DNA of 33,265 nucleotides, from NCBI GenBank assembly GCA_964347045.1, contig CAYFXC010000019.1, positions 1-33,265 of the forward strand, in the 5' to 3' direction. Position numbers and translations under genes: made by a program. The DNA is from an uncultured archaeon (GTDB taxonomy: Archaea; Asgardarchaeota; Hermodarchaeia; Hermodarchaeales; Hermodarchaeaceae). Positions 1 to 33,265 of the stretch are shown piece by piece; positions within the stretch are counted from its first letter, which is position 1, and every line of letters begins with the position of its first letter. The notes below the pieces were generated by a model that saw only the letters and a list, made by a program, of their open reading frames with translations, was not told where the DNA came from and did not search any database.

Positions 1-15
1 AACAAGAGGAATCGT

Positions 16-53
16 GCTATTCTGACACTTTTGCATGTTATTGTGACACTTTT
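16..53. repeat. Tandem 17-bp direct repeat with 21-bp period (GYTATTSTGACACTTTT x2)
   Basis: 16-32 GCTATTCTGACACTTTT vs 37-53 GTTATTGTGACACTTTT, 15/17 identical; core TGACACTTTT at 23-32 and 44-53. Confidence 0.75.
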
Positions 54-73
54 TGGCAGAATACAATGGTTAT

Positions 74-195
74 TGCATAATCTGGAGTTTCCCCGTGGTG
101 ATACCTTGGGAGACTTATGTGCGGTAAGGAGTCTGGGTATATAAATCCGAGAACACGGGTGTTGCACTTTGGTGGGGTGGACGACCATTTCTTTT
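74..195 (+). repeat. Structured non-coding repeat, copy 1 (ncRNA-like or recombination-site-like)
   Basis: Shares ordered blocks with 1092-1216: GATACYTTGG (100-109), TGTGCGGTA (118-126), AACACGGGTGTTG (152-164), TGGGGTGGACGACCA (173-187), then a T-rich tract. Confidence 0.8.
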
Positions 196-215
196 AGGTG
201 TATTTGGGTTAGTGA

Positions 216-1019
216 TTAGGCAAGTTTTGTGGCTTCGATGGCTAGGGAATGGGGGATTTTGTGGTGTTTTGCCATGGGAGGATGGGCTTTGATACCTTTT
301 TTGGTGGGTTGTGGTTCGTCGAGTTGGGTTATTGTGAAACCGTGGGTGGTTAGGGTTTTCATGTATTCGGATAGGGGTCGGTGGTATCCGGTGGTTGTGA
401 AGGGGGCGGGTAGTCGGTTATGTTTCCATTCGAAAGGGTAGCTATGGCTTTGGAGATAGTTGGATGTCCAGTTGTAGAGGTACTCTTTCGTTCCGTTTCG
501 ACGTGTGCGGGTTTTCCATCCACTTACTTGTTTTCCGTTCAAAACGCGCCAGAGTGAAAAACAGGGGTGCGCAAGTACAATGACGAGTCGTCCCTTTGGT
601 TTCAGAATGCGAGCGATTTCGGCAATTGTTCCCGCGTAATCGTGTATGTCCATTATCGCCATGTAACAATAGGCAACATCGAAGTGTTGCGATTGGAGCA
701 TGTGGAGGTCCGCAGCATCAGTGGCATAGTATGTGATGCCTAACGGATGGCGTTTTTCCTCAGCTATTGCAGCTTGTATCAGTGCTTCACTAATGTCAAT
801 TGCCGTAACCTTTGCACCGGCCTTTGCAAAAAATCGGGCAAAACATCCCTCGCCACAGCCTATATCCAACACTTTCATCCCCGCCACATTCCCCATCAAT
901 TGTATAAGGGCAGGACCATTCAAATGTTCGGAGTAGTAGTTCTTTCCACTTCGCACGAATTCTACCCAACTTTCGGCAGCCTTATTCCACTGCTCCCTAT
1001 TACCTTCACCAGATTTCAA
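216..1019 (-). CDS. Class I SAM-dependent methyltransferase
   Basis: Motif I VLDIGCGEG, AIDIS motif II, FDV..., RILKPKGRL; TTG start. Confidence 0.9.
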   Translation of the reverse strand: MKSGEGNREQWNKAAESWVEFVRSGKNYYSEHLNGPALIQLMGNVAGMKVLDIGCGEGCFARFFAKAGAKVTAIDISEALIQAAIAEEKRHPLGITYYATDAADLHMLQSQHFDVAYCYMAIMDIHDYAGTIAEIARILKPKGRLVIVLAHPCFSLWRVLNGKQVSGWKTRTRRNGTKEYLYNWTSNYLQSHSYPFEWKHNRLPAPFTTTGYHRPLSEYMKTLTTHGFTITQLDEPQPTKKGIKAHPPMAKHHKIPHSLAIEATKLA

Positions 1020-1091
1020 ATGATCAACTCCGGGTGTTTTAGCACTTTGTAATAAATCTATAGTGTACTCAGAAAAGTACCTGCCTAAGAA

Positions 1092-1216
1092 TGCATTTCT
1101 TCTGAGGTGTCCCTCGCAGGGATACTTTGGAAAGGGTGTGCGGTAGAAAGCGGGTGTATGTTGCCGGAAACACGGGTGTTGAACGCTTAGTTGGGGTGGA
1201 CGACCACTTTTTCTTT
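1092..1216 (+). repeat. Structured non-coding repeat, copy 2
   Basis: Blocks GATACTTTGG (1121-1130), TGTGCGGTA (1137-1145), AACACGGGTGTTG (1169-1181), TGGGGTGGACGACCA (1192-1206); 15-bp + strand hairpin 1100-1132. Confidence 0.8.
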
Positions 1217-1240
1217 GTAACCTAATTTGGCTAGCTAGAG

Positions 1241-1402
1241 CTATTTTTCGTTGAAATTTAGAATTGTGAGAAGTTGTTTAGCCTGTTTTTGGTCTGAAAT
1301 TTTTCGAACAATTTCCTTGATTTCATGTCCTGTTATTAGATAAAGGTTGAAGAATTGTGAAGAATTGTCCCAACGAGGATGGGCGTTGCTGTAGTATCTA
1401 TA
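1241..1402 (-). pseudogene. Possible 3' remnant of a gene ending just before repeat copy 2
   Basis: Start-less open frame YRYYSNAHPRWDNSSQFFNLYLITGHEIKEIVRKISDQKQAKQLLTILNFNEK*, bounded upstream by TGA; protein-like amphipathic pattern only. Confidence 0.3.
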
Positions 1403-1531
1403 TCAGCGATACTAGTCCTCCTCTTTTGAAGGGATTTGCTAGTGTGAATATGGTGTCAACTTAAGTTTCTGGAAAAGCTTGATTTTGTGGTTATTTTGAT
1501 TGCAGATAATGAATGATTTTAAATTTCAGCA

Positions 1532-1801
1532 TCATGGCCACAACAAATCGAGAAATCGAATAATGCTGTCTAAAATTCCTGCGGGGATTATACCGATTGC
1601 TGCTAGTAGGCTGATTATAGTTAATGGAAGCATGATAATGTTGATTATAATGAAATAGCGCCAAAAATCTTGGCGGGAAACTTTGTTTATCTTGTATAGG
1701 ATAATCGCTCCTACGAGCATTATGAGCCAAAGTGCAGCAAAGAAATAGAGTCCTATGATCGGATGTCCAAGGTTATATATTTGGATTAGAAAGTCACTCA
1801 C
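1532..1801 (-). CDS. Small membrane protein, 2 TM, hypothetical
   Basis: 89 aa, two long hydrophobic segments separated by a basic loop. Confidence 0.65.
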   Translation of the reverse strand: MSDFLIQIYNLGHPIIGLYFFAALWLIMLVGAIILYKINKVSRQDFWRYFIIINIIMLPLTIISLLAAIGIIPAGILDSIIRFLDLLWP

Positions 1802-2040
1802 ATCCTGATTCCTTTTAGTGATTAATGTTTTTTAGACTTGTGTGGGCTTGAAATAGTGATTGGCCATGCTATCAAATATGCAAGAATAACATAATATTGT
1901 TAAGATTCCGTGTGAATATAAACCGATAATTAGCGTATAGTTTAGAATTTTGCCTAATTTAAATAACTTCTGTTTGACTAAATCTGAGTAAAAAAATCCT
2001 GACTCCTATTATCAAATAGACAAACCGCTTAAAGTATTTT

Positions 2041-2517
2041 TTATTTTGTTTTTATTATTTCAGTATCTGCGTACCTTCCTGTCATAAAGCGAATGATCTT
2101 CCATTGATCATCTGATGAGAGTTGCCAGATTTCCAGAAGTCGTCCGTATACTTTCTCAGTCGGTCCTCCGTTAAGAGGTGTACGTACCTCGATGAAACTT
2201 CCAAGTGCATGGGCTCTGCGTTCATATAAATCGATGAGTTCTCGATTTGGACTAAAAGAGTCTGTCGTGTACTTTGAAATAATGTTGTCAAAGGCCTGTT
2301 GGATAGATTCTCGACCTATGATGTCTTCCGTATGAGGGAACATGAGACCTGCGTCTTCAGCGAAGAAATTACACATATCTTTTGCGCGATCCTCGGAAAA
2401 GGTTCGATCGAGTTCTGCGTTTGTGTTTAACAGAGATTCTTTGTGTAAAACACGCAAGTTGGATAATCCCTGGTCTTCTTTTTGAGACATTTTTTCAGGA
2501 TCGAAATTATTTGGCAT
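2041..2517 (-). CDS. NTF2-like/SnoaL (DUF4440-like) protein
   Basis: FFAEDA.L.......IIGRESI, C-terminal W.L..D..WKI pattern. Confidence 0.75.
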   Translation of the reverse strand: MPNNFDPEKMSQKEDQGLSNLRVLHKESLLNTNAELDRTFSEDRAKDMCNFFAEDAGLMFPHTEDIIGRESIQQAFDNIISKYTTDSFSPNRELIDLYERRAHALGSFIEVRTPLNGGPTEKVYGRLLEIWQLSSDDQWKIIRFMTGRYADTEIIKTK

Positions 2518-2765
2518 ATTATCAACTTTATTAGCTTTCAGAGATAATATTTACTCAATTATGTGAATAGCAAAAGGAGTATGATAATTTCTTAGAAAAT
2601 TAGATCTGGTTTGCAAATACAGAATGTACGATTTGTTTTGTTTTAGGAGAATTAATCCTGCGTTCACAAACTAGCTAGTCTTCAATACTCGAAACTAGGT
2701 CTAAATCGATGATCTTATCGGCTTCGATTTCGTAGATTTTTTAATATATCTCGATTTTTCTTTCA

Positions 2766-3689
2766 TCACGAGTGTGTAGATTTTTTGTAGCTTCGACGAA
2801 TAAGCAAAACCACAACCGCTGAAATTAGCGATATTCCAGCAACAGCAATAATGGTTTTTATGAGTGAGTCATTTTGCAAACCTAAAGGAGGTTCTGGGTT
2901 CCAATTATCATAATTATTTAGAATAACAACATCACAGTCTGCTAGTTCTGTGAATCTTTGTGCATCAAAATAACTACCTGTGAAATCATTGTACCCATTC
3001 CACCCATAATGCATTGGAATTGCATACCTTAAATCAGATTGAATCTTGAGGTCTTCAACTGAATCTGCAGCCTCTGAAGCGGTCATCCACGCATACCCGG
3101 AGACAGGCAGGAGGGCAATATCTGTGGTAATGGATTGCATTTCAGGTATGCGATCTGTATCACCAGCGTGATATATTCGTAATGTGCCAAAATCCATGAT
3201 TACTCCCAAACTTTGGTGTTCAGGTGGATGAAAGAGATTTCCATCTGGTCGGTGTTTATTAACATTATAGGCAGGAACGAATTCAAAGGTGACACCAGGA
3301 TAGGTTAAAGTTTCACCAGGTTCAACTTGAAGATTCCAGCCCGGTGTTTGAGTAGAGGTGATGACAACGGTATTAGCATCGGTTATTTGAGCAATGTCCC
3401 CCGATGAATAATGTGGTCTGTGGTCATGTGTGATTATAATAAAATCCGCAAATTCAGTTATCTCGGGCAGACTAATTGGATCAATGTAGACGACTGTGGT
3501 TGCCGATTTGAATTTGAATCCTTCGTTGTAAAACCATCGGATACTCACACCATTATAGGTAAATTCGTTTCCCGCTTGGATAACCACTTTTGCCGTCACT
3601 GTTTGCTCTAGGTTCATATTAATGAGAATTACCAAGAAGAAAACTATGATGAGAGTGAAATTACGAGTACCTGATTTCATTGGATTCAC
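2766..3689 (-). CDS. Membrane-anchored MBL-fold metallo-hydrolase (UPF0173-like)
   Basis: VYIDP, ITHDHRPH, YHAGDT, ALLPVSG, IPMHYG; N-terminal signal peptide and C-terminal TM with basic tail. Confidence 0.85.
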   Translation of the reverse strand: MNPMKSGTRNFTLIIVFFLVILINMNLEQTVTAKVVIQAGNEFTYNGVSIRWFYNEGFKFKSATTVVYIDPISLPEITEFADFIIITHDHRPHYSSGDIAQITDANTVVITSTQTPGWNLQVEPGETLTYPGVTFEFVPAYNVNKHRPDGNLFHPPEHQSLGVIMDFGTLRIYHAGDTDRIPEMQSITTDIALLPVSGYAWMTASEAADSVEDLKIQSDLRYAIPMHYGWNGYNDFTGSYFDAQRFTELADCDVVILNNYDNWNPEPPLGLQNDSLIKTIIAVAGISLISAVVVLLIRRSYKKSTHS

Positions 3690-3821
3690 CGATTCTCAAA
3701 ATGAGATTAATGTACATATATTCTTTGAAACCAGAACCTGCACTTTCTAATGGAAAATCATGTGAATTTGCCCTGAAACGGAACAAAGTGGTTCTGTAAA
3801 GTTCTTTTTAGGTCTGACTTT

Positions 3822-4178
3822 TTAGCTGTTTGAAGGATATAGAGCTGCACCAATAAGGATGAGCAGTCCAGGAATTGTACCCGTAAATATCATTCCCACA
3901 ATTCCTGTCGTGATCAGTCTTTTCTTGTGCTTTGGAATATCATGACGCCACCGAAGCCAGATAGCGGCAAGTATGAGCCCAAATATTCCTGCAAATGTTA
4001 GAAAACCTAGTAAGAGGGCTGTCCACCACCCGAAAGCAGCCCAAAAAAGCGGGTCTATGAGGACCGGCCATAAGAGCCACAACATCCATACGTTAATTAA
4101 TATGATGAAGATCGAGAAAGGAATTTGAAGCCACGCCCCTGCATTGGTCAGTGTCGAAGGCGTTTCTGTATCTGTCAT
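3822..4178 (-). CDS. Small membrane protein, hypothetical
   Basis: 118 aa, 3-4 hydrophobic segments, C-terminal G..PGLLILIGA. Confidence 0.7.
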   Translation of the reverse strand: MTDTETPSTLTNAGAWLQIPFSIFIILINVWMLWLLWPVLIDPLFWAAFGWWTALLLGFLTFAGIFGLILAAIWLRWRHDIPKHKKRLITTGIVGMIFTGTIPGLLILIGAALYPSNS

Positions 4179-4301
4179 TTTTTCATCTCGAGTTTTTATT
4201 CCTTCGTTATAATTTAAAATCTTCCTTATGTGGCTTTAATATTGATTTTACTTCAAACACTACAAGAATTTCTAATGAGTGATCAAGATGTTGGGGGCAA
4301 A

Positions 4302-6341
4302 TTATTCTGTTATCTTTCTTCTTTTTCGAATTATACAAACACTCGCGACTACGACAGAGGAAATAATGGTAATAATGGCAATGCTGCCTGCGACAATTCC
4401 ATTTGTTGGATCTATTCCTATCATGAATGTATAATATTCTCCATTACGTGTATCTTGCACAATGTTGTCATTATAGTCTTGCACTTCAATATAGAAAAGT
4501 ATCTGAGATCCTGCAGGAAATGGGCCTATATCCGCACTAAATATGTCAGATTCAATCAGGAATAATCGTCGGTGTTTCCAATACGAGTTGTCTATGCTGA
4601 ATATGACTTGGACATTGTAGATGTCTGCGCCTAGTGGGTTTTGGGTTATTCGGGCTGATACTTGAATAGTGGTTGTTTCGAAGGGCTGTCGGGGCCAGAA
4701 TGAAACCTCTAGAATTTGGGGGAGATATTGTACAACCTCAACGTAAACTACAGAGGTGTTCGTATATCCATTTGCATCTATTGCTCGAACTTGGATACTA
4801 GTGGATCCATTTCCGGTGACGGTCCAATTATAGAAATAGCGTTTATTGAAGATGTGAGTTGAGGCCAAACGCCATTTTGTATTATTAATATTGACTTGAA
4901 CAGCTACTATAGGGTAACCGTCAAGATCGGATGTATTTATCCAAATTGTGTATGGTGTGCCTTGAGGGATTTGGTCGCCTGAAGAAGGAGAAGTAATGGC
5001 ACAATTGAGACCTTTATCAACTCGAAAATTACGGTGAGCGTGAGTCATCCAACCAGCTGAGTCAAAGACTCGTGCACGGATACTTGTCAACCCATATACC
5101 CCAGTAGCATTCCAGTAATAGGTAGAATGAGTGGAGTTCATTCCCGTGGTGATATCAATCCAAGGGGCATTATTTATTGAAAGTTCAACTTTGTTTACAT
5201 CATTATGTGAATCAGAAATTTCTAAAACGAGAGGAACATTGTCCGTTGGTGGGACAAACTGTGTTGGGGTTGGTGGAACAAACGCCACATTAGGAAATCC
5301 TGGAATTGTTGATACAATGGTGGCGAAATCAGCTAGAGCCGCTGCTGCATTTTTTGTCACTTGTGTTCCTAATTCAAAGGAGTAATCCGGTTGGTTTAGG
5401 GCATCGGCTGAGGAATGAATATACGGATTGCCAAGACCCCCATATTCAAAGAACCACACTGCAGGATCGTTATAGTTCCAAAATGGTGAATGATCACTCA
5501 TTGTTAAGCCAGGAGCGTAGCGAGTGCTAACAGGCAGATTATAAGCGAGTCCAATGGTTTCAGCATGGGTGGCCAAAACTTCACTTGCACCCCCATTGTG
5601 AATGATTTCATATTTTGTATCTACAGGGGCGGATGGATTGTCCCAGATTATCATATCGAAATTGTAGACAGAAGCAATAGGTATGTTACTATCATGAAGG
5701 TAATCGGCAAAAGCACTGCTTCCAAATAATCCGATTTCCTCTGCGTCAAATGCAACAAAATAAAAGGTGTAATTAAATTGATATCGGGAAAGAACCCGAG
5801 CGATTTCAAGAACCGCTGCGACGCCGGAACCATTATCATCGGCTCCTTTTGAGGATGCAGGAAAGGTGTCGTAGTGTGCTCCTACAACGATACATTCGTT
5901 ATTATGGATACTTGCTCCTGGAAGTTTTCCCACCACATTAGTGGCAGATGATCCAAATTCCTGGAAGGAAACCTCTAGCCCTGCTTCTTCAAATTGCTGA
6001 GCAATATATTCAGCTGCTTGTTCATTTCCCTCAGTATCATAGACTCTACTGCCAATAGTGTTTGATAGATGGTTTAGATAATTTTGAAAGCTGGATAGAG
6101 AAATTTGATCAATTATTGCAGGTATTGGAACTGGTTCTTGTGGCTGATAGTTCTCCTCAAATATATAACTTGAAGATAATGGGTGTGGCAAGTATTGAGA
6201 GCTGCTTGTTTCTTGTGAAATAGGAGCTATCTGCGTTTCACTTGTCTGATCTGTTACAGCGTTGAAGGTAGGGGATGGATTGAAAAGGGCAACACCCATG
6301 ATACAAAATGCCAGAATTAAAAATGTAAACTTTCGATTCAA
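4302..6341 (-). CDS. Secreted, membrane-anchored M28 family metallo-aminopeptidase with Ig-like domains
   Basis: GAHYDT, GADDNGSG, DAEEIG, NFDM, SDH, YIHS motifs; signal peptide; beta-rich repeats (Y.WN.T....I.ARA.D..G); C-terminal TM + RKRRK. Confidence 0.9.
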   Translation of the reverse strand: MNRKFTFLILAFCIMGVALFNPSPTFNAVTDQTSETQIAPISQETSSSQYLPHPLSSSYIFEENYQPQEPVPIPAIIDQISLSSFQNYLNHLSNTIGSRVYDTEGNEQAAEYIAQQFEEAGLEVSFQEFGSSATNVVGKLPGASIHNNECIVVGAHYDTFPASSKGADDNGSGVAAVLEIARVLSRYQFNYTFYFVAFDAEEIGLFGSSAFADYLHDSNIPIASVYNFDMIIWDNPSAPVDTKYEIIHNGGASEVLATHAETIGLAYNLPVSTRYAPGLTMSDHSPFWNYNDPAVWFFEYGGLGNPYIHSSADALNQPDYSFELGTQVTKNAAAALADFATIVSTIPGFPNVAFVPPTPTQFVPPTDNVPLVLEISDSHNDVNKVELSINNAPWIDITTGMNSTHSTYYWNATGVYGLTSIRARVFDSAGWMTHAHRNFRVDKGLNCAITSPSSGDQIPQGTPYTIWINTSDLDGYPIVAVQVNINNTKWRLASTHIFNKRYFYNWTVTGNGSTSIQVRAIDANGYTNTSVVYVEVVQYLPQILEVSFWPRQPFETTTIQVSARITQNPLGADIYNVQVIFSIDNSYWKHRRLFLIESDIFSADIGPFPAGSQILFYIEVQDYNDNIVQDTRNGEYYTFMIGIDPTNGIVAGSIAIITIISSVVVASVCIIRKRRKITE

Positions 6342-6455
6342 AGAAACTCCACATTTGATAACTATAGAATTTAAAGTAAAACTTGATTGTTTTATGCTTT
6401 ATTGATATTACATAGAAAATCTTTACTGGTAAATTTACATGCTTCTTTTGGTATT

Positions 6456-6944
6456 TTACTTCTTATGTATTAGTAATGTAAGAGAACGTTGAATGGTTTG
6501 ACGCATTGAAGGATTTAAAGCCCGTCGCATTAGTTGTTGTAATGGTTCAATGGCTCTGGAATCTCCTAGCTGCCCTAATGCATAGGCTGCAGCCACACGA
6601 ACTTGAAAGTTGGCATCATTTAGTCGATCAATTAGTGGAAGCACGGCTTCAGTATCACCAAGCCGACCAAGTTCACGACAGGCCACCATTCGAGCACCAG
6701 GATCATTACTGCGTAAGCGTATCAACACTGGTGCAAGGACCCAATCCGCACCAACTTTTTCAAAGGCTTGAACCACGGCTTTTCGAACAAGTGGTGAACT
6801 GTCGTGCATAGCTATGCCAAGGGCTTCGTAGGCTGGTCCATTTCGCATCGCACCCAATTCAGAGACAGCGCGAGCTCGTTCATGAGGGTCTGGGTGGGTT
6901 TGCAAAATCTTAGCTAATGAATCAATTTTCTCAGGGTCAATCAA
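6456..6944 (-). CDS. HEAT (PBS-lyase-like) repeat protein
   Basis: Repeated L.D....VR..AA.ALG.LGD..A..PL units. Confidence 0.85.
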   Translation of the reverse strand: MIDPEKIDSLAKILQTHPDPHERARAVSELGAMRNGPAYEALGIAMHDSSPLVRKAVVQAFEKVGADWVLAPVLIRLRSNDPGARMVACRELGRLGDTEAVLPLIDRLNDANFQVRVAAAYALGQLGDSRAIEPLQQLMRRALNPSMRQTIQRSLTLLIHKK

Positions 6945-7415
6945 AACCTACACCCTTCACATTGATACATCATAACCATCGGTTTTCTTACGTAAAAAGC
7001 TGTGTGGCGGATTGTAATGTTTAATAGTTTTTCTAACTTTTAATTAATTATAGTTCTAGGGCTCATTGACTTGGCTTAAAAATGTAGTTAGGGAATGGTG
7101 GAGCGGGTTACAGATATTTAGAACGCCTATTTGATGATATTAAGAACCTAGTGATACCACCTTGAAATGAAATAGCAGAGCTGTTCTAGCAGTTGCTTAG
7201 AGTGTATTTTTATTAGGTGATTTGTGAATTCGAAAGTTAAACTTTAGAGTACGAATTCAGATTGTGTATATGACTGTAGGTTTTGAGGAAAAAACGTATT
7301 GGCCTTTTTTCCCGAAGAAACTCTTGATACGAGCTAACGGTTATTAAGGCTTCTAACATCGGCAACTCTCATAAAGGGATAACCATTTAATCTGGTTAGA
7401 TTGATGTGATGCCAT

Positions 7416-7745
7416 ATGAATGAAGCAAAAAACGGTGATACCGTTCGTGTACACTATGTTGGGAAATTTCCTGGTGGAAAAGTGTTTGACACTTCTTTAG
7501 AGAAAGAAGCAGTTCGAGCAGGCATCTACAATAAAGGGCGGGATTACAAACCTCTTAAAGTAACTTTAGGTGCTGGACAAGTCATCAAAGGCTTTAACGA
7601 TGCTATTGTCGGTCTTAAACCCGGTGAAGAAAAAACCGTGGTCCTGCCTCCTGAACAAGCCTATGGTAAGAAGGGCAGCCATCCTATGGCAGGAAAAACC
7701 CTTGAGTTTCGAATTATACTCGTAGATATCATTGATAATGACTAA
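7416..7745 (+). CDS. Archaeal-type FKBP peptidyl-prolyl isomerase (short form)
   Basis: GDTVRVHYVG, VFDTS, GAGQVIKGF, PPEQAYG, HPMAGKTL. Confidence 0.9.
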   Translation: MNEAKNGDTVRVHYVGKFPGGKVFDTSLEKEAVRAGIYNKGRDYKPLKVTLGAGQVIKGFNDAIVGLKPGEEKTVVLPPEQAYGKKGSHPMAGKTLEFRIILVDIIDND

Positions 7746-7755
7746 TTTCCTTCAT

Positions 7756-8098
7756 CTGGTACCCTGAACGGAAGAAAGCATTCTATATCTTGCTAGTTTG
7801 GTTAGACAAGTGAATCTTATTGGGAGGTATGAAGAGAAGCTATTTCCAAAACAGCCTAAACTAGTTGAGGAGTTTGGATAAGCACGGTGGGATGATCTCC
7901 ATGCTGGAAAATATATTATTGAACTTGTAGCGATACGAGCTAAATTTCCTCTCTCAATGTTTCCACTTAATCCAGCACCCTTCATTAATCAGATTACTCA
8001 ACTTAGCTTTATCTGGTATATTGTATAACGTCTTAACCAAGCAGGCAATGAAGTGGTATTAAATTATCCAAGGTTTAGAAATTTCTGGAGTTGTAAGT
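7756..8098 (+). pseudogene. Possible degraded gene with in-frame stops
   Basis: One frame reads protein-like across TGA 7765-7767, TAA 7879-7881 and TAA 8026-8028 (...VEEFG*ARWDDLHAGKYIIELV...). Confidence 0.35.
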
Positions 8099-8216
8099 TT
8101 AGCTATTTTTGGAATCTAATATGGTTTATAATACATAAAAAATTCGATAATGGAGAACCGCCTTTAATAATCTAAATACCATTAGAGTTACGTTTAAATA
8201 GTGCTTTCCGCGCTCC

Positions 8217-9575
8217 TTGCTCACACTAACTGGGGGCATTTATACTTTGTATCAACCGGAAATCTCTCCTATTCTCAAATATTCACGATACATTCTCTGT
8301 TCCGGATTTATGATTGCTTTTTTATCCATCTTGGTTCCTGCCTTTTCACTTTACATTACAATTGCTGGAACTCTGGTTTTCCTCATCGGTTTCATCGCAC
8401 AAGTTTACTTGTACCGAGTTATGAGCAAATACAGAATTCGAACTAGTCTGGGAATTGATTTTCTATTCCCTGAAATTGATAATTGGTTGGTTGCTGTTGA
8501 TTTCATCGCTATGCCAAAGGAACCAATTCCTACTGAAGCCGCTTTTTCGGATGCGGAGATTGATGATTTAATTCGTGTAATGAAAACCAAAAAGCGGAAA
8601 CGTAACGAAGCCGCAAATCAATTAGCATCAGGTGGTCCAAAGGTCATTCCTTTTGTAGTGAAACTTCTAAAAGCTGAGGATGATGATTTACGTGCTAAGG
8701 CTGCAGCTATCCTTCGTCATCTTGGTCCTCGTGCAGAAGAAGCTGTTCCAACTTTGATTGAATATATCGACAATGCGGAAGCGGTTGTTCAAGGACAAGT
8801 TATCTCTGCTTTGGCTCGTATCGGAGCTCCTGCTAAAAACGCAATACCCTCATTAGTCAAGCAATTGAAAAATGAGAATGATGATATTCGTATTTGTTCA
8901 TCGTTGGCCATTGGTCGAATTCAAAAGAAAAAGAATGTTGATGACAACACTCTGAATTCGTTGACAAAGTTACTTGATGATCCAATCCCAGAAGTTCAAA
9001 CTGCAGCTCTTATCGCTTTGGAGGATTTGGGTGAGTCTGTAGATGATGCTGTTTCACTACTAATTAGTGGTCTTCGTGTTCTGAACCCCATTCTCGCTCT
9101 TCTATGTACACAACATCTTGGTTTTCATGAAAACGAAGCAAATGATTCAATCCCTGATCTAATTGAGGCACTCAAATCTAATCATCCTATCATCCAAATC
9201 ATTGTGTCCCACGCCTTATACCGTATCGGCTATGATTCACTAGCCCTACTTCGTCCAATCCTTACAGCAGCAAAAGCAGGTGAGATTTATGTGAAGTTGG
9301 AAGCTCTTGAAATCCTACAGGATATGGGACCTGCTGCCGAACCTGCAATGCAAGCCTATGTTCGAATGCTAGGTGATAAAAACACCCTGGTACGCGTAGT
9401 GGCTGTTCGTGGTATCAATTTCCTAGGAGATAAAGGTCGACCCTTAGCTTCACAACTTCGCCGAGCCCTAGATGATCCGGCAAAAGCAGTTCGATATCAT
9501 GCTGAAGCTTCTCTTAAAGCGCTTGGTGAACCACTAGAAGAACCAAAGCTAATTGAAGAAGGTCAAGCAGACTAA
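8217..9575 (+). CDS. Membrane-tethered HEAT repeat protein
   Basis: N-terminal 2-3 TM segments followed by ~9-10 HEAT units (LGP.A..AVP.L, L.D....VR..A); start uncertain. Confidence 0.85.
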   Translation: MLTLTGGIYTLYQPEISPILKYSRYILCSGFMIAFLSILVPAFSLYITIAGTLVFLIGFIAQVYLYRVMSKYRIRTSLGIDFLFPEIDNWLVAVDFIAMPKEPIPTEAAFSDAEIDDLIRVMKTKKRKRNEAANQLASGGPKVIPFVVKLLKAEDDDLRAKAAAILRHLGPRAEEAVPTLIEYIDNAEAVVQGQVISALARIGAPAKNAIPSLVKQLKNENDDIRICSSLAIGRIQKKKNVDDNTLNSLTKLLDDPIPEVQTAALIALEDLGESVDDAVSLLISGLRVLNPILALLCTQHLGFHENEANDSIPDLIEALKSNHPIIQIIVSHALYRIGYDSLALLRPILTAAKAGEIYVKLEALEILQDMGPAAEPAMQAYVRMLGDKNTLVRVVAVRGINFLGDKGRPLASQLRRALDDPAKAVRYHAEASLKALGEPLEEPKLIEEGQAD

Positions 9576-9669
9576 CTCTTCCAATTCTATTAGATCCGGA
9601 GAATTCTGTAAACAGATGCCAGTTCAACTTCGAGTTTCCAATTATGATCGATTATGAATAAAAATGCTA

Positions 9670-10512
9670 TCAGACCCGAAGCCGGTATAGTAACTGGAGA
9701 TTCTTTCGATACCATTCTTCTCCTCCTGGGGTTTCAAGGGTCATTGGTGTTAATTTGAACCGGTAGTCATTAATAATTTCAGCAAAAACCCTTTCACCAA
9801 TCTTTCCATGACCGATGTTTTCATGACGATCTCTATGACTAGCTAAATCTGTTTTGGAATCATTGAGGTGAAATGCTTTCAGATGCTGTAAGCCTATGTT
9901 TGAATCGAACTCGTCAATTATCTCATGATAACCTTCAGATGTTCGTAAATCATAGCCTGATGCAAATGCATGTGATGTGTCAAAGCAAATGTGAATTCGA
10001 TCTGAAAATCCTATCATTTCCCGGATTTCAGCGATTTGTTCGAATGAGCTTCCAAGAAGAAAGCCTGATCCAGAAGTATTTTCGATTAAAAGTTGAACTT
10101 GTTGATCGGGACGTTTTTTGAGTAAACGTTGTAGACTATTGACTAGCCGACGAATTCCTCGTTTTTTGGTAGAATTTCGAAAAGAACCGGGATGAAATAC
10201 TAAATAGGGAATATTGAGAGCCTCACATCGATCCATTTCATTAAGAAATGCAGTTTCAGAACGGTTTCGAAGATTTTTGTTACTACTTGCCATGTTGATA
10301 AGATAAATTGAATGAGTCAGTATCGCTTGGATATTGAATTTTTTAATTCCAGTTAGGAAACCCATGATGTTATCATCGGATAGTGATTTGCATTTCCATT
10401 GGTTAGGATTTCGTGTAAAAATCTGTATAGCTTCACAACCTAATTGATGACCACGCTGGGGGGCATTTTGTACACCCCCTTCTATTGAAACATGACAGCC
10501 CAAGAGCCCCAT
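9670..10512 (-). CDS. nfo: Endonuclease IV (AP endonuclease)
   Basis: GCHVS, IQIFTRNP, YLINMAS, FHPG, ENT, DTSHAF, HLNDS, DRHENIG, LETP. Confidence 0.95.
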   Translation of the reverse strand: MGLLGCHVSIEGGVQNAPQRGHQLGCEAIQIFTRNPNQWKCKSLSDDNIMGFLTGIKKFNIQAILTHSIYLINMASSNKNLRNRSETAFLNEMDRCEALNIPYLVFHPGSFRNSTKKRGIRRLVNSLQRLLKKRPDQQVQLLIENTSGSGFLLGSSFEQIAEIREMIGFSDRIHICFDTSHAFASGYDLRTSEGYHEIIDEFDSNIGLQHLKAFHLNDSKTDLASHRDRHENIGHGKIGERVFAEIINDYRFKLTPMTLETPGGEEWYRKNLQLLYRLRV

Positions 10513-10654
10513 TACTTCATCGCCTGATTAATGGTGTCATTCAATAATAGAATAGAGAACATAAAAACTGATTTAGAGCAAGCCTTTTCAATATCATTTG
10601 AAGCAATAGAGCCTTATCGTTCAGAGAGGGCCCTCTCTTTGGAAGGTTGGTATT

Positions 10655-12070
10655 GTGACAAGCTGGATTGCCAGTTTCTTTGGTCTGGAAGATGAGTCCA
10701 AGCGAGTCCAATACCTTGCCAAAGTTGCTGCAGCTTGGATGCCTCTTGCTGCACTAGCTTTCATGTTGTCTAGCACCTTTTACTCCATATTTGTCGCTGA
10801 AATTCTTGCTCCGGGTGATTTGGTCATTGGTTTTGCTTTTGTAGGAATACTTGCTGCGATTTCGATGGGAACCCAACTTCTACTAGATTATCCAACGGGA
10901 GGCATTGGTGATTGGATTGGTCAAAGATGGATACTAGCGGCATCTTACCTTTGTTTTGGGTTAGTATTTTACCTCACAGCCGTAGGAGCCCTTTTCCCTT
11001 ATTTTTGGTATTGGGTAATTCTCTATGTCATCACAGCCATAGGTGCTGCACTCAATTCTGGAGCACTTATGGCTTGGTTTGATAACAATTATCGTACTTC
11101 GGCAACAGATCCTGAAAGAAAAGCCTACAGTAAAGCTCAAGGGAGAATGGGTATGTTTTTTCAAATCGCTACAACAGCTGTGCTCATTCCTGGAGCTTTT
11201 ATGGCTATGCTTCTTGGGCGAACTATGGTTTTTAATTTTCAAGCGATTCTTTGTATAGTATTGGCTGCAATCTCATTTATTTTATTTCGTGATTCCCCAG
11301 AGGTTATTGAAAAACGTCCAAAACGCTCGTTGCGCAATTATCTCAAAGTGTTAAAAAAAGGACTTTCCTTTAGCTTTTCAACCCGACTGGTTATGCTATT
11401 TCTTATCGGCATGGTCATAATGAGTAGCACAATAATTGTCTGGGGAAACATGCTTTTGTTTCTCATTTACTATTCATATCTTGGGAACAGTGATGTGGCC
11501 GTAGCAATTTTTCGAACGTTTCTGTTTGGATTTAGTGTTCTTTGGATTGAACGCGCAGGAGTCTGGACGCGAAACCTATCTCCACCAAAATGGATTCCCC
11601 GATCTCGAATGCTCCAAACTTGTGGCCCATTATTCTACTTTGCCTTCGCAGTAATCATTTTTGTAATGCCGCCGATTAATGTTCCCTTTCCATACAACTA
11701 TCTCCAAATCTCCACACTTCTAATTTGTGCTGGTTTCATCATCACAGGCATCTTTACAGCCTTTGGCAATATTTTGAATTCGCGGCTATTGCTTGATCTA
11801 ATTCCCGATAATATTCGGAATAGCATCTACTCTTTAATTCCCACACTCACCCTCCTCTTTGCCATACCTCAAACCGTCCTCTTTGCCCCAATTCTAATTA
11901 TCTATGATGTACCAGCAGTACTTGTTGGCCTTGGAGTAATCAGTCTAGCTGGGCTTCTAATTCTATATCTTGGTCTTCGTCGAGTACCCAAGAAACCTAT
12001 CGTTACTGAAGAAGAACTGGTTTCAGCGGAAGAACCGCAAACTGGACCTGCGCCTTCTGAAATGCCCTAG
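10655..12070 (+). CDS. MFS transporter
   Basis: 12 TM pattern, DYPTGGIGDWIGQR motif A variant. Confidence 0.85.
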   Translation: MTSWIASFFGLEDESKRVQYLAKVAAAWMPLAALAFMLSSTFYSIFVAEILAPGDLVIGFAFVGILAAISMGTQLLLDYPTGGIGDWIGQRWILAASYLCFGLVFYLTAVGALFPYFWYWVILYVITAIGAALNSGALMAWFDNNYRTSATDPERKAYSKAQGRMGMFFQIATTAVLIPGAFMAMLLGRTMVFNFQAILCIVLAAISFILFRDSPEVIEKRPKRSLRNYLKVLKKGLSFSFSTRLVMLFLIGMVIMSSTIIVWGNMLLFLIYYSYLGNSDVAVAIFRTFLFGFSVLWIERAGVWTRNLSPPKWIPRSRMLQTCGPLFYFAFAVIIFVMPPINVPFPYNYLQISTLLICAGFIITGIFTAFGNILNSRLLLDLIPDNIRNSIYSLIPTLTLLFAIPQTVLFAPILIIYDVPAVLVGLGVISLAGLLILYLGLRRVPKKPIVTEEELVSAEEPQTGPAPSEMP

Positions 12071-13491
12071 CTCTGGGTTTTGGTAAATTCATCCGGAGGT
12101 TCAGATTTCCTTACAATAAGCCGAATGCCATCAAGGCGCACAATTTCGATTGATTCTCCTGCTTTAATAACGCCCTTTTCCGCTACTGCCATCCAGCTCT
12201 CACCTAGCGCACGAACACGTCCTTCCGGGTCGAGATTTGTTTCAGCAATTCCAAGGGTTCCAGGAAAAGACTTGGGGTCAAAGTCACTTGTAAGACGACG
12301 CGCTTGTGCCGCTTTGTATATAGCGTATCCAAACAGAACTGAAAAGATCAAGGCTGTCGTTGCTGCTACACCTTGAAAGAGCCACATTAGTTGAATTGGG
12401 ATGAGCCATTGACTTGGTGGCAGGAAAAAGATTCCGCCAAGCACAAAACAAGCAATACCGGCTATCCCTGCGAGTCCAGCGAATCCGACATCTGTTTTAG
12501 CTTCGATGATTAGCATAATTAAACCTAACACCATAAGAACTATACCCGCAATGGAAATTCCAATGATACCTAATCCAACCAATGCCAGTAGAATGCAAAT
12601 GAGACTAATTACTTCACCAGCATGTCCAGGTGCGTTCAATGCAAAGACAAAGCCCCATATTCCGACTTGAAGTAAAATAAAACTCACAATTGGATGGGCA
12701 AGGAATGCCAAAATAGATAGCCCTACATTAGGTGAAAAGGTGATTTGTGGTTCGGACGCAACTCCACTGAAATCTTGGATAATCTGTGAGTAATTGTAAC
12801 TACTCAATTCCGCAGTTGGCAAAATTGTATAAGTAAAATCATACTCAACCAATTGCCTTTGGACAAGAGTATATGTCTCAAGGGTTACAAGCAGTTCAGC
12901 AAGAGAATTGGCAATTAATTCGATGCTGCCCAAGATTTCAGCCTCAACAGCCCCAAGATTCAAATTTTCAAAAATAAATCGCGTGGCGGTTGTTTCGTTA
13001 CGCTCATGTAAGTGAGCTTGAGAAGTTAAAAGTGTAGCAAGTGAATTCATGTACACAGGGTCTGTAACCGGAAAAATTCCTACAATTGGTTGACATGACC
13101 CGATACGTGCAGCAGGCCCCATTGCTGCAACTTGTGAAGCAGTAAGCATATAGGCTCCTCCACTGAGGGCTTGAGCAGCGGGAGGAACATATACCATAAT
13201 TGGAATAGGTGAAGTAGCAAACAATTGCATTATCTGGTTGACGGCTCCAAGTTCACCACCAGAAGTGCTTAATTCGATAACAATAAGTCGAGCATTTTCT
13301 GTTAGAGCTAAAGATATTACTTCTTGAATTGAGAGCGTTGTGACTCCCGTTATCTGTCCGGATAATTGATAGATTACAATGGGATCACCTGCTTGCCTAC
13401 TTTGGGTAGGTCCCTTCGTTATTCCAACAAATAGTATGCTAGCCAAAAAAACGCTTGAAAATAGGGTCAGATACCTAAGGCGCAGCACCAC
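12067..13491 (-). CDS. nfeD: NfeD-like membrane protein (ClpP-like domain, TM domain, OB-fold)
   Basis: PIPIMVYV, ALSGG, AAMGP..RIGS, TM block, C-terminal LDPEGRVRALGESW.A....I..G..IEIV; 4-bp convergent overlap with the MFS gene. Confidence 0.85.
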   Translation of the reverse strand: MVLRLRYLTLFSSVFLASILFVGITKGPTQSRQAGDPIVIYQLSGQITGVTTLSIQEVISLALTENARLIVIELSTSGGELGAVNQIMQLFATSPIPIMVYVPPAAQALSGGAYMLTASQVAAMGPAARIGSCQPIVGIFPVTDPVYMNSLATLLTSQAHLHERNETTATRFIFENLNLGAVEAEILGSIELIANSLAELLVTLETYTLVQRQLVEYDFTYTILPTAELSSYNYSQIIQDFSGVASEPQITFSPNVGLSILAFLAHPIVSFILLQVGIWGFVFALNAPGHAGEVISLICILLALVGLGIIGISIAGIVLMVLGLIMLIIEAKTDVGFAGLAGIAGIACFVLGGIFFLPPSQWLIPIQLMWLFQGVAATTALIFSVLFGYAIYKAAQARRLTSDFDPKSFPGTLGIAETNLDPEGRVRALGESWMAVAEKGVIKAGESIEIVRLDGIRLIVRKSEPPDEFTKTQS

Positions 13492-13653
13492 TCACCATGA
13501 AAGGCTGGCAAATCTAACCTAAAGAAGTTTCTGTTTTGATACTATTTTTTTGGACAAGATATTGCTATCTAACGGCTTTTGCGTAAAACTCCCATGACTA
13601 CAATGATTTAAAGAGGTCTCATAAAATTTAAAATCACTCTATCGAATTCCCTA

Positions 13654-15918
13654 TTGAGGATCATGAGTGGGGAACTGAAAGAACAGTCTATCCTAGGTCA
13701 AATCATCTGGCGAGTATTAGTAGTTCTTTTAACCATTTTTGGATTGTACTTCATCCTCATACCTATATGGAACGTAGGCACTGTTCAGGTTGGACTCCAT
13801 ACTCTTCTCGCTTTTCTTGCGATTATTGGTGTAGGTGTGGTTAGTTTTGATATTCGTAGGAAAAATGTAACTTGGAAATTTATTTTGATGTCCGTTTTTC
13901 TCTTCACTGCAATTGTTAATTTTGTCACGGCAATCTGGCACCTTTATCCTGCCTATTACACCTCTGAATTATACGAAATTACTGCAGATCTAATTGAAAT
14001 GATGTTGCTTGGTCTGATTATCCTTGGAGCTATGATACCAACCAAGTTCACACAATCCGAAATGGAAGTAAAACGAGGTTTGGTCTTTCTATCTCTTTTG
14101 ACCTTTGGATCCCTTCTCATTTACGGGGTTTTGTACTATTTTCTTTTACCTATTGCTCTATTTTTCGACCCACTTTTACCAGGAATGGGATTTGGGGTTA
14201 TCTGTATAGCAATATTTATCGTGAGTTTCATCATCCTGGCTCGACAATCTAAAATTCTTCACCGATATAGTGCTGTCTTTTTCATTTCCGGTCTCATTAT
14301 AATGATGAGCTCAATTGCTGGTCTAATTATTTCATACGTTATACCATTTTCCCTTCTAGCAGCCTCGATTATGCTTCGAGCAGCAATGATGTATTTCTTT
14401 TTTGTTTCAGTTGCGATACCAGTTCAAAAAGAAATTGAAATCACTGAAGATAGGGCGCATCTCTTTGGATCATTACTAGCACTACTTGCCCTGATTCCTT
14501 ATGCTCTTACTTTGTTACTTGTCGCATTTGTTCCTATTACATTGATATTTCCTGAACAGGGCATCTACACTCTGACACACGTTATTGTAGCGTTTCTTGC
14601 CGCAATTATAGTACGACTTTTATGGTTGTTTACAAAACAACAGCCCCATTGGCATCGATATCCACTAATAATGGCCTTTGTTTCCTTGACTATAGTAGAA
14701 TCCATAATTGTTTTTCTTAGTCCGTGGGTTGAAGTATCTGGCGAATACACTCTCCTTTATGTCCTTGCTGGGTTATTGGTGGTCTTTTGGCTGTATCTTA
14801 CTTTACGATGGATTTACAATACTCCTACGAGAATGAAACATGAATCCATGATACGATGGATAGTATATATTTCAACTTTAATGACCATTATTATTCTTGC
14901 AGGCGTTTGGTTACAAAATTACCTCTTTCTAGTTCTTCCGCTGACCATAATTCAACTCCTTTTTCGAAGTATTCTTCTTGCTGTGTGTCTCATTGGTACA
15001 TCATTTCTTGCATATCTGTTTATTATCTTCATTCAGATGTCAAAAGGCAAACCTACAATGGGATTCATTGTTTTAGGAACCCTAGCCCTTTGGCTTATTG
15101 CGAATATCATCAGAGTTAATTTCATCGATTGGACAGCAGGTTGGTGGGTAGCTCAATTTCTAGTACTCTTTGGGTTCATGCTTGGTCCGTCAATACTAGG
15201 AAGACTCTATCTAACCGCTCTTGAACAGTCTGAGCGGGAGCGAAAACGAGCAACCCTTTACGCAGATATTCTCATTCATGATCTTCGCAACTATCACACA
15301 GTAATCCAAACTTCCCTAGACCTTCTAATGCTCTCACAGGATCCGACAGAAGCTGTTGATGTTGTTACAGATAATATTCAAACAGCTATTACTCGTGCAG
15401 GTCAATTGATCACCAATGTTCGAAGCCTTGAATTGGCTAGCAATTTACAATCACAGGATTTAGCTCGAATAGATATCGTTTCGGTAATTCATGAAGCTTG
15501 GGAACATATCCAAGACCCTGATGAAGAGATAACTCAGTTTGAGATAAACCGTCAACCCAATGAGTGCTTCGTACAAGCCAACGAGCTACTTCTCGAGGTC
15601 TTCATTAATTTATTCAGGAATGCACTACAATATTCTGAAGAAGTAAAACGCATCCAGGTAGATATTCACCCTCTTGAACAATTTGCGCAACAATATTGGA
15701 AAATCCGAGTATTAGACTGGGGAAAGGGAATTCCTGCTGAACAGAAGCAGAAATTATTTAAGCGATTCACAGAAGGAGCCAAGGGTCTCGGTTTAGGTTT
15801 ATATGTAGTAAAATCTTTGATTGAAGCGTTTGGTGGGTCGGTTTCTGTGGAAAATCGTGTGCCAGATGATGAAAGCCAGGGAACAGTCTTCATTATCAAA
15901 TTATTACGTTTAACCTAG
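13654..15918 (+). CDS. Multi-TM sensor histidine kinase
   Basis: H-box ILIHDLRN, N-box EVFINLFRNA, G1 DWGKGI, F-box LFKRF, G2 GLGLGL; ~16 hydrophobic segments; start may be ATG 13663. Confidence 0.9.
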   Translation: MRIMSGELKEQSILGQIIWRVLVVLLTIFGLYFILIPIWNVGTVQVGLHTLLAFLAIIGVGVVSFDIRRKNVTWKFILMSVFLFTAIVNFVTAIWHLYPAYYTSELYEITADLIEMMLLGLIILGAMIPTKFTQSEMEVKRGLVFLSLLTFGSLLIYGVLYYFLLPIALFFDPLLPGMGFGVICIAIFIVSFIILARQSKILHRYSAVFFISGLIIMMSSIAGLIISYVIPFSLLAASIMLRAAMMYFFFVSVAIPVQKEIEITEDRAHLFGSLLALLALIPYALTLLLVAFVPITLIFPEQGIYTLTHVIVAFLAAIIVRLLWLFTKQQPHWHRYPLIMAFVSLTIVESIIVFLSPWVEVSGEYTLLYVLAGLLVVFWLYLTLRWIYNTPTRMKHESMIRWIVYISTLMTIIILAGVWLQNYLFLVLPLTIIQLLFRSILLAVCLIGTSFLAYLFIIFIQMSKGKPTMGFIVLGTLALWLIANIIRVNFIDWTAGWWVAQFLVLFGFMLGPSILGRLYLTALEQSERERKRATLYADILIHDLRNYHTVIQTSLDLLMLSQDPTEAVDVVTDNIQTAITRAGQLITNVRSLELASNLQSQDLARIDIVSVIHEAWEHIQDPDEEITQFEINRQPNECFVQANELLLEVFINLFRNALQYSEEVKRIQVDIHPLEQFAQQYWKIRVLDWGKGIPAEQKQKLFKRFTEGAKGLGLGLYVVKSLIEAFGGSVSVENRVPDDESQGTVFIIKLLRLT

Positions 15919-15982
15919 CGATGAAACATCTATTTCGGCTTTAGTTATTTCATTTTTTCAAACTTTCTTTTTACATTATTTT

Positions 15983-17218
15983 TTAAAGAAGACCGAAAGG
16001 TCCTTTGGTTAGAGCCCAAACAAAACGAAGAAGCAACTCAAACACATTAACGCCACGCCCATATGTTCCCAATGGGTCTTTGGTTTGAGTTCCTGCAATG
16101 AAGCCACGCATACCTGCATCTCGCTCTCCAATACGTATGAAAAGATTACACCACCGAGTGAGAAAAACTCTTTGAATCAAAAGTTCAGTTTTAAATCGTC
16201 CTATAACTTTCTCCCAACGAAATTGAAATCTTTGGAGAAACACAGTATCATATTGTTCTCGGTCTGAAGCCTCTGCGAGAGTTTTTGCTGCGAGCTGACC
16301 ACTTTGCATACCAGGCACGATGCCGGCCCCAGTAGACGGTGAAACAAAGCCTGCTGCATCACCAATTAACATAACTCGATCTTTTTGCGTTGTTTGAAGT
16401 GGTCCAATTGTTGGACAAATTCCAGCCTCCACACCTTTCAAGTCAGCTATTTCAGGTAGCATTGACTTCTCCTTTAAAAGACGAATGAGTACTCTAAAGT
16501 AGTCAACAAGTCGAATTGGATAACTGGCAAAACAACCCAATCCTACATTTATATGGTGGGCTTTGGGAAAGACCCAGGCATATCCTGGGATTTGATTGAA
16601 CTGTAAGAATATATGAATTGAGCGATCTGGACCATATTGATTAAGAATGTACTCAGGATTGACAGGGAATTCTTTAACAATTGTTCGACAGATTTCATGA
16701 GGTTGCCAGCCGTGGTGTAATCCTGTTCGTCTTGCAACCAAACTTGCCGCCCCGTCAGCACCTACAACAACCTTAGTTGAAAGTTTTCGTCCATCATCGA
16801 GTTCAACCATAACATGATCAGTGCTTGTTTTTACGTCAACGACGCGGTTACGCGTTCCAATATAAGCCCCTGCTTGTTGAGCAAGTCCAACAAGATACGC
16901 GTCAAATGTTGATCGAAAAACACCCAGCATTCGGGTTCGTCCGCGAACTTGATATCGTAAATCGGGAGAATGTAGTATCCCTTGGTAACTTTCACTTTCA
17001 ACAAAGTAACCTTCGTTTCCTCTAAGGTATGGAAATAATTTCAATACTTCAGCACCTAAATATCCTCCACAGGGTTTAGAACGGGGAAACTGCTGTGCTT
17101 TGTCGAGGAGGAGCACTCGAGTTCTTGGACGATACTCCATTAGGCATTTCGCGGCTGTAGACCCGGCTGGACCAGCCCCTACGATAATAACATCATAATC
17201 GGGCTGTCGAATCGTCAT
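15983..17218 (-). CDS. Geranylgeranyl reductase family FAD-dependent oxidoreductase
   Basis: GAGPAG, KPCGG, VGADG, PGYAWVFP, GDAAGFVSP..GAGI. Confidence 0.88.
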   Translation of the reverse strand: MTIRQPDYDVIIVGAGPAGSTAAKCLMEYRPRTRVLLLDKAQQFPRSKPCGGYLGAEVLKLFPYLRGNEGYFVESESYQGILHSPDLRYQVRGRTRMLGVFRSTFDAYLVGLAQQAGAYIGTRNRVVDVKTSTDHVMVELDDGRKLSTKVVVGADGAASLVARRTGLHHGWQPHEICRTIVKEFPVNPEYILNQYGPDRSIHIFLQFNQIPGYAWVFPKAHHINVGLGCFASYPIRLVDYFRVLIRLLKEKSMLPEIADLKGVEAGICPTIGPLQTTQKDRVMLIGDAAGFVSPSTGAGIVPGMQSGQLAAKTLAEASDREQYDTVFLQRFQFRWEKVIGRFKTELLIQRVFLTRWCNLFIRIGERDAGMRGFIAGTQTKDPLGTYGRGVNVFELLLRFVWALTKGPFGLL

Positions 17219-17322
17219 TCTTACTCACCCAAGAAAAGCTCCTAAAATAAAGCCTACTATAGATGACTGTTCTCAATTAAAGGCGTTTATGCTCCAACAG
17301 AAAAACACTCATCAATATGTTT

Positions 17323-18273
17323 CTAGGCTAATCCTACACCAAATAGAGAAAGATATAACAAGACCGCAACCAAGGCGCCCAAGAGCCCCGAAATAAGATT
17401 TACCATATTGTTGTCAAAGAACCTGTTTCCTCGAAGGTACTCTGCGGGTTGACCACAATGAACTTTTTTCTCTGTAAGCTTGGTACACACTTTACATTGC
17501 CACATTCCTTGAATTGTAGCCCCAAACAAACTATCGATTGTACAACCTACAAACCCTCCAACCAATGCTACTAGAACAATAGTGACTGGAGCAAAGTTAA
17601 CAATTTCAGGCATTATTGCAATACCAAAAACCGATACCCATTGTGGTGCTGCAAGTGTTGCTGCAGTTAATCCAATTACAAGGCAACCAAGTAATGTTGC
17701 TAAGAAACCTGTTATCGATACGCCACCAGAAGTTCCTGGAGGTACACTCTTCCATGGCTTGGTAATTAGACGGGGTGGTGAGGGATTCAATAATCCAATC
17801 TCAGTTGCTAGAGTATCCGCGGTATGAGTTGCCAAGGCCCCTAAGAAGGCAGCAAATGCTACGGCGACAACGGGAAAAGGGATAAAATATGAACCGAAGC
17901 CTACGTCAGTTCTACCATAGGCATCCTGTCCACCACCAAACAAAACAAGAATAAATCCAAAGATCACAAAACTTAGAGGAAGAATACCGTTTGCAATTAC
18001 ATTCGACCAGGCGCGTGCTCCCCTTTTATCTTGAGCGGCACCTAATGATCGCTTCTTTTGATACTTGAAGAGAGTGAAAAGTGCAGTGATAACAAAGAAT
18101 GAGAGCATGATGAAAAACCATGCCCATGAGGTGAGTAACCAGACTATCAGACCAACAACAAAAGCGGCAACTAGACCGGATTTTGTGACAATGTGTTTCT
18201 TATAGGCCATAATTCCTATAACGGCAAGGAAAAGAACTGCAATAGCAATATTGAATACATCCAGTGGTGCCAT
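17323..18273 (-). CDS. DUF92/TMEM19 family membrane protein
   Basis: GAR.W.NVIANG, ADTLATEIG, VPPGTSGGVS..G, DSLFGATIQ, CxxC...HCG, DNN.VN; start placed at MAPLD (18273) rather than 18390. Confidence 0.88.
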   Translation of the reverse strand: MAPLDVFNIAIAVLFLAVIGIMAYKKHIVTKSGLVAAFVVGLIVWLLTSWAWFFIMLSFFVITALFTLFKYQKKRSLGAAQDKRGARAWSNVIANGILPLSFVIFGFILVLFGGGQDAYGRTDVGFGSYFIPFPVVAVAFAAFLGALATHTADTLATEIGLLNPSPPRLITKPWKSVPPGTSGGVSITGFLATLLGCLVIGLTAATLAAPQWVSVFGIAIMPEIVNFAPVTIVLVALVGGFVGCTIDSLFGATIQGMWQCKVCTKLTEKKVHCGQPAEYLRGNRFFDNNMVNLISGLLGALVAVLLYLSLFGVGLA

Positions 18274-18492
18274 TTTTTCCCGAATCCGTTGCTTTTCTTG
18301 ATTTCTTATAGGAAAGTGCCAACGGTCAAAATAATTGTAAAGATTATACAATGAGACGTATGTTTGCGTCTGATTACCCGTGTCCCTCATATTTTTCCAT
18401 TTAAGCCTATGGGTTATGAATCTAGATTATTCGTTTATTGTCGAATTTTTTGTGAAAAACACGATATTAAATGAACTTTTTTAATAATGGTT

Positions 18493-20895
18493 CTATTCTT
18501 CGCCAATTAGTCGAGCCATTAGCTCAGGGATTATTGCTTTTCGTTCCAAGGCTCGGATATGCTCACGAATCTGGGGCATGACCGATTGCCATTCGGGATA
18601 TATTCGATTCTTGAACGCTTCGATAGTCGGAGGTTCAGAAGCCATATCCCTACCTTCATTAGTTTTTCGTTTTCGAATGTTAAGAATTGTCTCGTTTTGT
18701 AGGTTCTTAGGGAGTACTTGGAATTTTTCAAACTGGTATCCAAATATTGCTCGACCAGAGGTTGCGCTTCGAAGTTCATCGGCAATACCTCTTGATGCTT
18801 CAGATGCAGGGAGTTCGCCGCTAAGAAACGCATTACCGCCTTTCGTTTCAGTTCCTGTTATTTTTCCTCGATGTTGTGTAACATAACTGATAACACTACC
18901 CATAGTATCTTCTGGGGTTTTTACGTCGATCCGTAGTACAGGCTCATAGAGGCCTGGATTTCCACTGAGGAAACTTATGTTTAAAGCTGATGCTGTCATG
19001 ATCATAATTTGACCAGCTTTTGTGTGGGCAGGGTCTTCATGAACTGTGGCATCATACATAGCAACTTTCATTCCCATGATTGGTTCACGGGCAAGAACAC
19101 TACTGTGGCAAAAGTCACGAAAAGCTGTGATGACATAAGGTTTAATGCGATCTAGCCGCTGGACACCACGTGAAAGATTTAGTAGAATGTTTGTACCCTC
19201 GATAGCCCAAATGTTTCGTCCCAGCTTGCGGTCCCAACCTGCAGCTTCACTAATAATCTTAGCCTGGTCCCGTTCATCCATATATTCATCAAGCTTTCCA
19301 TCCCTAATTAACTGGATAATCTCAGGTTCAAGAGGTTCAAGTTCCAATTCAATACGATTGAGAGATTCTGGACATTTCGTACGTATTCTAAATCCCCGTG
19401 CCATAGGAGATTCATGGTAAACCGTAATTGGAATCCCAATTTTGATGTCAAGTTCTTCTGCAATTCGTTTGGTGAGGATTTCTATCTGAAGGGGGTCAAT
19501 TCCGCTAAGGATATATTCCCCACTGTCCTCGTCCTTGCGGAAAACTGCCGTTGGATCTGCTAGGACCCATTTTCGTACAATATCACCTAACTTTGAGAGG
19601 TCTTGTGGATTCTCGGGCTTTATGCTCCGACTAACTACTGGGTCAGAAACATAACGAATTTTTTCGAATGGTGGAAATGATTTGTTCTCGGGATGGACAA
19701 ATGTCTCACCAGCTGGTTGAATCTCAGGCAATTCTAATGCAAAGAGGTTACCTGCGGGGACAACCGGTACGGGGAGCAAGCTATCTAATTCTTGAACGCC
19801 TAATCGTCGAATACGAAGGCTACGCTTAGCATTCAACAGGTATATTTCATCACCCTCACGAAGCGTTCCACTGAATACTCGACCAATTAGAGTAGGTCGC
19901 TTGGTTCTCGGATGGATGAAAATTTTTGTTATCATGCCAACTAAAGGCGCATCTCTATCAACGGTTAACATTCCATATGCAGCTTGCTTGATAGGATCAT
20001 CACCTGCATCTGCCATACTATTCAAATCTTTGACTTCGTCTATACGTTCTCCCCATAGGCGTCGCATACGATAAGGTGCTGCTTCATCAGGGCTAGGTAG
20101 GTGAGTGATTATTACTTCAAGAAGAGCATCATCAAGAGGGAAGTTTTCTCGTAGCCATTTGATGGGTTCATCAGTATCGTTACGAACTGCTTCATCATAT
20201 TTTTCGATTACGAATTTGGCGCTATCAACTCCCTTTTGTTTGAGCATCGGAATGGTAAAAGCCCAACCATCTTTGGCTGATCCAAAGATTACTCGTCCAT
20301 CAGTTGGGTTGACCTGCCATTCTTTTTTAAATTGTTTCGGGGCTACGGCTTCGATTTGTTCGTTTACTTCTTTTATGATTTGGCCAAAGCGTTCAATGAT
20401 TTTATCTGGTTTGAGCTTCAGTTCTTTAGTGAGCCGATCAACTTTGTTGATAAATAATACTGGTTTCGTCCATTCATTGCCCACAGCTAAATGAATATTG
20501 GTCACAGTTTGAGTCATAACACCTTCAAGTGCGTCTACCAGAAGCACTGCACCATCGCTTCCACGGAGTGCACGGCTGACTTCACCGGTAAAGCTGATGT
20601 GACCTGGAGTATCGTTAAGTTCTAGGAGATAATCTTTTTCCGCATATTTATAGTTTAGAAGGGCAACGCTGGTGAAAATTGTAATTCCACGTTCCTGTTC
20701 TTCATCGTCTGTGTCGGTTTTTCGGGCTTGACCGGCATAGCTATCACTAAGAAGTCCCGCACGTCGCATAAGATAGTCACATGCGGTTGATTTTCCATGG
20801 TCTATATGCGCAGTGATGCTAAAGATTCGGCGAAGATGCATTGGATGTTCTTGTACCATGCGTTGGATTTCTTCAGGACTTTTGACGCGAACCAT
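18493..20895 (-). CDS. fusA: Translation elongation factor EF-2 family GTPase, divergent (probable aEF-2 paralog)
   Basis: G1 AHIDHGKS, G2 ERGITI, G3 DTPGH, G4 NKVD, GRVFSGT, EPV, RSATSGRA; diphthamide loop HEDPAHTK; not in a ribosomal protein operon. Confidence 0.9.
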   Translation of the reverse strand: MVRVKSPEEIQRMVQEHPMHLRRIFSITAHIDHGKSTACDYLMRRAGLLSDSYAGQARKTDTDDEEQERGITIFTSVALLNYKYAEKDYLLELNDTPGHISFTGEVSRALRGSDGAVLLVDALEGVMTQTVTNIHLAVGNEWTKPVLFINKVDRLTKELKLKPDKIIERFGQIIKEVNEQIEAVAPKQFKKEWQVNPTDGRVIFGSAKDGWAFTIPMLKQKGVDSAKFVIEKYDEAVRNDTDEPIKWLRENFPLDDALLEVIITHLPSPDEAAPYRMRRLWGERIDEVKDLNSMADAGDDPIKQAAYGMLTVDRDAPLVGMITKIFIHPRTKRPTLIGRVFSGTLREGDEIYLLNAKRSLRIRRLGVQELDSLLPVPVVPAGNLFALELPEIQPAGETFVHPENKSFPPFEKIRYVSDPVVSRSIKPENPQDLSKLGDIVRKWVLADPTAVFRKDEDSGEYILSGIDPLQIEILTKRIAEELDIKIGIPITVYHESPMARGFRIRTKCPESLNRIELELEPLEPEIIQLIRDGKLDEYMDERDQAKIISEAAGWDRKLGRNIWAIEGTNILLNLSRGVQRLDRIKPYVITAFRDFCHSSVLAREPIMGMKVAMYDATVHEDPAHTKAGQIMIMTASALNISFLSGNPGLYEPVLRIDVKTPEDTMGSVISYVTQHRGKITGTETKGGNAFLSGELPASEASRGIADELRSATSGRAIFGYQFEKFQVLPKNLQNETILNIRKRKTNEGRDMASEPPTIEAFKNRIYPEWQSVMPQIREHIRALERKAIIPELMARLIGEE

Positions 20896-21052
20896 AGGTG
20901 TTCAATCCATTCAAGACTAATTGTAGTGTGTTCTCACACGATTTGTGATGGCAAAAGCCAGTGCTACATGCCATTATGCGCACAATGGTCTCTCGCTCTC
21001 TGGGCAAGCAGAACTTATGATTTCCCTAAAAGGATTACGGTAAACCGACCGT

Positions 21053-22270
21053 TTAGAGATCAAGGCCAATTTCTCGTAGTTTTGCTTCACCATCGGGTGA
21101 TAATACGTATTCATATCCATCTTCTGTTTCAATACGAGTCAACCATCCCTGATTTATTAAGTGGGTCAAGAACTCTTTGCCAATGTGTTCTAGGCTTATA
21201 ATTCGCCCCGGTATTGGTTTGGATAAAATCTCTTTAGAAACCTGAAGTTTGTCAGGTTCTTCTGAAATCGACGGAGTATCTTCACCATACCACAGAATGG
21301 TGGGAATGCGTTCTTGGAATGTAGCAGGCGAGTTTTTCCACAATGAAGATTTCAGTCGTGCATCCGCAAACAGTTCTAGTTCAGGGTCTACAAATAGGTT
21401 GAAGTCTTCTTGGCCTTTTAATATCGGAGAAAGATCAAGACGCGATATAATATTTTGTGTTAGATTTAGCGTCTTCAAACTAATTGAATGCGCAAGTGGA
21501 GCAAGATTGATTTGAGTTAATTTGTTCTCTGCTAGCCAAAGTGCCTCGAGCTTTGGACAATGCCAAAGTGGAGTTAGATCAATTCGTTTAAAGCGATTTT
21601 GACTCAATTCGAGTTCACGAATTTCTTCACAGTGGTAGAGCGCACGGAGGTCAAGCTTCTCCAACCGGTTCGCACGGAGACTGAGGGCTTTTAGTGATTT
21701 GCAGTTCCAGATTGGAGAAATATCCAAATGGTCTAATTCATTACCTGATAAATCAAGCTCTTGAAGATTCACACAATAATAGAGGGGAGTGAGTATAAGT
21801 TCATGAAATTGATTGTCAGATAAATCCAGTTCCTCTAGTTCTGTGCATTTCCAAAGGGGACTCAAATCAAGAGTTTGTAAACTATTATGGGCTAAATCTA
21901 ATCGTTTTAGATGAGGACAGTGTAATAAAGGCGAGAGATTGAGAGTTTCCAATCGGTTTTGATGTAACTCTAAAATCTGTAGATTAGTGCATTTTTGAAG
22001 CGCTGAGAGATCTAAATGCACCAATTCGTTTTCACTTAAATAGATTTCTTGAAGTTTTTTACAATGGTGCAACGCACTGAGGTCAATATAATCAAGATGG
22101 TTGTCATATAGATTTAGGACCTCTAACGTGTCACATTCTTTTAATGATGAGAGATCTATTGAAATGATACCAAGTTCCGTGAGGTCAAGCGTAGGAGGGC
22201 ATTTGTCGAATTCAAGAGTTGTTTCTTCACCATCTTGAGTTTGATAATTTATTTTAATCATTGGCATCAA
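21053..22270 (-). CDS. Leucine-rich repeat protein with a possible C-terminal winged-helix
   Basis: Ten 24-aa repeats LDLSPLxxCxxLxxLxLxxNxLxx; C-terminal L.NQGWL......YVLSPDG. Confidence 0.9.
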   Translation of the reverse strand: MMPMIKINYQTQDGEETTLEFDKCPPTLDLTELGIISIDLSSLKECDTLEVLNLYDNHLDYIDLSALHHCKKLQEIYLSENELVHLDLSALQKCTNLQILELHQNRLETLNLSPLLHCPHLKRLDLAHNSLQTLDLSPLWKCTELEELDLSDNQFHELILTPLYYCVNLQELDLSGNELDHLDISPIWNCKSLKALSLRANRLEKLDLRALYHCEEIRELELSQNRFKRIDLTPLWHCPKLEALWLAENKLTQINLAPLAHSISLKTLNLTQNIISRLDLSPILKGQEDFNLFVDPELELFADARLKSSLWKNSPATFQERIPTILWYGEDTPSISEEPDKLQVSKEILSKPIPGRIISLEHIGKEFLTHLINQGWLTRIETEDGYEYVLSPDGEAKLREIGLDL

Positions 22271-22417
22271 ATAATTGATTCAATTAATTTGGCATCGTAA
22301 TGTAAACTAAATTTAAAGAATTATCGGTGCATAAAAAGATGATTCAATAAATAAGGGATAAGACTTTAAACAAAATCGAATAAATCTCTACAATCCATAC
22401 CTTTCCAGTAGAGGTGT

Positions 22418-22645
22418 ATGAACAACATGGTAATTAAAACTTATAAAAGTGAAGAAGGAGGTTTCACACTCGAAATCGACTATGATAAATGCATTGGAGC
22501 AGGTGTCTGCAAAGACGTGTGCCCCTCTGATGTCTTTGAAATAATAGAGGGCAAAGCTACAGCACCAAATATTGATGCTTGTGTAGAATGCTGTGCCTGT
22601 GTACAAAACTGCCCAGAAAACGCACTCAACCATTCATCTTGTTAA
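22418..22645 (+). CDS. Dicluster ferredoxin
   Basis: CIGAGVCKDVCP and CVECCACVQNCP motifs; GAGGTG RBS. Confidence 0.9.
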   Translation: MNNMVIKTYKSEEGGFTLEIDYDKCIGAGVCKDVCPSDVFEIIEGKATAPNIDACVECCACVQNCPENALNHSSC

Positions 22646-22870
22646 ACCAACTGTAAACTAACACTTCTTTTTAATTATGGATTTAAGAACAGATGAAACT
22701 GAATCATATTTACGTTTCACATAATTGGGTGAAAACTATATTAAAAATGAAAAATTTGAAATGTCCTCAGCGCGTTCAAATGGTTGATACAAACTACAAA
22801 ATACTATAAAGGTACCCATGTATTCTTTCTATACTCGCGTCCTAGACCCTGTTTTACAAAGGTGAAATCG

Positions 22871-24178
22871 ATGTCACCGAAGGAAAAATCTGCATCAATG
22901 GCATCGAAGCCACCTAAATCAAAAAAGAAAAAGAAAAAAGAGAAAGAACCAGAAACACTTGGAGAAAAAGCAAGACAGATATTGCAAGAAGCCAGCGAGC
23001 TTGCTCAGGATCTTGAAGAAAAAGACCAAGAACTTGCCAAAGCAGATATTTGTTCAGCGCATGCTTCAATGGAATTGTGTGATGAAGCATTGGTTTTAGC
23101 GAAAGGTGTACGTCCGGGTAATCCCCGATGGCGAGCACTTACAATTGTGGGAAAATCTTTAGGTAGGTGTAAAGACCCGGATGAAGCTGTAAAAACAGCT
23201 ATGAGTCTGAAAGACGAAGAAGATCGGGATTATCTTCTGGATGGAATTGCCCGCTCATTAGCCAATCAACAGAAAGTCGATGAGGCCTTAGACGTGGTTC
23301 AGAAGATAGAGAGCAAAGCGCGACGACTTCATTCACAAGCAGCAGTAGCAGAATCGCTTGCTATTAATGGGCAAATTAGAGCCGCTGTCAAGGTTGCAGA
23401 AAAACTCGGTGATTCCGATAAAGCCGGACGTGTACTTAGTTCAGCTATTGTCACAATGGCAAAGGAGAATCGAATTTCAGATTCAATGGATTTACTTTCA
23501 AATATTGAAGATGAAGGTTGGAAACCTGAAGCACTTGGTGAAGTATGTGCTGCGCTTGCTCGGATGCGGAATTTACCTAAAGCGCTTGAACTATACGGAG
23601 AAATTGTTAGTGAAGACCATCAGACTGTAGTTCTAGCTCCGTTAGTAGGCGCTTTGGTAGAAAATGGTAAAGAATCGATGGCGCTAGCCCTTATTGGTAA
23701 TATTGAGAACCGATATGCACGTGCTATTCTAATCGCAAAGGTCGTTGGCGAGCTTGTTGAAAACCAAGAAATTAGAAAAGCCATTAAAGTCACTGAAAAA
23801 TTAGATGATGATGTCCCACCAGATGCATTAATTGAGGTAGCTCGAGGATTTGCAGAACTTGGTGAGGTTGAACAGGCAACTCAAATGGCCATGCGACTAG
23901 AAGTAAAAGGCTCACGCATCGCTGCTCTAACTGAGATTGCACATGTACTAACTGAAAAGGAACTCTACGATGCTGCCCTAAATATAACAAAAGAATTAGA
24001 ACGGAAAAAAGCACGAAGTGTAGAACAACTTCGAATTATCAAAGCTATGGCCGAAAACGGACATGCTGCCAAAGCTCTTTCGCTAACCAAAAACATTGAG
24101 AGCCGTCTTTACCAGATTTACGGTTTAAACCGTGTAGCGGTTGCCATAACAGGACATGTTTTCGAAGAATTTGTTTAA
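22871..24178 (+). CDS. TPR-like alpha-solenoid repeat protein
   Basis: ~38-aa repeats (A......I....R..AL..IA..LA..G); Lys-rich N-terminus; GGTGA RBS at 22861 supports ATG 22871. Confidence 0.75.
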   Translation: MSPKEKSASMASKPPKSKKKKKKEKEPETLGEKARQILQEASELAQDLEEKDQELAKADICSAHASMELCDEALVLAKGVRPGNPRWRALTIVGKSLGRCKDPDEAVKTAMSLKDEEDRDYLLDGIARSLANQQKVDEALDVVQKIESKARRLHSQAAVAESLAINGQIRAAVKVAEKLGDSDKAGRVLSSAIVTMAKENRISDSMDLLSNIEDEGWKPEALGEVCAALARMRNLPKALELYGEIVSEDHQTVVLAPLVGALVENGKESMALALIGNIENRYARAILIAKVVGELVENQEIRKAIKVTEKLDDDVPPDALIEVARGFAELGEVEQATQMAMRLEVKGSRIAALTEIAHVLTEKELYDAALNITKELERKKARSVEQLRIIKAMAENGHAAKALSLTKNIESRLYQIYGLNRVAVAITGHVFEEFV

Positions 24179-24181
24179 GCG

Positions 24182-25417
24182 TTAAGCTACATTTTCCCTT
24201 CCTTGATTGGAACTGGAAGTAGCCTTTTTTTGTTCTAGAAGTTTAGATTTTTTTGCCTGCTTATCCGCTCTGTAAAGGAAGAAGAGAATGGTTAAAGGAA
24301 TAGGCATCAACGCTGAAGCAATCATTAAAGGAAATCCTGGAGTAACAGAAAAAGCCAAACCACCGATTAACGGGGATACAGGAGAAAGGGACCGGGCAAT
24401 AAGATTGTACACTGACAAAGAATCTGCTAACTGTCCCCGTGGAATATTATGAGATAACACTGCACTATTAAGCGAGAAACAATGAACGAATCCACTAAGT
24501 GCATAAATAATAGGTAACAGAGTAACTGAGGGACTTATTACTAACAACCCAAAAAACCCAAAGGTACCAAGCACAGGAAATACTAGGCCTCCTACATATG
24601 ACCACCGATCACCAACCCAACCCATGAGCGGTCCTAAAATAACCCCCGCGGCATTAGATATTGATCCTAAAACACCAATTTGAGCCTCAATTAAGCCCCA
24701 TCGATCAAAAAGGAATAATGGTACAAACATATTTGCTATCCAATAAAGGGTGCCAATCGTAAACCAGAATATCGTCATGAAAATAAAAACCCGGTTTCTT
24801 AGGAATTCCCAGCTCCTTTCCTTGGCTCTTTCTTCTTTGGTAGTTGTAATAGGTGAAATCGGAAGTACAAGTATTGTACTAGCAATAAACATGATCGCTG
24901 TGATGAGAAATACTAGTTCATAACCATACGCTGATATGATAAATCCACCCATCACAGGACCTGGTATGCCAGCTAGTGCAATTGCGGCGGAAGACCCTCC
25001 GAAGGCTCGACCCCTGTGAGAACCTCCTGATAGACTAGTAATGTATGCACCAATCGGTGCTGCTGCAACCATACTTGCTCCTTCAAGGAACGCTCCAATC
25101 AATGTTACTTGCCATGATACTGCGAAAAGGTAAATGAGAGGTGCAGGTATTATCACTAACCATCCAAGGAGCATAGTACGTTTTTCACCAAGTCTGGCAG
25201 TCAAAAAACCCCCCAAACCAATGAACAACAATGTGCTAATTAGGAACACGGTTGACCAATACCCCACTTGTATCGAGTTCGCACCCAATTCTTCTCGCAT
25301 ATATAGGCCTATGAAGTTGCTATACAAGAAGACACCCAAAATCCATGTCGAATTGGCAGTTAAAAGGAGGACATAACTGCGTCGAGGACGCTGAACATTG
25401 TTTTCCCCCGCTTCCAT
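24182..25417 (-). CDS. MFS transporter
   Basis: 12 TM pattern, GGFLTARLGEKR and GWVGDRW motifs. Confidence 0.88.
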   Translation of the reverse strand: MEAGENNVQRPRRSYVLLLTANSTWILGVFLYSNFIGLYMREELGANSIQVGYWSTVFLISTLLFIGLGGFLTARLGEKRTMLLGWLVIIPAPLIYLFAVSWQVTLIGAFLEGASMVAAAPIGAYITSLSGGSHRGRAFGGSSAAIALAGIPGPVMGGFIISAYGYELVFLITAIMFIASTILVLPISPITTTKEERAKERSWEFLRNRVFIFMTIFWFTIGTLYWIANMFVPLFLFDRWGLIEAQIGVLGSISNAAGVILGPLMGWVGDRWSYVGGLVFPVLGTFGFFGLLVISPSVTLLPIIYALSGFVHCFSLNSAVLSHNIPRGQLADSLSVYNLIARSLSPVSPLIGGLAFSVTPGFPLMIASALMPIPLTILFFLYRADKQAKKSKLLEQKKATSSSNQGRENVA

Positions 25418-25497
25418 GATAGATCACTTGCAGTTAATGAGATTCAGTTTACACTGAATCTTTTATTTAAATAATTAACTGAAAATATGACTTTAAA

Positions 25498-26721
25498 TTA
25501 TTGATGACTGGGTGGACGGTTCTGCTGTCTAATTAATTCATGAAGTTCTGTTCTAAGTCTAATAAGTAATGACACCATTTGTTTCTCATAATCTTCCCAT
25601 AGAGCTATTCGTGATTGATTAATATCCTGATATAACTCTACAGAAGGGCTTTGTAGATACTCGCCTAATTTTCCCACTGTTGTTTTTAGACTTGGCATTT
25701 GGGGTAATAGGCGCTGTTCAAGATCTTCAAGCAAAGCAAGACTATGGGTAACACCAATAAGTAATTGATTGGCATCTAATCTTTCAGGAATAAATCCTGA
25801 AACCTCCACTGGATCTGTTTGGATATATTCAAGCCACCACTTCTCTGCTATTCCTTCATAACTAAGCATCATTCGGATGATAGATAGAATTGCTTGTTGA
25901 TTATAGTAATCCGCTTGTCTTCGGGCTTCTATAAATTTTTGAAAGTTACGAGTAAGCTCATTCAATTCATTAACAGACTTTCGAGCATCTTTTACGAACT
26001 GGTCCAAAGTTTTTAGATCTTCAATAGTGGAATCATCCAGTTGAAGCATTCCACGCCATCCCGAAAAAATATCTAAAAGTCCGGAAAGATTTCGGAGAAA
26101 ATCATTTTTGGTTGGAGCATTATATGTCGCAGCTAGCAATTGCCGCATTTGGGAAAGGAGTTTCTGGTAGTTCACCTTCTTTACGCGATTAAGGCGTAAC
26201 TCGACTATCTGGAGAAGAGGGCTTTCTAATCCTTTGATAAAGGAATCCATTTCTACTAATCTGTCCAGAAGCTGTCGAGTTTCTTTTACGTAATCCAGAA
26301 AATCGTTGGTGGCATTATTCACCACTAAACGTATGTAGCCCTCATCCAATTTATGGCTCTTTAGATGCTCTAGAATATCATCTTTTCCTTGGGTAAGAAT
26401 CTTGATGTTGTCTTCGGTGAAATCAAGGTTTTCAACTAATTCTAGAAACCATGTTTGCCATTGTTCAATGTTGGTTAACATCCTATCAATAGTTGATAGG
26501 CTGGAAATTAATTGATTTAGCCACCATTTCTCAGCTCGAGCCAGTCGTATAAAAATGGGTTCTTCGCTTTGACCGATTTGCTCTATAGGAAGCAAAGTTT
26601 CCATTTTCGAGATTATGGTAGGCGAGTATAGTTTAGAATAAAACTCTTTCATAATCAGCAGATACGCCAGTAGAGCATCTCGAACCGCTAGCTCTTTGCT
26701 TGCTACCGCTGTCTTGCTCAT
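25498..26721 (-). CDS. Hypothetical all-helical protein
   Basis: 407-aa ORF, amphipathic L/E/Q/K-rich, no recognisable motif. Confidence 0.7.
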   Translation of the reverse strand: MSKTAVASKELAVRDALLAYLLIMKEFYSKLYSPTIISKMETLLPIEQIGQSEEPIFIRLARAEKWWLNQLISSLSTIDRMLTNIEQWQTWFLELVENLDFTEDNIKILTQGKDDILEHLKSHKLDEGYIRLVVNNATNDFLDYVKETRQLLDRLVEMDSFIKGLESPLLQIVELRLNRVKKVNYQKLLSQMRQLLAATYNAPTKNDFLRNLSGLLDIFSGWRGMLQLDDSTIEDLKTLDQFVKDARKSVNELNELTRNFQKFIEARRQADYYNQQAILSIIRMMLSYEGIAEKWWLEYIQTDPVEVSGFIPERLDANQLLIGVTHSLALLEDLEQRLLPQMPSLKTTVGKLGEYLQSPSVELYQDINQSRIALWEDYEKQMVSLLIRLRTELHELIRQQNRPPSHQ

Positions 26722-27009
26722 GTTTTCCCCGCCAGTGCTGGTGCATAATTCCTTATCAACACATCAATAAGACTCTTTCTTTTGATTTGATAAATTGCGG
26801 AGATAATTCTGTAAATTCCTCTTTTTTGCCTTTGAAACATCTCAAGAAATCGAAATCTAAGCGTTTTTATTGAATTATTTTTGAAGTTTTTAGAACTTGT
26901 ATCAGAATCTTGTAACCTAAAGACTTGTGAAAACTAATTTGATTTGCTACCTAATGATTGTATCCACATTGCCCCGGATAATATGGTATTCTATTGGATC
27001 TGTATCTAA

Positions 27010-27972
27010 TCAAGTCTTCAATTGATTCTCGTTATTTCGTGTTCGGAGAAGAGGAATGAGCATCGCCGCTATCATAACTAAAACAATTCCTATCCAATCA
27101 ATTAGAGTAGGTACTTCTCCAAGGAACAAAAACGCTAGAATGGCGATTTGAGCTAACATCGTACTATTAATGATTGTTGTTTCCAATGCTGTGAGTCGTC
27201 GCATTGACCAATTCCACAATGTAAAAGCCAAAGCAGTATTTACAATTGCTAGCCAAACAATAATGACAATTCCCCAAAATGAAAGTGTAAAGGTAGGGGT
27301 CATCAGAAAACCTCCAATTATCAGGAATAGAGCTCCAATTGTCATACTAATTGCAGTTACAACAAGTGCAGAGACTTCTTGAGATCGGTTGATTCCTCGT
27401 CCAATAATTGCTGAGAATGCATTAGCAACTAAACTAATCACAACAACAAGGATACCGAACAATGAACTGGTCAAGATATCAATTGGCCAAAAATAGAAAT
27501 AAGCTCCAAGCAAGGCTACGAGAACAAAAGAAATCTGCTTCTTATTTGGCTTTTCATTCAAGAAGAAGAAGGCAAAAATCACAACAAGAATCGTAGTGAA
27601 GTTGAGGATGAAGCTCACAGTAAGAGCAGTCAACAATGCTAATCCAACAAATTGAGTACCCATAGTGATTGTATAATAAACAAGACCATAGGTGAGTAGA
27701 CGCCGCCACCATGATTTCGGAAGCGCTCTAATTTCTTGGCGGTGGGAAGGTATTGTAAATAATGCCGTTAAAAGTATAATGGCAGCGAGTGTATAACGTA
27801 GTCCAGCAAATATCAGAGGAGGGATTTCTAGGAGACCAAATTTGATGATGATAAAGGACGAAGACCATAGTATTGTGACAAAAAAAGCGGTTACAACTGC
27901 TAACCAATACGTTTTGTCAATCTTCCGATTGAGTACAGAAGGAGTAGCTGAATTCGTCACAACACAACCCAC
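27010..27972 (-). CDS. EamA/DMT family transporter
   Basis: LWSSSF, PPL.FAGLRY, FLNEK, FLGE..T duplicated EamA pattern; start uncertain. Confidence 0.9.
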   Translation of the reverse strand: MGCVVTNSATPSVLNRKIDKTYWLAVVTAFFVTILWSSSFIIIKFGLLEIPPLIFAGLRYTLAAIILLTALFTIPSHRQEIRALPKSWWRRLLTYGLVYYTITMGTQFVGLALLTALTVSFILNFTTILVVIFAFFFLNEKPNKKQISFVLVALLGAYFYFWPIDILTSSLFGILVVVISLVANAFSAIIGRGINRSQEVSALVVTAISMTIGALFLIIGGFLMTPTFTLSFWGIVIIVWLAIVNTALAFTLWNWSMRRLTALETTIINSTMLAQIAILAFLFLGEVPTLIDWIGIVLVMIAAMLIPLLRTRNNENQLKT

Positions 27973-28063
27973 ACATCGTTGGTTCCCTCACTTTTATTCT
28001 GAGAGTATAAACCTTTCTTCCAAAAGAAAGTCTATCCAAGAGATCAAAGGGCAAAGAATCACG

Positions 28064-28615
28064 TTACGTATTCTTTAAAATATCAACAACCATGGTTTGG
28101 AGAGCTTGTTCAAAAAGGGGATCATGTTCCTGGCTAACCTCAATATACGGGATTCCTAAATGTTTACCAAGTTGTTTGGCTTCACGTTTTGTGACTCGTC
28201 GGCGTTGTTGTGGTTCTTGGCGAGTTCCCACCAGAACTGATGGGACCATACCCAAGACCCGACGCACTTCATCAACCCAATTTATCACATTATCAAAAGA
28301 CATGCGATCTGTGAGACTAAAGACGTATACGACACCAGCACCACCACGAATCAATCGACGACGAAGTTTCGTTAAATTCGGAGCATCTGTAAGATTCCAT
28401 ATTTGTAATTGAACATGAACCGGATCCATATCAAACTGCTTCGCTCCAAAGGAACTACCCAGTTTTGTACGGAAGCCATCCACGTAAACCCCATCAGACA
28501 CCCCGCACATAAGCTCAGTCTTTCCTACTCCTTCATCACCAACAAACAGAATCTTCAAAGCCCACTTGAGGTTGTACAGGGGTTGGGCATTTGAGATCTT
28601 TTGCGGCCAATCCAT
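28064..28615 (-). CDS. Rab-like small GTPase homolog with degenerate G3-G5
   Basis: KILFVGDEGVGKT, LGSSF, VQLQIW, GVVYVFSLTD.SF..V.NW, LVG, V...EA, IPYIEVS; GGAGG RBS. Confidence 0.85.
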   Translation of the reverse strand: MDWPQKISNAQPLYNLKWALKILFVGDEGVGKTELMCGVSDGVYVDGFRTKLGSSFGAKQFDMDPVHVQLQIWNLTDAPNLTKLRRRLIRGGAGVVYVFSLTDRMSFDNVINWVDEVRRVLGMVPSVLVGTRQEPQQRRRVTKREAKQLGKHLGIPYIEVSQEHDPLFEQALQTMVVDILKNT

Positions 28616-28724
28616 AGAATTAGACCCTCCGGCGCGAGTGTTAAGGAACCATCACATTTAGCATTATCGCTACGCACTTAGAATGGAAGAATCTATCATC
28701 ACCAAGTAATTCAACCGTATTAAT

Positions 28725-28742
28725 ATGTGGAAATTTCTACAT
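28725..28742. promoter_or_regulatory. Palindromic putative transcription-factor site
   Basis: ATGTGGAAA/TTTCTACAT, 18-bp palindrome with one mismatch, ~110 bp upstream of the Rab-like gene. Confidence 0.35.
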
Positions 28743-28881
28743 TAATGAAAATAAATTCCAGTTTTATTCATCACACTTTCCGTCTCCTCTCATATTTTGG
28801 CAAAAAAAATTCTTCTATCACCGACGTAGAAAAGGAAAATCCAAACTCAAAGGATCGGAATTCTCGTAGTTACCAAATCTT

Positions 28882-29220
28882 CTATCTCTTTGGTTGGTAG
28901 CGCATAGGTTCATTAAAAAAATCCATTGCACGACCAAAGGTGTGAAAGGTTCCATAGTGGCTGATGTTTTTGGGGATGAAGTATGTGTCTCCAGCTTGTA
29001 AATGATGGGTTTCATCGCCAATAGTTAATGTCATCCTACCTTCAATGACTTGACCGTATTGCTCTTGGTGGGTATGGGGTGGGATGGTGACGCCGGGTTG
29101 GATTTCAAAGAAAACGATTTGAAAGGTTTCACCTTGGGCTAACCAGCCATTCACCCCTTCGATGTTGATATCGACTTGTGGGAGGGCTTTAATTATTTCA
29201 GGATAAGTTTTGGGCGTCAT
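28882..29220 (-). CDS. Cupin domain protein
   Basis: PPHTHQEQYG.VIEG, GDTYFIP.N..H; GAGGAG RBS supports start at MTPKT. Confidence 0.88.
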   Translation of the reverse strand: MTPKTYPEIIKALPQVDINIEGVNGWLAQGETFQIVFFEIQPGVTIPPHTHQEQYGQVIEGRMTLTIGDETHHLQAGDTYFIPKNISHYGTFHTFGRAMDFFNEPMRYQPKR

Positions 29221-29241
29221 AGTCAAGTTACTCCTCAACTG

Positions 29242-31044
29242 TTAACCGATATTGGAGTCATCTAGAGTAAGATTGGTGAAACCTAACTGTGTGGCGAGGT
29301 CTTGAATAGTTTGTGGTGAGTCAAGCCATTCGATTTGCCACTCTCCTCGGCTAGAAACAGAGAGCTGAATATTCGGTAGTTCTCCGACAAGGTGATGAGC
29401 CATTTCAATGACATTCTGATATGCGCCGACAAGTGCGATAGCGAGGAAGTTGTCTTCCATTGATGATAAATCTCCGATAGGAAAACCTTCTAGACATAGT
29501 TTCTGTGTAGATGTTAAGGGGAATCCATCTTGTGTGAATAACGGTTTGTCGTCTAGAGGAGGGGTGTAATTTGAAATTTCTCCATCGCTATCTCGAGTTA
29601 GGTCAACAAGGCGTACAAGGGTTGTGGGTTGAGAGTGTAAGTTTGTAATGGGAAGAACTGGGAAATATTGTCCCACCATAACGTGGTCACATGCGCCGTT
29701 GAATACTGAGAAGCTACCTTGGATGATATATTCAGGTCGGAGTAAATCTTTTGCGATAGGTGTGGTGATGTAATCTTTGTAGTTGTCAATGTTAACGAAT
29801 AATTGGCGGAGTTGGGTTTTGACGTAACCAGTGAGCTGTTCAAATTCACATACTTGAGGGAGTCCGTTGTGATTAGAGGCTTGGTTGATCCAATATTTCC
29901 AGGCTTGGAGAATGGTACGTGCATCTTTTGCCTTTTTTGCTTCAGTAAGTAAAGAAATTGCAGGTTTCTTGGTCGTATCGGGGAAGATTCGACGGAGTTC
30001 AATTGTTCGGACAATTAGAAGTGTATAAAGGGCCATGATGATTCGCCCGGATTCATTAATGATGTCGGGTTGAGGATAGTTTTGGCCAAGTATCTTGGTC
30101 AATGCCACAATAATTGCGGTGGCATCAGAGTGGATACTGCCCGGAGTAAGATGGCCGTCATAATTGATCGGAAGGCCTCCACCGACATCAATTACACGTA
30201 GGTTGCTAAAGCCTGAATCATGGAGGAATGTATAGGTTTTTGCAAGGTATTCTGCAAATGCATAGATGTTGTCCAACACTTGGGATCCTGGGTGCGCGTG
30301 AATCGCAACTACAGCTGCTTCAGCGTTTTTTTGTTGGAGGAGTTTAACGGTCTTGAATAGCTCCATTATGTTGAGTCCAAATTTAGAATGCCGCCCGGCT
30401 GAAGCGTCCCAATGACTGATTACAGATACATACGGTTTAATTCGTAAAGCTAGTGACATTATATTTTGTGGAAGTCGGTCAAGGATAATTTTGGCTTCAT
30501 TCACCGATTCCACGGATACCCAGATATTATAGTTCTCTTTAAGGGCTTTGTGGATAATTTCGATATATTCGATGTCTTTAACTCCATTGCACATGATTAG
30601 ACGTTCTTTCTGATGTTTGAGCTCTTCTAGCACAATGAAAAGTTCCCATTTGGTTCCTACTTCTAATCCATAATCAGGATTTCGTTCAAGAATATGTTGA
30701 ATAACAGATTTCTTTGGATTGACTTTGATTGGATAGAGGACTCGATATCCACCTTGATATTCTTGTTCTGTCATTACATTTTGGAATATTTCTCTAACCT
30801 TGTGTATTTGCGAGTCAATTAACTGGGGTATGCAAAGATTAAAGGAGGGAACCTTGGTGTATCCCCTTTCTCTACCCTGTCTTCCGATTCGCTGAATCAC
30901 TTCTTTCATTGTTGTTTGGTGATTGTTCAATCTGATGCATAGGTTTCCATTTTTATCAATGTCAAGAAAGTGGAGATCTTCTCGACCGACGCCGTAAACT
31001 AATCTTGAATCTTCTAGGGTCCATTTCACTTCAATCGCCTCCAA
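29242..31044 (-). CDS. speA: PLP-dependent (fold III) arginine decarboxylase, SpeA-like, divergent
   Basis: YPIKVN (PLP Lys), GLEVGTK.EL, CNG.KD.EYI, SKFGL, H.HPGSQ, DVGGGL..NYDG, ESGR, DLTRDSDG, VGAYQ. Confidence 0.82.
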   Translation of the reverse strand: MEAIEVKWTLEDSRLVYGVGREDLHFLDIDKNGNLCIRLNNHQTTMKEVIQRIGRQGRERGYTKVPSFNLCIPQLIDSQIHKVREIFQNVMTEQEYQGGYRVLYPIKVNPKKSVIQHILERNPDYGLEVGTKWELFIVLEELKHQKERLIMCNGVKDIEYIEIIHKALKENYNIWVSVESVNEAKIILDRLPQNIMSLALRIKPYVSVISHWDASAGRHSKFGLNIMELFKTVKLLQQKNAEAAVVAIHAHPGSQVLDNIYAFAEYLAKTYTFLHDSGFSNLRVIDVGGGLPINYDGHLTPGSIHSDATAIIVALTKILGQNYPQPDIINESGRIIMALYTLLIVRTIELRRIFPDTTKKPAISLLTEAKKAKDARTILQAWKYWINQASNHNGLPQVCEFEQLTGYVKTQLRQLFVNIDNYKDYITTPIAKDLLRPEYIIQGSFSVFNGACDHVMVGQYFPVLPITNLHSQPTTLVRLVDLTRDSDGEISNYTPPLDDKPLFTQDGFPLTSTQKLCLEGFPIGDLSSMEDNFLAIALVGAYQNVIEMAHHLVGELPNIQLSVSSRGEWQIEWLDSPQTIQDLATQLGFTNLTLDDSNIG

Positions 31045-31121
31045 AGGCTATATGGCGTAGTGTAATAAACCATTCTACTTGCTATTACAGCAATCCTTCT
31101 CGAATAATGACGACGAGATTT

Positions 31122-31811
31122 TCAACTTCGCTTGCCTAAGGATTCGAGTTTTTCTCTGAGTCCGGGATATTTGGGATCAATCTTTAAAGCGCGTTGAAGA
31201 TATTCTACAGCTTTCTTTCGTCGCCCAACTTTCTCAAACGTTATTCCCAAATGATAGTAGGCTTCGACAAACTCAGGATCGATAATGAGGGCTTGTTCAA
31301 AACTACCAACTGCTTCGTCATAGCGATCCATGGCTACCATGCGAGTACCTTTATTGAACCAGGCGATGGCAAAGGAGGGATCCATTTGAATAGCTCTTTC
31401 AAAGCATTCTAAGGCCTCGGTTTGACGACCGAGTTTGGAAAGTTCCATTCCTCTGTTATTCCAAGCATCTGCATAATTTGGGTCGAGGTGGGTAGCGTTT
31501 TCGAAGCATTCCAATGCATCTTGATGTCTACCTAATTTGCTCAGAGCACGTCCTTTGTTATTCCAGGCGCGAGCATAGTCTGGGGCGAGACCAATTGCTT
31601 TATCATAGCTTTCAATGGCTGCTCTATATTTGCGGAGTTGATAGAGGACTACACCTCGATTATACCAGACATTGACTCGATGTGGTTCGGATTCGAGGAT
31701 TTCATCAAAACATGCGAGGGCTTTCTTGTATTTCTGTCGGCGGGTAAACTCTACTCCTTTGTTGAATAATTCGTTTATCATCGCTTGGTTTGGAGTCGTA
31801 CGACTAGACAA
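31122..31811 (-). CDS. Tetratricopeptide repeat protein
   Basis: Six 34-aa TPRs (AWNNKG..L..LG...AL.CFE.A..LDP). Confidence 0.92.
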   Translation of the reverse strand: MSSRTTPNQAMINELFNKGVEFTRRQKYKKALACFDEILESEPHRVNVWYNRGVVLYQLRKYRAAIESYDKAIGLAPDYARAWNNKGRALSKLGRHQDALECFENATHLDPNYADAWNNRGMELSKLGRQTEALECFERAIQMDPSFAIAWFNKGTRMVAMDRYDEAVGSFEQALIIDPEFVEAYYHLGITFEKVGRRKKAVEYLQRALKIDPKYPGLREKLESLGKRS

Positions 31812-31886
31812 TCGCCATCCTCCCTTGAGTCGATTTTATTCGATGCTTAAACGCAAAAGCCTTTTGGTTTGCATTGCGTTTTCAAA

Positions 31887-32840
31887 TTAGACAAGTTCAG
31901 GGCTACGATAGACGAGTTTTTCCAAGTCTTTACGCGACGCTTTTACCAAGTTGGTACATCCGAGATCTTGCACATTAAAAGCCCCAGCAGCATTCCCCCA
32001 TTTCGCTGCTTGAATGATGTCATCATCTTTCAAATAACTAGCGAGGAATGCCCCAGCAAAACTATCTCCCGCTCCTGTAGCGTCGATTTCTTTAGCACGA
32101 TAACTTTCTACGTGCTGAATGTTTCCTCTATTATTTACCATACAGCCATCTGGACCTTGTGTTACAATTACCAAGGGAACCTGTTTTCCTAGACTTTTGA
32201 TTGCTTCAATTGTATCAGATGTGCCAGATAGAAAAGTTGCCTCCTTTGAATTCAGAAACAGAATATTCAGATACGGTAATTGGGGAAGAATCTGGTCGCG
32301 GAGGGTCTGGGCTTGATGAAAGATGGTAGTCATGCTTAAGATTGGTCCGTTCCCTTGAACGCGTTTAATAAGTGCACGTTGTAGGTATGGAGGTAATATT
32401 CCGAGATGAACCGCACGTGCATTTACTATTAGTCGATTAAAATGGCGAAAGGATAGTTGGTTTCCTACACCAAAATGTAAGCGATAATTGGTCATAGTCC
32501 CATCTTTGGCAAAATCAGCCCAGAAATGTGATGACCGTCCCTTACGGCGAACAACACCGGTTAAATCAATTCTTTTTGTTTCAAGCATTCTAATGAATTG
32601 ATCTGGAAAATCATCACCGATGGCAGATACCACGGCAACTTTGCAACTTAAAGTTGCAGCTGCAAGAGCAACATGAGCTGCGGAACCACCTAACACAGGC
32701 TGAGTTGGAACACCTTTGAAGGATAATTCATCGATTGCTAATTTCCCAGCAACAACCAGATCGTACGTCACAGCTAAGCGAACCCTTAATTTGTATAATA
32801 GTTTTGCCAATTCGTTTTTCAAGTCTCGCCAGTTAACCAC
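31887..32840 (-). CDS. PfkB/ribokinase family carbohydrate kinase
   Basis: GGSAAHVA, IGDD, NSKEA, VTQGPDG, DATGAGDSFAG; start uncertain. Confidence 0.92.
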   Translation of the reverse strand: MVNWRDLKNELAKLLYKLRVRLAVTYDLVVAGKLAIDELSFKGVPTQPVLGGSAAHVALAAATLSCKVAVVSAIGDDFPDQFIRMLETKRIDLTGVVRRKGRSSHFWADFAKDGTMTNYRLHFGVGNQLSFRHFNRLIVNARAVHLGILPPYLQRALIKRVQGNGPILSMTTIFHQAQTLRDQILPQLPYLNILFLNSKEATFLSGTSDTIEAIKSLGKQVPLVIVTQGPDGCMVNNRGNIQHVESYRAKEIDATGAGDSFAGAFLASYLKDDDIIQAAKWGNAAGAFNVQDLGCTNLVKASRKDLEKLVYRSPELV

Positions 32841-32981
32841 CGGAAAAGAATATACCTCTTTTTCAAAACTTGTTGACTATGTTGGGTATTTAAAGCTAAA
32901 AAAATTTTAGTCAGAATTTCTTAAAGGAGTCTTCACAGTGTTAGCAGCGAATAAAGCTGAGACACCACTGTGGTGAAAGAA

Positions 32982-33265
32982 ATGGTTTCTAGAATCAGAA
33001 ATGTTGTTTTAGTATCGATTAGTTTTTGCCTGTTGTTCTCATTGGTGTTTATAGTCCCTGAGTGTACAGCTCAGTTGAGCTGGTCTGATAACTTCAATGA
33101 TGGAAACTATGACGGCTGGATCGTTATTTCAGGTTCCTACACAGCGGCGGGCGGTTCGCTTAACGCCACCAGTACAAACAATTACATCTATCATAACAGT
33201 ACTGCTGCTTTTGGATTCTGGAGTTTTGATCTCTTTGTGGACGAGTCAGAGGGCAGCCCAACCGC
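32982..33265 (+). CDS. Secreted protein, truncated by the window end
   Basis: GGTGA RBS; MVSRIRNVVLVSISFCLLFSLVFIVPECTA signal peptide followed by WSDNFNDGNYDGW...GFWSFD; absent from the ORF track because no stop is reached. Confidence 0.8.
   Translation, partial: MVSRIRNVVLVSISFCLLFSLVFIVPECTAQLSWSDNFNDGNYDGWIVISGSYTAAGGSLNATSTNNYIYHNSTAAFGFWSFDLFVDESEGSPT

Follow-up and report, generated by a model that had tools for sequence, protein, structure and literature searches.

Near one end of a contig from an uncultured archaeon of the Asgardarchaeota family Hermodarchaeaceae, two direct copies of a structured element flank a single gene in the manner of a cassette, which raises the question of what this element is and how it came to stand there. 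The stretch analyzed here (the window, 33,265 nt) is contig C19 of a metagenome-assembled genome (MAG) of 83 contigs that is 88.9% complete (genome G000). The original prediction, made from the letters alone, proposed an undescribed cassette or recombination site, a non-autonomous mobile element, or a dispersed family of antisense RNAs.

The two direct copies are reproduced at a spacing of about 1,019 nt when 60–230 is aligned with 1078–1250 using MAFFT (78% mean column identity over this padded stretch), and a repeat search of the window pairs the conserved blocks at 135–167/1152–1184 and 167–193/1186–1212. Covariance-model scores of 113 bits (copy 1) and 122.8 bits (copy 2), with E-values of 1e-25 to 1e-28, exclude a chance origin of the pair. 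The same MAFFT alignment contains the predicted indels in the spacers between blocks, with lengths that are not multiples of three. Copy 2 folds as first described into a hairpin that includes G·U pairs (hairpin 1; Table 1), and these pairs work on the plus strand alone. The minus strand of both copies folds no better than shuffled sequences (z +0.5 and +1.2), by which a tRNA-like element, a riboswitch or a 5′ UTR on that strand is ruled out. Folds computed from the single sequences do not exceed those of shuffles either (z −0.2 and −1.5).

Table 1. Features of the repeat pair in the window and of the two nuclease loci with which it is compared.
Feature	Position	Strand	Details
Right end of a different multi-copy junction repeat	1–86	+	Ends ...AATCTGGAG; outside the trailer family
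Trailer copy 1	87–193	+	5′-truncated, without 16S tail and 5′ arm of hairpin 1; allele type A; covariance model 113 bits
Methyltransferase cargo gene	216–1019	−	Class I SAM-dependent, 267 aa; Pfam Methyltransf_11 1.5e-21, Methyltransf_25 1.6e-19
Trailer copy 2	1078–1212	+	Full length; covariance model 122.8 bits, model positions 1–138 matched
Parts of copy 2	1078–1086; 1100–1132; to 1216		Degenerate 16S 3′ tail; hairpin 1; processing-stem strand; T-run continuing to 1216
Hairpin 1 of the trailer	1100–1132	+	15 bp, 3-nt loop, four G·U pairs; from folding
Nuclease remnant, P0001 family	1241–1351	−	Last 36 codons (1244–1351) and stop
G008 locus	Trailer 1439–1575; nuclease 1603–2862; trailer 2898–3035	nuclease −	16S, trailer, nuclease of 419 aa, trailer starting CCACCTCCT
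L083 (JGI contig) / G006 locus			16S end, trailer, intact nuclease, then trailer starting TCACCTCCT

Both repeats are almost certainly displaced copies of the 16S rRNA 3′ trailer in a cassette array. The trailer unit spans about 135 nt and consists of the last ~9 nt of 16S rRNA, a local hairpin, the 3′ strand of the leader–trailer processing stem, and a T-run. The genuine copy of G000 is located directly 3′ of GGATCACCTCCT, the 16S end on contig C26 (RF01959, 330 bits), and the element is likewise contiguous with the mature 16S 3′ end in G008:C48, G006:C71, and L083. In G006:C71, which contains a complete 16S gene including its leader, positions 51–121 of the trailer form 49 intermolecular pairs with the 5′ leader (cofold −104 kcal/mol, compared with −72 kcal/mol for shuffled trailers; z −6.8), and positions 8–50 stay a local hairpin. 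Because genuine copies directly follow the 16S 3′ end and pair with the 5′ leader, the element is identified as the 16S 3′ trailer; together with the comparison of trailer alleles, this contradicts the proposal of a distinct kind of structured RNA or recombination site. The conserved blocks TGTGCGGTA, AACACGGGTGTTG, and GGGGTGGACGACCA, on which the repeat was first recognized, are strand segments of the processing stem. Likewise, the sequences first read as a terminal hairpin and as an AACAC-GG-GTGTT mini-palindrome are, according to the leader–trailer cofold, more likely stretches that in the genuine copy base-pair with the 5′ leader of 16S.

The corresponding parts of G000 are fragmentary. 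Its leader forms the end of contig C33, where the distal 75 nt alone is assembled; the complements GTCCACC, GGCAACAC, and TTTCCG are present by eye, and duplexfold of this partial leader (75 nt) against each copy gave no discrimination from shuffles. C26 carries 630 nt of 16S rRNA, and primer-motif scans indicate that the 3′ part of 16S alone is assembled in the genome; a genome search with RF01959 and RF02540 returned no match despite these 630 nt. As anticipated, no Rfam family covers the element: at E-values up to 10, nothing overlaps 74–1216, and five matches in 1–3000 lie far below their gathering scores (E at least 1). ARAGORN found no tRNA or tmRNA in the whole window.

Copy 2 is homologous to the genuine trailer throughout, including the 16S tail (80% identity), and copy 1 is homologous over the 3′ 107 nt (81% identity over this matched part; 87% within the variable core). 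Displaced copies start 6–12 nt before the 16S 3′ end (for example, at GGATCACCTCCT, ATCACCTCCT, TCACCTCCT, or CCTCCT), and none carrying more than ~12 nt of 16S was found. This alters the boundaries of the pair. Copy 2 was correctly recognized as an element, but its start, given as about 1092, lies at 1078 with a degenerate 16S 3′ end (TACCTGCCT, compared with TCACCTCCT). Copy 1, said to begin at about 74, begins at 87; the TGCAT and TCTG blocks assigned to it belong to a different multi-copy repeat (1–86), because homology to contigs of four public runs breaks off at 86|87, beyond which each of these contigs has a different right flank. This repeat takes the place of the first ~45 nt of trailer copy 1.

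A covariance model (R1) was built from seven copies, and the search of the genome and its relatives suggested by the original prediction yielded many co-oriented copies, with up to 11 per sister genome. In G000, BLAST, nhmmer, and the covariance model agree on exactly eight copies in one orientation, two of them lying where C19 begins and six where C26 ends. Co-oriented clusters were recovered with R1 in 12 of 14 same-genus genomes and in one of four sister-genus genomes, and none was found in 22 genomes of other families. All copies sit in arrays, which contradicts a dispersed family. When the model was run with filters off, neither the remainder of the window nor the syntenic contigs of sister species yielded another trailer copy; two candidates at 7207–7325 and 7437–7514 of the window are not credible (8 bits, E ~4). 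The copies are mutually just 52–82% identical, and four of them (r26c, r26e, r26f, and copy 1) are truncated or degenerate.

Covariation, for which a test had been advised, is present: across 78 copies from relatives, 23 of 26 pairs changed on both sides, and in helix 1 this holds for 11 of 12 pairs. The consensus structure has 82.8% of cells paired, compared with 76.1% in column shuffles and 44–55% when partners are slid, in a 78-copy alignment that was fitted to the covariance model and is therefore biased towards structure. The functional trailers themselves fall into allele types A and B, which differ in hairpin 1 by compensatory changes.

The expectation that canonical attC cores are missing was borne out, and the element is not an attC site: a 10-copy alignment has no RYYYAAC/GTTRRRY cores at its ends, there is a local 5′ hairpin instead of end-to-end pairing, and no IntI is associated with it. 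The best match to IntI (TIGR02249) reaches 90.7 bits against a cut-off of 265, and the matches lie on C12 and C9. A MITE or IS end is rejected by the lack of terminal inverted repeats in the alignments and by the position of all copies in co-oriented clusters; with neither terminal inverted repeats nor target duplications, the non-autonomous mobile element first proposed is not supported. No PF00589 match was found on array contigs of 15 genus genomes (MAGs 72–91% complete). A PF00589 protein of ~315 aa that is conserved in nearly all genus genomes looks like a housekeeping Xer recombinase, as judged by its size and conservation.

The trailer copies behave as boundaries of cassettes and sit just 3′ of minus-strand genes, in accord with the first reading of the window. 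Clusters separate unrelated cargo genes; those of the C26 array encode an ATP-cone protein, a DUF4386 protein, methyltransferases, an amine oxidase, a choline-transporter-like protein, and a flavin reductase, and its cassettes recur in sister species, where their orders differ. In the window, the methyltransferase stop codon is 23 nt from the end of copy 1, and the gene probably has its own promoter in 1020–1077. Positions 128–1216 share 88% identity with a four-copy array in G014:C129, and this homology stops at the T-run of copy 2, at 1216; the methyltransferases are 93% identical as proteins. Identity is uneven along this shared block: it is almost complete in the methyltransferase gene, in the spacer upstream of that gene, and in the first 30 nt of copy 2, falls to only ~60% in the middle of the trailer, and is restored in full over the last 27 nt. 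The trailer before the methyltransferase gene is of type A in the window and of type B in G014. Because of the mosaic trailer middle and this difference of type within a shared block, exchange has evidently occurred inside trailers. Contigs of other metagenomes that match the last 50 nt of the trailer show several different continuations after 1210–1218. The precise loss of the ~1.02-kb unit, proposed as a sign of cassette mobility, was not seen: public metagenome contigs contain no clean deletion of 1,017–1,021 nt that removes the methyltransferase cassette. Three "joints" in metagenome contigs have short sides (21–36 nt) and inserted letters, and probably come from arrays of other organisms.

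The possible gene remnant noted beside copy 2 is real, and profile search, tblastn, and translation identify it as the stump of a PD-(D/E)xK nuclease gene. It is 58–60% identical to residues 384–419 of the nuclease (E 1.8e-5 to 3e-5), and its translation ends ...ITGHEIKEIVRKISDQKQAKQLLTILNFNEK before the stop codon. This stop is 29 nt from the trailer end, compared with 28 nt at the intact G008 locus, and DNA homology of 1079–1300 to G008:C48:1440–1662 (76.7%) runs from copy 2 into the stump. The assignment follows from this protein identity, the kept trailer spacing, and the DNA homology that extends from copy 2.

Intact nuclease genes of 419 aa occupy the first slot in G008 and in G006/L083, where they are bracketed by trailers (Table 1). 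The nucleases of L083 and G006:C71 are 100% identical, so these loci represent the same lineage and intact genes are known from two independent lineages. The motif D276...E294-x-K296 is invariant in 12 homologues. An AlphaFold model (pLDDT 81.8) has a small β-barrel domain before the C-terminal domain, and the latter resembles the cleavage domains of MspJI, AspBHI, LlaBIII, FokI, and PaqCI with modest Z scores of 5.5–7.3 (below 8). The predicted cleavage of the 16S target draws its support from the invariant motif and these fold matches. Pfam gave no match for the nuclease, and a PDB sequence search gave one chance-level match (E 0.98). When 400 genomes of the phylum were searched with a profile, the nuclease family turned up in this archaeal family only, and scans of genome contigs and of metagenome contigs revealed one nuclease locus each. 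A tyrosine recombinase, HUH, or reverse transcriptase gene, for which the original prediction had advised a search, is not linked to the arrays; the linked enzyme is the PD-(D/E)xK nuclease.

The association has its exceptions and its details. A nuclease stump lies beside one of ~80 trailer copies. The array of the sister genus has a first slot without the nuclease, and a homologue there is located on a contig without a detectable trailer. In L083, the core of the displaced copy is 56% identical to that contig's own functional trailer, compared with 85% to the functional trailer of G000, which is a single clean case.

The left flank of the pair belongs to the second repeat family. Window 1–86 is 95–100% identical to the ends of contigs C2, C66, and C44 and 91% identical to C46; it occurs at six contig ends of G000, and in sister species with 92–97% identity. 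The exact 55-nt match to C44 is a k-mer overlap left by the assembler, and this repeat causes the contig break. Read in reverse complement, C26 leads from 16S across six copies and then into 20 kb that has no strong copies. On the other side of the window pair, gene order in 1352–7400 is variable among sister species and core synteny begins at 7416; the gene after the last C26 copy adjoins the 7416 homologue in G012 and G014. No trailers were found in sister-species contigs syntenic to 1500–7400. The window pair may either form the distal end of the 16S array or have moved as a packet into a junction-repeat array. Its left flank, which is another repeat, and its right flank, a variable region without trailers in sister species, weaken the case for a physical link between the pair and the 16S gene.

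The closest model for such an arrangement is provided by WHO elements, homing elements downstream of FBA1 in Torulaspora and Lachancea yeasts (Coughlan et al., 2020, eLife; PMC7282813). In these, a free-standing endonuclease gene lies behind an essential host gene and is followed by a duplicated 3′-end fragment that serves as a second homology arm; the fragments share a start position, and old 3′ ends and decayed nuclease genes stack with the newest nearest the intact gene (PMC7282813). Functional end and displaced fragment belong to different alleles, and units can sit away from the home locus (PMC7282813). Similarly, the nuclease in G008 and in L083/G006 lies directly downstream of its putative target and is followed by a duplicated 3′ fragment, and the window contains a trailer with a stump. 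The displaced trailers begin at a common position, 6–12 nt short of the 16S 3′ terminus, and in L083 the displaced trailer and the functional one are different alleles, as the WHO model predicts. There are also clear differences: the target here is the end of an RNA gene with its untranscribed or processed trailer rather than a coding 3′ end, and the nuclease is of the PD-(D/E)xK type rather than an intein/LAGLIDADG enzyme with a zinc finger. The slots hold mostly unrelated accessory genes instead of nuclease pseudogenes, and the host is an archaeon without meiosis, in which cleavage is predicted.

Another precedent is HeimM2 of Candidatus Heimdallarchaeum, an element located exactly behind the only 16S gene, which encodes a homing-endonuclease-like enzyme and for which site-specific integration has been proposed (Wu et al., 2022, Nat Microbiol; PMC8813620). 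As described in the part of that report concerned with the element, HeimM2 is a single 8-kb element between the 16S gene and a tRNA gene (PMC8813620). It resembles the present arrays as an Asgard element with a nuclease directly behind the 16S gene, but the same part of the report mentions neither trailer repeats nor a cassette array, and its nuclease is of the rRNA-intron type (PMC8813620). Full-text literature searches found no published cassette array built on 16S trailers, and HeimM2, as far as that part of the report describes it, is nearest (PMC8813620). The window contributes the remnant of a nuclease gene next to a displaced copy, the two allele types of the functional trailer, mosaic breakpoints, and a junction with a second repeat family.

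Sedentary chromosomal integrons and CALINs, including archaeal ones, have co-oriented structured repeats of 60–140 nt after single-gene cassettes that mostly bear promoters (Ghaly et al., 2022, Sci Adv; PMC9668308). The trailer arrays are similar in that cassette content varies between close relatives and new units appear to enter at one array end. However, IntI, R″/R′ cores, and an end-to-end fold are lacking here, the repeat is a copy of the trailer of a host RNA gene, and crossovers fall all along it instead of at a fixed G|TT site. Integrative elements also accrete in tandem at the 3′ ends of tRNA and tmRNA genes, as in tycheposon islands, a process that depends on tyrosine or serine integrases encoded by the elements and on att cores that are short and identical. 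As in that process, the conserved 3′ end of an RNA gene is the entry point and partial end copies separate the insertions, whereas no integrase is linked to the trailer arrays and their repeats are long and divergent.

We favor nuclease-triggered gene conversion as the origin of the arrays because the layout, the common fragment starts, and the displaced old allele fit the WHO model (PMC7282813). In this genus, a row of accessory cassettes begins at the 16S gene and has trailer copies between its members. According to this proposal, a free-standing PD-(D/E)xK endonuclease gene would be placed antisense directly behind the trailer, and a second trailer fragment behind the nuclease gene would act as downstream homology. 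The putative cut would be made in a naive 16S allele ~6–12 nt before the 3′ end. Repair from the donor would then bring in the donor's 16S end, trailer, and cargo, and the recipient's old tail and trailer would be displaced one slot down, where they would decay. Repeated rounds, combined with ordinary homologous recombination between trailer copies, would build and shuffle the array. In the window, copy 2 and the nuclease stump would represent a former first slot, in front of which copy 1 and the methyltransferase gene were later added as a unit; the left side of the pair would have been cut later still by the different junction repeat. The copies would probably have no RNA function of their own and would be scars that double as recombination handles.

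The linkage of nuclease and array is observed, and we infer from it that the one drives the other. Several points count against this step. Intact nuclease genes are present in only two independent lineages, with one stump, and most cassettes are unrelated cargo without a nuclease, so the enzyme may be a mere passenger. The last 10 nt of 16S cannot vary, which makes resistance of the carrier allele to cutting hard to account for, and the sister-genus array has no nuclease in its first slot. We thus place the nuclease-driven mechanism a little short of an even chance; the statement that combines 16S trailer copies in a cassette array with such a mechanism has a slight balance in its favor. The arrangement suggests a gene store similar to an integron but assembled by a homing nuclease and not by an integrase. 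In its widest form, the proposal is of an Asgard family with integrase-free gene capture, in which a predicted PD-(D/E)xK homing cut in the single 16S rRNA gene, ~10 nt from its 3′ end (the anti-Shine–Dalgarno tail), would let repair exchange tail and trailer for a donor allele with cargo, trailers would act as portable handles, and packets would cross species and enter a second cassette system at 86|87; this we put forward tentatively, as possible rather than probable.

Homologous recombination alone would produce much of the same record. DNA of related species would recombine via 16S and any trailer copy, unequal exchange would duplicate, delete, and reorder cassettes, and the nuclease would be cargo. 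The mosaic breakpoints inside trailers, within a block that is 88–100% identical, are what such exchange would leave, as are the same cassettes in different orders across species; moreover, most cassettes have no nuclease and the array contigs have no recombinase. With the nuclease limited to two lineages and one stump, and with unrelated cargo in most cassettes, this is a serious rival. It leaves the ~12-nt limit of 16S in displaced copies, the origin of the first duplication, and the occurrence of the intact nuclease in slot 1 only, always bracketed by trailers, without explanation, and on balance we regard it as unlikely. An integrase encoded elsewhere or belonging to an unrecognised family could also have stacked integrative elements in tandem, with circular forms carrying an attP copy of the 16S tail and trailer. 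The copies are co-oriented and have a defined left edge (−6 to −12) and a defined right edge (the T-run), like the homology blocks of attL and attR, and the genome contains a second junction repeat without an integrase (1–86), which makes a trans-acting enzyme of unknown kind conceivable. However, all PF00589 matches in the 15 genus genomes lie off array contigs, the TIGR02249 scores fall below the cut-off, crossover points are spread along the trailer, and the identity between copies is far from that of the identical cores left by recent site-specific events; tandem accretion is therefore improbable.

It is also conceivable that selection acts on each copy in place, either as a transcription terminator or insulator serving convergent genes of the cassettes or as a member of a small RNA family in imitation of the pre-rRNA trailer. 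The excess of paired cells over column shuffles and the many pairs changed on both sides would be expected of functional RNAs, G·U pairs make the structure plus-strand specific, and a T-run closes every copy. Nevertheless, many copies are truncated or degenerate, and single-sequence folds do not surpass shuffles. The same compensatory changes already distinguish the functional trailers of different species, so covariation can be a legacy of the donors; by sequence comparison, the copies appear to owe their structure and covariation to functional pre-rRNA trailers that belonged to different donor alleles. It is accordingly very unlikely that the copies function in place, and nuclease-driven conversion remains the reading that we prefer.

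These observations call for caution in two respects: covariation in repeats can come from a functional parent locus and not from a function of the copies, and displaced trailers with 16S tails can mislead rRNA annotation and binning. Should the nuclease-driven mechanism be true, it would offer a testable pair of nuclease and target and would help to explain the bad assembly of 16S regions in Asgard MAGs. Homing with target duplication is known from yeast WHO elements and from fungal mitochondria, and would then extend to archaea and to an RNA gene. Asgard archaea are the archaeal lineage closest to eukaryotes. In this family, if the mechanism holds, the 16S end, the most conserved sequence in the cell, would be a landing pad for accessory genes across species that requires no integrase.

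The first 86 nt of the window form the right end of a second multi-copy element, the junction repeat, which is unrelated to the displaced copies of the 16S rRNA 3′ trailer, terminates in AATCTGGAG and contains two TGACAC(T) direct repeats spaced 21 nt apart. The assembly of the source genome (G000) is broken by this repeat at six contig ends (see table). Between sister species the junction repeat is 92–97% identical, whereas the surrounding coding DNA reaches only 65–70%, and past position 86 the contigs from public sequencing runs that carry it continue into differing sequences.

Coordinates of repeats, genes and rRNA insertions
Feature	Location	Strand	Remarks
Junction repeat copies	Window 1–86; G000 C2 end, C66 end, C12 start, C44 start, C46 start
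Stretch of SnoaL-like gene (158 aa) with a paralogue	Window 2072–2432		Paralogous stretch G000:C12:5822–6182
Helix 45 insertion region	G000 C26 (L014 about 15035–15190)	Minus	Same region seen in G008:C48, G006:C71
Leucine-rich-repeat protein gene, 287 aa	G000 C44, 3955–4818 of reverse complement		Directly ahead of junction repeat overlapping window start

When public-run contigs were compared with window positions 1–2500, contigs of runs X2 and X10 showed the junction repeat (to position 86) fused to the 3′ part of a trailer, with 6 or 24 extra letters between. These fusions hint that the two repeat families come together repeatedly, on evidence that is weak because the matching sides are short (21–36 nt) and the depth is low.

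Gene order at window positions 1352–7400 differs between sister species, and synteny is conserved from 7416 on. On C26, the contig with the 3′ part of the 16S gene, the last trailer copy is followed by a choline-transporter-like gene. In G012:C32 and G014:C275 this gene adjoins the homologue of 7416, and neither of these sister-species contigs contains trailer copies. The SnoaL-like gene has a paralogous stretch on a second contig of the same genome (74% DNA identity), and sister species carry such a stretch too.

Helix 45 of the 16S rRNA in this genus carries insertions immediately 5′ of the anti-SD tail. All three lineages (G000 and the sister species G008 and G006) have 32 nt inserted after the GGGGAA loop, and G000 and G008 have an additional 59 nt before it; the G000 16S rRNA also has a 33-nt insert behind CTTGCACACA. 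In G006, 1,478 model positions of the 16S gene are spread over 3,594 nt, and the gene therefore probably contains about 2 kb of introns.

Contig C44 may adjoin the window on its left side. Its leucine-rich-repeat gene recalls HeimM2, a mobile element directly behind the Heimdallarchaeum 16S gene in which a leucine-rich-repeat protein is likewise paired with a homing endonuclease (PMC8813620).

Follow-up and report, generated by a model that had tools for sequence, protein, structure and literature searches.

The 5' end of contig CAYFXC010000019.1 (assembly GCA_964347045.1) of an uncultured Asgard archaeon of the family Hermodarchaeaceae, which was analysed as a window of 33,265 nucleotides, carries a methyltransferase gene flanked by two copies of a repeat of ~125 nt. 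The following features were delineated:

80-202 (+): repeat copy A, ~125 nt, with a degenerate hairpin 1 at ~81-114, the conserved motif AACACGGGTGTTG (152-164), and GGGGTGGACGACCA followed by a T-rich run (174-195).
203-560 (+): G+T-rich tail on the repeat-sense strand, starting at the 3' end of copy A and overlapping the last ~115 codons of the methyltransferase on the opposite strand.
216-1019 (-): class I SAM-dependent methyltransferase, 267 aa, stop codon at 216-218.
1096-1221 (+): repeat copy B, with hairpin 1 at ~1098-1134 and GGGGTGGACGACCAC followed by a T-run at 1193-1216; its left edge (1084-1096) resembles the last bases of 16S rRNA plus flank (CCTAAGAA.CATTT).
1222-1500 (+): weaker G+T-rich tail of copy B (G+T 0.61, GC skew 0.25), with no ORF of 40 aa or more within 1222-1490.

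The first-pass annotation had described a steep gradient in G+T on the + strand within the methyltransferase gene, and all five of its counts were confirmed exactly (45/60, 49/60, and 45/60 at 241-300, 301-360, and 361-420; 16/60 at 841-900; 24/60 at 961-1020). The 240-nt interval 186-425 has a G+T of 0.771, which is the maximum of the window (mean 0.514, sd 0.055), about 5 sd above the genome mean, and among the five most extreme 240-nt intervals of the 2.58-Mb genome (mean 0.50, sd 0.050). Within the tail, G+T amounts to 0.795 at 203-330, 0.715 at 331-460, and 0.57 at 461-600, and GC skew in the first 240 nt after the repeat is 0.60. The anomaly is confined to the 3' third of the gene (~186-560). 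In contrast, the low G+T at 841-900 is ordinary, as it corresponds to the G/T-rich codons of the GxGxG SAM-binding motif on the coding strand, is also seen in the ortholog, and is not extreme at the 240-nt scale. While the annotated C-terminal peptide is correct and the frame is indeed open, an open frame is not informative here, since an A+C-rich strand can hardly contain stop codons.

The skewed stretch is the genuine, conserved C-terminus of the methyltransferase. A profile search identified Pfam domains Methyltransf_11/25 (E = 1.5e-21) and Methyltransf_23, more than 100 full-length homologs were found, and a full-length alignment with 12 homologs showed that all 28 family-invariant residues in the last 75 aa are kept. 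The bias sits mainly at third codon positions. Third-position A+C on the coding strand rises from 0.42 to 0.61 and 0.83 over the thirds of the gene, which is the largest rise among 2,347 ORFs called in the genome (4.1 sd). The last third carries 84% A/C at third positions as well as replacements towards A/C-rich codons (EE to KK, V to I/T/M, Y to H, R to K, D to N). The closest ortholog outside the genus (77% aa identity, four assemblies, different gene neighbours) has no repeat at its locus and no comparable skew, with a coding-strand A+C of at most 0.60 per 120 nt and a third-position A+C of 0.55-0.65 at codons 201-240, where the gene studied here has 0.95. In the last third, the coding-strand differences (written ortholog > window) are T>C 23, G>A 17, and T>A 7, against C>T 2 and A>G 3.

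Copy A is supported by pairwise and multiple alignments together with nhmmer (E = 2.7e-28). The repeat copies the sequence immediately after the 16S rRNA 3' end. It contains a covarying hairpin and ends in a small hairpin plus a T-run. No Rfam family matched positions 1-3000 of the window at E <= 1, and on the locus of a second contig (C26) only the 16S rRNA was matched. The genome contains 8 copies in the same orientation, and 12 of the 14 other genomes of the genus have the repeat; 67 further copies were scored in 12 related genomes (11 same-genus, 1 sister-genus). All copies on a contig share one orientation, and all arrays with an assembled 16S are co-oriented with it. The repeats separate cassettes of 0.3-7 kb with one or two accessory genes. 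The first ORF after a repeat is forward in 28 cases, reverse in 32, and absent in 11.

Notably, all 75 copies are followed by a G+T-rich tail on the repeat-sense strand. In this genome, tail G+T ranges from 0.59 to 0.75 (mean 0.656, z = 8.8), and all 67 tails in the related genomes exceed 0.5, with G+T falling from 0.64 to about 0.55 over about 500 nt and being lowest, at 0.50, just upstream of the repeats. With increasing distance from the repeat, third-position G+T on the repeat-sense strand falls from 0.68-0.72 to 0.51 in forward genes and from 0.75 to 0.55 in reverse genes, while G+T in non-coding DNA falls from 0.63 to 0.53. GC skew falls from 0.37 to 0.06, whereas G+C content stays within 0.42-0.48 with no downward trend. 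In 14 forward genes, third-position G+T is 0.70 over the first 80 codons against 0.50 for the rest (Wilcoxon p = 0.001), and in 19 reverse genes, third-position A+C is 0.71 over the last 80 codons against 0.55 (p = 0.0006), although orthologous cassettes in related genomes are not independent samples and these p-values, therefore, overstate the evidence. Downstream of 3,470 other T-runs, G+T is 0.514 and GC skew 0.007, and terminal third-position values across all genes are 0.51-0.515 (sd 0.08). The steep part of the gradient spans about 450-600 nt in cassettes under 1 kb, of 1-2 kb, and over 2 kb alike. Since the skew has the same strand sign whether a gene is co-oriented or opposed, it is a property of the DNA strand. 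It should be noted that the most extreme skew regions of the genome are not dominated by repeat copies, because highly expressed genes are A/C-rich at third positions along their whole length.

A mirror case is provided by an FAD oxidoreductase that reads away from its repeat. Compared with an ortholog at a locus without the repeat, the cassette copy from a related metagenome contig differs 35 times towards G/T and 9 times towards A/C in its first 120 codons (A>G 20, C>T 8), while the copy of this genome shows a weaker excess (37 against 27), and in both the ratio reverses distally. However, this comparison gave only partial separation, as the ortholog at the locus without the repeat still has a third-position G+T of 0.68 at its start (against 0.75-0.85), and some of the bias can therefore persist without the repeat or be intrinsic to the gene.

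Furthermore, the methyltransferase cassette with both repeats is present in one same-genus genome (88% nt identity), which allowed divergence to be followed along the gene. Third-position divergence is 8.6% at codons 1-140, 20% at codons 190-230, and 30% at codons 230-267 (Fisher p = 0.0013), corresponding to a 2-3.5-fold elevation near the repeat. Seven of nine changes assigned to the lineage of this genome in the last 37 codons are G>A or T>C on the coding strand. This suggests that the change is ongoing and faster near the repeat, but the rate elevation rests mainly on this one coding pair, since in the other pairs the first 100 nt are mostly non-coding and so less constrained.

Taken together, these results support the inference of the first-pass annotation that a localized, polar mutational process starts at or near the repeat. 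We consider it likely that the skew is the footprint of a local, one-directional, strand-asymmetric mutation pressure that starts at each repeat copy, is specific to this lineage, and fades over about 0.5 kb. On the repeat-sense strand, C is replaced by T and A by G, so that a gene reading towards the repeat becomes A/C-rich at its 3' end and a gene reading away from it becomes G/T-rich at its 5' end, while purifying selection keeps the essential residues. Nucleotide-level selection cannot be formally excluded from sequence alone.

The molecular cause is unresolved. Tentatively, we favour a DNA transaction at the repeat, i.e., a strand-specific nick or a recombination-primed 3' end at the cassette junction, which repeatedly starts strand displacement or patch DNA synthesis towards the tail, so that the repeat-sense strand is either exposed as single-stranded DNA, allowing deamination, or re-made with G.T-type misincorporations. 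A DNA-level rather than a transcriptional event is favoured because the repeat has no conserved TATA-like box and ends in a conserved terminator-like hairpin plus T-run, because homology between the two orthologous cassettes breaks inside the repeat near hairpin 1, with divergence being highest from there rightwards, and because G+C content does not fall, as balanced C>T and A>G changes would predict. However, the placement of the junction within the repeat rests mainly on one orthologous pair, with rough support from the BLAST edges of another. Moreover, no enzyme was identified. Profile searches of this 89%-complete genome for Y1_Tnp, Y2_Tnp, Viral_Rep, and Helitron-like HUH nucleases found nothing, although three of these four searches also found nothing in the control genomes and are thus weak negatives. 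An RT-primed event, one of the mechanisms suggested in the first-pass annotation, has no support, since no reverse transcriptase (RVT_1) was found in this 89%-complete genome. Two tyrosine recombinases are encoded, XerA on contig C12 and a divergent XerA-like protein with a zinc ribbon at the end of contig C9, but both score far below the integron-integrase cut-offs, neither lies on C19 or C26 of this fragmented assembly, and tyrosine recombinases do not leave a priming 3'-OH. A deaminase-type sequence context was not apparent, as dinucleotide odds ratios in the tails equal those of distal DNA. Tail strength does not follow rank from the 16S gene in three arrays, which argues against a scar of residence next to that gene, and the lack of scaling with cassette length argues against exposure proportional to position around a circular cassette.

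Among the alternatives, transcription in the 16S-sense direction that starts in, or leaks through, each repeat is possible but appears somewhat less likely. In this case, the non-template (repeat-sense) strand would be exposed in transcription bubbles or R-loops and accumulate C>T and A>G changes, and the G-rich transcript would stabilise further R-loops. In line with this, G>C and T>A on the presumed non-template strand decay within about 0.5 kb of a fixed point, which resembles the GC-skew zones that appear to occur at promoters and terminators of eukaryotic genes (PMC10030826), the repeat is the 16S rRNA 3' flank, and copy A, which has the strongest tail in this genome, carries a TATA-like box (TATATAAA, 139-146). 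However, as far as can be judged given that Asgard promoter rules are poorly known, the repeat consensus has no TATA-like element of the kind seen upstream of strongly expressed genes of this genome (TTTTAAA), and TATA-likeness does not track tail strength across 72 copies. Furthermore, every complete copy ends in a T-run that should terminate archaeal transcription before the tail, tails next to the 16S gene are not the most skewed in two of three arrays, and G-runs are not enriched in the tails but slightly depleted relative to shuffles, which also speaks against G-quadruplex selection.

Selection keeping the first ~0.5 kb after each repeat G/T-rich on one strand, e.g., as a back-up termination zone with many T-runs, as a protein-binding zone, or to avoid RNA structure, is unlikely. 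While T-runs of 4 or more are more frequent in tails than in composition-matched shuffles (z = 5.7) and the bias is retained in both members of an orthologous cassette pair, the signal is a smooth monotonic decay with no sequence motif shared among tails, and the dinucleotide odds ratios are unchanged. In addition, the bias forces amino-acid replacements and, in forward genes, non-preferred G/T-ending codons, and divergence in the zone is raised, not lowered. Even less likely is a replication-linked asymmetry, in which the arrays are co-oriented with replication and hairpins on the lagging-strand template leave the adjacent stretch single-stranded for longer at each fork passage. The baseline G+T of the array loci in repeat orientation is 0.54, as expected for a leading-sense strand, and the covariation of the hairpins suggests folding of a single strand. 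However, with the fork moving in the repeat-sense direction, the tail would presumably already be copied by the time an Okazaki fragment reaches the hairpin, no origin or replication direction is known for these fragmented assemblies, and the sharp reset at every repeat has no precedent known to us.

Explanations unrelated to the repeat (amino-acid content, translational codon preference, mosaic origin from a donor with other codon usage, an overlapping antisense gene, or an assembly or sequencing artefact) draw on the third-position A+C of 0.8-0.87 in highly expressed genes (ribosomal protein S19, actin, NiFe hydrogenase), on 119 skewed regions genome-wide without the repeat, on a somewhat A/C-rich C-terminus even in the ortholog (0.58-0.62), and on a 70-aa antisense ORF at 229-441, but are largely refuted by the orientation-independent third-position result. 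Genes reading away from the repeats show the opposite, non-preferred codon bias in the same zone, non-coding tails are skewed too, the within-gene gradient is the largest of 2,347 ORFs, the antisense ORF has five stops in the same-genus ortholog, and the pattern recurs in 13 independent assemblies with invariant residues preserved.

Integron gene-cassette arrays with attC sites, including the archaeal and Asgard integrons (Ghaly et al. 2022, PMC9668308), likewise consist of tandem, same-orientation structured repeats separating short cassettes of accessory genes that differ between close relatives. Here, too, the cassette boundary appears to lie inside the repeat, and the hairpin is kept by covariation, as expected for a site used in folded single-stranded form. 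However, inspection of alignments of 72 copies revealed no R''/R' core sites (RYYYAAC ... GTTRRRY) at the ends of a site-wide palindrome: the hairpin covers only about 35 of about 125 nt at the 5' end, and AAC and GTT occur 7 nt apart within AACACGGGTGTTG. Gene orientation is mixed, no integron integrase was found next to the array in this fragmented assembly, the first copy abuts the 16S rRNA 3' end, and our full-text literature searches found no polar composition gradient reported for integron cassettes. It is conceivable, though speculative and in our view unlikely, that the repeats are the recombination sites of an Asgard cassette platform seeded at the 16S rRNA 3' flank, whose reaction begins with a strand-specific nick followed by one-directional strand displacement or low-fidelity synthesis. 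Every captured cassette would then carry a built-in polar hypermutation zone of about 0.5 kb, diversifying the C-termini of inward-facing and the N-termini of outward-facing genes. If the process is tied to cassette recombination, it would be a new mechanistic feature of gene capture in the lineage closest to eukaryotes.

Rolling-circle (HUH nuclease) elements such as IS91/ISCR and Helitrons would combine a hairpin-associated start site, one-directional strand displacement, and capture of neighbouring genes, together giving a polar single-stranded intermediate, but no HUH protein was found in the searches described above, and no element-encoded genes are shared by the cassettes. Diversity-generating retroelements also direct change to the 3' end of a target gene next to a hairpin-containing element. 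Here, however, besides the lack of a detected reverse transcriptase in the 89%-complete genome, there is no template repeat (no second copy of 203-600 exists in the genome), the changes are not adenine-specific, and gene 5' ends and non-coding DNA are affected as well. Transcription-associated strand asymmetry and GC-skew/R-loop zones near transcription starts and ends probably share G>C and T>A on one strand, decaying within about 0.5-1 kb of a fixed point, and locally raised mutation (PMC10030826). They differ in that the repeat has no recognisable promoter by the criteria given above and ends in a T-run, and highly expressed protein genes of this genome have the opposite skew on their coding strand because of codon preference.

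Finally, the heavy-strand composition gradient of vertebrate mitochondrial genomes, which probably reflects time spent single-stranded during strand-displacement replication, shares the accumulation of C>T and A>G changes on one strand, which are read most clearly at third codon positions and graded with distance from a fixed start point. While strand-composition gradients are normally read at the scale of replicons or long transcripts, the gradient described here is sub-kilobase, independent of gene orientation, and anchored at about 75 copies of one repeat across a genus of Asgard archaea, showing accessory genes being driven through directional amino-acid change (E to K, V to I, Y to H) while under purifying selection. 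It provides a sequence-only readout of the direction and reach of whatever molecular event occurs at these repeats, linking an otherwise inert-looking repeat to an active, polar DNA or RNA transaction, and the repeat-plus-tail signature offers a way to find and orient such cassette arrays in other uncultured archaea. In contrast to the mitochondrial gradient, it is repeated at each of many sites in a chromosome, spans about 0.5 kb, and does not scale with the length of the unit.

The five hand counts of G+T on which the first-pass annotation based its strand-composition gradient within the methyltransferase gene are exact. The 240-nt window starting at position 186 has a G+T content of 0.771, which is the highest value in the window as a whole (mean 0.514, sd 0.055) and among the five most extreme in the 2.58-Mb, 83-contig genome (mean 0.50, sd 0.050). 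The relevant features, all within the first 33 kb of contig C19 to which the window corresponds, are as follows:

80-202, repeat copy A
139-146, a TATA-like box within copy A
216-1019, minus strand, class I SAM-dependent methyltransferase
229-441, an ORF antisense to the methyltransferase gene
841-900, a segment of low G+T encoding the SAM-binding motif
1096-1221, repeat copy B

The ORF at 216-1019 was assigned to the class I SAM-dependent methyltransferases through a match to Pfam Methyltransf_11 (E = 1.5e-21). More than 100 database homologs of 266-273 aa align over its whole length, and all 28 residues that are invariant in the last 75 positions of a 13-sequence alignment are kept. Therefore, the skewed stretch is real coding sequence under purifying selection and not an extension read through a repeat. 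However, the open reading frame, which had been highlighted in the first-pass annotation, is no argument in this respect, because an A+C-rich strand has almost no stop codons. Furthermore, the low G+T at 841-900 reflects the G/T-rich coding of the SAM-binding motif and is shared with the ortholog; the anomaly is the 3' third of the gene.

In order to determine at which codon positions the bias resides, the gene was codon-aligned with its closest relative outside the genus (77% aa identity, named 'Promethearchaeota archaeon'), whose locus has AAA ATPase and DinB neighbours. Third-position A+C on the coding strand is 0.95 at codons 201-240 in the window gene, compared to 0.55-0.65 in the relative. 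In the last third, the differences run T>C 23, G>A 17, and T>A 7, against C>T 2 and A>G 3. First and second positions shift as well, giving EE to KK, V to I/T/M, Y to H, R to K, and D to N. Notably, among 2,347 ORF calls, which are admittedly crude, this gene has the largest rise in third-position A+C from its first to its last third (0.42 to 0.83).

The gene is flanked by repeat copies A and B. Six more copies lie on contig C26, all in one orientation and 0.45-1.8 kb apart, and there are none elsewhere in the genome. C26 ends in the 16S rRNA gene, and the first copy begins directly after the 16S 3' end (GGATCACCTCCT, then AAGAAATCATTT...), which also holds in a same-genus and a sister-genus genome. 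In addition, an 11-nt copy of the 16S 3' end (GGATCACCTCC) lies 37 nt upstream of the partial repeat copy inside the array (C26 ~24862-24872, oriented array position 2792), and copy B keeps ACCTgCCTAAGAA. The repeated unit therefore seems to include the last bases of the 16S rRNA gene. Interestingly, the 16S rRNA gene of this genome and of one same-genus genome carries an insertion of about 90-95 nt in place of the helix-45 loop, between GTAGCCGTAAC and TTACCCTGCGGCTGGATCACCTCCT (C26 ~27055-27150, minus strand; ~12056-12150 in L001, an extracted locus of C26). The Rfam match ends before this insertion, which may be an rRNA intron, and a sister-genus genome has the normal GTAGCCGTAGGGGAACCTGCGG.

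The unit has a 5' hairpin of about 35 nt with clear covariation among copies, followed by the conserved motifs AACACGGGTGTTG and GGGGTGGACGACCA and then a T-run. The family is present in 12 of the 14 other same-genus genomes searched, 1 of 4 of a sister genus, and none of 22 other genomes of the phylum, and it always occurs in same-orientation arrays. Between copies lie one or two accessory genes in either orientation. The first cassette after the 16S gene contains, on the repeat-sense strand, a 44-aa ORF with four CxxC pairs (zinc-ribbon-like; C26 ~26587-26721; L001 11722-11588, minus strand), which is preceded by another ORF of 52 aa. The methyltransferase cassette was not found in 12 same-genus genomes, but is present, with both repeats, in another (88% nt identity). 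In that pair, high identity ends inside the repeats near the first hairpin, which suggests that cassette boundaries lie there, although this position rests mainly on a single orthologous pair.

We next asked whether the skew is anchored at the repeats. In this genome, the 240 nt after each of the 8 copies have a G+T content of 0.59-0.75 on the repeat-sense strand (mean 0.656, z = 8.8 against random windows). Using a profile HMM, 67 further copies were located in 17 loci from 12 related genomes, and all 67 tails exceed 0.5. Mean G+T is 0.64 in the first 60 nt, falls steadily to about 0.55 by 500-600 nt, and is lowest (0.50) just upstream of the next repeat. When split by codon position and by orientation of the overlapping gene, G+T on the repeat-sense strand at third positions falls from 0.68-0.72 to 0.51 in forward genes and from 0.75 to 0.55 in reverse genes. 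In non-coding DNA it falls from 0.63 to 0.53. GC skew falls from 0.37 to 0.06 and AT skew rises from -0.22 to -0.03, while G+C content stays within 0.42-0.48 with no downward trend.

The same was seen gene by gene: 14 forward genes have a third-position G+T of 0.70 in their first 80 codons against 0.50 in the rest, and 19 reverse genes have a third-position A+C of 0.71 in their last 80 codons against 0.55 (Wilcoxon p about 0.001 each). It should be noted that related genomes share cassettes, and the samples are therefore not independent. As controls, G+T is 0.514 and GC skew 0.007 downstream of 3,470 other T-runs, and the terminal 80 codons average 0.51-0.515 (sd 0.08) across all genes. Furthermore, the steep part of the gradient has the same absolute length in short, medium, and long cassettes. 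Thus, the skew is anchored at the repeats, polar, and independent of gene orientation.

A mirror case is provided by an FAD-dependent oxidoreductase that reads away from its repeat, for which two cassette copies were compared with an ortholog at a locus without the repeat. In the first 120 codons, the copy from a related metagenome contig differs 35 times towards G/T and 9 times towards A/C on its own coding strand (A>G 20, C>T 8), whereas this genome's copy shows 37 against 27, and the ratio reverses distally in both. This is the opposite coding-strand change to that of the methyltransferase, and the same change on the repeat-sense strand. However, the no-repeat ortholog still has a third-position G+T of 0.68 at its start, so the separation is partial.

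Between the two orthologous methyltransferase cassettes, third-position divergence is 8.6% over codons 1-140, 20% over 190-230, and 30% over 230-267 (Fisher p = 0.0013), although the evidence for an elevated rate again rests mainly on this one pair. With the distant ortholog as outgroup, seven of nine changes on this genome's lineage in the last 37 codons are G>A or T>C, and the protein series EEGVKV/HYRVPQ, then EDGVKA/HYKIPH, then KKGIKA/HHKIPH shows the direction of travel.

Taken together, these results show a strand-asymmetric, locally elevated substitution process that starts at the repeat and runs about 0.5 kb in the 16S-sense direction, and we infer that the repeat-sense strand is recurrently single-stranded or newly synthesised there. 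As to the cause, we slightly and only tentatively favour a DNA transaction at the repeat, namely a nick or a recombination-primed 3' end followed by strand displacement or patch synthesis. The repeat ends in a terminator-like hairpin and T-run and, as far as could be judged from the sequences of its copies, has no conserved TATA-like box. Moreover, divergence between orthologous cassettes is highest from the putative junction rightwards, and the G+C content does not fall, which suggests balanced C>T and A>G input. No responsible enzyme was found in the searches made of this 83-contig assembly. A divergent XerA-like tyrosine recombinase with a C-terminal zinc ribbon, located at the very end of contig C9 (~121087-122139; 5088-6140, plus strand, of the extracted locus L116) next to an endonuclease V / 'endonuclease dU'-like gene (C9 ~120345-120941; L116 4346-4942, minus strand), is a candidate recombinase for the arrays, but no link was shown.

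Transcription with R-loops remains a strong rival, even if we consider it somewhat more doubtful. The shape of the GC-skew decay and the rRNA-flank origin of the repeat fit it. Copy A has a perfect TATA-like box (TATATAAA) where other copies have GTATGATG, but across 72 copies this does not correlate with tail skew. Selection at the nucleotide level appears unlikely and a replication effect more so, but neither can be excluded. No deaminase-like sequence context and no G-run enrichment is present, and tail strength is unrelated to distance from the 16S gene.

Codon preference accounts for most of the other 119 skewed regions of the genome, as highly expressed genes (ribosomal protein S19, actin, and NiFe hydrogenase subunits; C41 6229-6582, C30 2903-4045, C24 3-398, C3 92560-93762, and C15 46589-48007, with the actin 5' end appearing both at the start of C24 and on C30) have extreme C/A-ending codon usage (third-position C about 0.6, A+C 0.8-0.87). 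However, it cannot explain G/T-rich third positions in forward genes of the tails or skewed non-coding tails, and protein composition and mosaic origin fail for the same reason. The antisense ORF is broken in the ortholog. Against an artefact, the skew recurs in 13 independent assemblies, and selection has preserved the invariant residues. Contig C13 starts with a poly-G run of about 55 nt (positions 1-55), a typical sequencing or assembly artefact.

We found no report of a polar composition gradient anchored at cassette-junction repeats, whereas local strand asymmetry as such is known. The arrays resemble integron cassette arrays, which are known in Asgard archaea (PMC9668308), but they fail the attC architecture and ORF-orientation criteria, and no integron integrase is adjacent in this fragmented assembly. 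The system is not a diversity-generating retroelement. The footprint itself resembles the mitochondrial single-strand gradient and the transcription-linked skews of eukaryotic genes, while differing in scale and in being repeated at each of many sites.
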